From an uncultured Azospirillum sp. (GTDB taxonomy: Bacteria; Pseudomonadota; Alphaproteobacteria; RF32; CAG-239), in contig CAMYUM010000001.1 of NCBI GenBank assembly GCA_947301965.1, positions 95,635 through 159,634 on the forward strand: DNA of 64,000 nucleotides, written 5' to 3'. Below the pieces are notes generated by a model. The model worked only from the letters and a program-made list of their open reading frames with translations. It did no database searches and was not told the origin of the DNA. Position 1 is the first letter of the stretch; every line of letters begins with the position of its first letter. A program made the position numbers and the translations under genes. Shown piece by piece: positions 1 to 64,000 of the stretch.

Positions 1-736
1 GGAGATGGTTTGCGCTTGATGAAGAGAGGTCTTTATGAGAGGTGAATAATTTAAGTAAAGATGAATTTGTTGCCCTAATCATGATTTGCGCGAGAATAAT
101 TCCGCCAAGACCAATGATAGAGCCAACAGTAATCAGTAAAATATTTTGCTGTGCGAATCCGATTGCAACAGAGTTCCAACCGGAAAAAGCGTTGAGAATT
201 GAAATTATAATGGGCATGTCGGCACCGCCGACGGGAAATACCAAAAAAATTCCCCAAAGCAGAGATGAAAAAATTAAAGCCCAAAAATATACAATATCGA
301 AGTGGCGATAAAACATAAATGCAAAATATGCGGTAAGACATAAAAATAAGACGTTGAGGATAATCGGATTTAAAAAACGAAAATCAGGTTTTGATAAAAA
401 TCCCTGCAGTTTACAAAAAGCAACAACAGAGCCGGAAAAAGTTACGGTGCCAACAACGCTTCCGAGAACCAGAGCCGAAGAAAAAATATGTGCGTCACCG
501 ATAGCTATGCAAACGACGGCAGCGCCACCGAGACCATTGAGAAGAGCAACCATTTGCGGCAGTGATGTTATTTTAATTTTTAGACCTAAAAGTATGCCGA
601 CGGCGGCTCCGAAAAAAATTGCCGAAGCCAAATAAATGACGTTTTGAGGAACGGGAACAAAATCAGAAGCAATAGCCAAAAGCATGGCAAAAATACTAAT
701 TTTAGCGCCTAAAGCGGCGGTCTGAGGAGACGCCAT
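1..736 (-). CDS. pntB: NAD(P) transhydrogenase beta subunit PntB, N-terminal membrane domain; gene continues past the left edge of the window
   Basis: Reverse-strand translation from the ATG at 736 gives MASPQTAALGAKISIFAMLLAIAS... and includes ...ADMPIIISILNAFSGWNS..., which matches the PntB membrane-domain MPVVISxLNSYSGW motif. The ORFs at 42..311 and 354..635 are opposite-strand shadows of this gene. Confidence 0.8.
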   Translation of the reverse strand, partial: MASPQTAALGAKISIFAMLLAIASDFVPVPQNVIYLASAIFFGAAVGILLGLKIKITSLPQMVALLNGLGGAAVVCIAIGDAHIFSSALVLGSVVGTVTFSGSVVAFCKLQGFLSKPDFRFLNPIILNVLFLCLTAYFAFMFYRHFDIVYFWALIFSSLLWGIFLVFPVGGADMPIIISILNAFSGWNSVAIGFAQQNILLITVGSIIGLGGIILAQIMIRATNSSLLKLFTSHKDLSSSSANHL

Positions 737-795
737 AAAGCGTATTGCTATGATTATGGCGCAGATGCAAAGCAAATAAATATAAATGAGATGAT

Positions 796-1068
796 TCAAT
801 TTTTAGGCTCCTTTTTTTTGAACATTACAAGCATACGGGAGGAAACAGCAAAGCCGCCGAATATGTTGACGGAGGCAAGAAAAACGGCGAGAAAATTCCA
901 AAAATCAGAGCCGTGTTGGGTTATTGCTCCGATGATAACAATGCCGGATATGGCATTTGAGATACTCATAAAAGGAGAATAAAGAGCCGGCGTTACCCCG
1001 AGAACGACAAAATATCCGATAAAGCACGACAAAACAAAAATTATGAGCAGAATATTGAAATTAATCAT
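796..1068 (-). CDS. pntAB: NAD(P) transhydrogenase alpha subunit part 2 (small membrane subunit)
   Basis: A 90-aa hydrophobic protein sits between pntAA and pntB. It overlaps the pntAA stop by 8 nt, as expected for the split-alpha arrangement. Confidence 0.75.
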   Translation of the reverse strand: MINFNILLIIFVLSCFIGYFVVLGVTPALYSPFMSISNAISGIVIIGAITQHGSDFWNFLAVFLASVNIFGGFAVSSRMLVMFKKKEPKN

Positions 1069-2026
1069 TTTGTTTTTCTCCGATGTAAGTGGCTTTTATA
1101 ATCTCATCTTGAAAATCAAGATTAAAATTTTGAGACGGAAAGTCGTAAATCAAGCGGAAAAAGTTATAGATATTATTGGCAAAAAGACGACTGGCGGAGT
1201 TGGCTGTTTGGGAAGGGAGGTTGTAGCCGCGATAAATGTTGGGCGATGAAATTGAAAAATCAATATTGCCGGAAACATCAACCAAAACGGTTTGTTCGGA
1301 AATGGCGGCAAATTTTGCCGGAGTGATAATAATCGGAGCACGAGGAAAAGACCCGGCGCAAGTTATGATGATGTCATAATCAAAAAAATCGGTCGGAGAA
1401 TCGATAAAAACAGCTCCAACCGATAAAGCCTGCTCTTTAGTTTCGGGGCGGATGTCAGAAACGTAAACCTTGGTTCCAAGACGTTTTGCGGTTGCGGCGG
1501 CCTGAAGCCCGCATACTCCGAGACCTAAAATTAAAACTTTAAGTGGGGGAAGTGTACCTGCAGACGTAATCATCATGGGGGCGCAACGATTGCTTTTGTT
1601 GATTGCCAACAAAGCCGCTTTGTAACCGGCAATATTGTCTTGAGAAGATAAAATATCCATACTCTGAGCTCGTGAAATGCGGGGAATCTGATTGAGGGCA
1701 AAGGCTCGAAAAATGCGGCAGAAAAAATTATCGGTTCGGCGAAAGTCGGCTATAACCAAAGGAGATTTTTTTAACCAGGAACACTCTTGATTTGAAGGTG
1801 CCCAAATTTTAAAAAGGACGTTGCAATCATGGCAAATTTGTTGCGGGGAATCGCAAATTTCAGCTCCGCTTAAACAATATTTTTGATCAAAAAATCCGGC
1901 GGCTAAACCGGCGTTTTTTTCAACGATGATTTGAAGACCGTCAGAGGTAAGTTTTTCTACAATTTCCGGCGTTATCGCAACTCTGTTTTCGTCGGGGGCG
2001 GTTTCTTTTATTACACCTATAAGCAT
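1061..2026 (-). CDS. pntAA: NAD(P) transhydrogenase alpha subunit part 1 (AlaDH/PNT NAD-binding domain)
   Basis: The 321-aa protein starts MLIGVIKETAPDENRVAITPE and carries a Rossmann motif (VLILGLGVCGLQAAATAKRLGTKV), both typical of PntA domain I. Confidence 0.9.
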   Translation of the reverse strand: MLIGVIKETAPDENRVAITPEIVEKLTSDGLQIIVEKNAGLAAGFFDQKYCLSGAEICDSPQQICHDCNVLFKIWAPSNQECSWLKKSPLVIADFRRTDNFFCRIFRAFALNQIPRISRAQSMDILSSQDNIAGYKAALLAINKSNRCAPMMITSAGTLPPLKVLILGLGVCGLQAAATAKRLGTKVYVSDIRPETKEQALSVGAVFIDSPTDFFDYDIIITCAGSFPRAPIIITPAKFAAISEQTVLVDVSGNIDFSISSPNIYRGYNLPSQTANSASRLFANNIYNFFRLIYDFPSQNFNLDFQDEIIKATYIGEKQND

Positions 2027-2107
2027 TTTTTCTCCTGTTTAATAATTGAGAAAGTTTATTTGTATATAATAGCGATAATTGTTTTTGAAACGGAGTGGAA
2101 AATAAAA

Positions 2108-2638
2108 ATGATATTTAAGCTTTTCAGAGCTTTTTTCAAAATCGGATTATTTATGTTCGGAGGCGGTTCGGCAATTATTCCGCTGTTACAGGCAGAATTG
2201 GTCGAGCGCAAAAAATGGCTGAACGAAAAGGAGATTATGGATTATTATTCTATCGGTCAGTGTACCCCCGGAATTATTGCCGTTAATGTTTCTACTTTTA
2301 CAGGGTATAAACTCGGAGGAATTAAAGGAGCGGTGGCGTCAACGCTCGGGGTGATAATGCCGTCGCTGATAATAATTATTATGATTGCGAGCCTGATAAA
2401 TTTGTTTTTGGATAATCAATATGTGATGCACGCTTTTACCGGTATAAGAATTGCGGTGGTAGCATTGATTGCCGATGTGGTTTTGAGTATGGGACGCAAA
2501 AATATTAAGGACAGATATCAGTTTGCTATTTTTGCGGCAGTAGTGATATTGATGTTGGCGTTGTCAATATCTCCGGTGTGGGTAATTTGCGGAGCGGGTG
2601 CTCTGGGGTTGATTTTACGCAGAGGAAAAACAGTATGA
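2108..2638 (+). CDS. chrA: Chromate transporter (CHR) family short-chain protein, half 1
   Basis: It has the FKIGLFMFGGGSAIIPLLQ motif. The ATG at 2108 was chosen because the 1931 start would overlap pntAA on the opposite strand. Confidence 0.7.
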   Translation: MIFKLFRAFFKIGLFMFGGGSAIIPLLQAELVERKKWLNEKEIMDYYSIGQCTPGIIAVNVSTFTGYKLGGIKGAVASTLGVIMPSLIIIIMIASLINLFLDNQYVMHAFTGIRIAVVALIADVVLSMGRKNIKDRYQFAIFAAVVILMLALSISPVWVICGAGALGLILRRGKTV

Positions 2639-3153
2639 TTTGGTTGTTGTTGTTTTTTGAATTTTTCAAAATCGGGCTGTTTGCCTTGGGCGGAGGATTG
2701 GTAACAATACCGTTTTTATTTGATTTGTCGGCAAAATACGGATGGTTTAGTTCGCAGGAGCTGTTTGATATGATTGCCATTTCCGAATCGTCTCCGGGAC
2801 CAATCGGGGTTAATATGGCGACATATGTCGGCTTTAAAATACTCGGAATTTGGGGGGGAATCGTGGCAACGGCGGGATTGATTTTGCCGTCGGTAATTAT
2901 TGTGATAATCGTAGCAAAAGTTTTGGAAAAATATCGCCAATCAAACACTTTTGCGAATCTAATGTATAGCATTCATCCGGCGGCGATTGCCATGATTTTG
3001 TATGCGGGAATCGAGTTGGGAAAAATGGTCTTAATCAGTCCGATGCTAATTGGAATCGGAATAATATTTTGGGGTGCAATACATTTTATAAAACTGCACC
3101 CCATTGTTTACATCGTTCTCGGCGGAATCGTCGGTGTCGTATTAAAATTATAA
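2635..3153 (+). CDS. chrA: Chromate transporter (CHR) family short-chain protein, half 2
   Basis: It has the FKIGLFALGGGLVTIPFL motif. Its ATG overlaps the TGA of the upstream gene (ATGA), indicating a co-translated paralogous pair. Confidence 0.7.
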   Translation: MIWLLLFFEFFKIGLFALGGGLVTIPFLFDLSAKYGWFSSQELFDMIAISESSPGPIGVNMATYVGFKILGIWGGIVATAGLILPSVIIVIIVAKVLEKYRQSNTFANLMYSIHPAAIAMILYAGIELGKMVLISPMLIGIGIIFWGAIHFIKLHPIVYIVLGGIVGVVLKL

Positions 3154-3390
3154 ATCAAGCGCCTTGCGATATGTGTCAAGGAGATATTCCTGCTCTTCGC
3201 GGTCGCTGGCGTTCATCTTGCGCAGTTTGATAATGGTGCGCATAATTTTTACATCAAAACCTGCGGATTTTGCTTCGGCATATATGTCACGAATATCACC
3301 GCCGAGAGCTCTCTTTTCTTCTTCAAGGCGTTCAATACGCTCAATCAGCGAGCGCAAACGATCGGTGGCAATCCCTCCAACTTGAGTCAT
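3148..3390 (-). CDS. gapR: DUF2312/GapR-like small DNA-binding protein
   Basis: MTQVGG...LRSLIERIERLEEEKRALGGDIRDIYAEAKSAGFDVKIMRTIIKLRK matches the conserved DUF2312/GapR core found in alphaproteobacteria and their phages. A strong RBS (aaggagat) precedes the ATG at 3390. Confidence 0.65.
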   Translation of the reverse strand: MTQVGGIATDRLRSLIERIERLEEEKRALGGDIRDIYAEAKSAGFDVKIMRTIIKLRKMNASDREEQEYLLDTYRKALDL

Positions 3391-3532
3391 TTTTATCTCC
3401 TTCAATCATTAAAATATTGTAAGCGAGATTAGCAAAGCCGATGTGTTTTGACAAGAAATAAATTTACACTTTACCAAAAATTAAATCTTATATTGAATAC
3501 TGTTTATAACGTAAATGTTTTAGGAAAAAAAT

Positions 3533-4954
3533 ATGCCAAAAAATACTTGTACGCGCATTTTGGCAACTATCGGACCGGCAACCGCAACAGATGAAAAGAT
3601 TGCCGAACTGATTGATGCCGGAGTTGACGCTTTTCGTTTTAATTTCAGCCACGGAACCCACAAAGAACACAAGCAGCGGTTGAGCGTTGTACGCAAACTG
3701 GCAAAACAAAAAGGACGCTATATTGCGGTGGTGGCAGATATGCAGGGTCCGAAACTTCGTGTCGGCGAGTTTAAGGATAAAAAAGTTGTGCTTGAGGAAG
3801 GACAGCAGTTTGTTTTGGATATGAAAAACGAGCTCGGTACCAAAGAGCGTGTTACATTGCCGCATAAAGAGATTTTTGCAGCCATAAAAGTTGGTGACGA
3901 ATTGTTGCTGAATGACGGCAACATTGTGTTGAAAATTAAGTCTAAAACAGCAACCAGTGCAATAACCACGGTTAAGGTCGGCGGCGAATTGTCAAGCCAC
4001 AAAGGCGTTAATTTGCCAAATATTAAATTGCCAATATCGGCAATTACCGAAAAAGACAAGGAGGATTTAAAATTTGCTTTAAAACTCGGAGTGGATTGGG
4101 TTTGTTTGTCATTTGTACAATCGGTTGAAGACGTCAGAATGGCAAAAAAACTTATTGGCGATAAGGCGATGATTATTTCCAAACTTGAAAAACCGAGCGC
4201 AATTGAGGAGCTGGATGAAATTATTCATTTGTCAGATGCGATTATGGTGGCTCGAGGCGATTTGGGGGTTGAGTGTCCGTTGCAAACCGTTCCGGTTTTG
4301 CAAAAGAAAATCGTTAATGCTTGCCGCAAATTTGCACGACCGGTGATTGTAGCAACCCAAATGTTGGAATCAATGATTGAAAAACCGACGCCGACAAGAG
4401 CGGAAGTTTCCGATGTGGCAACGGCGGTTTATGACGGGTGTGACGCGGTGATGCTTTCGGCGGAAACGGCAGTCGGAAAATATCCGGTTGAGGCGGTAAA
4501 GATGATGGGAAAAATTATTACTCAAGTTGAATCTGATCCGCTGTTTTTCCAAAACATTAAGAAAAATCAAGGAGCCAGTCTTTGTATAGGTGAGGAAGAT
4601 TCCATAGCATATGCCGCCAACGAAATCTCTAAAGTTTTGAAAGTTGCGGCGGTAGTAACTTATACAACTTCAGGCAAGACAACATTTTTGATTGCCAGAG
4701 AAAGACCAAGCACACCGATTATTGCTTTGACTCTTGATGAAAAGGTGGCTTGTAAATTAGCGTTGGTCTGGGGAGCTCGCCCAGTAGTTAAAAAATCGCA
4801 CTTTTCAAGTTTTGATAAGTTTGAGGACAATGCAGTGCAGGCGGCACTGGAAAGCGGACTGGTTCATCACGGGGATCATATAATTATTACCGGCGGTTTT
4901 CCGTTGGGAATTAAAGGACGAACCAATATTCTGCATACAGTGCATATAAAATAA
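3533..4954 (+). CDS. pyk: Pyruvate kinase
   Basis: The 473-aa protein carries the FNFSHG and MVARGDLGVE motifs. Confidence 0.95.
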   Translation: MPKNTCTRILATIGPATATDEKIAELIDAGVDAFRFNFSHGTHKEHKQRLSVVRKLAKQKGRYIAVVADMQGPKLRVGEFKDKKVVLEEGQQFVLDMKNELGTKERVTLPHKEIFAAIKVGDELLLNDGNIVLKIKSKTATSAITTVKVGGELSSHKGVNLPNIKLPISAITEKDKEDLKFALKLGVDWVCLSFVQSVEDVRMAKKLIGDKAMIISKLEKPSAIEELDEIIHLSDAIMVARGDLGVECPLQTVPVLQKKIVNACRKFARPVIVATQMLESMIEKPTPTRAEVSDVATAVYDGCDAVMLSAETAVGKYPVEAVKMMGKIITQVESDPLFFQNIKKNQGASLCIGEEDSIAYAANEISKVLKVAAVVTYTTSGKTTFLIARERPSTPIIALTLDEKVACKLALVWGARPVVKKSHFSSFDKFEDNAVQAALESGLVHHGDHIIITGGFPLGIKGRTNILHTVHIK

Positions 4955-4962
4955 AGACAAAT

Positions 4963-4993
4963 AAAAAAACCGCTCAGATTTGAGCGGTTTTTT
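4963..4993. terminator. Bidirectional rho-independent terminator between the convergent pyk and ferredoxin genes
   Basis: Hairpin accgctcagatttgagcggt flanked by an A-run and a T-run. Confidence 0.7.
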
Positions 4994-5000
4994 ATGATTA

Positions 5001-5240
5001 TTATTCGTTGGCGTTCGGCCAATTCTTGGCGTTTTCAGCATTGAATGCAACACATTTCGGGTCAGCATCTTCTTCAGAGCTGATAGCTTCTTGCGGGCAT
5101 TCAGAAATGCATACACCGCAGCTGATGCAAGTATCGGGATCAATTACCAATTGAGTATCACCTTCATGAAAAGCATCAACCGGGCATACATCGGCGCAAG
5201 ATTTGCACTTAATGCAGTTGTCGTTAACAACAGAAACCAT
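5001..5240 (-). CDS. 2x[4Fe-4S] ferredoxin
   Basis: The 79-aa protein has two CxxCxxCxxxCP motifs (CIKCKSCADVCPV and CISCGVCISECP). Confidence 0.85.
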   Translation of the reverse strand: MVSVVNDNCIKCKSCADVCPVDAFHEGDTQLVIDPDTCISCGVCISECPQEAISSEEDADPKCVAFNAENAKNWPNANE

Positions 5241-5322
5241 GGTTTATCTCCTTGTTATTATTTGTCAGCCCTCAATCTAAACATATTTAAGATAAAATCA
5301 AGCAAAAAAATAACAAAACTCA

Positions 5323-5351
5323 CTTGCGAAGGGCTTTTTTGCTCCCCATAT
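5323..5351 (+). promoter_or_regulatory. Putative sigma-32 (RpoH) heat-shock promoter of htpG
   Basis: CTTGCGAA, a 13-nt spacer, then CCCCATAT, located about 30 nt upstream of the htpG ATG. This matches the CTTGAA-N13-15-CCCCATNT consensus. Confidence 0.45.
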
Positions 5352-5382
5352 AATAAGCAATGAATATTTACGGAGATGAACA

Positions 5383-7236
5383 ATGAGCGAAAAAATGAAT
5401 TTTCAGGCAGAAGTTAACAAAATGCTGAACATTGTGGTTAACTCGCTGTATTCGGAAAAGTATATCTTTTTGAGAGAGCTGATTTCAAACGCCTCAGATG
5501 CTTGCGATAAATTGAAATATTTGATGTTAAGCAAGCCGGAAATAGCCAAAGGCAACGGAGAGCTGAAAATTGTTTTGAAACCCGATGACAAAGCAAATAC
5601 TTTGACAATTTCGGATAACGGAATCGGAATGAACAAAGATGATTTGATTAATCATTTAGGAACAATCGCTAAGTCGGGAACATCGGAATTTGTTGCCAAT
5701 ATGAAAGAAAACGGTTCGGCCGCAGACCTTATCGGTCAATTCGGTGTCGGCTTTTATTCGGCATTTATGGTTGCGGATAAGGTTGAAATAGTTACCAAAA
5801 AAGCCGGAGAAAAACAAGCGTATAAGTGGATATCAAACGGGGTTGACGGTTTTGAAATCGAGGAGACCGAAAAAGAAGGAATCGGTACGGAAATAAAGCT
5901 TTATCTTAAAGCCGAGGATATGAACTTTACGGACACCATTTATTTGCGCCACTTGGTAAGGGCATATTCGGACCATATCAATTATCCGATTGTGCTGAAT
6001 ATGGGTGAAGCCGGAGAAGAAACAATAAATACCGGTTCGGCATTGTGGACGAGAAATAAGAGTGAAATCACTCAAGAACAATATAAAGATTTTTATCAGC
6101 ATATTTCGCACAACTTTGATGACCCGTGGTTAACGTTACATTTTAAGGCGGAAGGAAACATTGAATATACATCATTGTTGTTTATTCCTTCAAACCAGCC
6201 GGCGGATTTGTTCCAGCCGGATCAGAAACACGGATTAAAATTGTATGTAAACAAGGTGTTTGTTTCGGATAAAGTTGAAGAGCTGATGCCGAATTATCTG
6301 CGTTTTGTAAAGGGAATCGTTGACTCATCAGATTTACCGCTGAATATTTCACGCGAAATGTTGCAACAAAACGCATTGGTTGCAAAAATCAAGCACGGAA
6401 TCGTAGGAAGACTGCTGAAGGAATTGAAAAAGCGTGCCGAAAATTATGACGATTATATCAAGTTTTGGAACAATTTCGGAATGGCTTTTAAAGAGGGAAT
6501 TTACGAAGACTTTGCCAACAGAGAGGAAATAGCCGGATTGTCCCTGTTCAATTCTACCGAGAGCGGAGAAAAATTAACAACACTTGATGCTTATATTGAA
6601 AGAATGAAGCCGGAACAAAAGGATATTTATTATATTACCGGCGATGACGTTAAAGTGTTGGCAAATAATCCGCAGTTAGAAGCCTTTAAACAAAAAGGGT
6701 TTGAGGTTTTGTTGCTGATTGATCCGATAGATGAGTTTTGGACACAGACTTTGCCGAACTATAAAGGCAAAGCTATCAAACATATTGCTCAAGCGGATTT
6801 GGATTTTAAGATTGAGCGCAAAGAGCCCAAGGCCGACGAAGGCAGTTTGGATAAATTGCTGAAGATGATGGAAGAAATGTTTAAAGACGAAGTCGGTAAA
6901 GTTGTTGCGACCGAAAGGCTGGCATCAAGTCCGGTAAGTTTGACGGTGGAAAACGGACAAATGAGCATACACTTGGAGCGTTTGATGAGAAATCACCAAC
7001 AGCAGACGGCTTTTAATTCAACACGAATTTTGGAAGTTAATCCGTACCACCCGCTGATTATTAAGATGAGCGAGATGACGGAAGATAAGAAGAAAAAACC
7101 GGAAATTGAAAAGGTGGCAAAGATTTTGTTGGATCAAGCCAAGATTGCCGAAGGAGAGCCCGTCGGCGACCCATCGTTTTATGTAAGCACGATAAGTGAT
7201 TATATATTACAGGGGATAAGCGACAATAAAAAATAG
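5383..7236 (+). CDS. htpG: Molecular chaperone HtpG (Hsp90)
   Basis: The 617-aa protein carries the N-terminal GHKL ATPase signature NKEIFLRELISNASDA. Confidence 0.95.
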   Translation: MSEKMNFQAEVNKMLNIVVNSLYSEKYIFLRELISNASDACDKLKYLMLSKPEIAKGNGELKIVLKPDDKANTLTISDNGIGMNKDDLINHLGTIAKSGTSEFVANMKENGSAADLIGQFGVGFYSAFMVADKVEIVTKKAGEKQAYKWISNGVDGFEIEETEKEGIGTEIKLYLKAEDMNFTDTIYLRHLVRAYSDHINYPIVLNMGEAGEETINTGSALWTRNKSEITQEQYKDFYQHISHNFDDPWLTLHFKAEGNIEYTSLLFIPSNQPADLFQPDQKHGLKLYVNKVFVSDKVEELMPNYLRFVKGIVDSSDLPLNISREMLQQNALVAKIKHGIVGRLLKELKKRAENYDDYIKFWNNFGMAFKEGIYEDFANREEIAGLSLFNSTESGEKLTTLDAYIERMKPEQKDIYYITGDDVKVLANNPQLEAFKQKGFEVLLLIDPIDEFWTQTLPNYKGKAIKHIAQADLDFKIERKEPKADEGSLDKLLKMMEEMFKDEVGKVVATERLASSPVSLTVENGQMSIHLERLMRNHQQQTAFNSTRILEVNPYHPLIIKMSEMTEDKKKKPEIEKVAKILLDQAKIAEGEPVGDPSFYVSTISDYILQGISDNKK

Positions 7237-7249
7237 CCGGGCAATTTGA

Positions 7250-7282
7250 AAAAAAGGGAGGTTTGTTGACCTCTCTTTTTTA
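7250..7282 (+). terminator. Rho-independent terminator after htpG
   Basis: Hairpin aagggaggtttgttgacctctctt followed by a T-run. Confidence 0.6.
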
Positions 7283-7375
7283 GTTTTAAAGCGTGGAAAG
7301 AAAAGCAATTTTGTTTGCCAGAGGCGGTTTTATGTGGTAGTTACTAACATAGTTTGAAGCTTTGAGGAAAAAGCG

Positions 7376-8242
7376 GTGAGAAGACGTCGGGTTCTTTTTT
7401 TACATTTGAGCAGACTGCGCAGAACAATTAAAAAATCTGCGATTGCGGTGCTGTTTGTCTTGGTTTTTGTGTTTATGCTGTTGAACAAAACCAATAATGC
7501 TTTAATTGAAAAAACTTCAACCACGGCGGAAGAAATAGTTACTCCGATTACAGAGATTTTGGTTATGCCGGCAAGCATGCTTTTGAACGGATATGACTAT
7601 TTGCGCAGTTTGAGAAAAATTGACCTTGAAAACCAAGCCTTGCGTGAAGAAAATCACAAATTGATTATTGCAAACGCAAAGAATCGAGCGCTTGAAATTG
7701 AAAACAAAATCCTTGCAAATCTGCTGAATTATGTAGTGCCGCCAAAAGCCGATTTTATAACGGCAAAAGTTGTAGCGCAGGAAGGAACGGCTTTTGCGCA
7801 TTCGTTGACCGTGTATATCGGCGACAACAACCGTGTTGAGAAGGGGCAGGTAGCCATAAGTGATAAAGGTGTGGTCGGACGAGTTGAGGATGTCGGTTCC
7901 CGCTATGCAAAAATTGCGCTGATTAATAATATTAACTCAAAAATTTCGGTAATGATTGAAAATTCCCGCGTGCGCGGAATGATGGTCGGACAGAATGATA
8001 TTTGGCCGGATTTGGTATTTTTGCCGCTTGATGCGGATTTAAAAATAGGGGACAGAGTTATAACCTCGGGAATAGGCGGTGTTTTTCCGGTGGGATTGCC
8101 GGTGGGTAAAATTGCGTCAATAAGCAAAAGCGGTGCAAAAATTGAGCCGGCAAATAATTTGTCGCGACTTGAATATGTTATGATTGTCGATTACAAATTG
8201 CCGGATCCGGCAAATGAGCTTTATGAGGATGAACGTCAATGA
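7376..8242 (+). CDS. mreC: Rod shape-determining protein MreC
   Basis: GTG start, an N-terminal TM segment, a coiled-coil and a C-terminal beta domain (GDRVITSGIGGVFPVGLPVG). It is followed by mreD, mrdA and rodA. No mreB lies upstream. Confidence 0.8.
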   Translation: MRRRRVLFLHLSRLRRTIKKSAIAVLFVLVFVFMLLNKTNNALIEKTSTTAEEIVTPITEILVMPASMLLNGYDYLRSLRKIDLENQALREENHKLIIANAKNRALEIENKILANLLNYVVPPKADFITAKVVAQEGTAFAHSLTVYIGDNNRVEKGQVAISDKGVVGRVEDVGSRYAKIALINNINSKISVMIENSRVRGMMVGQNDIWPDLVFLPLDADLKIGDRVITSGIGGVFPVGLPVGKIASISKSGAKIEPANNLSRLEYVMIVDYKLPDPANELYEDERQ

Positions 8243-8757
8243 GGGAAGGGTGGCATGAAGCTCTTACAAATTGGCTGTTAAGATGGTTGCCGCTGTTTGT
8301 TTCAATACTGTGGCTGATGATTTCGTTTATCCCGTTAAAATCAGAATTAAGCGCCAACGCCAGACCGATGTTGGGTTTGATGTGTGTGTATTTCTGGAGC
8401 GCCTATCGTTCGGATTTGTTTTCGCTGATGTCGATTTTTATATTAGGGGTGATTTCTGATGTTTTGTCGGTGGCACCGCTGGGTATCTACTTGTTTATGT
8501 ATTTGATAATGTATCTCTCGGTTATAAAAATATCCAAGTATGTTAATGAAAAAACTTTTGAAATGTTATGGATAGGTTTGGCGGTGCTGTTACCGGTGCC
8601 GATGTTGTCGGGCTGGCTTTTGACATCAATTTATTATGCTGATTTTTTGCCGCTGAAAAGTCTGCTGTTTTCATATTTAATCAGCGTGGCGCTGTATCCG
8701 ATTTTCGGAGGGATAAACGCTGTCATAATTAACAAATGTCTGCAGGATGAAAACTGA
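8239..8757 (+). CDS. mreD: Rod shape-determining protein MreD
   Basis: A 172-aa polytopic membrane protein in the canonical position, overlapping the mreC stop. Confidence 0.7.
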   Translation: MREGWHEALTNWLLRWLPLFVSILWLMISFIPLKSELSANARPMLGLMCVYFWSAYRSDLFSLMSIFILGVISDVLSVAPLGIYLFMYLIMYLSVIKISKYVNEKTFEMLWIGLAVLLPVPMLSGWLLTSIYYADFLPLKSLLFSYLISVALYPIFGGINAVIINKCLQDEN

Positions 8758-10577
8758 TGAACAGAGATAACAGCAAAGGCAAAGTTTTGATTTTGAGGAC
8801 GCTGGTTTGGGGCGGAATCCAGCTGTTTCTGCTGTTGGTAATCGTGGTAAGACTTTTTTATTTGCAAGTTTATGAAGCAGATAAATACAAAACCATGTCG
8901 GAAGAAAATCGAATTTCTTCGCGAATCCTGGTGCCGCCGCGAGGAGTTATTTTTGACCGCAACGGAGTGCCTTTGGCCGACAATAAGCAAAACTTTCAGG
9001 CAATGCTGGTTGCGGAGCAAACCAACAGCGTAGATAAAACGATAGAACAATTTAAAAAATTGATGCCTTTGAGCGATAAGGAAGAAGCAAGAGTTCGTCG
9101 TGACCTGAAAAGATATCGCCGTTTTGTGCCGATAAAACTAAAAGAAGGGTTGAGCTGGGAAGAGGTTTCAAAAATATTGTTGGCAACTCGCAAAATGGCC
9201 GGAGTTGTGGTTGATGACGGTTTAAGCCGCAGTTATCCTTTTGGTAAACAGACGGCTCATGTCTTGGGATATGTGGCGGCAGTTTCTGAAGACGACTTGA
9301 AAAAAGACAGCGATCCTTTGTTGGAAACGCCGGGGTTTAAAATCGGTAAAATCGGGCTGGAAAAACGTTATGAAAAAACATTGCGCGGTAAGGGCGGAAA
9401 TTTAAAACTGGAAGTTAATGCCGTCGGAAGAATTATGAAAGAAATAGAAAGAGAAGACGGAGAAGCCGGAAAACCGCTTAATTTAACGATAGACAGCCGC
9501 TTACAGCAAAAAGCATTTGAACTGTTCGGCGAGCAAAGCGGAGCCGCGGTTTTGATGGATGTAAACAGCGGTGAGATTTTAATGTTTATATCTATGCCGT
9601 CGTATGACTCAAATGATTTTGTGCAAGGTGTAAGCCAAGATTTGTATAATGTTTTGCTGTATGACGAAAAACAGCCGTTGATTAATAAGGCCATAGCGGG
9701 AAGGTATTCTCCGGGTTCAACTTTTAAGATGATGGTAGCGCTGGCGGCACTTGAAGCGGGCGTGATAAACAAGGAAACAAAGGTTGGTTGTACGGGAAAA
9801 ATCAGTTTCGGCAATCACTTGTTCCACTGTTGGAAAAAACCCGGACACGGAGCCTTAAACGTGGTTGAGGCTTTGCAGCACTCATGCGATGTGTTTTTCT
9901 ATGAAGTAGCACATAAAGTCGGTATAGACCGTATTGCGGCGATGGCAAGGCGTTTCGGTTTGGGAGAACAAACAGCATTAAAGTTTGATGATGAAAAAGC
10001 CGGCGTTATTCCGGACAAAGCGTGGAAGATGGCAAACTTCGGCGAAGCATGGCAAGGGGGTGAAACCTTGATTGCGGGAATCGGACAAGGATATGTTTTG
10101 ACTACGCCGATACAGCTGGCGGTGATGACGGCGAGAATTGCCAACGGGGGCAAAATGGTTGAACCGAGCTTGACTAAAGTCAGCCCCAAGAAAATTGCCA
10201 AGTTTAAGGATATGGGGATTAATCCGGCACATATGGCGTTGATAAAAGAAGGAATGTGCAGCGTGGTCAATCGTCCCGGGGGAACAGCTCTGATGTCGGC
10301 GTTTGATTATAAAGGCAAAAAGATGTGCGGAAAAACCGGAACTACGCAAGTTAAAAGAATTACGATGAAAGAAAGGCAGACCGGGATTGTAAAACAAGAG
10401 GACACGCCGTGGAAATACAGAAACCATGCTTTGTTTGTGGGATATGCTCCGCACGATAAGCCAAAATATGCAGTTGCGGTGTTAGTGGAGCATGGCGGCG
10501 GAGGCTCAAGCGTGGCCGCACCGATTGCTTCAAAACTGCTGAAGGAAGCATTGATTTTAGATGAGGAGAACGAATAA
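8757..10577 (+). CDS. mrdA: Penicillin-binding protein 2 (peptidoglycan D,D-transpeptidase)
   Basis: The 606-aa protein has the active-site motifs STFK (PGSTFKMM), SCD (HSCDVFF) and KTG (GKTGT). Confidence 0.9.
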   Translation: MNRDNSKGKVLILRTLVWGGIQLFLLLVIVVRLFYLQVYEADKYKTMSEENRISSRILVPPRGVIFDRNGVPLADNKQNFQAMLVAEQTNSVDKTIEQFKKLMPLSDKEEARVRRDLKRYRRFVPIKLKEGLSWEEVSKILLATRKMAGVVVDDGLSRSYPFGKQTAHVLGYVAAVSEDDLKKDSDPLLETPGFKIGKIGLEKRYEKTLRGKGGNLKLEVNAVGRIMKEIEREDGEAGKPLNLTIDSRLQQKAFELFGEQSGAAVLMDVNSGEILMFISMPSYDSNDFVQGVSQDLYNVLLYDEKQPLINKAIAGRYSPGSTFKMMVALAALEAGVINKETKVGCTGKISFGNHLFHCWKKPGHGALNVVEALQHSCDVFFYEVAHKVGIDRIAAMARRFGLGEQTALKFDDEKAGVIPDKAWKMANFGEAWQGGETLIAGIGQGYVLTTPIQLAVMTARIANGGKMVEPSLTKVSPKKIAKFKDMGINPAHMALIKEGMCSVVNRPGGTALMSAFDYKGKKMCGKTGTTQVKRITMKERQTGIVKQEDTPWKYRNHALFVGYAPHDKPKYAVAVLVEHGGGGSSVAAPIASKLLKEALILDEENE

Positions 10578-11717
10578 ATGTATAAGTTCTATAAGACAGG
10601 ATTTCGGAACCCGAATCTTACTTTTAAGGAAAAGTGGAACAATATTAATTTTACATATTTATTTTTTATTTTTGTGCTTGCCGCAGTCGGGGTGCTGATG
10701 TTGTATTCGGCGGCCAACGGTGTTTGGAATGTTTGGGCGCTGAAGCATGTTGTACGCTTTGCAATGGGTGCCGTTTTTATGGGCATTTTAGTGTTTGTGG
10801 ATATAAAAGTGTTTTTGCACTATGCGTATTATTTTTATGCAATAACCTTATTGCTGTTGATTGTGGTGGAAGTTGCCGGATATACCGGAATGGGAGCAAC
10901 GAGGTGGATTAATCTCGGATTTATGAAGCTGCAGCCTTCGGAGCTGATGAAAATAGCGCTGGTGTTAGCTTTGGCAAAATATTTTCATACAACGACATTA
11001 CAAAACATAGAAACTATCCGCGGAATTATTCCTCCGATTTTGATGGCGCTGGTTCCGGCGGGGTTGATTATGGCACAGCCCGACTTGGGAACGGGCGTTA
11101 TGTTGCTGATGACCACAGGGGTAATATTGTTTGTTGTCGGGGTGCAAATATGGAAATTTGCGGCAGTTGGTATCGGAGTTGCTGCCCTGATGCCGATAGC
11201 ATGGCATTTTCTGCACGATTATCAAAGACAGCGTGTGCTTACGTTTCTTAATCCGGAACGTGATCCGTTGGGCGCCGGATATCATATTATGCAATCTAAA
11301 ATTGCTCTCGGGTCGGGCGGTGTGTTTGGAAAAGGTTTTTTGAGCGGCACACAAAGTCATCTTAATTTTTTGCCGGAAAAACATACGGACTTTATTTTTA
11401 CGATGTTGTCAGAAGAGTTCGGCATTATCGGGGCTTTGTTGGTAGTGATAGTTAACTTTATGATTTTGGTTTACAGCTATTCGTTTGCTTTAAAAACAAC
11501 GAGTTATTTCGGCAAGCTGACGATTATCGGTTTGAGCACAAACTATTTCTTATATGTATTTATTAATATGGCGATGGTGCTAGGATTGATACCGGTTGTG
11601 GGAGTGCCGTTGCCGATGATTTCTTATGGCGGAACGGTGATGTTGTCGGTGATGGCAAGTTTCGGCGTGATTATGGCAATGTATGTTAATAGAGATACGA
11701 ATCTCGGAAAAGATTAA
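10578..11717 (+). CDS. rodA: Rod shape-determining SEDS protein RodA
   Basis: A 379-aa SEDS-family polytopic protein located directly after mrdA. Confidence 0.9.
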   Translation: MYKFYKTGFRNPNLTFKEKWNNINFTYLFFIFVLAAVGVLMLYSAANGVWNVWALKHVVRFAMGAVFMGILVFVDIKVFLHYAYYFYAITLLLLIVVEVAGYTGMGATRWINLGFMKLQPSELMKIALVLALAKYFHTTTLQNIETIRGIIPPILMALVPAGLIMAQPDLGTGVMLLMTTGVILFVVGVQIWKFAAVGIGVAALMPIAWHFLHDYQRQRVLTFLNPERDPLGAGYHIMQSKIALGSGGVFGKGFLSGTQSHLNFLPEKHTDFIFTMLSEEFGIIGALLVVIVNFMILVYSYSFALKTTSYFGKLTIIGLSTNYFLYVFINMAMVLGLIPVVGVPLPMISYGGTVMLSVMASFGVIMAMYVNRDTNLGKD

Positions 11718-11753
11718 AACAAAAAACTCCGGAACAACGTCCGGAGTTTTTTG
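11717..11753. terminator. Bidirectional terminator between rodA and the convergent lipoprotein gene
   Basis: Hairpin ctccggaacaacgtccggag with flanking A-run and T-run. Confidence 0.65.
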
Positions 11754-11766
11754 TTGAATAAAAGAT

Positions 11767-12828
11767 TTATCTTACAAAAAGCAAAACTTCAGAAAACGGG
11801 GTTTTATCACTAACACGCGCGTTTAAGTTGACATTGTTGGCGTTAGCTCCCAAGGTAACAACTTCGCTCATTATTTTTGATGCATAAGATTGTGCGCGGT
11901 CCTGGTTGGCACTTGAAGAAACGGCTACAACATCAAAAATCGCATTAGGTTTGCGAGATAAGGCGGCGCTTACTGCAGATTGCAAACCTTCTTTGTAGTC
12001 AATGTTGGGGTTGTTAAAGCGAACCGAAAACAACGGCATGCCGGTGGCACGCATAGCGGGAGTTGCACGCGGGGCAAAACCACCGTTTGCAACAAACGGT
12101 TTGCTTTTTATATTGCGACGTGAAATCGGACGAGAAAAAGATGCCGAATTACCGCCGGTTTTGACGCTGTCGTGCAAGGCGTTGATTTCCTGGCTGGATT
12201 GAACGGCATTTTGCTGTTGGAAATTAGCGGCGCTTGAAACATTTTCGTTGAGAGCGGAGGCTTTTTGAGCTAAAGCCATGGTTTCACTCTGAAGTTCGCG
12301 CAATTGCTTGTGGTCTTCATCAACCGCGCCGGAAATACCGAAGGCTGCAGAGATTGAGTTTTCAAGGTAATTAATGGAGGTCAAAGTCGCAGCGGTTTTG
12401 GTTGAAAGATTTTCAAGAGCATTGGCGTTGGCAAACATATTTTGGACATTGCCCTGCGCCTGTTGCAGCATAGCATACATATTCGGGTTACCGGGGGTGG
12501 TTCCGGCTTGCAATTTGTTTTGAACAGACGAAATTGTTTTTTGGTACAGATTGGCGTTGTGCGAAATGTTGGAACTGATTTTATCAAGTTCTTTTTGGTT
12601 GGACTTCTGTGCCTGGCTGAGTTGCTTTAATTCCTGACGAAAAGCGGCGACTCTCTGTCCGACAAAAGTGCCGGTATAAGACCCGTTTACAACGTTGGAG
12701 CTGTTGGCATAAATGTTTTCTTGCGAATCTGTTCCGAGCAAAGCAGGATAACCCTGATTGTCAGAAGCGCAAGCAGAAAGCCCGAATGCACAGATGGTTG
12801 CAAATGCTTTAATGACAATGTTTCTCAT
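11767..12828 (-). CDS. Hypothetical lipoprotein with a long coiled-coil region
   Basis: A signal peptide with a lipobox (AFGLSAC) is followed by a Q/N/A-rich heptad-like region and a C-terminal globular part. No family was recognised. Confidence 0.55.
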   Translation of the reverse strand: MRNIVIKAFATICAFGLSACASDNQGYPALLGTDSQENIYANSSNVVNGSYTGTFVGQRVAAFRQELKQLSQAQKSNQKELDKISSNISHNANLYQKTISSVQNKLQAGTTPGNPNMYAMLQQAQGNVQNMFANANALENLSTKTAATLTSINYLENSISAAFGISGAVDEDHKQLRELQSETMALAQKASALNENVSSAANFQQQNAVQSSQEINALHDSVKTGGNSASFSRPISRRNIKSKPFVANGGFAPRATPAMRATGMPLFSVRFNNPNIDYKEGLQSAVSAALSRKPNAIFDVVAVSSSANQDRAQSYASKIMSEVVTLGANANNVNLNARVSDKTPFSEVLLFVR

Positions 12829-12986
12829 ATAATTAATTACCTTTTATTCAAAAAAATTAAATTTCCGACCTAATGATTTTTTACACTTTTCTTTGTTTTT
12901 GTAAAGAAAATTTTGATGTACATAATCACAAAGTAGGTTTCGTAACAGATATTAACCCTAAAAAATTAAATTTGTTTAAATTTTGC

Positions 12987-13015
12987 TTGCAAAAAAAAAC
13001 AAAAGAATGTATTAA
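12987..13015 (+). promoter_or_regulatory. Candidate sigma-70 promoter of tRNA-Arg(ACG)
   Basis: TTGCAA, a 17-nt spacer, then TATTAA, ending about 22 nt upstream of the tRNA 5' end. Confidence 0.3.
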
Positions 13016-13037
13016 GGTGTGAACAACGCAAAAATAT

Positions 13038-13114
13038 GCGCTCGTAGCTCAATTGGATAGAGCATCTGACTACGGATCAGAAGGTTGTGAGTTCGAATCC
13101 CGCCGAGCGCGCCA
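13038..13114 (+). tRNA. tRNA-Arg (anticodon ACG)
   Basis: A cloverleaf can be drawn by hand: acceptor gcgctcg/cgagcgc, anticodon stem tctga/tcaga with loop ctACGga, T-loop ttcgaat, and an encoded CCA. The T-stem has one A-C mismatch. Confidence 0.85.
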
Positions 13115-13166
13115 GTTTTTAATCGAGGCTCCACCATTAAAGGTGGGGTTTTGTGTTTTTAAAGGT

Positions 13167-13303
13167 GGCGGTTTTCGAACTCGTGAGTTCGTTCAATTCC
13201 GGCTAAAGATTTTGTTTCACTTCGATATCTCTCGTTCACAAAATCAAGCCTCATTGTGTCTCCTTGAAAAAACTGCATTATGGCAGTTTTTTTCTTCGGC
13301 CAT
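13167..13303. repeat. Roughly 137-nt element inserted downstream of tRNA-Arg(ACG), flanked by a 67-bp direct duplication (13100..13166 and 13304..13370) of the tRNA 3' end plus terminator; copy 1 of 2 in the window
   Basis: The string ccgccgagcgcgcca plus the terminator hairpin (ccaccattaaaggtgg, T-run) is exactly repeated. The insert begins with the palindrome cgaactcgtgagttcg, built from the tRNA T-arm. It ends in a roughly 60-nt block that is almost identical to the insert next to tRNA-Arg(CCG) at 54209..54347. Confidence 0.8.
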
Positions 13304-13433
13304 CCGCCGAGCGCGCCAGTTTTTAATCGAGGCTCCACCATTAAAGGTGGGGTTTTGTGTTTTTAAAGGTTGTAGTTTTTAATTTTCAGATGATACAAAT
13401 TTGGAGTATGATTCAGCTAAACATAATTTCCTT

Positions 13434-14081
13434 TTATTTAGCTAAGCCGACAATTTCGGCGCGGAGTTCATCAATGCCGCGATTTTTTTCAGAACTGGTG
13501 GCAATAAGGTTGATGTGTGCAGCAGCGTGTTCTTTGATGATTTTGTTGGTTTCGTTGATGACTTTTGCCAGTTCAACCGCCGAGATTTTATCGGTTTTGG
13601 TGAGAACAATTTGATAATTTACGGCGGCCTTATCAAGCATTTCCATAATTTCGGAATCAACTTTTTTGATGCCGTGGCGAGAGTCAATAAGCAGAAAAAC
13701 ACGCTTTAGATTAACACGCCCCTGAAGATAGGCAAAAATCATTTTTTGCCATTTCTTAACAAGCGAATCCGGGGCTTGAGCAAATCCGTAGCCGGGCATG
13801 TCAACAATATAAAGTTTGTCGGCAAGGTTGAAATAATTGAGCTGCTGGGTGCGCCCGGGGGTGTTCGAAGTTTTGGCCAAAGTCTTGCGGCCGGTGAGGG
13901 CGTTAATCAAGCTTGATTTTCCAACGTTGGAGCGACCGGCAAAAGCAATCTCGTCCAAAAAATTATCGGGCGGAAGCTGTGAAAGCGAAGCAACCCCGAG
14001 AACAAAAGAACAATCAGAGGCAAAAAGAGTTCGCCCGTCTTTTATCTGTTGTTCGGTATAGCGAGGAGTTGCCGTGTCCAT
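13434..14081 (-). CDS. engB: Ribosome biogenesis GTPase EngB/YihA
   Basis: It has the G1 motif GRSNVGKSSL and the G3 motif DMPGYG, and follows yidC as in alphaproteobacteria. Confidence 0.9.
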   Translation of the reverse strand: MDTATPRYTEQQIKDGRTLFASDCSFVLGVASLSQLPPDNFLDEIAFAGRSNVGKSSLINALTGRKTLAKTSNTPGRTQQLNYFNLADKLYIVDMPGYGFAQAPDSLVKKWQKMIFAYLQGRVNLKRVFLLIDSRHGIKKVDSEIMEMLDKAAVNYQIVLTKTDKISAVELAKVINETNKIIKEHAAAHINLIATSSEKNRGIDELRAEIVGLAK

Positions 14082-14083
14082 GT

Positions 14084-15748
14084 TTAGTTCCTGTTTTTAT
14101 AGAGAATGGCGCGTTGTTGCAAAATAGACAGCAGATTGCTGAATGACCAATAAATTACCAAACCGGCGGCAAAATGCCCCATCATAAAGGTAAAGATAAA
14201 AGGCATCATAGCAAAAGCACGGGCCTGGTCTTTGTTGGTCGGAGCAGGGTTCATCTTTTGTTGGATGAACATGGTTAAGCCCATAACAATAGGCCAAATT
14301 CCGATATCTAAAATGCCGGGAACAGGCAAATGTGACCACGACGAAATGGTAAGCGGATCCGGAGCAGAAAGGTCTTTAATCCAGCCGATGAACGGAGCTT
14401 GACGAATCTCGATGGCAATGTTCAGCACTTTATAAAGTGAGAAAAACACCGGAATTTGTATAAACATCGGCAGACAGCCCGAGGCAGGATTAACTTTTTC
14501 CCGCTGATAAAGCAACAGAGTTTCTTGCTGGGCTTTGCGTTTGTCGTCGGCATATTTTTCCTGGAGTTCACGCAGTTTCGGCTGCAGTTTTTTCATTTTT
14601 GCCATGTTCTCAAATGATTTGTTGGCAATCGGGAACATAGCAAGGCGTAACAAAGCGGCAAAAAGCAAAATAGCCCAGCCCATGTTGCCGATGATTTTAT
14701 ATAAATAATCAAGAATATAGAAAAACGGTTTGGTTAAAAAGTAGTACCAGCCGAAATCAACCGCCAAGTCAAATTTGTTGATGTTGAGGTCTTTGGTGTA
14801 TTTATCCAAAAGTTTTATTTCTTTTGCGCCGGCGTAGAGCATTTGTTGAGTTGAGCCGATGCTTCCGGCGGCAATGGTCAATGGCGAGCCGACAAAATCG
14901 GTTTGATAAAAGTCGTCATTTTGGCTGAAAGTTATGTTGGACGGCTGCTGCGAGTTGAGAATAAACGCCGAAAACCAGTAGCGGTCGGAAAAACCGAGCC
15001 AGCCTTTAGTAGTTTCAAAATTTTTGGAGCCTTTTTTGAGGTCGGAATATTTAACCTCCTCAAGTTCGTCGTTGAAAACACCAATCATACCCTCGTGAAC
15101 AACGCCGGCTCGAGCGGCCTGATTGCGGTTGCGGGCGATTAAACCGTACGGATATATGGTGACGGGAGAAGATGTGTTGTTTTCTACCGACTGATTTATG
15201 TTGAACATATAATGTTGGTCAATGCTGATTTGAGTGATAAAACGCAGTCCTTGCCCGTTGTTCCACTCAAGAGTTATCGGGCTGTCGGGAGTGAGCGTTG
15301 AGCCTTTTGCGGTCCAAACGGTATCTGCGGTCGGAAGTTTGAGGTTTTTGTCTGAAGATAACCAACCAAACTCGGCATAATAAGGATTGTTTGTTTTGGC
15401 GGGAGCAAAAAGTTCAACATCAGGGCTGTTGGCATCTAAAGTCTGTTTATATTTTTTGAGCCAAAGGTTATCAATGCGACTGCCGGCAACACGGATTGAA
15501 CCTTTGAGCGAACCGTTGGAAAGTTGAATTCTTGAAGATGATTGTAAAACTTCTTCAACCGGAAGAGCTGCAGTTTGAGGGGTTTCTGACGGTTCTGTCT
15601 TGAGGGGAGCTTGTGCGGTTGCGGCAGGTTGTTGTTCAACCGGGGTTTGCGGAGCAGGTTTGCGATCGGCAAAAAAATGATTACACATAAATATTACGGC
15701 CAGCGACAACAGAACAGCGGCATAAAAACTTTTTAATTCATCTTTCAT
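14084..15748 (-). CDS. yidC: Membrane protein insertase YidC
   Basis: The 554-aa protein has an N-terminal TM segment, a large periplasmic domain and the conserved C-terminal 5-TM core. Confidence 0.9.
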   Translation of the reverse strand: MKDELKSFYAAVLLSLAVIFMCNHFFADRKPAPQTPVEQQPAATAQAPLKTEPSETPQTAALPVEEVLQSSSRIQLSNGSLKGSIRVAGSRIDNLWLKKYKQTLDANSPDVELFAPAKTNNPYYAEFGWLSSDKNLKLPTADTVWTAKGSTLTPDSPITLEWNNGQGLRFITQISIDQHYMFNINQSVENNTSSPVTIYPYGLIARNRNQAARAGVVHEGMIGVFNDELEEVKYSDLKKGSKNFETTKGWLGFSDRYWFSAFILNSQQPSNITFSQNDDFYQTDFVGSPLTIAAGSIGSTQQMLYAGAKEIKLLDKYTKDLNINKFDLAVDFGWYYFLTKPFFYILDYLYKIIGNMGWAILLFAALLRLAMFPIANKSFENMAKMKKLQPKLRELQEKYADDKRKAQQETLLLYQREKVNPASGCLPMFIQIPVFFSLYKVLNIAIEIRQAPFIGWIKDLSAPDPLTISSWSHLPVPGILDIGIWPIVMGLTMFIQQKMNPAPTNKDQARAFAMMPFIFTFMMGHFAAGLVIYWSFSNLLSILQQRAILYKNRN

Positions 15749-15819
15749 CAGAAAATATTCCCATCATTTGGTTGAATTGGTTTGAATATAGCAGTATTTG
15801 CCAGCATTGCAAGTTTTTA

Positions 15820-16065
15820 TCAATGTTTATGTTCATCTTTGGGCGGAACAGGATCAAACCCGCTTCCTCCCCAAGGGTGACAGCGCAAAATACGCTTGGT
15901 TCCGAGGTATATACCTTTTAAAATGCCATGAATTTCGATGGCCTCAATCATATATTGCGAGCATGTCGGCTGATAACGGCAAACGTTCGGCATAAGCGGC
16001 GAGATGCATTTTTGATAAAACTTAATCAGCAGAATTATCGGCAGGCGAATTATTTTTTGTAGCAT
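15820..16065 (-). CDS. yidD: Membrane protein insertion efficiency factor YidD
   Basis: [46 protein letters not shown] is the YidD signature. An internal Met (MLQKII...) was chosen as start because the ORF extends into rnpA. Confidence 0.7.
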
Positions 16066-16438
16066 TATCGGCAATCTCCGGCATAAGACGGTGATTAATT
16101 TTTTGAAGAGCATATTGCAAGTCACGGCAGATTACAGAAAAATCAACCTCGGCGGTGGTATGACGAGCAATCAACACATAATCAAAATTCGGCAAAGCGT
16201 ATTTATCAAAAAACAATGCCGCCGCAGCTCTCAGTCTGCGACGACAACGATTACGCGTGTGAGCCTTGCCTATCTTTTTGGTGGTAGTGTATCCAATTCG
16301 GGGATGTGAGGTCGGTTCATTCAAATCGCGAGGTGCGGCTTGAAGAACCAAACTTGAGGTGGCGACACTAACCCCATGTTTTGTAAGTTTTACAAAATCA
16401 CGGCGTTTTTTTAATACCGAAAAAGATGGCATTGGCAA
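16022..16438 (-). CDS. rnpA: RNase P protein component
   Basis: A 138-aa basic protein in the rpmH-rnpA position (the RNR motif region reads [19 protein letters not shown]). Confidence 0.8.
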
Positions 16439-16447
16439 AAAGCCTTA

Positions 16448-16582
16448 TTAGGCTGAAATTTTTGCACGTCCTCTGGCTCTGCGAGCGGCTAATACCTTAC
16501 GTCCGCCTTGAGTAGCCATACGGGTGCGAAAGCCATGACGACGGGCTCTTACGATTTTTGAAGGTTGATATGTACGTTTCAT
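16448..16582 (-). CDS. rpmH: 50S ribosomal protein L34
   Basis: Hand translation gives [44 protein letters not shown], which is full L34 consensus. It falls below the length cut-off of the ORF track. Confidence 0.9.
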
Positions 16583-16789
16583 TTTATATTCTCCGGTTTA
16601 TTATAGTTATTTAAAGCCCTGTTTGGTACAGAGTTCTCGGTTATTGTGCGTTTCTTATAAGAGCAAAAAGTAATGTTGTCAATACAAAAATAACAAAAAC
16701 ATTACCAGCCCAAAGCCGGGAAAGATTGCTGATGTTCAATTAAGAGGACAAGTCGTTCATAAACTTTGTCATTATAAGTTGAATGAATT

Positions 16790-19700
16790 TTACCACGCGT
16801 AGTTTAAACCAGCACCCAAAGCAATGGCATCATAGCTTGAGCCGAAGGTGTAGTTAGCCCAGGCATAGCCGGACAAAGCATCGGTAAAGCCGTAACGTCC
16901 GCCAATTTCAACTCTGCCTAAAGTTTGGTCGCTGTAAGTAGAGGCTTTGTTCATGCCGGTAATCATTACACTGTCGCCGTTGGTAAAGGTACGGATTACA
17001 CTCGGCTTGATATAAACTTTGGCATTATCAAACTGTTTTTCGAGTTTGGCACCCAATTCTGCTTCCAAATGTTTGATGTCTTCCCATTCATAATGTTTAC
17101 CTACATTGTCATCTGCATCATCAAAGTTAACTTGAGTATAGTATATTCCAACACTAGGATCTAACAGTAAGTCATTAGCGAGAGGAATGGTTCTTCCGAT
17201 TTCAATACTGGCTCCAAATTCTACTCCGTCTGTACTGAATTTAGCTATACCGTCATCAGTCTTAACATCGGCTTGTTGAACTCCTCCATATAAGGTAGCA
17301 AATGCCCAGACTAGATATCTATCATAACGATAATATAATCCGGCTAAATAACTGTCTATTTCAATGCTAGAGCCTATGTTAGAGCGGAACTTGTCGCCTT
17401 TGCCCGAGAGGTCATAATCACCTTTACGATAAGAGGCAAATACACCCAAGGTATTATGAGGATCATTCTGAATATCAAATCCGCCTTCAATACCCCAAAT
17501 CTTGGCTTCCATATCAACAGGTTTTTCAATGTCAGCACTTTCGCCTTGAGCCAATACCCATACATTGTGCAGTTTTTCACCGTTCCAGCCGTAATCATAA
17601 ACACCACAGCCGGGGCAGAGTTCACGTCCGGCGGCAACTTTGTTATTTACGTTGCGGACAACGCTGCGAGTTTGTTCGATAGCGGCTTCGTGTAAGCCAA
17701 TACCGGCTACTACTTCAGGTGCATAAATCTTTTCCGGTTTCGGTTGAGGTTCCGGTTCTGGATCTGGTTCAGGTGGAACATAATCCGGGTTTTCTTCATC
17801 AGTCAAATTCAAGTACCAAGTTGAACCAGCATCTTCACCTTTGGCATTAATGGATCCGTCCCACATATACGGACTACCGATTACACGGGCAACCGCAAAC
17901 CTTGAAGATGTTTCGGTATCATCATACGGCGCAAACAGGAACGGGACAATGGCATCATCTTTGTTGTCCAAAACATCGGGGTTGAGAGAGTTGACCAATA
18001 CTCGATATTCACCCTCAACATCACCATCAACATAAATTTGTCCGGTATTGACTTTATTATTAGCTTTATCAACTTCTACATCTACTGTGATGATCGGGGA
18101 TGATCCAGCTCCTGCGGAGTTAGAAGTCGTCATATTCTGAGTAAAGACTTTAGACTTTAATCCCAGGTGGGTAATAGAGTTTGCACCCAACGTGAAGTTA
18201 GTTACGTTTTCAACCAAATTATTAAATTTGACCACACCTGTGCCGTCACCGGAAATGTTGACGTTATAAATTCGACCATCTATGCCATCGTTGAAAGTTA
18301 TTGTGCCATTGTTAACTGCAGAAAGATTTAAGTTTGCAGGCTGTTCTGGTTCATATGTTTCACAATCTTCACATTCTATTTCGGGTTGTCCTTGCATATA
18401 AATCGCATTATTTTTACCATTTACCTTATTTCCGTCAAACAATGATGCCCCATTGTCGGCAGAAATTAGTATGTCTGTATATTCTGAAAAAATTGCCCCA
18501 CCTTTAGAATCATCGTCGCCTTCAACATAGTTGTTTATAAAGTTGGAATTTATAATGTTGACGGTACCTCGATCAATAAAAATAGCTCCACCATATGCAC
18601 TTGAAGAAGTTGACGATGCATGGTTTTCGATAAAATTACCAACAAGCCTGTCAATTTTAGAATTGTTGTCACTGGTAATAGCTCCACCGTAAGCTCCGGA
18701 ATCACCTTGAGCATAGTTACCTATAAAGTCACCTGTTATGCTGCCAATATCCGCGCCGCCGATGTAGAGGCTTCCGCCATTAGCATAATCTCCCAGGGAA
18801 TAGTTACCTGTAAAATTACCGGTGATATTGTTAATTGCAGAATCGCTGTTACTGACAATAGCACCACCAGAAGCAGAAGCACCAGCAGATATTGTTTGAA
18901 CATAGTTACCAGTAAAATTACCGCTTATATCGCCGATTGAACCGCTATTATAAATAGCACCAGCAGAAGCGTCGATGTTTGTTGATAGTGAGTGATTGCT
19001 GATAAAATCAGAATCGACAATACTATCGATGGAGTTAGCGTTATAAATTGCGCCACCGGAGGCGTAGTTGTTTGTGCTTTCAGCAGTGTTTCCGATAAAT
19101 GTACCGGACAAGGTGCCGATTACCCCGCTAAAGGCATCTGATGCAGAAGCTTGAGAGGTGTTGTTGATGGCGCCACCCCAAACGTAGCTATTTTGAGATT
19201 TAGCACGGTTGCCGATAAAGTTTGCATTTATGTTGTTAATTGTTGCATGGTTATCGATTGCACCACCATGTATAAATTTTCCTGAAGCACCGGTTGAATG
19301 GCCGTAGTTATTAACAAAATTGCCCTCAATAGTATCAATTGTTGCGGCAGCAGATGATGTAGAATCAAAATATATGGCTGGTCCGACGACGCTTCCTGTT
19401 GCAGATGAAGTAGTGTTACCGACAAAATCGCCGGATATTGTTCCCAAAGAAATTGGGGTTCCGCGTAATGACAAACCGGCACCATAAGCGGTTGTAGAAG
19501 ATGTTGCAGATGAGGAGTTATTTACAAAATCAGAGTTTATATCCAAATCGGAAATATTGGTGCCCTTGCTATAAATAGCACCACCGTCAGCAGGGCCGGA
19601 GATATTGGTGAATACTTTGTTGTTTACATCGGCTGTTGCTAAAGTGTTATTAATCCGGGTTGAGGTTTCGGTGTAATCATCAGGTTTGTTATAGGTATAA

Positions 19701-19870
19701 TAAAAAGTTTTTTCCCCGATGGTTACAGCCGTTCCCTCGCTGTCTGACCAAGAGATTTTGTTTCCGGTTAAGCTGTTTAGATAATCCGCATCGACATCAT
19801 CAGCCAATGCCGGTGTGCTTAAAAACGTGGCGGTGAGCAATGATGCCGCGGTAAAATGAAGTTTATTCAT
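16790..19870 (-). CDS. Autotransporter (type Va secretion) with a Pmp-like (GGA[IL]/FxxN) repeat passenger domain
   Basis: It has a signal peptide (ASLLTATFLSTPALA), at least ten repeats of F(I/V/T)GN...GGAI(Y/F/D)N, a PEPDPEPEPQPKP linker and a C-terminal beta-barrel ending in W. Confidence 0.85.
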   Translation of the reverse strand: MNKLHFTAASLLTATFLSTPALADDVDADYLNSLTGNKISWSDSEGTAVTIGEKTFYYTYNKPDDYTETSTRINNTLATADVNNKVFTNISGPADGGAIYSKGTNISDLDINSDFVNNSSSATSSTTAYGAGLSLRGTPISLGTISGDFVGNTTSSATGSVVGPAIYFDSTSSAAATIDTIEGNFVNNYGHSTGASGKFIHGGAIDNHATINNINANFIGNRAKSQNSYVWGGAINNTSQASASDAFSGVIGTLSGTFIGNTAESTNNYASGGAIYNANSIDSIVDSDFISNHSLSTNIDASAGAIYNSGSIGDISGNFTGNYVQTISAGASASGGAIVSNSDSAINNITGNFTGNYSLGDYANGGSLYIGGADIGSITGDFIGNYAQGDSGAYGGAITSDNNSKIDRLVGNFIENHASSTSSSAYGGAIFIDRGTVNIINSNFINNYVEGDDDSKGGAIFSEYTDILISADNGASLFDGNKVNGKNNAIYMQGQPEIECEDCETYEPEQPANLNLSAVNNGTITFNDGIDGRIYNVNISGDGTGVVKFNNLVENVTNFTLGANSITHLGLKSKVFTQNMTTSNSAGAGSSPIITVDVEVDKANNKVNTGQIYVDGDVEGEYRVLVNSLNPDVLDNKDDAIVPFLFAPYDDTETSSRFAVARVIGSPYMWDGSINAKGEDAGSTWYLNLTDEENPDYVPPEPDPEPEPQPKPEKIYAPEVVAGIGLHEAAIEQTRSVVRNVNNKVAAGRELCPGCGVYDYGWNGEKLHNVWVLAQGESADIEKPVDMEAKIWGIEGGFDIQNDPHNTLGVFASYRKGDYDLSGKGDKFRSNIGSSIEIDSYLAGLYYRYDRYLVWAFATLYGGVQQADVKTDDGIAKFSTDGVEFGASIEIGRTIPLANDLLLDPSVGIYYTQVNFDDADDNVGKHYEWEDIKHLEAELGAKLEKQFDNAKVYIKPSVIRTFTNGDSVMITGMNKASTYSDQTLGRVEIGGRYGFTDALSGYAWANYTFGSSYDAIALGAGLNYAW

Positions 19871-19961
19871 GGCGCTTTTCCTATAAACTACAGTTACAGA
19901 CTTTGATTAAGAATATATGGAAAAGCTTAAAAAGCGGTTAAGGGAAACAGTTTTTGACAAA

Positions 19962-19990
19962 CAAAAAAACCCCGCAAATCGCGGGGTTTT
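19962..19990. terminator. Terminator downstream of rplI
   Basis: Hairpin ccccgcaaatcgcgggg with flanking A and T runs. Confidence 0.65.
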
Positions 19991-20006
19991 AACAAAAACA
20001 GAATTT

Positions 20007-20489
20007 TTATTTATTGAAATTATTTTCCTGTCTTTTAGCTTCGTCTTCAGTACGAGCAACGTTAACCAAAATCTCTTGGCTGACTTCCGGGTGAAGATTG
20101 ATTTTTACACGGTAAATACCAAGATCTTTAATCGGACGCTCCAAAGAAATGAAACGACGCTCAACATTCTTGCCGGCCTCTTTCATAGCAGAAGCAATGT
20201 CACGAATGTTAACTGAACCGTAGAGTTGTCCGGTTTCGGCAGCTTGACGAATCAAAACAACTTTGAAACCTTCCAAATCAGCAGCCTGCTTGGTTGCGTT
20301 TTCAAACAAAGCCTTGTTGTGAGCTTCGAGCTCGGCTTTTTGTTTTTCATAAACAGCCAAGTTGGCTTCGGTTGCACGAAGAGCCTTTTTTGAAGGCAAA
20401 AGGTAATTGCGGGCATAACCGTTTTTTACGGTAACTTTGTCGCCCATCTTACCCAATTTGTTAATGTGTTCCAAAAGAATTACTTCCAT
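20007..20489 (-). CDS. rplI: 50S ribosomal protein L9
   Basis: The 160-aa protein matches the L9 N- and C-domain consensus. Confidence 0.9.
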   Translation of the reverse strand: MEVILLEHINKLGKMGDKVTVKNGYARNYLLPSKKALRATEANLAVYEKQKAELEAHNKALFENATKQAADLEGFKVVLIRQAAETGQLYGSVNIRDIASAMKEAGKNVERRFISLERPIKDLGIYRVKINLHPEVSQEILVNVARTEDEAKRQENNFNK

Positions 20490-20500
20490 CTCCGTCCTCC

Positions 20501-20737
20501 TTAATCAGCAACAAAAGGAAGAAGAGCAATGTAGCGGGCGCGTTTGATGGCGCGAGCCAATTCTCTCTGCTTTTTGGCAGAAACGTTAGTAATACGACTT
20601 GGAATGATTTTGCCTTTTTCAGAAATGTAACGGCTCAAGAGTTTTACGTCTTTGTAGTCGATAACCATTCCATCTTCACCTGAAAACGGGCAGCCTTTTT
20701 TCTTCTTAAAGAAAGTTTGTTTATTTGCCATGGTCAA
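20501..20737 (-). CDS. rpsR: 30S ribosomal protein S18
   Basis: [59 protein letters not shown] matches S18. Confidence 0.9.
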
Positions 20738-21079
20738 TTACTCCGCTTCTTCAACTGGTTCTTTGTCTTCAGAAGATGAAAGTCCTTCACAGAACTCGTC
20801 AACTTTTAAGGTCATATAACGAATGATGTCTTCGTTAAAGCGCATAACACGCTCATATTCAGCAATGGCCGAAGCCGGAGCTGAGATGTTCATCAATACG
20901 TAATGTCCTTTGCGGTTTTTCTTGATGCGATAAGCCAAGGTTTTAAGACCCCAGTTATCAACTCTTACAACCTCGCCGCCTTCTTTTTTAATAACATCAG
21001 AAAGTTCTGATACAATGTTATTTACTTGTGATGCGCCGAGATCCTGACGTGCAATCAGCACGCTTTCGTATTTTTGCAT
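20738..21079 (-). CDS. rpsF: 30S ribosomal protein S6
   Basis: MQKYESVLIARQDL...WGLKTLAYRIKK matches S6 and ends in an acidic tail. Confidence 0.9.
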   Translation of the reverse strand: MQKYESVLIARQDLGASQVNNIVSELSDVIKKEGGEVVRVDNWGLKTLAYRIKKNRKGHYVLMNISAPASAIAEYERVMRFNEDIIRYMTLKVDEFCEGLSSSEDKEPVEEAE

Positions 21080-21293
21080 ATATAAACTCCTTATGGATTC
21101 TCAACAAAACCCCTTATTACTAAGGGAGGTTAATGTATAGCCGAAGACTAAACTCCGGCAAGGGACGCCGCTTAATATACAATAAAACTTTAATTTGGCA
21201 AGCTTTTTTTGGTAATAAACGAATTTAATTTATTGCAAAGGGAAATAAAAACATTTATTCTTTGAAAAAACTAGGGTTTCAAAGGGTTGAAAA

Positions 21294-21656
21294 ATGAAAC
21301 ATAATATTGGTGTTTGTGCTTTGTTTTTGTTGCTTTTTATAGCCGGATGCACAAGCAATGAAACAGTGTGGATGTCGGAAGAAGACTGTGAAAACGAGGC
21401 AAAAGTGGTCGTTCTCGGTAATCGTCCGTATAATACAAAATCAACAATTTTTTTGGTCAATCAAAACACCGGAGAGCTTGCGTGCTGTCAAGACACACCG
21501 ATGGTGAGCGCGGAAGAGTGCGCATGGGCGCTGGAACAAACCTGTTTTAAACGGGTTGAAGATTTGCCCAGAGGAATTGCAAACTATGACTTTTTGAAGC
21601 CGGGAACTTATCCGACCAGACGTTGGCGTGATGGCGAAACTACGCCAAGGTGGTGA
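21294..21656 (+). CDS. Hypothetical small Cys-rich lipoprotein
   Basis: Lipobox FIAGC and six further Cys residues. No family was recognised. Confidence 0.45.
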   Translation: MKHNIGVCALFLLLFIAGCTSNETVWMSEEDCENEAKVVVLGNRPYNTKSTIFLVNQNTGELACCQDTPMVSAEECAWALEQTCFKRVEDLPRGIANYDFLKPGTYPTRRWRDGETTPRW

Positions 21657-21659
21657 TTA

Positions 21660-23183
21660 ATGCTGTCAAGAGTGAAGACTGTTGCCTTTAACGGCTTGGA
21701 AATTCTTGATGTTGAAGTTCAGGTGCAAATTTTATCGGGGATGCCGGCATTTACAATCGTGGGCTTGCCTGACAAAGCGGTGGCCGAAAGCAGAGAACGC
21801 ATTCGCGCCGCTCTTTTTTCTATGGGACTTAAGCTGCCGGCAAAGAGGATTACAATTAATCTAGCTCCGGCAGATATTTTGAAAGAGGGAACCCACTATG
21901 ACCTGCCGCTGGCTTTGGGATTGTTGTGCGGTATGGGTTTGATTAAGCAAGAAAATTTGTCGGGATATGTCGCTGTGGGCGAAATCGGGCTGGATGGTGC
22001 GGTTATTAAGGTTGACGGGGTGCTGCCCGCCGCCATAAGAGCCGAAAAAATCGGTTGCGGCTTTATTTGTCCGGCTGATCAGGGAGGTGAAGCCGCCTGG
22101 TCAGGGGCAAAAAATATTGTACCGATTAAAAATTTGTCAGAACTGGTGGCTTTCTTTAAAGGCGAGGCGGTTATTGCACAGCCGGAGCCAAAAACCGCGG
22201 TTGAAACGACAAGCGAGCTTGATATGCGCGATGTTAAAGGACAGGAAAGCGCAAAACGAGCCATGGAGATTGCCGCTGCCGGCGGGCATAATTTGATTAT
22301 GGTCGGTCCTCCGGGAGCGGGAAAGTCAATGTTGGCGGCGCGATTGCCGACGATTTTACCGCTGATGACAAGAAGCGAGGCAATAGAAACAAGCATGATA
22401 GCCTCAATTGTTGGAGAATTTAAGGGAGACAGTTTGAGTTTTGTGCGGCCGTTTCGTTCTCCGCACCATAGCGCATCAACACCGGCTTTGGTGGGCGGCG
22501 GAAGACCGGCAAGACCGGGAGAAATTTCGCTGGCCAACAACGGAGTGCTGTTTTTGGACGAGTTGCCGGAGTTTGCCCGCTCAACGTTAGAAGCTTTGCG
22601 TCAGCCGTTGGAAAGCGGCAGGATTAATATATCAAGAGTTAATTCTCATGTTGAATTTCCCGCAAAAATTCAGCTTGTTGCGGCAATGAACCCTTGTCGA
22701 TGCGGACATTTGGGTAATCCGGCGCGGGAATGTCCGCGGGCACCAAAGTGTGCACAAGAATATCAGGCAAAAATATCGGGTCCGCTGTTGGACAGGATTG
22801 ATATTCAGATTGAAGTGCCGGCCGTCAGTCCTTGGGATATGTCGGAAGTCGCAAGCGGAGAAAGCAGTGCAGATATTCGCAAACGTGTGGTTGCAGCAAG
22901 AGAGGTGCAACAGCAGAGGTTTGATAAATTCGGACGAGGAGATTTGCACACAAATTCCGAGCTAAGCGGCGATATGCTTGAGGAAGCGGCAATTATGGAC
23001 AATGATGCAAAAGAACTATTGATAAATTATGCGAATCGTGTAAAATTGTCCGCTAGAGGGTATAATCGCACTTTAAAGTTAGCAAGAACAATTGCGGACT
23101 TGCAAAATGAAATTAAATTGCATAAGATACACATAGCCGAGGCTCTGTCCATGAGGTGGAAAGTGCCGGAATACAAGATTTAG
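21660..23183 (+). CDS. comM: Mg-chelatase-like AAA+ ATPase YifB/ComM
   Basis: The 507-aa protein has a Lon-like N-domain, Walker A GPPGAGKS, and the conserved C-terminal NPCRCGHLG Cys motif. Confidence 0.85.
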   Translation: MLSRVKTVAFNGLEILDVEVQVQILSGMPAFTIVGLPDKAVAESRERIRAALFSMGLKLPAKRITINLAPADILKEGTHYDLPLALGLLCGMGLIKQENLSGYVAVGEIGLDGAVIKVDGVLPAAIRAEKIGCGFICPADQGGEAAWSGAKNIVPIKNLSELVAFFKGEAVIAQPEPKTAVETTSELDMRDVKGQESAKRAMEIAAAGGHNLIMVGPPGAGKSMLAARLPTILPLMTRSEAIETSMIASIVGEFKGDSLSFVRPFRSPHHSASTPALVGGGRPARPGEISLANNGVLFLDELPEFARSTLEALRQPLESGRINISRVNSHVEFPAKIQLVAAMNPCRCGHLGNPARECPRAPKCAQEYQAKISGPLLDRIDIQIEVPAVSPWDMSEVASGESSADIRKRVVAAREVQQQRFDKFGRGDLHTNSELSGDMLEEAAIMDNDAKELLINYANRVKLSARGYNRTLKLARTIADLQNEIKLHKIHIAEALSMRWKVPEYKI

Positions 23184-23196
23184 GAGATGACGAACA

Positions 23197-25767
23197 ATGC
23201 TTAAAAAAATATCAAAAACACTGTTGTTGGCAATGGTGGTAAATGGTATGTTTTGGTGCGTAGCCAAAAACGCCGATGCTGCTTGCGCCGCTTGTAATGA
23301 CCGAATTGAAGAACAGGCACCGAGGTTTGTTAAAAACTCCGGCTATAAACCGGAAATTATACAACCGGTAGTCAAAAATTATGACTGCTCGGCCCCAAAG
23401 CCTGAATATGTGCCGGCTCCGGAAATGCCGGTTAAGCAAGAAAAATTTGTTCGTCCGGCTCCGAAGAAGGTTGCATTTATTCCTAATGTAAGCACTTATC
23501 AAAATAAACACTTAAAGCCGCTTGATGATGTTGAAGTTTCTATGAAAAACAGAGTGTCAACATGCACCGAAACGCGCGGCGCTAAACCGACAGGTCCCGA
23601 GTTTGTTATGTCATCTCGCTCGGAAAGACAGGTCGCGTTCGGCGATCAGCCTTGTCGTGACGGAAGCATTTTCGGCGGACACGATTGTCATTCAAGAAAT
23701 AAAAACGGAAGCATCTTCGGCGGAGAGTCTTGCAGAAGTTGCCTGAAGAAAGGAACAATTTTTGAGAGCGCTCCGTGCCAGAGTTGTAAGCAAAAATATG
23801 TATCTCATGCTCAAATACCGGCACCGGTTGCAACCCCTGCTCCTGCTCCGGCTCCGATGCCTGCTCCTTGTTGCTGCTGCAATTGCAACAGTTTTGCTCC
23901 TGTTCCGGCATATGCACCGACAATGACTTATACTACAATTCCCGCTCCGGCTCCGATGCCGGTTCCGATGGCGGCAAATTGCAATTGTGCCGGAAACTAC
24001 GGTGTCGGCGCACAGATTAATGCCCAAGTTGTTGCTCCGCAGGCACCTTGCCCGTGCAAAGGCAAACAACAGGTTCATCAGGAAAAAGTACATGACAGCG
24101 GAGCAATTTTCCCGGGTGGAAGCTGCAAGAGCTGTATGAAGAAAGGCACAATTCTGGAAAGCGGAAGTTGTAAGAGTTGCATGAAAAAAGGTACAATCTT
24201 GGAAAGCGGCAGTTGCACCAGATGCAAAAAGAAAGGATCTTGCACAAAATGTAAACAGCCGAAACCGGAACCGGCTCCAAAGCCGTGCGTAAAGAAACGC
24301 ACCGTTGAGCCGACAATCCGCGATTGTTCATTGTTTGCACCAATCAGCATGGAATGGGTTGACTTCAGAATTAATCGTAACGGCGATAATAAGACCTATT
24401 CACGTAATTTGGGCAAGTATCGTTTCAGAATTTTCGGTTGCCGCAGAAACGCCAAGAATACGGTTTTGAACGAAGGACGCTTGGTAGAGAAAGACATGAA
24501 TTTCAATGAAATCTTTACCGATATGGTTTCGGACTGCTACAAAATTGTTAATATGCAGGAGTGTATTGATGAAAACAGCCCGTTACCGGAATATGTTTTG
24601 ACTGCTGAAATTACCGATTTGTTCCTCGATGTTTGCGATGAATATAATTGGGGCGATGTCAGAATGGAAAACAGCCGTAGCGGTTCTTCAGAAATTACCG
24701 TGGTCTGGAGATTGATGGATATAAGCAAAACCAATGTTTTGTGGAAAGGTCAGACCAAAGGTTACGGAAAACTCGAGGTCGGCGAATATAACGGTGAGAC
24801 CGTTTTGGTTCAGCGTGCGTTTGCCGATGCTTCAAACAATCTGCAATATCAACCGGGATTTGAGGACCAGTTGAAGGTAAGACTTTCACCGGAAGAAGTT
24901 GAACAACAAAGAAGAATTATAATGGAAGCTCAAAAAGCCAGCGGTATCTGCCAGCCTAAAGTTGTTGAAGACTTTGGTGTAGTATCGTCAGGCGTGGTCG
25001 ACGAAGTTAAGGTTGAAACACCGGAACCTGTTGTTTCAAGTGCAATATTTGAGGCCGATAAACTCTGTATTGTTGAAAGAGCAGATATTGATAATATGAC
25101 TACGGAAGATGTCTGCAAAATGAGAAATTCCGTTGTTAAGATTAAAAATGCCAAAGGAGTTGAGGGCGCAGGTCTGTTGATTTCAGAACAATTTGTAATG
25201 ACTTCGGCAGATTTGGTAGACCGCAGCAATAACCAATATACGGTTGAAACAGCAAGCGGCAAGACAATGTCAGCCAAGGCGTTCCGTGCTAACCCACGTC
25301 GCAACACAGCGTTGTTGGTATTGGGAGAGGCTGCAGAATATACTCCGCTGGGACTTAACCTCGAATTGCCGGCCGTAGGTAAAGAAAGCTATCAGTTCGT
25401 AGGGTTGAAACCGGTAGGCAACGGTACCGATTGTATGGCTGACAGCGAGAAAGTTAACAGCTATCGTTATACTCAGGATGGGGCTGCCGAGATTATGATT
25501 GACAGTTTCAATCAAGGCACGGTAATCGGAGGAGTTTTGGTTGATAATAAGGGACGTGTAACCGGTATTGCTCACAGAGCTCCTGATGGCGCACACTTGT
25601 TCTTGCCGATGGAAACCGCAATGCGCAGTTTGGGCGTTGAGATTTGCGGCAAGGCATTCCCAGAAATTAAGCCAAAACCGAAAGTATGGGAAAAACCGGT
25701 TGCCGAGTTTATTGACAATCCGGAAGCCAAAGCCCCAGAGGCTATGCCGGTTAAGAACAGAAAATAA
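23197..25767 (+). CDS. Secreted Cys-rich repeat protein with a C-terminal catalytically inactive trypsin-like (chymotrypsin-fold) domain
   Basis: A signal peptide is followed by about six repeats of G(S/A)IFxGxSC(K/R)SC(M/L)KKGTI(L/F)ESGSC(K/Q)SC, then a Pro/Ala-rich linker with a CCCCNCN cluster. The C-terminal domain aligns with Trypsin_2 (GGVLVDNKGRVTGIAH versus GGPLVNLNGEVIGINT). At the three catalytic positions the protein has D for His, N for Asp and I for Ser. Confidence 0.65.
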   Translation: MLKKISKTLLLAMVVNGMFWCVAKNADAACAACNDRIEEQAPRFVKNSGYKPEIIQPVVKNYDCSAPKPEYVPAPEMPVKQEKFVRPAPKKVAFIPNVSTYQNKHLKPLDDVEVSMKNRVSTCTETRGAKPTGPEFVMSSRSERQVAFGDQPCRDGSIFGGHDCHSRNKNGSIFGGESCRSCLKKGTIFESAPCQSCKQKYVSHAQIPAPVATPAPAPAPMPAPCCCCNCNSFAPVPAYAPTMTYTTIPAPAPMPVPMAANCNCAGNYGVGAQINAQVVAPQAPCPCKGKQQVHQEKVHDSGAIFPGGSCKSCMKKGTILESGSCKSCMKKGTILESGSCTRCKKKGSCTKCKQPKPEPAPKPCVKKRTVEPTIRDCSLFAPISMEWVDFRINRNGDNKTYSRNLGKYRFRIFGCRRNAKNTVLNEGRLVEKDMNFNEIFTDMVSDCYKIVNMQECIDENSPLPEYVLTAEITDLFLDVCDEYNWGDVRMENSRSGSSEITVVWRLMDISKTNVLWKGQTKGYGKLEVGEYNGETVLVQRAFADASNNLQYQPGFEDQLKVRLSPEEVEQQRRIIMEAQKASGICQPKVVEDFGVVSSGVVDEVKVETPEPVVSSAIFEADKLCIVERADIDNMTTEDVCKMRNSVVKIKNAKGVEGAGLLISEQFVMTSADLVDRSNNQYTVETASGKTMSAKAFRANPRRNTALLVLGEAAEYTPLGLNLELPAVGKESYQFVGLKPVGNGTDCMADSEKVNSYRYTQDGAAEIMIDSFNQGTVIGGVLVDNKGRVTGIAHRAPDGAHLFLPMETAMRSLGVEICGKAFPEIKPKPKVWEKPVAEFIDNPEAKAPEAMPVKNRK

Positions 25768-25784
25768 TCGGTAAAAACCAAACA

Positions 25785-25812
25785 AAGCCCCTCCGTACAG
25801 AGGGGCTTTTTT
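25785..25812 (+). terminator. Rho-independent terminator after the Cys-rich gene
   Basis: Hairpin aagcccctccgtacagaggggctt followed by TTTT. Confidence 0.65.
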
Positions 25813-25824
25813 GAAAGAAGACGG

Positions 25825-26445
25825 ATGATAGATAAATTAAAAAAGTATAATGCGTTTTATGCAAACAATGGCTCTTGCGGGAACGAAAAGTATTATGAGG
25901 TGTTTAAGTATGCGGATCGAAAATCAAAACTTATTTTGTCTGCTCCGCATGCGACAAAGAGCTTTGTTAGCAAAAAAGAAAAGCCTGCAGATTTATACAC
26001 AGGCGCAATAGTTGAATATGTTGGCGAACAAACAGAGACATCTACACTTATTAGGACTAAATATGTAAATAAAAAGGAGCTGATTTCAGACTATGTAGCA
26101 AACAACGGGCTAGAAAATCATTTTTTTGTTGATGTACATGGATTTGATAAAAATATAGAATATGATGTGTGTTTAGGGATATGTGAATATGAGACTAAAG
26201 GGTATCCATATTTGGAAGATATAATTGCTATCGTGCAGAAATATAACTTAAAGACAATAGTTAATTATCCCGGTTATACGGGGAAGAGCGGATTTACAAG
26301 ACGTTATCAAGAACAATTTGGTAAGCCCAATATAATACAAATGGAATTGAAGAGATATTTGCGCGATTTTTACCATAATCCCGATATTGTCAAAAAAATA
26401 ACAATACCGATGATGATAGAGGTAGCTAATTGCTATAAAAAATAA
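25825..26445 (+). CDS. N-formylglutamate amidohydrolase (FGase) family protein
   Basis: LSAPHAT, DVHGFD and the overall size fit PF05013-type proteins. The gene is markedly more AT-rich than its neighbours. Confidence 0.5.
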   Translation: MIDKLKKYNAFYANNGSCGNEKYYEVFKYADRKSKLILSAPHATKSFVSKKEKPADLYTGAIVEYVGEQTETSTLIRTKYVNKKELISDYVANNGLENHFFVDVHGFDKNIEYDVCLGICEYETKGYPYLEDIIAIVQKYNLKTIVNYPGYTGKSGFTRRYQEQFGKPNIIQMELKRYLRDFYHNPDIVKKITIPMMIEVANCYKK

Positions 26446-26488
26446 AAGCACCGCTTTTGTGCGATGCTTTTTGTTGGGATAATGAGAT

Positions 26489-26830
26489 TTATTTTTGCTT
26501 ATCTTTTTTTTGTTGAAGGAGCCTAGCTTGGAAGCCCTTAGGTTTCCATCCGTACATAGATTCACCGTCTTTTGCTATTTTTACAGCTTGCTCCCATTCT
26601 AAATCTGCTTTCTGTGTCATATGATGAGCTTTTTGCGCGTCATAAGGGGTATCTGTGCCATGAGCGATGGAGTTGTTGTTGTAATCGTACTTAATTTTAT
26701 TAATTTCTGAATTATCCTTATTGTACTCGCCAAAGGAAGATTTTAAACCTTCTTTGCTCATGTGTTGAAAGCTTTCTGATTTGCACACGGCCTCAAGTTT
26801 TTTTAAGGCAGCTTCTTTTGACTCTTTCAT
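26489..26830 (-). CDS. Hypothetical protein (AT-rich islet)
   Basis: A 113-aa hydrophilic protein with no recognisable family. It shares the low GC content of the adjacent FGase-like gene. Confidence 0.4.
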   Translation of the reverse strand: MKESKEAALKKLEAVCKSESFQHMSKEGLKSSFGEYNKDNSEINKIKYDYNNNSIAHGTDTPYDAQKAHHMTQKADLEWEQAVKIAKDGESMYGWKPKGFQARLLQQKKDKQK

Positions 26831-26994
26831 TGTGGTTCTCCTAAAATCTCATTTTTATCCTTCTTTTTTGTCTATTATCTCAATATTTAAAAGTTTTGTC
26901 AACAAAAAAATGCAGTTAACAGAAAAATCGGTTGGATTTATTTTATAATCTAAATTATAATGCACTTGTTTTTATGATTTGTCCAGAGAGAAAA

Positions 26995-28578
26995 ATGTCA
27001 TTATTAAAATCAGTAACAACTTTTGGCGGATGGACGCTAATCAGTAGGATTACAGGATTTTTCCGCGATGTGGTGTTGGCTAATTATTTGGGCGCGGGAC
27101 TGGTTTCCGATGCGTTTTTTGTGTCGTTTAAGCTGCCGAATCTGTTCAGAAGTTTGTTTGCGGAAGGAGCTTTCAGCGCGGCGTTTGTGCCGATTTTTTC
27201 TCAAAAACTGGTCAAGGACAATAAGAGCCAGGCGATAAAGTTTGCGGCTCAAGCAATCTCAGTATTGGCGGCATTTGTCGGGCTTTTTGTGCTGATTATG
27301 GAAGTGATTATGCCGGCGGTGGTAATGGTTTTGGCTCCGGGGTTTGCCAGCGATGCCGGAAAAATCGAATTGGCAGTTTTTTTGTCTAGAATCACATTTC
27401 CGTTTTTGCTGTTGGTGTCAATTGTGTCTTTTCAGTCGGGAATCTTGAATTCTCTGGGAAAATTTGCGGCACCGGCAGCGGCACCGGTTATTTTGAACCT
27501 GACGATGATTACGTCGGTTTTTGTTTTTATGCCGTTTTTGGCTACACCGGCTTATAGAATTGCTTTGGGTATTCCGATTGCGGGGGTTTTAGAAGTTTTA
27601 TGGCTTAATTATTTTTTGCGGAAAGAGGGCGTTTTTGTTACTCCGCAAAAAGATATCTTTAATTTGGTAAAATCCGATGAAATAAAAATGTTGTTTAAAC
27701 GGATAGCGCCCGGGGTGTTCGGAGCCGGAATTTATCAAATTAATATGATGGTTGATACAATTTTGGTTTCTTTGGTCGGTACCGGCGCAATTTCGTGGTT
27801 ATATTATGCCAACAGGTTGCAACAACTGCCTTTGGGCGTGGTCGGAGCAGCAATCGGGGTGGCGGTTTTGCCAATATTATCAAAACAGGTGAAGTCAGAA
27901 GATACGGTGGCGGCAAAGCGTACTCAAGACAAAGCAATAGAGTATGGGGCTTTGATGTCAATGCCGGCGGCGGTGGCTTTGATGGTGTTGGCGGCACCGA
28001 CGGTTAATGTGTTGTTTCAGCACGGAAAATTCGGCGGCTTGCAAACCCTTATGACCTCAAAAGCGGTGATTGCGTATGCGTTGGGGTTGCCCTTATATGT
28101 GATGGTAAAAGCGCTGGCTCCCAACTTTTTTGCGCGCGGGGACACAAAAACTCCGGTAAAATACAGCGCAATAGTGCTGTTGGCAAATTTGGTGTTTTCG
28201 GCATTACTGATGATTCCGTTCGGGCATGTCGGAATAGCGTCTGCAACAACATTTGCTGCGTTTGTGTCGTTGTTTCAATATGTACGGGGGCTGAAAAAAA
28301 GAGGCTATTGGAGTTTTTCTAAAGAACTGAAAGAACGTATGGCAAAAATATGCGCCTGTTCCGTAGCGATGGGTGTGGTGCTGTATGCGGAAAGAAGTCT
28401 TTTAAATATATGGAATCCAAATTGGTTGGGTTTGCCGGTGATAGCAAAACTGTTATTGCTGGGAATGATTGGCGGCGTTGCGGCGTTGGCATTTTTGATG
28501 ATGATAAAAATGTGTGGCATTGTCGATGTGTTTGCTTTTTGTAAAAATATGATCAGTCGCAGGAGAAGACGTAAGTGA
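26995..28578 (+). CDS. murJ: Lipid II flippase MurJ
   Basis: MSLLKSVTTFGGWTLISRITGFFRDVVLANYLGAG matches the MurJ N-terminus, and the protein has 14 predicted TM segments. The first ATG with MurJ-like sequence was taken as start. Confidence 0.85.
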   Translation: MSLLKSVTTFGGWTLISRITGFFRDVVLANYLGAGLVSDAFFVSFKLPNLFRSLFAEGAFSAAFVPIFSQKLVKDNKSQAIKFAAQAISVLAAFVGLFVLIMEVIMPAVVMVLAPGFASDAGKIELAVFLSRITFPFLLLVSIVSFQSGILNSLGKFAAPAAAPVILNLTMITSVFVFMPFLATPAYRIALGIPIAGVLEVLWLNYFLRKEGVFVTPQKDIFNLVKSDEIKMLFKRIAPGVFGAGIYQINMMVDTILVSLVGTGAISWLYYANRLQQLPLGVVGAAIGVAVLPILSKQVKSEDTVAAKRTQDKAIEYGALMSMPAAVALMVLAAPTVNVLFQHGKFGGLQTLMTSKAVIAYALGLPLYVMVKALAPNFFARGDTKTPVKYSAIVLLANLVFSALLMIPFGHVGIASATTFAAFVSLFQYVRGLKKRGYWSFSKELKERMAKICACSVAMGVVLYAERSLLNIWNPNWLGLPVIAKLLLLGMIGGVAALAFLMMIKMCGIVDVFAFCKNMISRRRRRK

Positions 28579-29579
28579 AAGTGTATGCGCGTAAAGCCGT
28601 TGAAACAGCTAAAAAAACATGCGGCAGGGTCGGAGAACTGATTAAAGGGGCTTTTGACACATGGCCAAAGGCCTTTGTCGGCGTGATTGCAGCGTTGATA
28701 ATCGGCTATTATCCCCTGGGCGGAAAGATGAGCGAAAGCATAGACAAGACAGCGGATTATGATTTTTCGGCAATATCGGAAAAACAACTGCAAACTGTGG
28801 AGGCGATTTCGTTTTTGATTGACCGAGAGGTTAACAAGCATATTTGGACCCCTAATCTGCCTTTCTTTTTTCCGGCTTACAGCCTTGATAATATGCCAAA
28901 TTTTCAAATCGGGATAATTCGCGGTGTAAAAAGTATTGCGTCGAGCTTGGCAAAGCAGGTCAAGTGTGTTGAGGACGAAAAAGCGCCGAAATATTTGCCG
29001 GATGCAGCAAATTTGTTGGCTTATCCCGAAAATGTATGGCTGGTTTCTCCGAATAATAAGCTAAAAATGGCGGCATCATCATCCAGCCAATATCGTAAGG
29101 CTCGGAAAAAAATGAAAAATTTTAACCAAGCGCTTGAAAGCGAAAAATGTTTTTGGGTCAGAGACGAAAAAAGTCTGTATGCAATAAATTTGTCTGTTCT
29201 CAGAGGACTTAGGGCGGCAAAACGTCAGCTGGAAAATGAGATAAAAGAGGGAAACAGCAGCTGGTTTGATACTAAGGCTGATAATGTGTTTTATCTAAAT
29301 CAGGGAAGGCTGTACGCATATATGATAGTCTTGAAAAAAATAGCCAGAGATTATAAACAGGTGTTGATGGCAGATAATCTGTATCAGGACTGGACGATTA
29401 TGTTGAGGGCTTTGCAAGATGCCGTGGAAATAAATCCAGAAGTTGTGTTGAACGGAAAGATTAACGGAGAATTTACGGCAAATCATTTAATGAGTTTGGG
29501 GTATTATACGGCAAAGGCTGAAAATGTTTTGATAAAAATCAATGTGCGTTTGAAAGAGGAAGACAAAGATGCAAATTGA
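28575..29579 (+). CDS. Hypothetical protein (DUF2333-like) with an N-terminal TM anchor
   Basis: GTG start overlapping the murJ stop. Conserved protein of unknown function. Confidence 0.5.
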   Translation: MKVYARKAVETAKKTCGRVGELIKGAFDTWPKAFVGVIAALIIGYYPLGGKMSESIDKTADYDFSAISEKQLQTVEAISFLIDREVNKHIWTPNLPFFFPAYSLDNMPNFQIGIIRGVKSIASSLAKQVKCVEDEKAPKYLPDAANLLAYPENVWLVSPNNKLKMAASSSSQYRKARKKMKNFNQALESEKCFWVRDEKSLYAINLSVLRGLRAAKRQLENEIKEGNSSWFDTKADNVFYLNQGRLYAYMIVLKKIARDYKQVLMADNLYQDWTIMLRALQDAVEINPEVVLNGKINGEFTANHLMSLGYYTAKAENVLIKINVRLKEEDKDAN

Positions 29580-30105
29580 AATTCAAGAATCAAATGATAA
29601 AAACATTATGCATTTTTATCCGGAAGGCGGTCTGAATATTAAGAACAGCAGCGAATATAGCGATGTTAAATCAATAAGAAAATCGCCGTTGGCCGAAAAT
29701 CTGTTTGATTTGGGCGGAATTTGTTCGGTGATGATGACACCGGATTGTATATCCGTGACCAAGGAGGAAGGCACGTCATGGGAAGTGTTAAAACCTCAGA
29801 TTTTGGCGGAAATTATGGATTTTTTGGCGTCGGGGGCAGATATAGTTGTTGACGGAGAAAGCGTAAACGAAGAAGAATTGTTGCAAAAAATAGAGGGATT
29901 GTTAAATGCAAGAATCAGGCCGGCGGTTCAAAAAGACGGCGGAGATATTAAACTTAAGTTATTTGAAAACGGTGTAGTTTATGTTGAACTGCAAGGAAAA
30001 TGCGTGGGCTGTCCGTATGCGCAAAGGACGCTGAAAGACGGAGTGGAGAAGTTACTTAAAACATATATTCCTGAGGTTAAAGCGGTGGAAAAATATGAAG
30101 AGTAG
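29569..30105 (+). CDS. NifU/Nfu-type Fe-S cluster assembly protein
   Basis: The C-terminal domain KLKLFENGVVYVELQGKCVGCPYAQRTLKDGVEKLL is the NifU-C/Nfu CxxC motif. Confidence 0.7.
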   Translation: MQIEIQESNDKNIMHFYPEGGLNIKNSSEYSDVKSIRKSPLAENLFDLGGICSVMMTPDCISVTKEEGTSWEVLKPQILAEIMDFLASGADIVVDGESVNEEELLQKIEGLLNARIRPAVQKDGGDIKLKLFENGVVYVELQGKCVGCPYAQRTLKDGVEKLLKTYIPEVKAVEKYEE

Positions 30106-31006
30106 AACAATAAAATGTTTGTTTGTCGCGCTGTGTGTTTGCGTGTTTGAGGCGCAGGCCGCAGATAAGTTAAAGATGGAATTGCAACCTGACGGAATGT
30201 TTATAAACAACGTTAATGTCGCAGTTTTGCAAAAGATATACGAGGATTTCGGATATACGGATTTTGTGGCAAAAGATCATACAATTCCCTCAATTTTTTT
30301 GGAAAGCATGCCGATTGATTTTAATAATATAAAGAACAAAAATTTTCGGAATCGGCTGTTTATAACAATTATGGCGCCGCTGGCTTTGAAAGTTAATGAA
30401 GAGATTATATTGGAGCGTGTCCACATCATTGACTTAAAGAAAACATTTGAGGAAAAAGGAAAGCTTTCATCAAAAGAGGAAAAAGAAGTCGAAGATTTGG
30501 CGGTTAAGTATGATGTCTTTACAAGAATGAAAGGTAAAGAGCGCTACGATATTTTATTTAAAAATCTTTTGCTGAAGGTTGATCAAATTGCTCCGGCATT
30601 ATTGATTGCGGTGGCTGCGGCTGAAAGCAACTGGGGAACCGCCGATGAAGTAAAACAAGGAAATGCGCTTTATAAACTGAAAGATTGGTTTACGGATAAA
30701 GGAATAAAACCTAAAGGCGAAGATGATGACAGCTATCGTATCAGAGAGTATCCGGATTTGTTATCGGCAATCAGAGATTATGCCTTAAAACTCAACAGCG
30801 ATGTAAATTTCCAACATATGTGGGTGGCGAGAGCGCAACTGCGTAACCATAATCAGACATTGAAAGGCAGAACAACGGTTAACGGTATGGTTTTGGGTTC
30901 TCCATTGGAAAATTATGCCGGTTTGCTCAATTATATTTTGACTTTTTATGATTTGGTCAACATTGACGAAACGCGTTTGAGAAATATATCATTTTCAGAG
31001 GATTAA
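30095..31006 (+). CDS. Glucosaminidase-domain (Bax/FlgJ-like) secreted protein
   Basis: A signal peptide plus IAVAAAESNWGTADEVKQGNALYKLK, which matches the mannosyl-glycoprotein endo-beta-N-acetylglucosaminidase motif. Confidence 0.55.
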   Translation: MKSRTIKCLFVALCVCVFEAQAADKLKMELQPDGMFINNVNVAVLQKIYEDFGYTDFVAKDHTIPSIFLESMPIDFNNIKNKNFRNRLFITIMAPLALKVNEEIILERVHIIDLKKTFEEKGKLSSKEEKEVEDLAVKYDVFTRMKGKERYDILFKNLLLKVDQIAPALLIAVAAAESNWGTADEVKQGNALYKLKDWFTDKGIKPKGEDDDSYRIREYPDLLSAIRDYALKLNSDVNFQHMWVARAQLRNHNQTLKGRTTVNGMVLGSPLENYAGLLNYILTFYDLVNIDETRLRNISFSED

Positions 31007-31008
31007 GA

Positions 31009-31710
31009 ATGTTGGAAGTTATACCGATTTTGTGTCGGGCCGGGCAAATGGATAATTATGCATATCTGCTGGTTGATAAAAACACCGGAACGGTGGCGGT
31101 ATTGGACGCTTCGGAAGCAGAACCGATAATTGAGGAATGCGAACGGAAAAAAATAAGACCGCAATTTTTATTAAATACGCACCATCATTTTGACCATGTT
31201 GAGGGAAATGCCGAACTGAAAGCCCTGTTCGGGGCAAAAATAGTCGGCGCGGCAAAAGATAAAAGCAGGATTGAGGGGCTGGACATCAGTCTTAATGACG
31301 GAGATGTTTTTAAAATCGGAGACAGCGAAGCTCGTATTATAAGTGCCGACGGGCATACAATAGGGCATATTTTATGGTATTTTGTGCAAGATAAGGTGCT
31401 TTTTACCGGCGATACGTTATTTAATTTGAGCATCGGAGGGCTGTTTGAGGGAACGCCGGAGCAAATGTGGAACAGCTTGCAAAAAATTAAGCAATTGCCT
31501 GATGATGTGCTTTTTTATCCCGGACATGAATATACAGCATATGGAATGAACGCTTTGGAAGGGGAAGCAGGGCGCAAATATGCTGAGAAAGTGCAAAAAA
31601 GACTGTCCGAAGGAAAACCCGCCGGACCGATTTCGTTGGGAGAAGAAAAGGAGTGCAACCCATATTTGAAAATAGATAAGTTGCAGGATTTTTGCCGATT
31701 GTTTAATTGA
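31009..31710 (+). CDS. gloB: Hydroxyacylglutathione hydrolase (glyoxalase II), metallo-beta-lactamase fold
   Basis: It has the HHHFDH motif and the C-terminal GHEYT. Confidence 0.85.
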   Translation: MLEVIPILCRAGQMDNYAYLLVDKNTGTVAVLDASEAEPIIEECERKKIRPQFLLNTHHHFDHVEGNAELKALFGAKIVGAAKDKSRIEGLDISLNDGDVFKIGDSEARIISADGHTIGHILWYFVQDKVLFTGDTLFNLSIGGLFEGTPEQMWNSLQKIKQLPDDVLFYPGHEYTAYGMNALEGEAGRKYAEKVQKRLSEGKPAGPISLGEEKECNPYLKIDKLQDFCRLFN

Positions 31711-31761
31711 TTTTAAGTATTTTTTAGTCTTTGCCATGTAGAGTAGAGGGGTAAAACTCTT

Positions 31762-32445
31762 TTGGCGGTAAAAATGATTTGGATTTTAGCAGGTTTTGTT
31801 TTTGGCGGCTTGGTTCCGTATATGGCGCGGCGTTTTGCAAAGTTTATGCCGGCTACCCCTGCGTATGCTTTATATAGGCTGATTAAACCAAACAAGCATA
31901 CCAACCGCGAAAACGAAAAATATAAGCAATTAAAGAAAAAATATACGCTTCGCAGCCTGCTTTATGCGCTAGTCAGTGCCGGAGTGTCGGCCGGCGTGGT
32001 CTATAAATTCGGAGTTTTAAGCCAAGTTTGGTGGTTGGGCTTTGTATGGGCGATGCTTTTGTTGGCCGAAACGGATTTCAAAATGTTTTTGTTGCCGGAT
32101 ATCTTAACAGTTCCATTGCTGATTTGCGGATTTTTCTTTGCAGCATCGGCGTTTAATCCGGCGGTAGGTGCTTTTGAGAGTGCATTGGCAGCGCTTCTCG
32201 GTTATATGGTGCCGGTTGCGGCAACAATTTTAATGTTGTGGAAGAGCACAGAAGCCTTTGGCGGCGGCGATATAAAGCTTTTGTCGGCCATAGGTGCCTG
32301 GCTCGGAATTGAGGGTTTGTTGTATACGATTTTGATGTCATGTGTGATTTTTGCGGTTTGTATGCTGATAAGACGTAAAAAAACGGGCGCTTTCGGTCCG
32401 GCGTTGGTGGCGGCCGCGATGGTATATTTATTGTTTTTAATCTAA
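31762..32445 (+). CDS. A24-family prepilin peptidase (no N-terminal methyltransferase/Zn-finger domain)
   Basis: GGGDIKLLSAIGAWLG is the second catalytic Asp motif of type IV prepilin peptidases. The protein is polytopic. Confidence 0.65.
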   Translation: MAVKMIWILAGFVFGGLVPYMARRFAKFMPATPAYALYRLIKPNKHTNRENEKYKQLKKKYTLRSLLYALVSAGVSAGVVYKFGVLSQVWWLGFVWAMLLLAETDFKMFLLPDILTVPLLICGFFFAASAFNPAVGAFESALAALLGYMVPVAATILMLWKSTEAFGGGDIKLLSAIGAWLGIEGLLYTILMSCVIFAVCMLIRRKKTGAFGPALVAAAMVYLLFLI

Positions 32446-32462
32446 TGTGAGGACAAACAAAG

Positions 32463-33173
32463 ATGATTGATATTGTTGAAGAAAGAAAAAAAGCAAAGCA
32501 GGTGGTCGAAAGCAATAACTTTGACTACTTAATCATGTTTGTAATCTGTATGGATGCTATTGCTCTCGGAATGCTGACGATAGGCTTTTATGAAGTTGAT
32601 TTTATTAAGACGATGTTTTTGCTGGATCGGATTTGCATGGCAATTTTTATTGTTGAAATGCTGATAAAGATGTATGCATACGGTCCGAAATTCTTTAAGT
32701 CGGGATGGAATGTGTTTGATTTGGCGATTATTACGATATCGTCATTGCCGGGGAGCGGATACCTGATTATTTTGAGAACTTTCAGATTATTCAGGTTGTT
32801 GAAATATGTTGACAGGTTCAGACGATTGAAAAGCATTATCAATATTATGCTTTTGATTTTGCCTAATTTTGTAGCCATGTGTGCGATTATGACGGTAGTC
32901 GTTTACGTTTTCGGCGTTATGGGAGTTGTGCTTTTTGGCGATGGGGTCGGAGCTTTTAATGATTTAGGAAAGTCGATTTTCACCCTTTTGCAGGCATTTA
33001 CTCTTGATGGCTGGGCATCAACGATAGCTCGTCCGGTTATGCGGGTATATCCGTATGCATGGATGTTCTTTGTAGGTTTTATCATGCTCTCGTTATGGCT
33101 GGTAATAAGTTTTATTTTAAGCGTTATTGCAATGATGGTCAAAAGAGAGTTTAATGTAAAATCAAGACTATAA
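32463..33173 (+). CDS. Single-domain voltage-gated cation channel (BacNav/ion_trans family)
   Basis: It has six TM segments and an S4 voltage sensor with Arg/Lys at every third position (RTFRLFRLLKYVDRFRRLK). The pore loop reads LLQAFTLDGWAS. Confidence 0.7.
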   Translation: MIDIVEERKKAKQVVESNNFDYLIMFVICMDAIALGMLTIGFYEVDFIKTMFLLDRICMAIFIVEMLIKMYAYGPKFFKSGWNVFDLAIITISSLPGSGYLIILRTFRLFRLLKYVDRFRRLKSIINIMLLILPNFVAMCAIMTVVVYVFGVMGVVLFGDGVGAFNDLGKSIFTLLQAFTLDGWASTIARPVMRVYPYAWMFFVGFIMLSLWLVISFILSVIAMMVKREFNVKSRL

Positions 33174-33193
33174 AATCAAGATTTTAAGAAAAA

Positions 33194-33222
33194 TACCGGA
33201 GCGTTCCGGTATTTTTTTTGCC
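33194..33222 (+). terminator. Terminator after the channel gene
   Basis: Hairpin accggagcgttccggt followed by a T8 run. Confidence 0.6.
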
Positions 33223-33229
33223 TAAAAAC

Positions 33230-33258
33230 TTGACTTTGAAAAAAACAATCACTAACTA
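33230..33258 (+). promoter_or_regulatory. Candidate groESL promoter
   Basis: TTGACT, a 17-nt spacer, then TAACTA. The -35 region is embedded in cTTGACTTTGAA, which resembles the CTTGAA heat-shock -35 also seen upstream of grpE. Confidence 0.35.
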
Positions 33259-33292
33259 AAGTATAGCAAAATTTTATAGGAGTTTAAAGGCT

Positions 33293-33580
33293 ATGAATAT
33301 CAGACCATTATATGACAGAGTTCTAATCAAGAGAGTTGATGAACTTACCAAGACCGCCGGAGGCATTATTATTCCGGATACGGCAAAGGAAAAACCTTCG
33401 GAGGGAATCGTTGAAGCAGTCGGAACCGGCGCTCGTACCGAAGACGGAAAAATTATTCCGATGACGGTTAAGGTCGGAGACCATGTGCTGTTTGCTAAAT
33501 GGGGCGGAACAGAAGTTAAGATTAACGGTGAAGAGAGACTGATTGTAAAAGAGTCTGATTTATTGGGTATTGTTGAATAA
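33293..33580 (+). CDS. groES: Co-chaperonin GroES
   Basis: [14 protein letters not shown]...[13 protein letters not shown] is the canonical GroES sequence. Confidence 0.95.
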
Positions 33581-33585
33581 GTTAA

Positions 33586-35253
<1,668 letters not shown>

Positions 35254-35304
35254 ACCGAAAATTATGAAAAACAAAACCGTTGCCCATAGGCAACGGTTTT
35301 TGTT

Positions 35305-36144
35305 TTAAATGATGTCGATGACTCTTTTAGAGGAGGCTCGATTGTCTTTGAGAAAATCCTGCAACTTTTGTTGGGAGAAGTCATATTTGTAATAACCGTC
35401 CCGTAAACGCGTCGGAGTTTTGTAAAAGTGTTCGACGCTGTAGTTGTAGAATCCGGCAGGTTTCAGCTCCAATAAATCATAAGGAGTGATGTAGCCACAA
35501 TAAATTGCACTTTGTACCCATTCTCTTTTTAGTAATCCCTTGGCAACTTTGCCGGCCGATTTTGTAAATTCGGTCATGCGTCTGGAGCACTCGAAAGGGG
35601 CAACACCATTGTTTAGGGCTTTTAAGAAATCGCTGTTTTTGAAATTTCCCGGTCCGACATTGTAGATAAACATGCTGGTTCCGATAATTTCTTGCCTGGT
35701 CAAAGGTCTTTTTACATACTGATCGATGTAGGGAAAGACATGTTTGCGCAGGTGAGCGCGGACACATTTTTGAGCGGAAAGCATATCAATTTTTTCATTG
35801 CTTTTGACACGAGTGCCGTCAGCATAAATTGTTGATCCGTACCCGATGGTCCAGCGTTTTCCGCAAAAATACGATGTCGGTTTGTAGTCTTCAACATAGG
35901 CAAGGCAGATGATGAGTTCGTCTTCAAGCCCAAGATAGAAGTCTTGATTTTGCGGAGCAATTTCAAGCGGAACATCGTCTTTCCAGTCATCATAAGCGGA
36001 CTGATTGTCGTCATCAGGCAAAACCTGAGGGGCTCTTACAGATGTAAGATTGACCGGGGTGTCAGCTGTTGATGTGCCTTTTGAAGGTGAGTGCAGAGCG
36101 TAAAGTACAGTAATGATTATGGCCGTGATGTAAAATTTCTTCAT
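35305..36144 (-). CDS. Secreted phage-type lysozyme (GH24) family protein
   Basis: A signal peptide plus LEDELIICLAYVEDYKPTSYFCGKRWTIGYGST, which carries the catalytic Glu-Asp-Thr arrangement of T4/lambda-type lysozymes. Confidence 0.65.
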   Translation of the reverse strand: MKKFYITAIIITVLYALHSPSKGTSTADTPVNLTSVRAPQVLPDDDNQSAYDDWKDDVPLEIAPQNQDFYLGLEDELIICLAYVEDYKPTSYFCGKRWTIGYGSTIYADGTRVKSNEKIDMLSAQKCVRAHLRKHVFPYIDQYVKRPLTRQEIIGTSMFIYNVGPGNFKNSDFLKALNNGVAPFECSRRMTEFTKSAGKVAKGLLKREWVQSAIYCGYITPYDLLELKPAGFYNYSVEHFYKTPTRLRDGYYKYDFSQQKLQDFLKDNRASSKRVIDII

Positions 36145-36284
36145 AATTATAATTTTTATTGTTTAGATAGTAACAGATTTAATGTTTTTTGTCAAATTTT
36201 TTGTACAATCTTTGGTAAAATGTATTTTATCAAAAAAGGCTTGCAAATTTTATTATTTGATTTTAATAAGGACTAACCAAGTTG

Positions 36285-36375
36285 GGATGAGTGGCAGAGC
36301 GGCTGAATGCGCGCGATTCGAAATCGTGTTTACGGTAATCCCGTAACGGGGGTTCAAATCCCTCCTCATCCGCCA
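36285..36375 (+). tRNA. tRNA-Ser (anticodon CGA)
   Basis: Acceptor ggatgag/ctcatcc, a long variable arm, anticodon loop ttCGAaa, T-loop ttcaaat and an encoded CCA. The terminator hairpin tccgcccctatgtgggcgga plus a T-run follows at 36386..36412. Confidence 0.85.
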
Positions 36376-36420
36376 ATTTATATAGTCCGCCCCTATGTGG
36401 GCGGATTTTTTTGTGCGGAT

Positions 36421-37797
36421 TTATTCTTCTTCAGAAAATTTCAGTTTTTCGAGAGTTTGATAGGCTTTATCAATATCTGATTTTATTTGTTTTATATGTG
36501 AGTTTCTGCCGGCGTTTTCATATATATAAAGTGCATCGTGAAAACAAGAAAGAGCTTCTTGAATAATGGAGGCATCGTTTTGAAGTCGGCCGAGAAAATA
36601 TTCAATGTTGCCGATTTTTTCTTGAATTTCAGCCCAGGATTCCGGGTCATTCTTTTCGGTAATAATTTTTTGCTGATTCTTATAGGCACGAATCGAGAGT
36701 TCACAAATTTCATGACTTTGGGTGAGATGTCCGAGATTGTGTAATAAATACCCTAAACGTCCTTGTATTTGCCCCCAAAAATCAGGAAATAGGATTTGAG
36801 TATATACCTTTTCGGCTTCACGAAGTTGAAAAACGGCATCACGCAACGCCTGAATGTCTTCAGTTTGTTTCCAGTAGCTCACATAGAGTTCGGAAAGTTT
36901 ATAACAAACATAACCGTAGTCGTACGGATATGTGTATTTGCTTAAATATTTTTGAGCGTTCTGATAGTTTTTGATTGCCGGCTTGAAGTATGAAGTAGGA
37001 CGGTTGGCAATGTAACGTGTCGCGCAATCATACATTTGACCTAAGTGGTAATATATGCAACCGATGTGAGTTGGCTGTGAAATTTTGTTTTGAAGTTTGA
37101 GGGCATCTTCAAAAATATTGCGAATAATTTTGAGGTCGCCGTCATATGAACTATCATAAGCTAAACTTAGATATATAATGCCGACAAAATTGAGTATGTA
37201 CGGTAGATATTCATCGGTCAGAGTTTGAGCGGAATCAATTTTCGAAAGCTGATGAACGACTTTGCGGAGCAGATATTTTTTGTAAATCTGATATTCACGA
37301 GAAGGATTGTTTATGGAACTCAAAACAGCTCCGTAAAGTAATAACAGCAGTTCGGAAGGAATTTTACTTTCGGGAGTATCAACAACTGATGACGGAATGT
37401 AAAAACTGTCCATCAAAGAGATAAAAGCGTTGCCGTTTTCATCATAATGACCGTTGTTTTGAAAGTTAAGACGGATTTTGTCATTGTCACGATATCCCCA
37501 AATAATAATATCGGACTGCGTTTGTTTTAAGATGGATTGTCCGGTATCAATTAAGTCAAAAATATTGCGGCTTTCAAGATTGAGAAAAGAATGGTCAAAG
37601 TTTTCGAGATATGCCTCGGTACGCAATCCTTCGCAGGCGCTGAGGGCGTTGGCTAAGTTTGTAGCACCGCAATTGCTGATGTTATCGTAGAAATCAGCAA
37701 TAATAATTTTAAATACGGGACCAGAGCTCGGCGAGCCCAAATTTGCAGTCGTCTCCGGCAAAGATTTTGATGTTGTATGCCAAAATTTCCAAGTCAT
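36421..37797 (-). CDS. Hypothetical all-alpha (TPR-like) protein; last gene of the rsmB-linked operon
   Basis: A 458-aa Tyr/Leu-rich helical protein. Its start overlaps the stop of the upstream membrane-protein gene (ATGA). Confidence 0.45.
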   Translation of the reverse strand: MTWKFWHTTSKSLPETTANLGSPSSGPVFKIIIADFYDNISNCGATNLANALSACEGLRTEAYLENFDHSFLNLESRNIFDLIDTGQSILKQTQSDIIIWGYRDNDKIRLNFQNNGHYDENGNAFISLMDSFYIPSSVVDTPESKIPSELLLLLYGAVLSSINNPSREYQIYKKYLLRKVVHQLSKIDSAQTLTDEYLPYILNFVGIIYLSLAYDSSYDGDLKIIRNIFEDALKLQNKISQPTHIGCIYYHLGQMYDCATRYIANRPTSYFKPAIKNYQNAQKYLSKYTYPYDYGYVCYKLSELYVSYWKQTEDIQALRDAVFQLREAEKVYTQILFPDFWGQIQGRLGYLLHNLGHLTQSHEICELSIRAYKNQQKIITEKNDPESWAEIQEKIGNIEYFLGRLQNDASIIQEALSCFHDALYIYENAGRNSHIKQIKSDIDKAYQTLEKLKFSEEE

Positions 37798-37799
37798 TA

Positions 37800-38867
37800 T
37801 TACTCATCATCTCCGTGAATGTATTGTTTTATGTCGTTGACACGGTCTTGCAAATCCTCAATTACTTGGCGGTTGATTTCAGCAATGCTTCTTTCTTTCT
37901 GATCAAGATTGCGAAAACGATATAAAAACCAAAGGGTCATGAGAGCGGTTACGAGAACTAAAGAATATTGATGAGATGACATAGTTTGAAATGCGCCGAA
38001 AAATATCAACAATATTTGGATGCGGCATGAAAACGATGCCGCCATTGAAGGGGGCAATCCTTTTTGCAAAGCCTGTCGACAAGAAGTGTTGTCAATCAGA
38101 TTGCGGTATTTGCGGCTGAAGGTGAGTAACAATAATGCCGCGCACACAAAATCAATCAATAAGTACATTGAAAAGATGATGGTACAGCTGGCGGCATTTT
38201 CACAAACAGCCCAGGATATCGGTGCAAAGACTAAGAAACCCAGGCACATGACATCAATTTTGTTTAAGGATATACGGGACGGATACCAGTTAAAAATTAT
38301 CAATGCGAAGCAGCTTGCGGCAAGATATGCCGAAAACATTCCCAAAAGAGGAGGAACGGCATTAATAAAGCCGAGTATGGCAATACCGGTGGTAATGGCA
38401 AAAGCTTGTATGCCCGACATGGCCTCACAGGTATCGGAATATGCAAAGATCCAAGAAAAGAAGGTCCAGGCAACGGCGACTAAAATCCGATTATAAATTG
38501 GCGCTAAAGGTGAAATTGCAGCAACAGCATCTTGAGGAATCGCAAAAGAGCAGATAAAAGCTCCGCACGCAAAAGCTACATAAGTAAGTTTGTAAAGGTT
38601 TTTAGCGCGAGCGATAACGTAGATTAATATTGCGACAACAAAAGGCAATATCAGTTCAACAAGGCTCATTGAAGCCAAAAATTGATGTTGATTATAAAAA
38701 AGGAAATAAGACAATAATGATGCAACGGCTACGGTCAGGCAGATAGGGATAAATGAAATTTGTTTTAAGATAGGAGCATTGCAACGAACTGCAGAGTTGT
38801 ACATAACAGCAGGGACTATAAAACACATAAAAGTAATCAATAAACCTATTAAAAAAGTGCTGCTCAT
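37800..38867 (-). CDS. Hypothetical polytopic membrane protein (about 10 TM) with a C-terminal cytoplasmic coiled-coil
   Basis: The hydrophobicity pattern indicates about 10 TM segments. No family was recognised. Confidence 0.45.
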   Translation of the reverse strand: MSSTFLIGLLITFMCFIVPAVMYNSAVRCNAPILKQISFIPICLTVAVASLLSYFLFYNQHQFLASMSLVELILPFVVAILIYVIARAKNLYKLTYVAFACGAFICSFAIPQDAVAAISPLAPIYNRILVAVAWTFFSWIFAYSDTCEAMSGIQAFAITTGIAILGFINAVPPLLGMFSAYLAASCFALIIFNWYPSRISLNKIDVMCLGFLVFAPISWAVCENAASCTIIFSMYLLIDFVCAALLLLTFSRKYRNLIDNTSCRQALQKGLPPSMAASFSCRIQILLIFFGAFQTMSSHQYSLVLVTALMTLWFLYRFRNLDQKERSIAEINRQVIEDLQDRVNDIKQYIHGDDE

Positions 38868-38940
38868 TATTAAAATTCTTTCTAATTTTTCAGTATATCT
38901 CTTTTATAATCTTAAACTTAGCTTTCTTCAACCACAATGT

Positions 38941-39837
38941 TTAGGGCAGAGCAGAGTTATAGAGTTTTTTCAGTAATTTGTAGGTTTGCGGTATGTTAAT
39001 TTCTTGGGAAAGTGAGGTTTTGGTAATCAATGAGGTTAAAAAATTAAAATCATTTTTTCCGTTATTGATTATTGATTGGTGTAACGGATAAACATAGTTT
39101 GCGGGGATGTTATAGATTTTTTTCATTATACTGTTTTTGTTGGGGGTTATACCGTCGACGGCGGCCATTGCACAAAATTCGTCAACTAAAGAGTGTAAAA
39201 TTTGGGCATTGTTTTTGTCTTTGAGCAGAGTTGATATTTTGTTGTTTTCCGCTGCACTCCAAATTGAACAGAGAGCGTAGGGAATTATGTATTGCCAAAA
39301 ATCAAAAAGACGGTCTTCTCCTTTTGTGACACGAATTGAAGCGGAAGCAAAAATTTCTAAAACTTTGGGATCAGGCTCTTGTTGATTGTGTGAATAAATG
39401 CTTATGTCAGGAGTTCTTCCTTCCAAAGATATACTGTTTTTGCGCGAAATAATGTAGCCGTTGAAAAATGCTGAATATAAATTGTTTGAAATAATCGGTA
39501 AAAGATACGACATGTCCTTGAAAGGAGTAAAGCAAATAACCGGAGCGTCTTTTATTTTTAATGGGGAAAGCGCGGCAACGGCGGTATTAAATTGGTTGGG
39601 AAATGACGTGATTATTACCAACTCGGCGTTTTTTTGCATGGAAAGCGCAGCATCAAGAGAACAATGCTGTTGAGTAAGCCTGCGGTCGTCTTTTATCGAG
39701 ATTTCGATTGTGGACGGCGGGGTTTGCGAAAGAGTTCGGTCAAGCAACATTATCACTTGATGTCCGGCCGATTGAAGCTGACAACCAAGGTAATGAGCCA
39801 ACGGATTATTTCCGATTATGTATATGGGGCTGGTCAT
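38941..39837 (-). CDS. Ketopantoate reductase (ApbA/PanE)-like Rossmann-fold protein
   Basis: The N-terminus IYIIGNNPLAHYLGCQLQSAGHQVIML resembles the KPR-family dinucleotide-binding fold. The assignment is tentative. Confidence 0.4.
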   Translation of the reverse strand: MTSPIYIIGNNPLAHYLGCQLQSAGHQVIMLLDRTLSQTPPSTIEISIKDDRRLTQQHCSLDAALSMQKNAELVIITSFPNQFNTAVAALSPLKIKDAPVICFTPFKDMSYLLPIISNNLYSAFFNGYIISRKNSISLEGRTPDISIYSHNQQEPDPKVLEIFASASIRVTKGEDRLFDFWQYIIPYALCSIWSAAENNKISTLLKDKNNAQILHSLVDEFCAMAAVDGITPNKNSIMKKIYNIPANYVYPLHQSIINNGKNDFNFLTSLITKTSLSQEINIPQTYKLLKKLYNSALP

Positions 39838-39840
39838 GGG

Positions 39841-41109
39841 TTACTCCTTTTGCAACACGGCAATGAAAAAACCGTCCATACCACCCTCGGTTCCCAAAAT
39901 TGAAGGAAGACAACGAATAAAACCTTCAGGAGTTATGATTTCCGGCAGTATGTTACTATTGAACAGAACGGCAGATGTAATCGGAACAATCTTAAATTCA
40001 GGGTTGGCATCAATAAAGTTCGCAACCTGTCTTTCACCTTCATTTTTGGATAAAGAACATACCGAATATAGCAATATTCCTCCTTTTTTGAGATGAGAGG
40101 CGGTTGCGGAAAGCATTTGTTGCTGAAGTTTAACGCTTTGGACAACATCTTCCGGAGTTTTGGTGTGAACAATTTCGGGGTGACGGCGCAGAGTTCCGGA
40201 CGCAGAGCAAGGCGCATCAAGTATTATGATGTCAAAATTTTCATTATTGTTTTGCAAATAATTAATCGCATCGGAGCAGATAATATTTTTTGCTTTGAAT
40301 TTCAGCCGAGCGAGGTTTTCTTTGAGCGTTTGTAACCGTGGTGCGGAGATATCGACAGCGGTAACCGTAGCTCCGGCATTAATGAGTTGAGCGGTTTTTC
40401 CACCCGGAGCGGCGCATAAATCAAGAACATTTTTGCCCTTGATGTTGCCGAGTGCGGTTACGGCGAGCGAGGAGGCAAAATCCTGCACCCACCAGGCACC
40501 TTCCTGATAACCGGAAAGTTGAGAGACGGCACCTGCGGAATAAAGCCGAACAGAGTTGTTGGGCATAAGTTTGCCGCCCAAAATTTCAGCCCAATGTGCA
40601 GGCTCTGATTTTATGGTTAAATCAAGAGGCGGCTCAAGAGCAGCGTATTTTTCAATGGCGGCAATTTGTTTGGCGGTATAATCAGGTTGTAAAATCCGGC
40701 GGAAATTTTTGCTGAAAAAAGGAACGTTTGAAGCTTGACGAATCGTGTCGGCATCTTGGCAGATTTTACGCAAAACGGCATTTACAAATCCGCCGGCATA
40801 TTTATTGCCCAGTTTTTTAGCAATATCAACGTAACTGCTGACGACGGCATATTGCGGAGTGTGCAAATAAAGAATTTCGGTTGCTCCCAAAATCAGAGCA
40901 ATTTGTTCAATGCTGAGTTTGGGCGGAAGTTGTTTTGAGGAGTAACGCCCGATAACTTTTTTCAGAAAAGTTTGTTTGCGCAAGGCGGTAAAAATGAGTT
41001 TTTTAGCAAAAGCACGCTCTTGCGGGTCAGAGATTGCGTCGAATCGAGAATCAGCATTTCCGGAAAGAATGTTTTGATAAATTTGTGTGGATAATGTTCG
41101 GGTGTTCAA
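39841..41109 (-). CDS. rsmB: 16S rRNA (cytosine-C5)-methyltransferase RsmB/Sun
   Basis: It has the SAM-binding motif DLCAAPGGKT and the catalytic motifs ILDAPCSASG and LLYSVCSL. Confidence 0.85.
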   Translation of the reverse strand: MNTRTLSTQIYQNILSGNADSRFDAISDPQERAFAKKLIFTALRKQTFLKKVIGRYSSKQLPPKLSIEQIALILGATEILYLHTPQYAVVSSYVDIAKKLGNKYAGGFVNAVLRKICQDADTIRQASNVPFFSKNFRRILQPDYTAKQIAAIEKYAALEPPLDLTIKSEPAHWAEILGGKLMPNNSVRLYSAGAVSQLSGYQEGAWWVQDFASSLAVTALGNIKGKNVLDLCAAPGGKTAQLINAGATVTAVDISAPRLQTLKENLARLKFKAKNIICSDAINYLQNNNENFDIIILDAPCSASGTLRRHPEIVHTKTPEDVVQSVKLQQQMLSATASHLKKGGILLYSVCSLSKNEGERQVANFIDANPEFKIVPITSAVLFNSNILPEIITPEGFIRCLPSILGTEGGMDGFFIAVLQKE

Positions 41110-41276
41110 CTTCGCAACCTTTCGCCAAAAAACGTTTGCTGTTGCCTAGTTTATGCAAATATTAAACGAATGACAAGCAAGAAAGTAATTTAACACTATT
41201 GTATTTTTATTGAAAATAAGATAGTCTGACCGACAGATGTTTGTAAAATTAAGAAAATATAAGTAGGAAAGGCATT

Positions 41277-43736
41277 TTGATGACTGAGGCTAGCACTCAC
41301 TATAACGGTAAAACTTTTGAAGAATGGCAAAAGGAATGGGCGGTTGAAGACAGATATAACTTCCGCACAATTGAAGGAAAATGGCAAAAAATATGGGAAG
41401 ACGAAAAAACGTACCATGTAGATGTTGATAAAACAAAAGAAAAATTTTATGTTTTGGTAGAATTTCCATATCCGTCAGGAGTGGGTTTGCATGTAGGTCA
41501 TCCACGTTCATATACGGCGCTTGATACGGTAGCTCGCAAAAAAAGAATGCAGGGCTATAACGTTTTATACCCGATGGGTTTTGATGCCTTCGGGCTGCCG
41601 GCAGAAAATTATGCAATTAAAACCGGTGTTCATCCGGCCGTATCAACAAAAGCAAATATTGCCAATTTTACCCGTCAGTTGAAATCTTTGGGTTTCAGCT
41701 TTGATTGGGACAGATGCGTAACCACCTGTGATCCCGAATATTATAAATGGACGCAGTGGATGTTTATCAAATTTTTTGAAAAAGGTTTGGCGTATAAAGA
41801 CAAAATAGCAATCAACTGGTGTCCGAGTTGCAAGGTCGGACTGGCAAACGAAGAAGTCGTCAACGGTTGTTGTGAACGTTGCGGGGCGCAAGTTGTACGC
41901 AAAGACAAAGAACAATGGATGATAGCCATTACCAAATATGCCGACAGACTGATTAATGATTTGGATGATTTGGATTTTATTGAAAGAGTCAAATCGCAAC
42001 AAATTAATTGGATCGGGCGTTCGGAAGGTGCCGAGCTTGACTTTGATTTTGCAGAAGACAAATTGACGGTATTTACAACCCGTCCGGATACGGCTTTTGG
42101 TGTTACATACATGGTTTTGGCGCCAGAACATCCGTTTGTAAATAAATATATGGATCGTTTTGAAAACCAAGCCGAAATAAAAGCGTATGTTGAGGAAACA
42201 GCTAAAAAATCAGAACTGCAACGCAGTATGAGCGAAGAAAAAACCGGCGTTGAACTTAAAGGAATTAAGGCTCGTAATCCATACAACGGAAAAATGATTC
42301 CGGTGTTTATTTCCGACTATGTTTTGACCGGTTACGGAACAGGCGCAATTATGGCGGTTCCAGCGCATGACCAACGAGATTACGATTTTGCCAAAGTGTT
42401 TAATTTGCCGATTATTCAAGTTTTGGAAGGCGGAGATATCAGCGAAAAAGCCTGGGAAGAAGACGGCCTTCATATTAATTCCGAGTTTTTGAACGGAATG
42501 AATAAAGAAGACGGGATGCGTGCGGCAATTGATTATGCGGTTAAAAACGGATTTGGTCATTCAAAAGTTAACTTTAAATTGCGCGATTGGGTATTCTCTC
42601 GTCAGCGTTACTGGGGAGAACCGATACCGATGGTTTATTGTGAGCATTGCGGGTGGCAGCCGATTCCGGAATCACAGTTGCCGTTGGAGTTGCCCGAAGT
42701 ACCGGATTATCATCCTAATGATGAGGGCGAATCACCGTTATCAAAGGCGACGGACTGGGTAAACACAACCTGTCCGAAATGCGGTGGTCACGCCAGAAGA
42801 GAAACCGATGTTATGCCGAACTGGGCGGGTTCGTCGTGGTATTTTTTGCGCTATTGCGATCCGCACAATTCAAAAGAATTTGCTTCTAAAGATGCGCTTA
42901 AATACTGGATGAATGTAGATTGGTATAACGGAGGTATGGAGCATACAACCTTACACCTGCTATATTCACGTTTTTGGCATAAATTTTTGTATGATTGCGG
43001 GTATGTGCCGACCAAAGAGCCTTATAATAAGCGTACATCGCATGGTATGATTTTGGCTTCAAACGGTGAAAAAATGTCAAAATCACGCGGCAATGTAGTT
43101 AATCCTGATGATATTGTAAACAACTACGGAGCCGATACTTTCCGTTTGTATGAGATGTTTATCGGGCCGTTTGATCAGGTTGCAATGTGGTCGGAAGAAA
43201 GCTTGATGGGAGTTTATCGCTTTGTTTGCAAAATTTACAGCCTGTTTAAAAAAGTGGCAAAGATTGCTCCTCAAGATGCAGATTTGCGTGCCATGCACAA
43301 GTGTATATTGGAAGTAACCGAACGAATCGACGGAATGAAGTTTAATACCGCGGTTTCGTCACTGATGACGTATGTAAATTATTTGAGCGGATTGGAACAA
43401 ATTCCGCAGGTTATGTATGAGACGTTGATGAAACTGCTTTCTCCGTTTGCTCCGCATTTGAGCGAGGAAATGTGGGCACGTATGGGAAATCAAACTTTGG
43501 TACTGAATGAACCATGGCCGCAAGGCGATGCCAAATTAGCGGAAGATAATGTGGTGACTTTGGCAGTTCAGATTTGCGGTAAAATGCGAGGTACCATTGA
43601 AATGCCGAAAGATGCCCCGCAAGCAGATGTTGAGCAAAAGGCTTTGAGCCTGGATAATGTTGCTCGTCAGTTGGAAGGGCGTCAGGTTAAAAAAATAATT
43701 GTTGTACCAAATAGGATTGTGAACATTGTTGCATAA
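41277..43736 (+). CDS. leuS: Leucyl-tRNA synthetase
   Basis: The 819-aa protein has the HVGH motif (LHVGHPRSY) and the KMSKS motif (EKMSKSRGN). Confidence 0.95.
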   Translation: MMTEASTHYNGKTFEEWQKEWAVEDRYNFRTIEGKWQKIWEDEKTYHVDVDKTKEKFYVLVEFPYPSGVGLHVGHPRSYTALDTVARKKRMQGYNVLYPMGFDAFGLPAENYAIKTGVHPAVSTKANIANFTRQLKSLGFSFDWDRCVTTCDPEYYKWTQWMFIKFFEKGLAYKDKIAINWCPSCKVGLANEEVVNGCCERCGAQVVRKDKEQWMIAITKYADRLINDLDDLDFIERVKSQQINWIGRSEGAELDFDFAEDKLTVFTTRPDTAFGVTYMVLAPEHPFVNKYMDRFENQAEIKAYVEETAKKSELQRSMSEEKTGVELKGIKARNPYNGKMIPVFISDYVLTGYGTGAIMAVPAHDQRDYDFAKVFNLPIIQVLEGGDISEKAWEEDGLHINSEFLNGMNKEDGMRAAIDYAVKNGFGHSKVNFKLRDWVFSRQRYWGEPIPMVYCEHCGWQPIPESQLPLELPEVPDYHPNDEGESPLSKATDWVNTTCPKCGGHARRETDVMPNWAGSSWYFLRYCDPHNSKEFASKDALKYWMNVDWYNGGMEHTTLHLLYSRFWHKFLYDCGYVPTKEPYNKRTSHGMILASNGEKMSKSRGNVVNPDDIVNNYGADTFRLYEMFIGPFDQVAMWSEESLMGVYRFVCKIYSLFKKVAKIAPQDADLRAMHKCILEVTERIDGMKFNTAVSSLMTYVNYLSGLEQIPQVMYETLMKLLSPFAPHLSEEMWARMGNQTLVLNEPWPQGDAKLAEDNVVTLAVQICGKMRGTIEMPKDAPQADVEQKALSLDNVARQLEGRQVKKIIVVPNRIVNIVA

Positions 43737-44277
43737 AAGATACATATTGTTGCCATTGCTGCTGATTGCGGCCTGCGGTTTTGAACCCCTTTACGTTGAA
43801 AAAAAACACGATAATTTGTGGTATTTTGACGGAGAATTTGATACTTCGATTTCGCAAGAAATGGCAAAAGTAAAAGTTGAACCGATAAACGATCGTTTCG
43901 GACAACTTTTGCGTAATAATCTTATAGATTTGCTGTCACCGAAAGGACAGCCTAAAGAACCGAAATATCGTCTGTTTGTAAAACTTGACAGTAAAACGGA
44001 AACAAATCAGGCGCTGCGTTCGGATATTACGGCAACACGAAAAATGGTAAAATATCATGTCAGTTATTATATGATGTTGGAAACGGAAAAGTTGTTAAGC
44101 GGAGACAGCGTTGCTTATTCAAGCTATGATATTTTAGCCAACCCTTATTCAACAACAATGGCGAAGAAAAAGGGTGATCAGGACGCAGTTACAATTCTCG
44201 CCAACGATATTTCATTGCGTTTGGGGGCGTATTTTCACAGCGTAGCTACCAATCGGGAAGAAATGAATGATTTTTAA
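43726..44277 (+). CDS. lptE: LPS-assembly lipoprotein LptE-like
   Basis: Lipobox LLIAACG, a size of about 180 aa, and the conserved leuS-lptE-holA position. Confidence 0.6.
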   Translation: MLHKRYILLPLLLIAACGFEPLYVEKKHDNLWYFDGEFDTSISQEMAKVKVEPINDRFGQLLRNNLIDLLSPKGQPKEPKYRLFVKLDSKTETNQALRSDITATRKMVKYHVSYYMMLETEKLLSGDSVAYSSYDILANPYSTTMAKKKGDQDAVTILANDISLRLGAYFHSVATNREEMNDF

Positions 44278-45274
44278 ACCAGGACAAGTCGAAAGTTATA
44301 TCAAAAAACCGGATAATAAAATAAAAGCGTTTCTGGTTTTTGGTAATAATGACGGTTTGGTTTTGGATACGGCTAAAAGAATAGCAAAATCAATTTGTCC
44401 GAATCTTGATGATGCCTTTCAGGTGGCAGAATTAATCGGTGAAGAGATAATTGCCGATTTCGGTAAGCTGTACGGCGAATATAACGGGCAGTCGTTGATG
44501 GGCGGTCGCCGTGTGATTATGGTGCGCGATGCCGACAATCAGATGAGCAAAGAACTGCGCAAAATGTTAGATGACAGTAATTCCGACAATTTGTTGATTT
44601 TGTATGCCAATGATTTGAATAAAAAATCATCATTGGTGAAGTTGGCGGAAAGCAGTGAGGATATGGCTTGCGTTGCTTGTTATGAAGATAAAAACGAGGA
44701 TATTTACAATACGCTTAAGACCATGGGATTGACGTTTGATCCGGTGGCAATACAAATGTTGTGTGCTAAGTTGTCGGGTGATCGCATGATTAATATGACA
44801 GAACTCGATAAACTTAAAACATATATGGGCGAGGCAAAAACCGTTACTCCCGAAATTGTGGCAAAAGTAATCAGCGATCAGTCAGATTCAAGCGCCGATG
44901 ATATTTGTTATGAGACGATGGGCGGAAACCGTGTAAAAGCGGAAAACCTGTATCAGAAATATATCGGCGAGGGATTAGAGGCGGTTTCGGTAATAAGAGC
45001 TTTGACTTATCATGTTTTGAGGTTGTTGAGCTGTCAGGCTTATATAGAAAAAAGAGAAACAGTTGATGCCGCAATTAAAAAGATGACCCCGTCGATTATT
45101 TTTTATCGCGTTGATGCATTTAAAGAGCAGTTAAAAATGTGGAACAGAGATAAACTGCTCCGAGTGTTGGGGTTGTTGTATGAAGCGGAGAAAGACTGCA
45201 AAACAACAGGCATGCCAACAGAAGAAATTGTCAGCATGACATTGATGAAAGTTGCCGGAGCGGCAAGAAAATAA
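44267..45274 (+). CDS. holA: DNA polymerase III delta subunit
   Basis: A 335-aa protein downstream of leuS-lptE with the HolA-like domain organisation. Confidence 0.75.
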   Translation: MIFKPGQVESYIKKPDNKIKAFLVFGNNDGLVLDTAKRIAKSICPNLDDAFQVAELIGEEIIADFGKLYGEYNGQSLMGGRRVIMVRDADNQMSKELRKMLDDSNSDNLLILYANDLNKKSSLVKLAESSEDMACVACYEDKNEDIYNTLKTMGLTFDPVAIQMLCAKLSGDRMINMTELDKLKTYMGEAKTVTPEIVAKVISDQSDSSADDICYETMGGNRVKAENLYQKYIGEGLEAVSVIRALTYHVLRLLSCQAYIEKRETVDAAIKKMTPSIIFYRVDAFKEQLKMWNRDKLLRVLGLLYEAEKDCKTTGMPTEEIVSMTLMKVAGAARK

Positions 45275-45975
45275 TGTATAGCGAGAAATTTCAAAAATTT
45301 ATTGAAATGTGGCAAAAAGACTTTGCTTTTGAAAGAAGTCTTGATGAGAAAATATGTCGTGATAAAGATGGTAATCCAATACCGTGGTATACATATCCGG
45401 CAATAGAATATTTGGCGCAATTTGACTATGCCGATAAAAAAGTTTTTGAATTCGGTTGCGGGTATTCTTCGGCCTTTTGGGCGGAAAGAGCAAAGAGCGT
45501 GTTGAGTATTGAAGACAAGACCGAGTGGTTTGAAAAATGGCGCAAAGAATTTGATTATAAAAACCTTGATATTCGTTGGCGCGATGAGGGTGAAGGCTAC
45601 GAAAACGCTATTTTTGAGAACGGCGAAAAATACGATGTGATTGTTGTTGATGGCAAGCGGCGTGAAAAATGTGCGGCTGCGGCAGTGAAAGCGCTGGCCG
45701 ATGGCGGAGTGATTATTTTGGATGACAGCGATCGGATTAATACCAGCGAGGAATATCGTAAAGCAGTTGATGAACTCAAACAGGCCGGATTGTTGCAAGT
45801 TGATTTTTACGGTTTTTGCCCGATGAATTGCTACACTAAAGCAACATCGTTATTTTTGAGCAGGAATTTTGATTTTAAATCAAAACATAAAGTTCAGCCG
45901 ATTAACGGCTGGGGAAATTTGTGGTCAATGGAACGCAAAGAACGCAAAGAATTTTATAAAAAAACGGAAAAGTAA
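45274..45975 (+). CDS. Putative class I SAM-dependent methyltransferase-like protein
   Basis: VFEFGCGYSS is a motif-I-like glycine loop and VIVVDG fits motif II. The function is unknown. Confidence 0.4.
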   Translation: MYSEKFQKFIEMWQKDFAFERSLDEKICRDKDGNPIPWYTYPAIEYLAQFDYADKKVFEFGCGYSSAFWAERAKSVLSIEDKTEWFEKWRKEFDYKNLDIRWRDEGEGYENAIFENGEKYDVIVVDGKRREKCAAAAVKALADGGVIILDDSDRINTSEEYRKAVDELKQAGLLQVDFYGFCPMNCYTKATSLFLSRNFDFKSKHKVQPINGWGNLWSMERKERKEFYKKTEK

Positions 45976-46100
45976 AAAGGCCGACCGGCGTTCTTCCGCC
46001 CGCCTTTCGCTTGTAGTCGAACCATCTTTCTCGAGGGTTCTCATCGTCCACCCACAATTCAACAACAAAAAAAACCACCATAAAGGTGGTTTTTTGTTAT

Positions 46101-46175
46101 TGGAGCGGGTGAAGGGATTCGAACCCTCGACATCAACCTTGGCAAGGTTGCGCTCTACCCCTGAGCTACGCCCGC
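46101..46175 (-). tRNA. tRNA-Gly (anticodon GCC)
   Basis: The reverse complement reads gcgggcgtagctcaggggtagagcgcaaccttGCCaaggttgatgtcgagggttcgaatcccttcacccgctcca. One C-A mismatch falls in the acceptor stem. A terminator hairpin (46074..46091) lies downstream. Confidence 0.85.
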
Positions 46176-46242
46176 ATCGGTAGAACGGAATATTTAATAG
46201 CATATAGGAAAAATTTTGCAAGTACTTTTTTTGTATTTTATA

Positions 46243-46270
46243 AAAAAAACACCCTCCGTGCAGGAGGGTG
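46243..46270 (-). terminator. Terminator of the hydrogenase operon
   Basis: Reverse-strand hairpin caccctcctgcacggagggtg followed by T8, located 22 nt after the hydA stop. Confidence 0.65.
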
Positions 46271-46291
46271 TTGATGTGTTCGGCAAAATGT

Positions 46292-48058
46292 CTATTTGTA
46301 CATATTTCTCGGAGTGTAATGAGTATGTAACAAATGGTGCGATTTTTCACCGCCGGGAGTGCCGAGGAACTCATCATATAAAGCCTTAATAGACTTGTTG
46401 TGATGAGACAGACGGTTGGCGGCTTTTTCGTCTTCGGTGAACAAACCGTTGGCTCGCAACTGACGAATATGGTCAGTGATTCCGTATGGTTTTTCGTATT
46501 CACCGCCGATAACCCGAGGCTGTCCGCCTCCGGCAACGCAACCGCCGCGGCAAGCCATAACTTCAACGAAGTGATACGGCAATTCTTCGCCGTTGGCCTT
46601 GGCTTCACGAATGCGATTTAAGATCTTTTCAACATTGCCGACACCGTGAGCAACTGCAATGCGAACCTCGTTGCCATTAATGGTAACTTTGGTCTCTTTT
46701 ACACCTTCAAGGCCTTCAATGGCCTTAAATTCCGGCTGGGCAAGTTCTTGCCCGGTAATGTAATAATAAGCTGTGCGTAAAGCCGCAGTCATAACACCGC
46801 CGGTGGTACCAAAAATGGTTGCGGCACCGGAATACTCTCCGAGAGGGCTGTCAGCTTGTTCTTCTTTAATGTTGCGGAAATCAATACCGGCTTGTTTTAT
46901 CATTCTGGCAAGTTCGCGAGTGGTGATTGAAACATCAACATCTTGATAGCCTGAAGAACTCATATCGGCACTGCGCGAGATTTCCCACTTTTTGGCGGTA
47001 CATGGCATTACCGAAATAACTCTGATTTTAGCAGGGTCAATGCCGGCTTTTTCAGCAAAATAAGTCTTGGCCATAGCGCCAACCATCTCGTGCGGAGATT
47101 TACAGGTTGAGAAATTCGGGATCATATCGGAATTGAATTTTTCCAGCATATCAACCCAAGCCGGGCAGCAAGATGTAAACATCGGCAAGCTTTCCGGTTC
47201 TTTGGTAAAGCGACGGACAAATTCTGAGGCTTCTTCAATGATAGTTAAGTCAGCACCGAAGTTGGTGTCAAATACCTTATCGAATCCCATGCGACGCAAA
47301 GCAGCATAAGTTTTGCCGGTCAAATTTGCGCCAAATTCAAAACCGAATTCTTCACCGATAGCAACGCGGACGGCAGGTGCGATTTGGACAATGGTGTACA
47401 AATCAGGATTGCGCAACATTTCCCAAACTTTGCCGGTGTCATCATATTCAACAATAGCGCCGGTCGGGCAGTGAGCCGAACATTGTCCGCATTTGATGCA
47501 CGGACTGTCAGCAAGGTTAATGCCGTTGGCCGGGGTAATGCGTGTGGCTAAACCACGGTGCAAATAACTCAAAGCCCAGATGTTTTGCTGGTTTTGGCAA
47601 ACCTCAACACAACGTCCGCACAAAATGCATTTTGAATTGTCGAGAACAATAGCTTTGGTCGAATCGTCGATATCATAACGTTTGGTAAGGTTCGGCAACG
47701 GGGCATCAGTAATGTTAAAGGTGTTGGCCATTTCTTGCAATTCACAAGCACCGGAACGGGCGCAGGACAAACAAGAGTTGGGGTGGTTACTCAAAATGAG
47801 TTTTAATACCATACGGCGAGTTTCAAAAAGCTCGGCGTCGGTAGTAATGACTTCCATTCCTTCGGCAACAGGTGTGCAACAAGAACGAATAATGCGTCCG
47901 TTGATGCGAACGATGCACATTCCGCAACCGGCTGACGGGTCAACATCAGGATGGTTACAGAGTGTCGGAATTTCAATTTGAACACTGCGGGCTGCATCTA
48001 AAACAGAGGTGCCGGCAGGAACTTCAACTTCGTGATTATCAATTTTTAATTTTACCAT
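46292..48058 (-). CDS. hydA: [FeFe]-hydrogenase catalytic subunit (M3-type: 2Fe-2S and 3x 4Fe-4S N-terminal domains plus H-cluster domain)
   Basis: All three H-cluster motifs are present: L1 FTSCCPAW, L2 MPCTAKKWE and L3 EVMACRGGCVAGGGQP. The N-terminus has a 2Fe-2S ferredoxin fold and the 4Fe-4S motifs CILCGRCVEVC and CIKCGQCSAHCP. Confidence 0.9.
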   Translation of the reverse strand: MVKLKIDNHEVEVPAGTSVLDAARSVQIEIPTLCNHPDVDPSAGCGMCIVRINGRIIRSCCTPVAEGMEVITTDAELFETRRMVLKLILSNHPNSCLSCARSGACELQEMANTFNITDAPLPNLTKRYDIDDSTKAIVLDNSKCILCGRCVEVCQNQQNIWALSYLHRGLATRITPANGINLADSPCIKCGQCSAHCPTGAIVEYDDTGKVWEMLRNPDLYTIVQIAPAVRVAIGEEFGFEFGANLTGKTYAALRRMGFDKVFDTNFGADLTIIEEASEFVRRFTKEPESLPMFTSCCPAWVDMLEKFNSDMIPNFSTCKSPHEMVGAMAKTYFAEKAGIDPAKIRVISVMPCTAKKWEISRSADMSSSGYQDVDVSITTRELARMIKQAGIDFRNIKEEQADSPLGEYSGAATIFGTTGGVMTAALRTAYYYITGQELAQPEFKAIEGLEGVKETKVTINGNEVRIAVAHGVGNVEKILNRIREAKANGEELPYHFVEVMACRGGCVAGGGQPRVIGGEYEKPYGITDHIRQLRANGLFTEDEKAANRLSHHNKSIKALYDEFLGTPGGEKSHHLLHTHYTPRNMYK

Positions 48059-48076
48059 ATTCGTAGCTCCTCTATT

Positions 48077-49750
48077 TTATTTTTTTGCAACTTTTGCTTC
48101 GTATTCATTACTAAAGAAGCGAAGGGTTGAAAGCACCGGGTTTGGTGCAGTCTGTCCCAAGCCGCACAATGATGCTTTTTGCATGGCTGTGGCAATTTGG
48201 CGCAGCAAATCAATATCTTCTTTAGTGCCGCGACCTTTGCTGATTTTTTCAAGCAGCATAAGCATTTGTTTGCCGCCGATACGACAAGGGGCGCATTTGC
48301 CGCAAGATTCATCTACGGTAAAGTCGAGGTAGAATTTAGCCAAATCAACCATGTCGGAGCTGTCGTCAATAACAATCATACCGCCTGAACCCATAATTGA
48401 GCCGACTTTTTTCAACTCATCATAGCAAAGCGGAAGATTGATATATTCGGTCGGAATAACACCGCCGGAAGGACCACCGGTCTGAACAGCTTTGAGCTTT
48501 TTACCGTTAGGAACACCGCCACCGATTTCATTGACGATTTCGTTAATGGTGGTACCCATCGGAACCTCAATAAGACCGGAGTGTTCAACCTGACCGGTAA
48601 GAGCAAATACTTTTGTACCTTTTGAAGTTGCGGTACCAAAAGATGAAAACCAGTCGGCACCTTTCAAAATGATTGAAGTAATGTTGGCCAAGGTTTCAAC
48701 GTTGTTGATACAACTCGGTTTGCCCCACAAGCCTTTGTCTGTCGGATAAGGCGGACGTGGGCGAGGTGTTCCGCGGTTGCCTTCAATAGAATGGATAAGA
48801 GCGGTTTCTTCGCCGCAAACAAAAGCACCGGCACCAAGGCGGATATCAATATTGAAACTGAAGTCTGTGCCCATGATGTTGTTGCCGAGCAAACGACTCT
48901 TTTTGCAAGCTTTAATAGCTTTTTCAATACGCTCAACGGCCAAAGGATATTCAGCACGGATATAAAACCAGCCTTCGGTAGCACCGATTGCATAAGCGGC
49001 AATCATCATACCTTCAATAACCGAGTGGGGGTTGGATTCCAAAATACTGCGGTCCATGTAAGCGCCAGGGTCGCCCTCGTCACCGTTGCAAATAATGAAT
49101 TTGTCATCTACGGCTTTAACTTTAGAAGCAAATTCCCATTTCATGCCGGTAGAAAATCCGGCACCGCCGCGGCCACGCAAACCTGATTTTTTGATTTCTT
49201 CAATAACTTGTTGCGGGGTCATGGTTTTTAAGACTTTTTCCAAAGCCAAATAACCACCGTTGGCCATATATTCCTGAATGTCTTCAGGGTCTAAATGACC
49301 AGCCATTTTCAATACCACTTTTTCTTGTTTTTTGAAGAACGGCAAGTCCAAAGACAAAACATATTTTTGCAGATAATCAGGCAAGGTAATCTGTTGTCCG
49401 GCCTCAAGTTTGAGAGCAGGAACAATATGCTCGATGATTATACTGCGGGAAGTCGCCGGATCAATGCGTTTGTACAAAACATCTTTTTGACCTTTGATTT
49501 CAACGCGAATCAACGGACCTTGCGCACAAAGTCCCATACAACCGGTGGCGACAATGCGAACTTTGTCTTGCAGGTTATATTCTTCAATGGTTTTGTGCAT
49601 TAATTCCAAAATCTCATCACTACCAGATGATTTGCAACCCGTTGAATGGCAGCAATAAATGTTGCATTGGTAACGATCCAAATCCTGTTTTTTGTTTTTA
49701 GCGATTTCGTGGATATCGAATCTTTTTTCAATTTCGCTCATATCGGCCAT
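48077..49750 (-). CDS. hydB: NuoF-like flavoprotein subunit of a bifurcating-type hydrogenase (HydB/HndC)
   Basis: The 557-aa protein has an N-terminal thioredoxin-like 2Fe-2S domain, a NuoF FMN/NADH-binding core (GGAGFSTG, C-terminal CGKCAPCR) and 4Fe-4S motifs. Confidence 0.9.
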   Translation of the reverse strand: MADMSEIEKRFDIHEIAKNKKQDLDRYQCNIYCCHSTGCKSSGSDEILELMHKTIEEYNLQDKVRIVATGCMGLCAQGPLIRVEIKGQKDVLYKRIDPATSRSIIIEHIVPALKLEAGQQITLPDYLQKYVLSLDLPFFKKQEKVVLKMAGHLDPEDIQEYMANGGYLALEKVLKTMTPQQVIEEIKKSGLRGRGGAGFSTGMKWEFASKVKAVDDKFIICNGDEGDPGAYMDRSILESNPHSVIEGMMIAAYAIGATEGWFYIRAEYPLAVERIEKAIKACKKSRLLGNNIMGTDFSFNIDIRLGAGAFVCGEETALIHSIEGNRGTPRPRPPYPTDKGLWGKPSCINNVETLANITSIILKGADWFSSFGTATSKGTKVFALTGQVEHSGLIEVPMGTTINEIVNEIGGGVPNGKKLKAVQTGGPSGGVIPTEYINLPLCYDELKKVGSIMGSGGMIVIDDSSDMVDLAKFYLDFTVDESCGKCAPCRIGGKQMLMLLEKISKGRGTKEDIDLLRQIATAMQKASLCGLGQTAPNPVLSTLRFFSNEYEAKVAKK

Positions 49751-49755
49751 GTTGC

Positions 49756-50265
49756 TTACTCCTCTTCTTCAAATTTTTTGCGCCATTCAGCGAGAATGTT
49801 AGAAACATCGCCGGTAGTAACGCGTCCGTAAGTTTTGCCGTTGACAACACAAACCGGCGCCAAACCGCAACAACCTACACAACGCACGCATTGCAGGTGG
49901 AACATATGATCAGGAGTGCTTTCGCCCTCATTAATGCCAAGCTGTTTTTTGAACTCTTCAAGGGTTTTGTCGTTGCCCTTAAGATAACAGGCAGTACCGG
50001 TGCAAACTGAAATAACGGCTTTTCCCGGAGCTTCAAGCTTGAAAAAGTTATAGAAAGTCAAAACCTCATAAATTCGAGCTAAAGGAACATTCATTTCCTG
50101 AGCTAACTCCATGGCATCGTCCCAAGGAACATATCCTTTAACATCCTGAAGCTCATGCAGAGCCATAATCAATGAGCCGCGTTTTTTGCGCCATTTGGCG
50201 GCAATTTGTGCGGCAACAGAAGCATCACCCATACTTATCTCCTCCTGGTAGTGATTTAAAGTCAA
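49756..50265 (-). CDS. hydC: NuoE-like 2Fe-2S subunit of the hydrogenase (HydC/HndA)
   Basis: CTGTACYLKG and CVRCVGCCGLAPV form the NuoE-type 2Fe-2S site. Confidence 0.85.
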   Translation of the reverse strand: MTLNHYQEEISMGDASVAAQIAAKWRKKRGSLIMALHELQDVKGYVPWDDAMELAQEMNVPLARIYEVLTFYNFFKLEAPGKAVISVCTGTACYLKGNDKTLEEFKKQLGINEGESTPDHMFHLQCVRCVGCCGLAPVCVVNGKTYGRVTTGDVSNILAEWRKKFEEEE

Positions 50266-50320
50266 TATAACATATTAGGAAACACTTTAATTTACAAGTA
50301 AAAAATTGATTTTTTAACGA

Positions 50321-52363
50321 TTAAATGTGGCCGGTTTTAAATAATTGCCGATACTTGTAAATACTGCCGTTTTGAACATTCCAGCTAAAGTCTTTATGCA
50401 TGGCGTTTGCAGTCATTTGAACAAGCTTGTCATGATGACGGTAAAATGTTTCAAGAGCTTTGGTCAGCGTTTCGGTGTAGGCATTAACGTTGTTTTTCAG
50501 GCGTTGAGCCGTGAGGTTGTTACCGTATACGCGCCGTTTGCTGGGAGAGAAAAAGACTTCGGTGCGGAAACCGTCAACATCGTTGTCGATGGTGTCAACC
50601 AGTCCGCCGGTGGACATAGCTACCGGCAATGCACCTTTGGCCATGGCTTCCATTTGGGTAAGGCCGCAAGGCTCAAAACGACACGGCATCATATAAAAGT
50701 CTGATGCGAGTTGAATGCTGTAAGCAAAGTCGTCCTGATAGCCGCGGAAAACGAAGATACGTTTGCCGTATTGAGGGTTTTGAGCAGAAATTTTATCTTT
50801 AAGATTGGTCAGATGCTCAAAATATTTAGTATCGCCGGCTCCGCCCAAAACAAAAATCGGAGTTTCAATATTTTTAAGATGCGAAAATCTTTCTGCCAGA
50901 TTGATAATTGATTGAGCGGCAATGTCATAGCCCTTTTGTTCAACCAAACGGCTAGTGGCGCAGATTATCGGAGTGTTTTCTATTTTTTTGATTGAGTTTG
51001 CAATATCTTCAAATTTATAAATATCAATCAAAGGAATGACTTTTTCCTTGAAAGATTTGTCGGTGGCTATCTTTGACAATAGTTTTACAAACTCTTTTTT
51101 GTTTTCTAATTTATCGGACAGGTGGTCCTCGTCGTAGTAGGTAAATTTGAACGGGGCAAAATAGGTGTTGAGTTTGTCAATTTTTTCACGGTTAGGGGCA
51201 ATTAAGTTTTTGTCATAGCCGTTAACAATGCCGAAAAAGTTGCGGTGGTCTTTACGGATTTTCAATATGTCACGAAAGTCTAAACCGAAGTCAAGTTCTT
51301 TGGATACTTCTTCCATGTAGTTTTTGGAAACGGTAACGACACGATCTGCCAAATGAAAGTTGCACGAGGCTTGATTGTAGCAGTCATAAACAATCAACGT
51401 ACTGTTAGTGCGCGGGTTGCTGTTCTTGATTGCTTTGGAGTTTTTGAAAACAAGGCTGCTCAAATTTTCGTATAAAGAATTTAAGATGTGTTGGGTGTGC
51501 TCAAAATCCCAACCTTGATAACCCAGATGGTGTGCAAGATGGATTACGGGAATGTTTTTGAGCTTGTCTGCCAAAGATTGTTCCATGGTTCCGGCCTCAA
51601 CCTGAGCCAATGTAAAATATTTCAGCAAACCGGACAATGCTCCGCTATGCCAGTCATTGGCGACCAAAATATTCGGCATAGGAATTTCGGGTTTTGACTT
51701 TTCGGCTAGGTGTTTGAGTAAGCAGTAAACGGCTTTGGAGAAAAAGGCAAAGCGCTCTACTTCATTAATATTCTCGGAATTTAGGATATAACAGCCATCT
51801 TGGGCAGGATTGTTTTTGGGGTGCGGATTGATTGAGAAAAAGCGGTCATTGTGCAAAAACAGATAGGTTATACCGTTGAATTTTCCGGTATAAACATCGA
51901 CCGGATTTTGGACCAAAGTTCCGCGCGCACCGTTAAAAGGTACTTTAATGGTCAAAACCTTTGTTAATTCAATATTATTTTTTTGAGCACCAAAGTAAGT
52001 TTTGCCGTCGAAGGAGGCAACCTTTTTGCCGGTGTTGCCGATATACATAGGCGTAATAATCAGGACACGATCGGGTGTGTCGGCAAAAGTGGTGTTAAAA
52101 GCTTCGGGAAGTTCGGAAGCAACGACACCGAGACCGCCCCATTTCATAAAGGTTGCGGTTTCTGCCGTAATCATCCAAGCGTTTATGTTGTCTAAACGGG
52201 GCCACTCTTGTTTGCCCAAGCATTGACGGCGTCCGAGGTTTTGGATTTCGGACAGTATAGGATTATTTACCACCCCAAAAGAAATAATGTTCTTTTTGTT
52301 AAATCCTTTGGGGAGCGGTTTGAAGACAGCTTGTTTGTTGCTGCCGATATGCGGTGTGTTCAT
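50321..52363 (-). CDS. glgA: GT5-family glycogen/starch synthase-like alpha-glucan synthase (unusually long, 680 aa)
   Basis: The N-terminal MKWGGLGVVASELP is a K-x-G-G-L motif, and the C-terminal STGGLVDTIDN is the second GT5 signature. Confidence 0.7.
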   Translation of the reverse strand: MNTPHIGSNKQAVFKPLPKGFNKKNIISFGVVNNPILSEIQNLGRRQCLGKQEWPRLDNINAWMITAETATFMKWGGLGVVASELPEAFNTTFADTPDRVLIITPMYIGNTGKKVASFDGKTYFGAQKNNIELTKVLTIKVPFNGARGTLVQNPVDVYTGKFNGITYLFLHNDRFFSINPHPKNNPAQDGCYILNSENINEVERFAFFSKAVYCLLKHLAEKSKPEIPMPNILVANDWHSGALSGLLKYFTLAQVEAGTMEQSLADKLKNIPVIHLAHHLGYQGWDFEHTQHILNSLYENLSSLVFKNSKAIKNSNPRTNSTLIVYDCYNQASCNFHLADRVVTVSKNYMEEVSKELDFGLDFRDILKIRKDHRNFFGIVNGYDKNLIAPNREKIDKLNTYFAPFKFTYYDEDHLSDKLENKKEFVKLLSKIATDKSFKEKVIPLIDIYKFEDIANSIKKIENTPIICATSRLVEQKGYDIAAQSIINLAERFSHLKNIETPIFVLGGAGDTKYFEHLTNLKDKISAQNPQYGKRIFVFRGYQDDFAYSIQLASDFYMMPCRFEPCGLTQMEAMAKGALPVAMSTGGLVDTIDNDVDGFRTEVFFSPSKRRVYGNNLTAQRLKNNVNAYTETLTKALETFYRHHDKLVQMTANAMHKDFSWNVQNGSIYKYRQLFKTGHI

Positions 52364-52466
52364 TACAATTCTCTCAATTGCAAAATAATTAATCAGTATG
52401 ATAGGGATTTTATATCATCAGGTTTAATATTTGATTAAAACTGAAAATAAAAACTTCGGCTCTTGA

Positions 52467-52495
52467 CTTGAAGGGTATTAATAACTACATTTTAT
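52467..52495 (+). promoter_or_regulatory. Putative heat-shock (sigma-32-like) promoter of grpE
   Basis: CTTGAA, a 15-nt spacer, then CATTTTAT. The -35 region sits in cTTGACTTGAA, which is shared with the groES upstream region. Confidence 0.3.
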
Positions 52496-52539
52496 ATAAG
52501 TAAAATATATAAGTCTTGCGACAAATTAAAGAGGGCAAA

Positions 52540-53112
52540 ATGAAAAAAAATAAAAACAATTCTGCAACAGAGGATTGGGAAGACGAGGAAAATTCGGCCG
52601 AACTCAATGATGAAGAAAATGCTCATGACGAAGAGGCCTCATCAATAAAAGATTTGAGAATCGAGGTTGAAAAACTGAAAGCCGACAATGAAAAACTTCA
52701 TGAAGACTTTTTGCGAGCCTATGCCGATGCCGAAAATACCAAAAAACGCTGCGCTCAAGAACTTGAAAAAAATTCAAAATACGCAATATCTTCTTTCGCA
52801 AAGGAATTGTTGGTGGTAGCAGATAATCTGCACCGGGCTTTGGAGGCGGCCGATGACGGAGATGCCGAACAGATGAAGCAGTTTAAGGAAGGTGTTAAAC
52901 TGACCGAATCGGAACTGATGAAAGTGTTTAAAAAATTCGGAATTGTAAAGATTGATGCAATCGGCAAGGTTTTTGATCCGGGATTGCATAGGGTCGTACA
53001 GGAAGTTGAAGATAAAGAAAAACCGTCAGGTACGATTGTTGCAGAGTTGCAAACAGGATATATGATAAACGATCGTCTGCTGCGTGAAGCGATGGTGATT
53101 GTAAGCAAATAA
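52540..53112 (+). CDS. grpE: Nucleotide exchange factor GrpE
   Basis: An RBS (aagaggg) precedes the ATG at 52540. The sequence has an acidic N-terminus, a coiled-coil and the C-terminal GrpE beta domain. The 52516 ORF start in the track is a TTG. Confidence 0.9.
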   Translation: MKKNKNNSATEDWEDEENSAELNDEENAHDEEASSIKDLRIEVEKLKADNEKLHEDFLRAYADAENTKKRCAQELEKNSKYAISSFAKELLVVADNLHRALEAADDGDAEQMKQFKEGVKLTESELMKVFKKFGIVKIDAIGKVFDPGLHRVVQEVEDKEKPSGTIVAELQTGYMINDRLLREAMVIVSK

Positions 53113-53187
53113 ATTTAATAAAGAAAGCCCTCTTTATATGCTTTTGGCATACAAAAGGGGGCTTTCCTTTGTTACAGCGGCATCCAA

Positions 53188-53418
53188 TTAATAGACGATA
53201 GCTTCGAACGAACCGTCTTTATGCTGGATGATTTGCCCGTTTTCGTAGCAAAAGACAACACACGTATCAAACGCATTTGCCTTTTCTCTCTTGCTCTGTT
53301 CGATTTCTGTCTTGATTTCATCATAGATGTCGAGTACGTTGCCTACGAACTTAGACATGGTGAACACGAAGACGACATAAGCCAGGAAGATGACGGAAAC
53401 GTAATAAATCTTTTTCAT
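53188..53418 (-). CDS. Hypothetical small membrane protein
   Basis: A 76-aa protein with an N-terminal TM helix. No family was recognised. Confidence 0.3.
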   Translation of the reverse strand: MKKIYYVSVIFLAYVVFVFTMSKFVGNVLDIYDEIKTEIEQSKREKANAFDTCVVFCYENGQIIQHKDGSFEAIVY

Positions 53419-53589
53419 ATTGTTGTAAGTTTAAAATTTTCAACTCAGAAAAGTTACGACTGTAACTTATCTATAATAATACGCACTAATTATAATGCTT
53501 CACTTTAAAGCGTACCATTTAAAGGGGTTTGTGTCAATGAAAAACCCGCCAAATGGCGGGTTTGTACTGATTGTAAATCTTATATTTAC

Positions 53590-53958
53590 TTATTTGGCAT
53601 CTTTTTTAGTTGTAGTCTTTTTGGCAGTACGAGCTGACTTTGTTTTGGGTGCGGCCTTTTTGGCAGGCTTTGCTCGAACACCCTTTTTGCTGACAACGGA
53701 TTTTTTAATTTTCTGAGCTTCAGGGGTCAGCTTGTTGTTGGAAGTAGATTCCAAATAAGCATCCAAACCGCCGTTGTGCTCAATCGAACGGAGTGTCTTT
53801 GAGCAGATTTTGAGTTTGAATACTTTGTTCAAAGCTTCACTAAACAAAGAAACAATTTGCAAGTTTGGCATAAAACGACGACGAGTACGGTTGTTAGCGT
53901 GGCTTACATTGTTGCCGCTCTGAACGCCGGTGCCTGATATATCACATTTTTTTACCAT
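53590..53958 (-). CDS. rpmB: 50S ribosomal protein L28 with a roughly 45-aa Lys/Ala/Thr-rich C-terminal extension
   Basis: The N-terminus VKKCDISGTGVQSGNNVSHANNRTRRRFMPNLQ is L28 consensus. The tail KKGVRAKPAKKAAPKTKSARTAKKTTTKKDAK is histone-H1-like. Confidence 0.85.
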   Translation of the reverse strand: MVKKCDISGTGVQSGNNVSHANNRTRRRFMPNLQIVSLFSEALNKVFKLKICSKTLRSIEHNGGLDAYLESTSNNKLTPEAQKIKKSVVSKKGVRAKPAKKAAPKTKSARTAKKTTTKKDAK

Positions 53959-54095
53959 AATTCTAATCCTTGAAAAACTAAACTTGTTGCCAGTTAATAG
54001 ACATTTTATAAATAAAAGTCAAGAATTATTTATGAAATTTAAAAAAAATGTGGCTTTAAATGTTTTTTAAGGATAATAATAACTCTGTTGAAAAT

Positions 54096-54172
54096 GTACC
54101 CGTAGCTCAGCTGGATAGAGCGTTGGCCTCCGACGCCAAAGGTCGTGGGTTCGAACCCCTCCGGGTACGCCA
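54096..54172 (+). tRNA. tRNA-Arg (anticodon CCG)
   Basis: Acceptor gtacccg/cgggtac, anticodon loop ctCCGac, T-loop ttcgaac and an encoded CCA. The T-stem has one U-U mismatch. Confidence 0.85.
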
Positions 54173-54208
54173 TTTTTAAAAAAAGCCCTGTGTTTAACAG
54201 GGCTTTTT

Positions 54209-54347
54209 GCGTTCCGTCGGGGCGAACCCAGGGTTCGTTCAATTCCGACTATATCTTTTGTTGTGCTTCGATTTCATCTCGCCAACAAAAGAAAGTCTCA
54301 TTGTGTCTCCTTGAAAAAACTGCATTAGAGCAGTTTTTTCTTCGGCC
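54209..54347. repeat. Roughly 139-nt element inserted downstream of tRNA-Arg(CCG), flanked by a 52-bp direct duplication (54157..54208 and 54348..54399) of the tRNA 3' end plus terminator; copy 2 of 2
   Basis: ccctccgggtacgcca plus the terminator tttttaaaaaagccctgtgtttaacagggctttttg is exactly repeated. The insert begins with the palindrome cgaacccagggttcg, built from this tRNA's T-arm. It shares gttcgttcaattccg and the terminal block ctcattgtgtctccttgaaaaaactgcatta.agcagtttttt.cttcggcca with copy 1. Confidence 0.8.
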
Positions 54348-54405
54348 ACCCTCCGGGTACGCCATTTTTAAAAAAGCCCTGTGTTTAACAGGGCTTTTTG
54401 TGAAT

Positions 54406-54978
54406 TTAATCTTCCGGGCTTTCTTCCTCAAAAACCGGCTTGTCCGGTGTTTTTTCCTGACTGGGTTGATTGTCGCCGAAGAGCATATTTCCGATTTGAG
54501 TTAAGGCACCATCAAGCATTTTGCCGACATCAGGTCCTTGAGTTGCCGTTTCGGTGGTAGGAGTTTCGGTTTCAGCCGGAGTGTTGTTTTTTTCAGTGCC
54601 AAAAAGTTTATTAAACTGGTTTATGGCTTTGTTTAGAAGAGAAACTTTTTCCTCACAGGTTTTGGTTTCTTTGTTCCAAACACCGCCGGATTGTTCGCAC
54701 TTTCTGATTTCACGGGTCGAATATTGATAGTACATGTAATATCCGCCACCTAAAAGTGCGGCAATTACAAACAAAATTACCATATAACGTGCTATTATCC
54801 AAAATATCCACAGACCTGCAATGCCAAAGAAAATAAGTTTGTTGGTCCAGGTGGGGTCCCACATATAAGCCTTGGCGGCAAAAAATGCGGTGGCAACGGC
54901 AAAAATCATATTGACCGGTGAAAACAAAAATGCTTTGAAAAAGCGCTTGATTATTCCGGGTTTGGTTCCTTCGCTCAT
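54406..54978 (-). CDS. Hypothetical membrane protein
   Basis: A 190-aa protein with three or four TM helices, a Cys-containing loop (CEQSGGVWNKETKTCEEK) and an acidic C-terminus. Confidence 0.45.
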   Translation of the reverse strand: MSEGTKPGIIKRFFKAFLFSPVNMIFAVATAFFAAKAYMWDPTWTNKLIFFGIAGLWIFWIIARYMVILFVIAALLGGGYYMYYQYSTREIRKCEQSGGVWNKETKTCEEKVSLLNKAINQFNKLFGTEKNNTPAETETPTTETATQGPDVGKMLDGALTQIGNMLFGDNQPSQEKTPDKPVFEEESPED

Positions 54979-55147
54979 GATTACGGTTCCTCAAAAGTTA
55001 AAATTGGTTGTAGTGTAATTTATTTTTCGGGCATAAACAAGATAAAATTTTTATCCACATTATACACAGAGAGGTAAAAATTTTTGGCTTTGAAAAAGAG
55101 TGTTTGTTTGTTAAAAAAGAGAAAAGTTTTTAAATTAGGATAAGACT

Positions 55148-56611
55148 ATGGAAAAACCAGATATTGCATCTTTACCCCAAAATATTGAAGCCGAGCAGGC
55201 GCTGTTGGGAGCGTTATTGGCTAACAACAAAGCTTTTGAAACGATATCGGACTATTTAAAACCGGTTCATTTCGCAGACCCTATTCATGCTAAGATTTAT
55301 GAAGTTATTTCAAAGCTGATAACGCGCGAACATGTCGCAGACGTAATCAGGCTTAAAAAATATTTTGAGCAGGAAGGTACTTTAAATGATGTCGGCGGTT
55401 CTAAATATCTGATTAAGCTGGAGGAAAGTTCGTCACCGCTGACCAATCCGGAAATGTATGCTCAATATATATATGAACAATATTTGCGCCGCGAGCTGAT
55501 TTCAACCGGCTACGAGATTGTTAACAATGCGATGAAAGAAGATCTTGATTCAAACGCGACCGAACAAATTGAAGAAGCAGAAAAAAGATTGTATGAGCTT
55601 TCGGACAAGGGTGATGCGGGAAAAGGTTTCGTTGATTTTAGTCAGGCATTGAATTATTCAATGGACAGTATTCAACGAGCTTATCAAAACGAAGGCGGAA
55701 TTTCGGGCATTTCGACCGGGTTTGATGATTTGGATAGAAGAATGGGCGGACTTAATGATTCCGACCTAATCGTGTTGGCGGGACGACCGGGAATGGGAAA
55801 AACCGCATTGGCTACCAATATTGCGTATAACGTTGCGGAAATGATCAGTCGCGGTGCAATTAAGCTGGATGAACAGTCAAGAGGTGTGGCGTTCTTTTCA
55901 CTTGAAATGTCAGCCGACCAGTTGGCCACCCGTATTTTGTCATCAACGGCCGGAATATCCTCACAAAAAATGCGTAACGGTAACATTGATAACGGAGAGT
56001 ATGGACGCATTGCCGAAGTAGCAAGAACATTGGAAAAAATGCCTTTATATATCGACGATACTCCGGGGTTGACCATTAACACCATAAGAAACAGAGCTCG
56101 ACGACTGAAAAGAACAAAAGGGCTGGGGTTGATTGTGATTGACTATATTCAACTTATTACCGGAAGTTCAAAAAAGGGAGATGTAAACAGAGTACAAGAG
56201 CTGTCGGAAATCTCACGCGGATTGAAAATTATGGCCAAAGAGCTCAACGTGCCGGTGATTGCACTTTCACAATTAAACCGCGGGGTAGAACAGCGTGAAG
56301 ACAAACATCCGCAAATGTCAGATTTGCGCGAATCGGGATCTATCGAGCAAGATGCGGATATAGTTTTGTTTGTTTATCGTGAAAACTATTATATTGAACA
56401 CGAAGAGCCCAAAGAAACCGATAAAAACTATACTCCCGAAAAGCATGAAAAGTGGGAACAAAGAATGAAGGCTACCAAATATAAGGCGGAGGTTATTATC
56501 GGAAAACACCGTCATGGTCCGACAAGTACGGTAACATTGTCGTGGAACGGCGAATTTGCGCAGTTCGGTAATTTTATTCATGATGAACAGTTGCCGGAGC
56601 AAATAGGCTAA
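55148..56611 (+). CDS. dnaB: Replicative DNA helicase DnaB
   Basis: It has Walker A GRPGMGKT, the Walker B region and the arginine finger (SQLNRGVEQREDKHP). There is no intein. Confidence 0.95.
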   Translation: MEKPDIASLPQNIEAEQALLGALLANNKAFETISDYLKPVHFADPIHAKIYEVISKLITREHVADVIRLKKYFEQEGTLNDVGGSKYLIKLEESSSPLTNPEMYAQYIYEQYLRRELISTGYEIVNNAMKEDLDSNATEQIEEAEKRLYELSDKGDAGKGFVDFSQALNYSMDSIQRAYQNEGGISGISTGFDDLDRRMGGLNDSDLIVLAGRPGMGKTALATNIAYNVAEMISRGAIKLDEQSRGVAFFSLEMSADQLATRILSSTAGISSQKMRNGNIDNGEYGRIAEVARTLEKMPLYIDDTPGLTINTIRNRARRLKRTKGLGLIVIDYIQLITGSSKKGDVNRVQELSEISRGLKIMAKELNVPVIALSQLNRGVEQREDKHPQMSDLRESGSIEQDADIVLFVYRENYYIEHEEPKETDKNYTPEKHEKWEQRMKATKYKAEVIIGKHRHGPTSTVTLSWNGEFAQFGNFIHDEQLPEQIG

Positions 56612-56614
56612 AAT

Positions 56615-57121
56615 ATGGCAGAGAAAAAGTCGTACACAATAGTTGTAAGCAACACATATCGCCAAAATGAGGAAAAGGTCGAGCCAGAATTTTGGAAAAA
56701 GAAAAAACTGAATGAGTTAAATCATTTAGAATGGGAGTTGCTTTGCGACGGATGTGGAAAATGTTGCCTGAACAAACTTGATATCGGCGGAAAAATTTAT
56801 TTTACATGTGTTAAATGCAGGTTTTTGGACAGCAAAAGCTGTTTGTGCCGAATCTATGAAAATCGATTTGCAAAAGTACCTGATTGCCGAAATGTCAATT
56901 TTGCGGCGCTGAAAGAACGTCCGAAATGGCTGCCGAAAACCTGTGCCTATCGATTGTTGGAAGAAGGAAAAGATTTGCCCGAGTGGCATCCGTTGGTAAG
57001 CGGTGACAAAGAAAGTGTTCATCATGCCATGCAGTCGGTGAGAGGTCGGCTATTGATTTCGGAAACAGAAGTTAAAGATGACGAATATGAAAATTACATT
57101 GTTAACTGGAAAGACATTTGA
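56615..57121 (+). CDS. ycgN: UPF0260/YcgN-family Cys-rich protein
   Basis: WELLCDGCGKCCLNKL...YFTCVKCRFLDSKSCLCRIYENRF matches the YcgN signature. Confidence 0.75.
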   Translation: MAEKKSYTIVVSNTYRQNEEKVEPEFWKKKKLNELNHLEWELLCDGCGKCCLNKLDIGGKIYFTCVKCRFLDSKSCLCRIYENRFAKVPDCRNVNFAALKERPKWLPKTCAYRLLEEGKDLPEWHPLVSGDKESVHHAMQSVRGRLLISETEVKDDEYENYIVNWKDI

Positions 57122-57797
57122 TATTGCTAAAGAAGCAGGTTTTAAACTTGATGTCGTAGTATCAAAACAGGCGAGAAAATTAAGCCTGCGAATCGACGCC
57201 AAGAGGCGTATTCCGGTGTTGACAATTCCGCGTTTTTGCAGCAAGCGGCAGGCGGTAGCTTTTGTGCAAGGGCAAAAGCCGTGGATAGATTTTCATCTGA
57301 GCAGGTTGCCGTATCAGAAAAATTTTGCGGACGGATATAAAATAAGCTTTAACGGAGCTGATTTTGAAATTAAGCATTGTGCCGAATTGAGGGGCGGAGT
57401 ACAAATTAAAGACGGTAAAATTTTGGTCAGCGGAAATAAAGAGTTTTTGTCGCGCCGAGTGCGTGATTTTATCAAAGAACAGGCGCAGAAAATTTTGTAT
57501 GAGCGTTCTGTCGAAAAGGCTGTCAAATTAGGCAAGAAGGTTAATCGGGTCGTAATCAAGGATACAACATCACGCTGGGGCAGTTGTTCAAGTTTACAGA
57601 ATATTAATTATAACTGGCGTATCATGTTGGCACCGAGTAAGGTGATTGATTATTTGGTGGCGCATGAGGTTTCGCATTTAGCGCATCAGGATCATTCAGA
57701 AGAATTTTGGAATTGCGTTGACGAATTGTCCGAAGATATGGTGTTCGGACGGAATTGGCTGAAAAAACACGGCAGTGAACTGAATGAGTATGCTTGA
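57078..57797 (+). CDS. YgjP/DUF45 (SprT-like, M48-related) zinc metallohydrolase
   Basis: It has WGSCS and the HEVSHLAHQDHS motif (HExxH). The start overlaps the ycgN end. Confidence 0.65.
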   Translation: MTNMKITLLTGKTFDIAKEAGFKLDVVVSKQARKLSLRIDAKRRIPVLTIPRFCSKRQAVAFVQGQKPWIDFHLSRLPYQKNFADGYKISFNGADFEIKHCAELRGGVQIKDGKILVSGNKEFLSRRVRDFIKEQAQKILYERSVEKAVKLGKKVNRVVIKDTTSRWGSCSSLQNINYNWRIMLAPSKVIDYLVAHEVSHLAHQDHSEEFWNCVDELSEDMVFGRNWLKKHGSELNEYA

Positions 57798-57864
57798 TAA
57801 ACTTGATTTCGGTGCGCAAAAAAACTATATTATAAGCAGTTGTTAGAATTGACGGGAGAAAGTT

Positions 57865-58578
57865 ATGTTGGAGAAAAATTATACATCAGCAGTAGAAAAA
57901 GCTGAAATTGATGAAGGATTGCGCAGTTATTTTATAAGTGTGTACAATCATATGGCCGGCGGTTTGGTTCTGACGGCTTTGGCTGCGTGGATTGTAGCCA
58001 ATACGCCACTGATAAACCTTATGTTTAGTGCGCAGGGCGGAATGTCGATTTTGGGATGGTTGTTTCTGTTGGCACCTTTAATTGTTGTTTTTGCATTCGG
58101 CTGGGTGGTCGCACGCGGAACTTTGGCTCAAGTCAGAGGCACATTTATTGTATATTCGGTGCTGATGGGGATTTCTTTGGCTCCGATATTTTTGGTTTAC
58201 ACCGGTGCAAGTATGGCAAGAGTATTTTTGATTACTGCCGGAACTTTCGGTGGTATGAGCCTTTACGGTTATGTCACCAAGCGCGACTTGACTTCGGTAG
58301 GCTCTTTTTTGAAGATGGGGCTGTGGGGAATAATCATTGCAATGTTGGTTAATCTGTTTTTGAAAAGCAGTGCCCTTGATTTTGCATTGTCAATCGTAAG
58401 CGTTTTTGTTTTTGTAGGGTTGACCGCATATGATACTCAAAAAATTCGTCAAATTTATATGTCGGCGGACAGCGCTGATGCACAGGGGCGTAAGGTTGTT
58501 GTGGGTGCATTGGAGCTTTATCTGGACTTTATAAACCTGTTTATGGCATTGCTCAGACTTATGGGCAACCGCAGATAA
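57865..58578 (+). CDS. Bax-inhibitor-1/YccA (TMBIM) family membrane protein
   Basis: A 237-aa protein with seven TM helices. The C-terminal ALELYLDFINLFMALLRLMG fits the BI-1 family. Confidence 0.75.
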   Translation: MLEKNYTSAVEKAEIDEGLRSYFISVYNHMAGGLVLTALAAWIVANTPLINLMFSAQGGMSILGWLFLLAPLIVVFAFGWVVARGTLAQVRGTFIVYSVLMGISLAPIFLVYTGASMARVFLITAGTFGGMSLYGYVTKRDLTSVGSFLKMGLWGIIIAMLVNLFLKSSALDFALSIVSVFVFVGLTAYDTQKIRQIYMSADSADAQGRKVVVGALELYLDFINLFMALLRLMGNRR

Positions 58579-58585
58579 AACAAAA

Positions 58586-58612
58586 AAGCTCCGATAATTC
58601 GGAGCTTTTTTT
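58586..58612. terminator. Bidirectional terminator between the BI-1 gene and the convergent NMO-like gene
   Basis: Hairpin aagctccgataattcggagctt followed by T7. Confidence 0.65.
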
Positions 58613-58613
58613 A

Positions 58614-60053
58614 TTAATCACCGTTTTTGATTTTATCGATAAGTTCTTTAACGCTGGGAATGCAACCGTTGCGATACAGAGGATCGGTCGCAAAGCGATA
58701 AACCTGGTGTCCGGCAAATAAAAGATGATCTTTTACGCTGCCGCCATGACCGACTTCATACAAGGTTTTGTGTATGCAATAGGTGCGCGGGTCAGGGATT
58801 TTGCCGGTTGATTTGGTTGGTGAAGATGCCGACCAAGTTGAAAATTGGCATTGCGATAGACAACCGACGCAATTTTTGCGGTCTTCTTTCATTTGTTTCC
58901 ATTCTTCAGGGGTCATGAAAACAACGGTTTTATCAGGTGTTTCCTTAACCTCGGTCAACCCGGCATTAATTTGGTTCATGGCTTTTTCTTTGTCACATGA
59001 CTTTATAAATACGGTTTTATGCTCATTGATAACCAAAGGTTCGGTAAAATCACCCTCGGCAGTTTCATTATATGCGACTTCTCCGTTTTTGCGTTCAATC
59101 AGTTTTTCAAGAAAAGTGTTTTTGATTGCGGATGAAAAAAATCCGGTCGGACTGAAACGCTGTAAAATTACGTCTCCTTTTTTAACCTGCAGCATAACTT
59201 TTTTCCAGGCTTCGCTGACAGGACTTTCTTTGGTAATCATCGGACGGGTGCCGAATTGAAAAGCAATTTTTCCAATGTCCGGATTGTCAATGTAGTCTTC
59301 CCAGTCTTTTAGTTTCCAGATGCCGCCGGCAAGAATAATCGGAATGGCTTGGAGACCGTAACTGTCCATTAAACGCCGCAGTTCAACTACACGGTTATAG
59401 GGAGTTTCGGGCTGTTCAGGGTTTTCGGCATTAGACAGACCATTGTGTCCGCCAGCCAGCCAGGGGTCTTCGTATACAACACCGCCGAGAAATTCGGTAA
59501 AACGGCTATACGCCCTCTTCCATAAAATGTTGAAGGCACGGGCAGAAGATATAATCGGATAGTAATAAACTCCAAACTTGGTGGCCAGCTCTCCTAAATG
59601 GTAGGGCATGCCTGCTCCGCAAGTGATGCCATTAATAAGACCTTTAGCTTTAGATAAAACGCCTTCTAATACGGTTTGCGAATCGGCCATTTCCCAAAGC
59701 ATGTTCATGTGAATACGCCCGTTGCCGTTAGAAATTTCGTGAGCGACCTGAGCCTGAGCAACACCACCTTTAATCGCCATGTCAATCATTTCTTGATGGC
59801 GTTCGGCTCGGGTTTTGCGGGTGAAGATTTCAGCAACGACGTTTCCTTTCTCGTCGTAAAAGTCGGGACTTACGCCGGAAAATGTTCCGACACAGTTTTC
59901 GTGCGCCCAAGCACCGCTGCTGCGCCCGTCACTGGCGTTAATCCCTTTTCCGCCTTCAACCAACGGCAGGACTTCTTTTCCTGAAATCATAATCGGTTTT
60001 AAATTTAACAAAGTTTTACCTTTCAATTCTGTGCAACGTTTGAGTAATAGCAC
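58614..60053 (-). CDS. TIM-barrel flavin oxidoreductase of the nitronate monooxygenase/FabK-like superfamily with a C-terminal Cys cluster (tentative)
   Basis: Gly-rich FMN-barrel-like segments are present (PIILAGGIWK). The C-terminus carries CVGCLSQC. The family assignment is uncertain. Confidence 0.4.
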   Translation of the reverse strand: MLLLKRCTELKGKTLLNLKPIMISGKEVLPLVEGGKGINASDGRSSGAWAHENCVGTFSGVSPDFYDEKGNVVAEIFTRKTRAERHQEMIDMAIKGGVAQAQVAHEISNGNGRIHMNMLWEMADSQTVLEGVLSKAKGLINGITCGAGMPYHLGELATKFGVYYYPIISSARAFNILWKRAYSRFTEFLGGVVYEDPWLAGGHNGLSNAENPEQPETPYNRVVELRRLMDSYGLQAIPIILAGGIWKLKDWEDYIDNPDIGKIAFQFGTRPMITKESPVSEAWKKVMLQVKKGDVILQRFSPTGFFSSAIKNTFLEKLIERKNGEVAYNETAEGDFTEPLVINEHKTVFIKSCDKEKAMNQINAGLTEVKETPDKTVVFMTPEEWKQMKEDRKNCVGCLSQCQFSTWSASSPTKSTGKIPDPRTYCIHKTLYEVGHGGSVKDHLLFAGHQVYRFATDPLYRNGCIPSVKELIDKIKNGD

Positions 60054-60077
60054 TAAATAGTCTTTTTGTATATAAAA

Positions 60078-61571
60078 TTATTTGGTCAGCATAAAAAGTT
60101 CAAGAGGTATGTTGTTGATGGCAAACAAACATATGAGCAGACAAAACAAAGCGTAAACAAATAATGTTATGGGAACGGCCGGAATATTGAGAAGCGGAAG
60201 ATGTCGGGAGAACTTGTTGAGTCCGCGGTGCAGCGCTATCATAATTAAGATGATAATTACTGTTTGAGCGCCGATACCTATTTTGTGTATGGAGGCGGCA
60301 AACGGATTGAGTATGGGGTATAGTAAACTCCAAAATAAAAAGTATAAGGCAATTACTCCGGAACTTATATAATTCAAAGTTTTGAGTTTTTTCATTTGCT
60401 CATTTTTATCGCGAGCAATTTTTTCGGGAGTGAGATTTTCAACAGCCATGCCGCGAATGGTTTTGGGGTTTTGGAATTGCTTGCGGATATCGCTGAGATT
60501 GGCCTTTAGTTTTTCTTCCATCATGCATAAGCCACACCCTTTGGAAGAAAAATAAACGTGGTTGTGATTTTTTTTACAATGACGCAGATTGGCAATCAAT
60601 TTGCGTAAATGATGTTCCCACTCTTGAGCGGTGGGGCGTTTGAGCCCTCGAACAAAAGCACGGTCAAAAAGCTCAAGGGTTTCTTTGTCAAAATAATCAT
60701 GAATCGAATAGGGGTGCGGAGCTTGATAAAGATCAGCCCATGAGCCGTAGGCGTAGTGATTTTGAGCAATTCTTTCCTGAATGGTAAGATTGGGAGAGGA
60801 ATTTTTGCGAGGTGTTCCCGAAAAAGGATGAATACCGTTATTGAGTAATTTGAAAATGATAACGGCAAGAGCAAACTTGTCCTGCTCCTCGCCCATCTCA
60901 TCACATCCTTGGTCCATGCCTTCGGGATAGATATATTCTTCACTGACATATTCGGCGGGATAGCGATTTTTTTCACCTTTGATGGAAAAGCCGTCGCAGT
61001 CAAGCATGGAAATCAACATGCTTTCTTTGTAAACGTATACGTTCGACGGTTTGAGGTCGACTATGTAGTGGCCTTTTTCATGAAGGGCGGCAACCATAGA
61101 ACTAAGATTGCAGGCAATACGAATCCTGTATTCATAATTTTCGGGAAGTTTTAGTTTTTGACGCGTGGCTCGCTGCATAAAATGGTCAAGAGAAGCGGCA
61201 AGGCTTAAGTCAATACGCGGCATAAGATAGCCGACACAAAACCCGTTTTCATTTTCAAGCAAGGCTTCGGGCCAGGCAATTTGAATATATTTTTCGCCAT
61301 CGTCCATGGTGAATTCTTTACCGTTTTTGAGTGCGGGAGAAAAAGCCGGACGATTGAGCAACATAGCTTGCAGTTTTTCGCGATTGGTACTGCTTTTTGA
61401 AAGACTGTGAAAAATTTTTGCTACCAGTCTCGGATGTTCCTGCACCTCAAAAATTCTGCCAGCGGCACCGCCTTTGTTGACGAGTTCACCGAGGGTGATT
61501 TTTTCAAAGGAGCCGTCACCATAAACAGCGCTGTATGTCGTACCGATGTTTTCTATCATAGTTTGGCCCAA
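60078..61571 (-). CDS. Ser/Thr protein kinase-like protein with a C-terminal multi-TM anchor
   Basis: It has a beta3 Lys (VAKIF), the catalytic loop HYIVDLKPSNVYV (HxDLKPxN), a DFG-like DCDGFS motif, and three or four C-terminal TM helices. Confidence 0.7.
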   Translation of the reverse strand: MGQTMIENIGTTYSAVYGDGSFEKITLGELVNKGGAAGRIFEVQEHPRLVAKIFHSLSKSSTNREKLQAMLLNRPAFSPALKNGKEFTMDDGEKYIQIAWPEALLENENGFCVGYLMPRIDLSLAASLDHFMQRATRQKLKLPENYEYRIRIACNLSSMVAALHEKGHYIVDLKPSNVYVYKESMLISMLDCDGFSIKGEKNRYPAEYVSEEYIYPEGMDQGCDEMGEEQDKFALAVIIFKLLNNGIHPFSGTPRKNSSPNLTIQERIAQNHYAYGSWADLYQAPHPYSIHDYFDKETLELFDRAFVRGLKRPTAQEWEHHLRKLIANLRHCKKNHNHVYFSSKGCGLCMMEEKLKANLSDIRKQFQNPKTIRGMAVENLTPEKIARDKNEQMKKLKTLNYISSGVIALYFLFWSLLYPILNPFAASIHKIGIGAQTVIIILIMIALHRGLNKFSRHLPLLNIPAVPITLFVYALFCLLICLFAINNIPLELFMLTK

Positions 61572-62326
61572 AGGAATGTTTTGTCATCAGGATTGATTTT
61601 TTGTGCTTGCGGGGTGCTTAAAGTGTTATAAAGAGCGCGATAAGCCCGCTTTTTAAGACGCTCGCTGCTCAAAAAACGATCTATAGGCAAAAGGAAACGG
61701 GACTCAATACGGCTATAGTCAGGCGAAAACGAAAAACCGGTAACCCCGTCACTCATCATCATAATGGTATGAGCTTTTTCGAAGGTGGTAAATCTGATGC
61801 AATCACGCCAGTCGTCCATAGTGTAAAAATATGTTTCACACGAAAAAATGCCGTTTTCGGGTTTTGAGGTTATGTAATGAGAAAAGTCATTACCGGTAAA
61901 AGCTAAGGCAGCACCATCACCGATATGGAAAAAAATTCCGCGATTTTTATGACAGACAACTCCGACCAAGGTTGCGGCAAAGGCCATCAGTCCGCGAGTA
62001 TTGTTGCGGGAATTGAGGCGATGAAACAGTAATTTTTCGCGGGCTATTTCAACAGAATTTATGATAGATGTTTTGATGTCGACAAAAGGTACGTTGGACA
62101 ATAAATCAACGAGCGTATCGCACAAAATTTTGGCTCCGATACGTCCGTATTTTGCAGAACCGGCACCATCAGAAATAACGGCAACAAAGTTATCGCCGTT
62201 TGTTGAGTGGCGGCAATAATCCTGACAGGGAGCCTTTTTTATTTTGTGTAAAGGTCCCGTAACACAAGCAGATAATACGCGAATGTGTTTAGTGTTGTTC
62301 TTCATCCCAGTTTCCAGTGTCTTCAA
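61556..62326 (-). CDS. PP2C-family Ser/Thr phosphatase
   Basis: It has the PP2C metal-binding motifs AVISDGAGSAKYG, FHIGDGAALAF and MMMSDGVTGF. Its ends overlap both neighbouring genes. Confidence 0.7.
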   Translation of the reverse strand: MKTLETGMKNNTKHIRVLSACVTGPLHKIKKAPCQDYCRHSTNGDNFVAVISDGAGSAKYGRIGAKILCDTLVDLLSNVPFVDIKTSIINSVEIAREKLLFHRLNSRNNTRGLMAFAATLVGVVCHKNRGIFFHIGDGAALAFTGNDFSHYITSKPENGIFSCETYFYTMDDWRDCIRFTTFEKAHTIMMMSDGVTGFSFSPDYSRIESRFLLPIDRFLSSERLKKRAYRALYNTLSTPQAQKINPDDKTFLWAKL

Positions 62327-62981
62327 GATAATCAGAAGTATTTGGAGCTGCTTTTGATATGCAGGATACGCTACGGCTTAACCATAAGAAAAACTCAGTA
62401 AATTTGAGACCGCTGAGGCGTTTGGGTGAATTCAGCGAGAATTTTGCGAGTTTTTCGAGGTTTGCTTCTTCGGTGCCGACAGCATGAATAACAACTTTTT
62501 TGTTTTTTTGAGCAAGACAACATTTTTGTGCCACGCTTTCCCAATCATAGTCAGTCGGCTCTCCGTCGCTAATCAGAAAAATCCACGGACGTTTTGATGT
62601 AATTCCGCAACTGTCATACAGGCATTTTTGCTCTTCAATTTTTTGCAAAGCAAGTTCCATTGCTTTACCCAGAGGAGTTAGACCTCCGGCGACCATCTCA
62701 GGAGCAGTGAAGTTCATGGCATCAACCCAATCTGCAGAAACCTCGGTTTCGTCTTTTCCGAAAGCTTTGATAATTAAGAGCTGAACGCGAGAACTGGCAT
62801 CAATATCTTCTTTGAGTTCTCTTTCAAGAGCTTTCAGTCCGGCGTTGAGCTGTTTTATAGGTTCGCCGCGCATTGAGCCGGAGCAATCCAAAACCAAAAC
62901 ACAGGGCGTGCGTTCGTTGGCGTTGTCGGCAAACTCTACATAAGGAATCATTTCGTCAATAAAATTATTTTGGGCGCTCAT
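62289..62981 (-). CDS. von Willebrand factor A (vWA) domain protein
   Basis: The MIDAS motif is present as LVLDCSGSM...T...FLISDGEPTD. Confidence 0.75.
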   Translation of the reverse strand: MSAQNNFIDEMIPYVEFADNANERTPCVLVLDCSGSMRGEPIKQLNAGLKALERELKEDIDASSRVQLLIIKAFGKDETEVSADWVDAMNFTAPEMVAGGLTPLGKAMELALQKIEEQKCLYDSCGITSKRPWIFLISDGEPTDYDWESVAQKCCLAQKNKKVVIHAVGTEEANLEKLAKFSLNSPKRLSGLKFTEFFLWLSRSVSCISKAAPNTSDYLEDTGNWDEEQH

Positions 62982-62992
62982 GTATATTGTCC

Positions 62993-63127
62993 TTATTTCC
63001 TGGGGTAAGAGTGAGGATATCCGCTACCTTCTAGGGTCGACGGGCTGGATGTTTTGCCGCAACTGCTAATACCGGCAATCGTGGCAAAAAGCAATACGGC
63101 AAATGTTAGTTTGACCAGTGTCTGCAT
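62993..63127 (-). CDS. Candidate 44-aa lipoprotein directly upstream of the vWA gene (absent from the ORF track)
   Basis: Hand translation gives MQTLVKLTFAVLLFATIAGISSCGKTSSPSTLEGSGYPHSYPRK. It has a signal peptide and a lipobox, and its stop lies 11 nt before the vWA ATG. Confidence 0.3.
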   Translation of the reverse strand: MQTLVKLTFAVLLFATIAGISSCGKTSSPSTLEGSGYPHSYPRK

Positions 63128-63202
63128 ATTTTCTACCTTTTGCTTGTATGTTTTATGCTAATGGTTATATAATAAAATGAGATGAAATACAAAAAATAAA
63201 AT

Positions 63203-63754
63203 ATGGTTGTTAATAAGAAGATGAAGATAAAAAATAAAGTACTGGTATTGTTGTTTTTGCTTTTTGCAACGGTAACAGTCTGCGCTAAAGAACGTGCAAA
63301 TATATATTCTCATTCTCGTGATTTGCCAAATAAGGAACTGATCAGCGAGACCGGCGGCAAAGTCAAACTTAGTGCTTTTGAGGGCGATTTTGTTATTGCC
63401 ATTTTTTGGTCAAGGTACTGTGTACCATGTATAAAAGAACTGAAAAATCTGAGCAATTTTGTTGAAAAAACACGCAATGACGGTATCAGAGTAATCATGA
63501 TTTCACCCAAAGGCGAATGGGTCAGCGGTTTTGTGGAACAACGCAGTTTTATGCAGCGTTTTGAAGCCAGCAACTTAGAGATTTATGTTGACGAAAAAGA
63601 AGCCGTAGCTTCGGCTTTGGGAATATTTTCATCGCCGGTGAGCGTATTAATAAGCCGCGAAGGTCAGGAAATCGGACGCATTCGCGGCAGTATTGAATGG
63701 GATAAACCGGAAATTATAGAATATATCTATAAAATCAAAGCCAAACACGGCTAA
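63203..63754 (+). CDS. TlpA/ResA-like periplasmic thiol-disulfide oxidoreductase
   Basis: A signal peptide plus FWSRYCVPCIKE, which carries the thioredoxin-fold CxxC active site. Confidence 0.7.
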   Translation: MVVNKKMKIKNKVLVLLFLLFATVTVCAKERANIYSHSRDLPNKELISETGGKVKLSAFEGDFVIAIFWSRYCVPCIKELKNLSNFVEKTRNDGIRVIMISPKGEWVSGFVEQRSFMQRFEASNLEIYVDEKEAVASALGIFSSPVSVLISREGQEIGRIRGSIEWDKPEIIEYIYKIKAKHG

Positions 63755-64000
63755 TCTTGCAGGTGTAATTGCGGGAACAATTCTTTACCCAAAGTAAGAC
63801 GACTTCTTTGAGTATCAATTGAAGTTGCCAAGTTGAGTTTTCCGGTTTTGACAATTGCACGGACCTGGTCACCTTGTGTGGTGTCAGGATTGGCAAACAC
63901 ATAGGAAACTTGCGGCATCTTGTTTTTAATACCGGTAAGAGTTTGGTGCATTACAGCCAACATACCGCGTGAGAACAAGTCGTATGCCAACTCTTCGGTC
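63751..64000 (-). CDS. C-terminal fragment of a gene continuing beyond the right edge, possibly a periplasmic substrate-binding protein
   Basis: The ORF runs to the window end. The sequence ...VSYVFANPDTTQGDQVRAIVKTGK... weakly resembles the C-termini of ABC-transporter binding proteins. Confidence 0.3.
   Translation of the reverse strand, partial: TEELAYDLFSRGMLAVMHQTLTGIKNKMPQVSYVFANPDTTQGDQVRAIVKTGKLNLATSIDTQRSRLTLGKELFPQLHLQD

Follow-up and report, generated by a model that had tools for sequence, protein, structure and literature searches.

The tRNA-Arg(CCG) gene that opens this locus is intact, and it is followed on the same strand by a terminator, a 139-nt insert and a second, partial copy of its own 3′ end, all lying where the first-pass annotation had placed them. 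Coordinates refer to the window, that is, to the whole stretch of 64,000 nucleotides that was analysed, and the features of the locus are as follows:

54096..54172, + strand: tRNA-Arg(CCG), intact (ARAGORN; Rfam tRNA, 65.3 bits)
54157..54209, + strand: proximal repeat, 53 nt, with the T-stem 3′ strand, the acceptor 3′ strand, CCA and a terminator hairpin (repeat families D1/D2, inverted repeat I6)
54180-54208, + strand: terminator hairpin inside the proximal repeat
54210-54348, + strand: insert, 139 nt
54215..54237, + strand: “pal”, a degenerate inverted host T-arm (cgtcggggcgaaccc) followed by a forward half, a-gggttcg (sequence; repeat D5; other tRNA lineages; folds)
54223-54237, + strand: palindrome cgaaccc-a-gggttcg
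54238..54347, + strand: core “I”, conserved, non-coding, 110 nt (covariance model R1, 132.9 bits, E 1.3e-25; alignment)
54240..54303, + strand: long hairpin of the core, three helices (16 pairs, 100% paired in 10 copies; three pairs changed on both sides)
54297..54323, + strand: invariant block CTCATTGTGTCTCCTTGAAAAAACTGC, the same in every copy, including L013 and L015
54313..54340, + strand: terminator-like hairpin of the core, with an A run, a 4-bp G+C stem and a T run (inverted repeat I9; helix 4, 98% paired)
54349..54400, + strand: distal repeat, 52 nt, a partial tRNA 3′ end plus terminator (the orthologous flank starts directly after it; compare the empty site L031)

The final 16 nt of the tRNA are part of the proximal repeat, and the native terminator of the empty site L031 is a homologue of the one in this repeat. 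The duplication had been described as an exact 52-bp repeat, and a repeat is indeed present, but it is not exact: its copies measure 53 and 52 nt and consist of 27 and 25 identical bases on either side of an A run that counts 7 A in one copy and 6 in the other. Together with the A that precedes it (54348), the distal copy reads accctcc, one C fewer than the acccctcc of the tRNA. Within the insert, the pal forms a 6-bp hairpin (cgaacc/ggttcg) that appears in the predicted folds, and the invariant block reads CUCCUU on the + strand and AAGGAG-N6-ATG on the − strand. The copies L013 and L015, where this block is also found, were located through a neighbouring gene and hence independently of the motif. 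Owing to its symmetry, the terminator-like hairpin of the core would function on either strand.

The 447-nt intergenic region that contains the insert (53959-54405) was recovered with zero differences in four contigs from other samples (three from JGI, one from ENA), on which the neighbouring protein is 99%, not 100%, identical to that of the window; the locus is therefore not an assembly artefact, and the duplication proposed earlier exists in independent assemblies. Two Logan contigs terminate at the repeat.

The same layout is found at a second arginine tRNA gene, and a related module lies next to a glycine tRNA gene:

13038..13114, + strand: tRNA-Arg(ACG), host of the sister copy (ARAGORN; Rfam)
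13100..13166, + strand: proximal repeat of the sister copy, exact, 67 nt
13167..13191, + strand: pal of the sister copy, ggcggttttcgaactc g tgagttcg (14/18 against the reverse complement of the T-arm, p about 0)
13192..13301, + strand: core I of the sister copy (R1, 126.2 bits)
13304..13370, + strand: distal repeat of the sister copy, exact, 67 nt
45979..46053, − strand: module of a second family, I2, 3′ of tRNA-Gly(GCC) (pal 46053-46017, truncated core 46016-45979)

The two cores are 81% identical over 110 nt, and the similarity extends well beyond the aactgc...gcagtt hairpin to which, as had been feared, it might have been restricted. A covariance model of the core finds just these two copies in the window, with E values of about 1e-24 to 1e-25; a weak match at 33182-33287 proved to be an ordinary intergenic region. 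The 27-mer CTCATTGTGTCTCCTTGAAAAAACTGC occurs twice in the window against 0.00 occurrences expected, and GTTCGTTCAATTCCG occurs twice against 0.23 expected, and a chance origin of the shared sequence is excluded. Nor is the core a plain terminator repeated at many sites, since it comprises a 64-nt hairpin with covariation, and the terminator hairpin alone yields matches of only ~20 bits. Each of the two copies is nearer to copies at the matching tRNA in other genomes, which indicates that they are not recent copies of each other. As for the tRNA-Gly(GCC) module, it agrees at 20/22 positions with the opening of the I2 core of L023; the 3′ end of tRNA-Gly occurs only once in the window, so that this module has no distal tRNA-end repeat.

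The core is structured, constrained and non-coding. It is made up of three hairpins backed by compensatory changes: its 26 pairs are 99.2% paired, and three of them have changed on both sides (13 cells). Its covariation score was not equalled in any of 500 shuffles, and only 39-52% of pairs form in slid controls. The compensatory changes all lead from one Watson-Crick pair to another, with no G-U intermediates. The loop of the hairpin varies in length by 1-2 nt among copies, which breaks any reading frame in the core, and a coding function on the − strand was rejected as well: an AAGGAG-N6-ATG is present there, but the ORF-like stretch of 20-31 codons shifts frame between copies. The last four bases at the right end of the core vary (TTCG, TGCG, CGCG, TTTA). 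Fold z-scores of the unit are −8.6 as DNA and −5.3 and −5.9 as RNA. The suggestion that the insert might fold like a tRNA or a tmRNA found no support, as neither ARAGORN, which gave no tmRNA, nor Rfam reports anything inside it. At the gathering threshold, Rfam returned only four tRNAs for the whole window, and its E-value mode, applied to both copies, the tRNA-Gly flank and L023, gave tRNAs plus terminator noise far under the gathering scores. A cloverleaf-like closing stem is present in the minimum free energy fold of the + strand and absent from the centroid structure. No promoter-like site was found on the + strand inside or just upstream of the insert, and a weak promoter match on the − strand is confined to the CCG subtype and is not conserved.

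The left end of the insert follows the host tRNA, as the first-pass annotation had noticed: an inverted cognate T-arm comes first, and then the forward T-stem 5′ strand plus TTCG. In the Arg-ACG and Lys copies, the pal agrees with the reverse-complemented host T-arm at 14-16 of 18 positions (p about 0 vs shuffles). The inverted T-arm of the CCG copy is the weakest of the family, with 10/18 matches ungapped and about 14/18 when a 2-nt gap is allowed. The base matching tRNA position 52 and its hairpin partner switch with the tRNA in all six lineages compared (core I at ACG, CCG and Lys; core I2 at ACG, Lys and Gly).

Beyond the window, core I was matched 13 times (11 matches are full, and contig ends truncate the other 2), and these represent 10 distinct genomes or strains, a count that treats the four identical assemblies L026-L029 as one. 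All these matches come from rumen alphaproteobacterial MAGs, and all lie at tRNA-Arg(ACG), tRNA-Arg(CCG) or tRNA-Lys(UUU). What had been proposed to be one element at two tRNA-Arg genes is thus a shared 110-nt core that recurs at both of them in other genomes and has a third host tRNA. A 25-mer of the core is present in 5 of 185,579 species-representative genomes, all five being MAGs of rumen Alphaproteobacteria/“Rhodospirillales”, and within each MAG the core matches are confined to 1-2 contigs. Sites hold one to four tandem units, which in L004 repeat with a 188-nt period. The joints are alike at the three tRNAs (left, GTTCG/TTCAATTCC; right, ...GCC/A[TC]CC, the stroke marking the joint), and the unrelated second core, I2, adopts the same architecture at Arg-ACG, Lys and Gly; at tRNA-Arg(ACG) alone, tiny structured inserts of at least three kinds occur.

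In all lineages, the repeat reaches from the T-loop or the T-stem 3′ strand to CCA. In five of them (L005, L006, L011, L015 and L023) nothing but the tRNA 3′ end is repeated, over 17-19 nt from T-loop to CCA, and the terminator on the proximal side is unlike the distal one; L006 and L015, with flanks about 97% identical, even have the two terminator types in opposite places. A repeat restricted to the tRNA end and flanked by differing terminators is the mark that site-specific integration leaves as attL/attR. A larger island at L011 was rejected, since the 10 kb examined there contain no other copy of the tRNA-Lys end. L013 and L001 end in ggccatccgac followed by unrelated flank, and lack the tRNA-end repeat. 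A larger island may lie beyond the small unit in L023-L025.

Comparisons between related genomes demonstrate empty and occupied orthologous sites, reproducibility across assemblies, polymorphism in unit number and discordance between units and flanks. The CCG locus of L031 is empty: the tRNA, its terminator (homologous to that of the window) and the orthologous flank are there, but pal, core and repeat are all missing, and the window differs from it by exactly one additional unit of 191-192 nt; the ACG locus is likewise empty in L016 and L017. L002 carries about three units more than L012, with flanks 98-99.5% identical, although the L002 array may have been collapsed in the L012 assembly. The 180-nt units of L002 and L006 are 93.3% identical and their host flanks 74.8%, whereas between L002 and L013 the flanks are 83.8% identical and the units only 86.7%. 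Across genomes, core copies group by tRNA type, which implies that jumps between different tRNAs are old or rare.

The explanation that we prefer, with moderate confidence, is that these units of ~190-210 bp form a family of gene-less integrative modules, each about the size of an attP site and moved by a recombinase supplied in trans. Such a unit would comprise a tRNA 3′ end, running from T-loop to CCA, that replaces the host's and brings a terminator of its own; an inverted cognate T-arm whose hairpin is closed by the forward T-stem 5′ strand plus TTCG; the conserved 110-nt core with its three hairpins; and a GCC-A joint, next to which lies the original tRNA 3′ end in its displaced position. 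As a circle, the unit would undergo site-specific recombination with the tRNA gene within the T-loop or immediately 3′ of it, and since the incoming tRNA end completes the gene, the tRNA would remain functional. The original end and its terminator would be shifted downstream to become the distal repeat. New units would enter at the tRNA, so that older ones are pushed distally and decay, and recombination between the repeated tRNA ends would add or remove units. This last process would also homogenise the terminators, which would account for the 52-67-nt identical repeats of the window. Homologous recombination alone could also produce much of the present-day variation, which counts against the reading. 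We infer a circular intermediate and a crossover near the T-loop, and the recombinase, necessarily supplied in trans, would be a tyrosine integrase preferring that loop. The pal and the core may serve as a recombination scaffold, or the core may additionally encode a small RNA. The one-C deletion, present in the distal and not in the proximal tRNA end, would place the crossover towards the extreme 3′ end of the tRNA, unless the distal copy is the one borne by the element. Several points speak against this reading: the standard attL/attR model predicts neither the inverted T-arm nor a core placed precisely in the T-loop of another partial T-arm, the one-C deletion lies on the distal side, L013 and L001 have no tRNA-end repeat, cores group by tRNA type, and neither a recombinase gene beside the copies nor a larger parent element was found.

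The use of partial tRNA genes as attR of integrated elements is a general phenomenon (PMC9897764). As in tRNA-targeting prophages, islands, ICEs and IMEs, the unit inserts in the 3′ part of a tRNA and its replacement end keeps the gene intact, the displaced end stays as a direct repeat from T-loop to CCA, units accrete in tandem at the tRNA, and relatives have empty sites. However, those elements are roughly 5-100 kb long, whereas the unit measures 190-210 bp, is gene-free and has no integrase in cis; moreover, it contains an inverted T-arm and places its body inside the T-loop of a second partial T-arm, and its repeat runs through the terminator in some genomes. Williams is said to have described, in 2002, a T-loop sublocation class among tRNA-targeting tyrosine integrases. 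Another parallel is offered by the CIMEs, cis-mobilizable elements flanked by att sites and without recombination genes, described for the ICESt1/ICESt3 family. Like them, the unit is non-autonomous, is bounded by att-type repeats, presumably relies on an integrase in trans, and can form tandem arrays with related elements; but CIMEs extend over several kilobases, bear genes and are recognisably ICE-derived, while the unit is about one attP in size with no parent known.

The search for a recombinase gene within or beside the copies yielded none, their neighbours being housekeeping genes. In particular, Pfam detected no integrase among 10 candidate ORFs of the window and no integrase or transposase in the ORFs flanking L011, L015 and L023, and the ORFs adjoining L002 and L004 are housekeeping or unrelated. 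Core patterns gave 0 matches in viral contigs, distant-mode blastn against phage and plasmid collections gave no match and no larger parent element, and a full-text literature search found no description of such units.

The first alternative, an unlikely one in our opinion, is that the insert is a resident, non-mobile sRNA gene of the host, transcribed from the + strand downstream of the tRNAs, with a 5′ hairpin, a single-stranded CUCCUU as anti-Shine-Dalgarno seed and an intrinsic terminator, its repeats having arisen by local tandem duplication and been kept alike by concerted evolution through unequal crossing-over. The layout is certainly sRNA-like, and the most conserved block is precisely the single-stranded stretch plus the terminator stem. 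Copies that group by tRNA locus rather than by genome, repeats identical within a genome and different between genomes, a native type of terminator in the CCG unit and the lack of a nearby recombinase would all be expected from a resident gene. It would nonetheless have to do without a promoter-like site on its strand, and the identical T-loop joints at three tRNAs, shared even with an unrelated second core, are hard to reconcile with local duplication, as are the five lineages with a tRNA-end-limited repeat and differing terminators, the empty sites in related genomes, and unit identities discordant with those of the flanks. Known Hfq-type sRNAs of islands and prophages resemble the unit in their 5′ hairpin, single-stranded CUCCUU, intrinsic terminator and linkage to tRNAs and horizontally acquired DNA, but the unit has no promoter match and no Rfam family, and the “island” would here be the sRNA gene alone. 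An sRNA is compatible with a mobile gene-less module if it is the cargo of the element.

Quite improbable is a mechanism involving a single strand of DNA or RNA, in which the inverted T-arm would pair with the split forward T-arm (A ... B*) and rebuild the target duplex, leaving the core bulged at the crossover, or in which the inverted T-arm would be a guide for tRNA specificity. In its fullest and equally doubtful form, the ~190-nt unit would be a self-contained substrate that recombines as a folded single strand, its inverted T-arm serving as a copy or guide of the target that can be rewritten and would set the tRNA entered, much as in the CTXφ attP hairpin, integron attC sites or guide-directed recombinases. 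Such a mechanism explains why an inverted T-arm co-varying with the tRNA lies one terminator-length from the tRNA end, and it agrees with a unit in which every segment is a hairpin, with its fold z-scores for DNA and RNA, and with compensatory changes that all go from Watson-Crick to Watson-Crick pairs. The order of hybrid site, spacer, inverted site, body and hybrid site reportedly mirrors that of integrated CTXφ. However, the part of the pal facing the T-stem 3′ strand is degenerate in L005 and in the ACG and CCG copies of the window, the distal tRNA end is one base out of register with the pal, there is no sign of a single-stranded form, of a Rep/HUH protein or of a helper phage, and only three pairs covary, too few to separate DNA from RNA.

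Precedents for folded substrates are the attP(+) hairpin of CTXφ, used by XerCD, and the integron attC sites, used by IntI, both of which recombine as folded single strands; Val et al. are said to have described the CTXφ attP(+) hairpin, and the site order after integration, in 2005. The unit shares with them imperfect inverted repeats able to fold as a duplex target, arrays of small units and the order of sites. It differs in targeting a tRNA T-arm instead of dif or attI, in having no GTTRRRY core sites, in the absence of integron integrase and filamentous-phage genes among those seen, and in that its single-stranded form is hypothetical. A true integron attC was rejected, since the TTCGAAC...GTTCGTT of the pal misfits the RYYYAAC/GTTRRRY consensus and the loci contain no integrase.

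A reading in two layers seems to us more doubtful still: a T-loop-specific insertion element (core I or I2) would have survived only in a dispensable partial T-arm, and the tRNA-end duplication with its inverted T-arm would be an older landing pad of separate origin. The core is indeed joined on both sides to T-loop sequence of the distal partial T-arm (TTCG/core/A(A)TCC), two unrelated cores occupy the same position, and L002 has one core-free unit, which reads gagttcg/gcc/atccgcc. Yet apart from that single L002 unit the pad is always accompanied by a core, the cores have neither terminal inverted repeats nor target duplications, no transposase was found, and the GCC-A joint and the one-C deletion are common to three tRNA lineages and thus travel with the core.

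Like MITEs, REPINs and elements derived from IS200/IS605, the unit is small, non-coding, hairpin-rich and non-autonomous. Unlike them, it has no terminal inverted repeats of the usual kind, is present in one to few copies per genome instead of tens to hundreds, strictly at tRNA 3′ ends, and is flanked by a direct repeat that is a 17-67-nt tRNA end and not a short target duplication. A MITE was accordingly rejected, the core ends (TTCAATTCC... and ...CTTCGGCC) not being inverted repeats and only two copies occurring in 64 kb. With respect to IS200/IS605 and REPINs, TTCG precedes every left joint, and the right end has a hairpin 6-10 nt away; the hairpins are dissimilar, copies are few, and among the loci examined none showed an HUH gene.

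Finally, it is very improbable that the units are what remains of large prophages or genomic islands whose interior was deleted, leaving decayed att sites: integration classically occurs at tRNA 3′ ends, which gather partial tRNA copies (PMC9897764), and L023-L025 possibly carry a larger island, but a 110-nt core with the same ends and compensatory changes is kept in 10 genomes or strains at three tRNAs, whereas independent deletions would not yield an identical conserved core, and there are no coding remnants and no matches in phage or plasmid collections. Other origins were rejected: fold-back replication at the terminator would also have reverse-copied the acceptor and CCA, which is not seen; an inversion between T-arms predicts other junctions; reverse transcription of the pre-tRNA 3′ end has no supporting reverse transcriptase, and the terminators differ in most genomes; and a CRISPR-like repeat duplication fits poorly.

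If these units are indeed gene-less integrative modules, the lower size limit of integrative mobile DNA would drop to an attachment site plus a structured 110-nt core, in an element that survives by rebuilding the very tRNA gene it has entered, and the units would offer a minimal natural substrate for the choice of site by tRNA-targeting recombinases. The host-tracking inverted T-arm, which attL/attR models do not predict, could indicate recognition of the target by a folded strand or in a guide-like manner; were the folded-strand reading true, this would be the smallest integrating element known, with a sequence-programmable tRNA specificity. The 3′ flanks of tRNA genes in small-genome Alphaproteobacteria of the gut and rumen become hot spots for tiny structured inserts, and the partial tRNA copies and tandem repeats that these units create break short-read assemblies and may mislead tRNA annotation.

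The two window copies, at tRNA-Arg(CCG) and tRNA-Arg(ACG), are built around a common module that we call core I, and a remnant of a similar unit with a second, unrelated core (I2) lies at a tRNA-Gly gene.

Features in the window (basis in brackets)
54096-54172: tRNA-Arg(CCG) (ARAGORN, Rfam)
54157-54209: proximal repeat of the CCG copy, comprising T-stem 3′ strand, acceptor 3′ strand, CCA and terminator hairpin (sequence, repeat finder)
54180-54208: terminator hairpin within the CCG proximal repeat (repeat finder)
54210-54348: CCG insert, 139 nt (sequence, repeat finder)
54223-54237: palindrome cgaaccc-a-gggttcg of the CCG insert
54349-54400: distal repeat of the CCG copy (second occurrence of the 54157-54209 sequence)
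13038-13114: tRNA-Arg(ACG), host of the sister copy
13100-13166 and 13304-13370: exact 67-nt repeat of the sister copy
13192-13301 (ACG) and 54238-54347 (CCG): core I, 110 nt (alignment of both loci)
46053-45979, minus strand: truncated I2 module, downstream of tRNA-Gly(GCC) (46101-46175)

The first-pass annotation had described the CCG repeat as an exact 52-bp copy of the tRNA end and terminator. The duplication stands and its exactness does not: the two copies measure 53 and 52 nt, and stretches of 27 and 25 identical bases are separated by an A run that differs in length by one base. That both tRNA-Arg genes carry the same element holds: the 110 nt of core I are 81% identical between the ACG and CCG copies, a similarity which on alignment reaches far beyond the aactgc...gcagtt hairpin. 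The core starts with TTCAATTCCG immediately 3′ of GTTCG and ends in ...CTTCGGCC, and the match counts of shared motifs in the window (2 against 0.00 expected, and 2 against 0.23 expected) exclude chance as their origin. Apart from the small repeat correction, the CCG observation is confirmed, and the interpretation first given to it is supported and extended.

The duplication recurs in independent assemblies. A 99%-identical variant of the downstream protein (54406-54978, minus strand) is found on contigs of three JGI samples and one ENA sample, and the 447-nt intergenic region of all four contigs is identical to window positions 53959-54405. Two Logan short-read contigs (L007 and L008, from SRR22585850; L-numbers denote loci of other genomes or contigs) end at the repeat, as is expected of repeated sequence; they break off in or beside the tRNA/repeat region, about 35-175 nt short of the genes on either side of the CCG unit. 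The units break assemblies, and their number in MAGs is probably underestimated.

Empty sites were found for both loci. In L031, whose neighbouring protein is 79% identical to that of the window, tRNA-Arg(CCG) and a homologous terminator lead into the orthologous flank (aattttattcttc...), and the CCG intergenic region holds no palindrome, core or repeat; this site being empty, the CCG locus of the window is longer by exactly one unit, of 191-192 nt. The ACG locus is empty in L016 and L017, and since the tRNA T-arm there is identical to that of the window, the inverted T-arm is part of the insert rather than of the native tRNA flank. In the T-stem of each window tRNA-Arg gene (13086-13102 and 54144-54160) one pair is not Watson-Crick, A52-C62 in ACG and U50-U64 in CCG; because the former is also present at L016, and L031 carries U50-C64, these mismatches are native and not by-products of insertion.

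A core 25-mer turned up at 6 loci in 5 of 185,579 species-representative genomes, all five being rumen MAGs labelled Alphaproteobacteria or uncultured Rhodospirillales; one further locus came from a metagenome scan, and more were reached through the lipoprotein gene next to the unit. Wherever the upstream side of a copy is visible, a tRNA gene lies directly before it, for Arg(ACG), Arg(CCG) or Lys(UUU). Searches of viral contigs, phage genomes and plasmids gave nothing resembling the core. The element is real and confined to one lineage.

Across these loci, a unit runs from a tRNA 3′ end (T-loop to CCA) through a terminator, the palindrome, core I and GCC-A to the next tRNA 3′ end. The palindrome consists of the inverted cognate T-arm followed by the forward T-stem 5′ strand and TTCG, with a 6-bp hairpin between the halves; in the tRNA-Lys locus L003 it reads ggcgggattcgaaccc, the exact reverse complement of tRNA-Lys gggttcgaatcccgcc. 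Compared with the T-arm reverse complement, 14-16 of 18 positions match at ACG and Lys (p about 0), and in the CCG copy only 10 of 18 match without gaps, rising to about 14 of 18 when a 2-nt gap is allowed. The core falls exactly in the T-loop of a further, incomplete T-arm (...G[A/G]GTTCG, core, GCC-A[T/C]CC[G/T]CC-acceptor-CCA), and the T-stem 3′ strand of the distal tRNA end is one C short in each of the three tRNA lineages.

Core I is a structured, non-coding module. A four-helix structure, tested on ten distinct copies, has a standard pair in 99.2% of cells, with 3 pairs (G-C/A-U, G-C/U-A, A-U/C-G) and 13 cells changed on both sides; its covariation score was reached by none of 500 shuffles, and slid 3′ partners, used as a control, gave 39-52% pairing. 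Three of the helices together make up one long hairpin in three parts, and the remaining helix is a hairpin resembling a terminator. The compensatory change GACT/AGTC in L013 falls within the ACG subtype, independently of the subfamily split, and the block CTCATTGTGTCTCCTTGAAAAAACTGC is invariant, including in L013 and L015, which were found by other means than that motif. Loop lengths vary by 1-2 nt among copies, so that a small minus-strand ORF starting at AAGGAG-N6-ATG is not conserved. The tRNA- or tmRNA-like nature raised at first pass was not borne out, as the insert and core gave neither an Rfam family match nor an ARAGORN tRNA/tmRNA call. Folding z-scores were -5.3 for plus-strand RNA, -5.9 for minus-strand RNA and -8.6 for the whole unit as DNA, and the sole strand-informative mismatch in core I, in L002, is C-A on the plus strand and G-U on the minus strand.

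The same layout occurs around the other core. At L023-L025, tRNA-Arg(ACG) is followed by a terminator, a palindrome (ggcggatttgaactcac-aaaaa-gtgagttcga), a G+C-rich I2 core unrelated to core I (ctacaagcgagaggc...gtcgcggac), a perfect 19-nt copy of the tRNA end and a different terminator. L003 is a tandem accretion of two different mini-elements: behind its core-I unit lies a second insert of the I2 family (1893-2035), which has a palindrome (agaacccac gaaaaa gtgggttcga) and a partial tRNA-Lys end of its own as well as a third terminator. The truncated I2 module of the window opens with a palindrome that corresponds to the T-arm of tRNA-Gly and continues into a core start, ctacaagcgaaaggcgggcggaagaacgccggtcggcc, identical at 20 of 22 positions to that of the L023 I2 core at tRNA-Arg(ACG); the window holds no distal repeat of the tRNA-Gly 3′ end. 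Since unrelated cores share one layout, the architecture is due to a mechanism and not to one sequence family.

The element is probably mobile, or was so recently. In L005, L006, L011 and L015 (core I) and in L023 (I2), the direct repeat is the T-loop-to-CCA tRNA end only (17-19 nt), and the proximal and distal terminators are unlike in sequence. This is the classical attL/attR picture, in which the element brings a tRNA end and a terminator of its own. L006 and L015, with flanks about 97% identical, have two terminator types in opposite positions, an arrangement that follows readily if units, each with its own terminator, are gained and lost. The flanks of L002 and L012 are 98-99.5% identical; the L012 array is tRNA, terminator, palindrome and decayed core, and L002 has about three additional units between the tRNA and this same decayed core. 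With the extra units on the tRNA side of the remnant, new units enter at the tRNA. Tandem units with a 188-nt period occur in L004, and unit and host-flank identities disagree, the 180-nt unit being 93.3% identical between L002 and L006 and the host flank 74.8%, against 86.7% and 83.8% between L002 and L013. The 52-67-nt repeats of the window take in the terminator, which in the CCG unit is of the native type, as at the empty site L031; such long repeats fit a recent unit duplication, or homogenisation through recombination between repeats.

The units of the L002 array (1900-2300, minus strand) are of three kinds: a unit that has lost a large internal part (ttataaccccc/cggcc), an intact unit and a unit from which the core is precisely absent (gagttcg/gcc/atccgcc); the old decayed core comes after them; this complexity could partly reflect repeat assembly. 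L013 (1030-1040) and L001 (5485-5500), of different core subtypes, both end in ggccatccgac, followed by unrelated flank with no tRNA-end repeat; the motif could mark the right end proper to the element, or else be what both copies retain of the T-stem 3′ strand.

The best-supported reading, to which we give about an even chance, is a gene-less, attP-sized integrative module that would be moved by a recombinase acting in trans and would recombine with a specific tRNA gene in its 3′ part; copy number would then be tuned by recombination between repeated tRNA ends. No recombinase was found in or near any copy or among ten candidate window ORFs, so that the trans step is inferred. A plain integrase model does not account for the inverted T-arm, for the placing of the core in a second T-loop, for the loss of one C from the distal end, for the L002 unit that lacks a core or for the L013/L001 copies ending beside unrelated DNA. 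A resident sRNA gene with local duplication is an unlikely alternative reading, and one compatible with an integrative module if the sRNA is cargo. A folded single-strand or guide-like site is quite unlikely, T-loop-specific insertion into a landing pad is improbable, and scars of large islands are very improbable.

For the integrative module, known systems offer partial parallels. Identity blocks from T-loop to 3′ end are typical of one tRNA-targeting integrase class, as Williams reportedly described in 2002, and the CIMEs of streptococci are att-flanked and integrase-less. Partial tRNA copies are common as attR sites of 9-23-kb elements (PMC9897764). The units resemble tRNA-targeting integrative elements and CIMEs in their att logic, but are one to two orders of magnitude smaller, lack any gene and carry an inverted copy of the target. 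By the defining tests they are neither MITEs nor integron cassettes, nor members of any Rfam family. A full-text literature search of limited extent, which is not proof of novelty, found no description of such units.

Past the distal tRNA end of L023-L025 (170-900 in locus coordinates) lie small genes, including one for a DUF3768 protein and one with a weak HTH match, and L024 has an IS1-type transposase gene beyond the queried gene, on the side away from the tRNA. A larger island, running on past the end of the flank analysed, may be stacked behind this mini-element. In the more distant relatives L018 (about 1000-1215, minus strand) and L019 (about 130-335, minus strand), unrelated 120-130-nt inserts lie behind tRNA-Arg(ACG), bounded by two terminator-hairpin copies only, with neither tRNA-end repeat nor inverted T-arm. 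Within the clade, the 3′ flank of tRNA-Arg(ACG) seems to act generally as a hot spot where small inserts settle.
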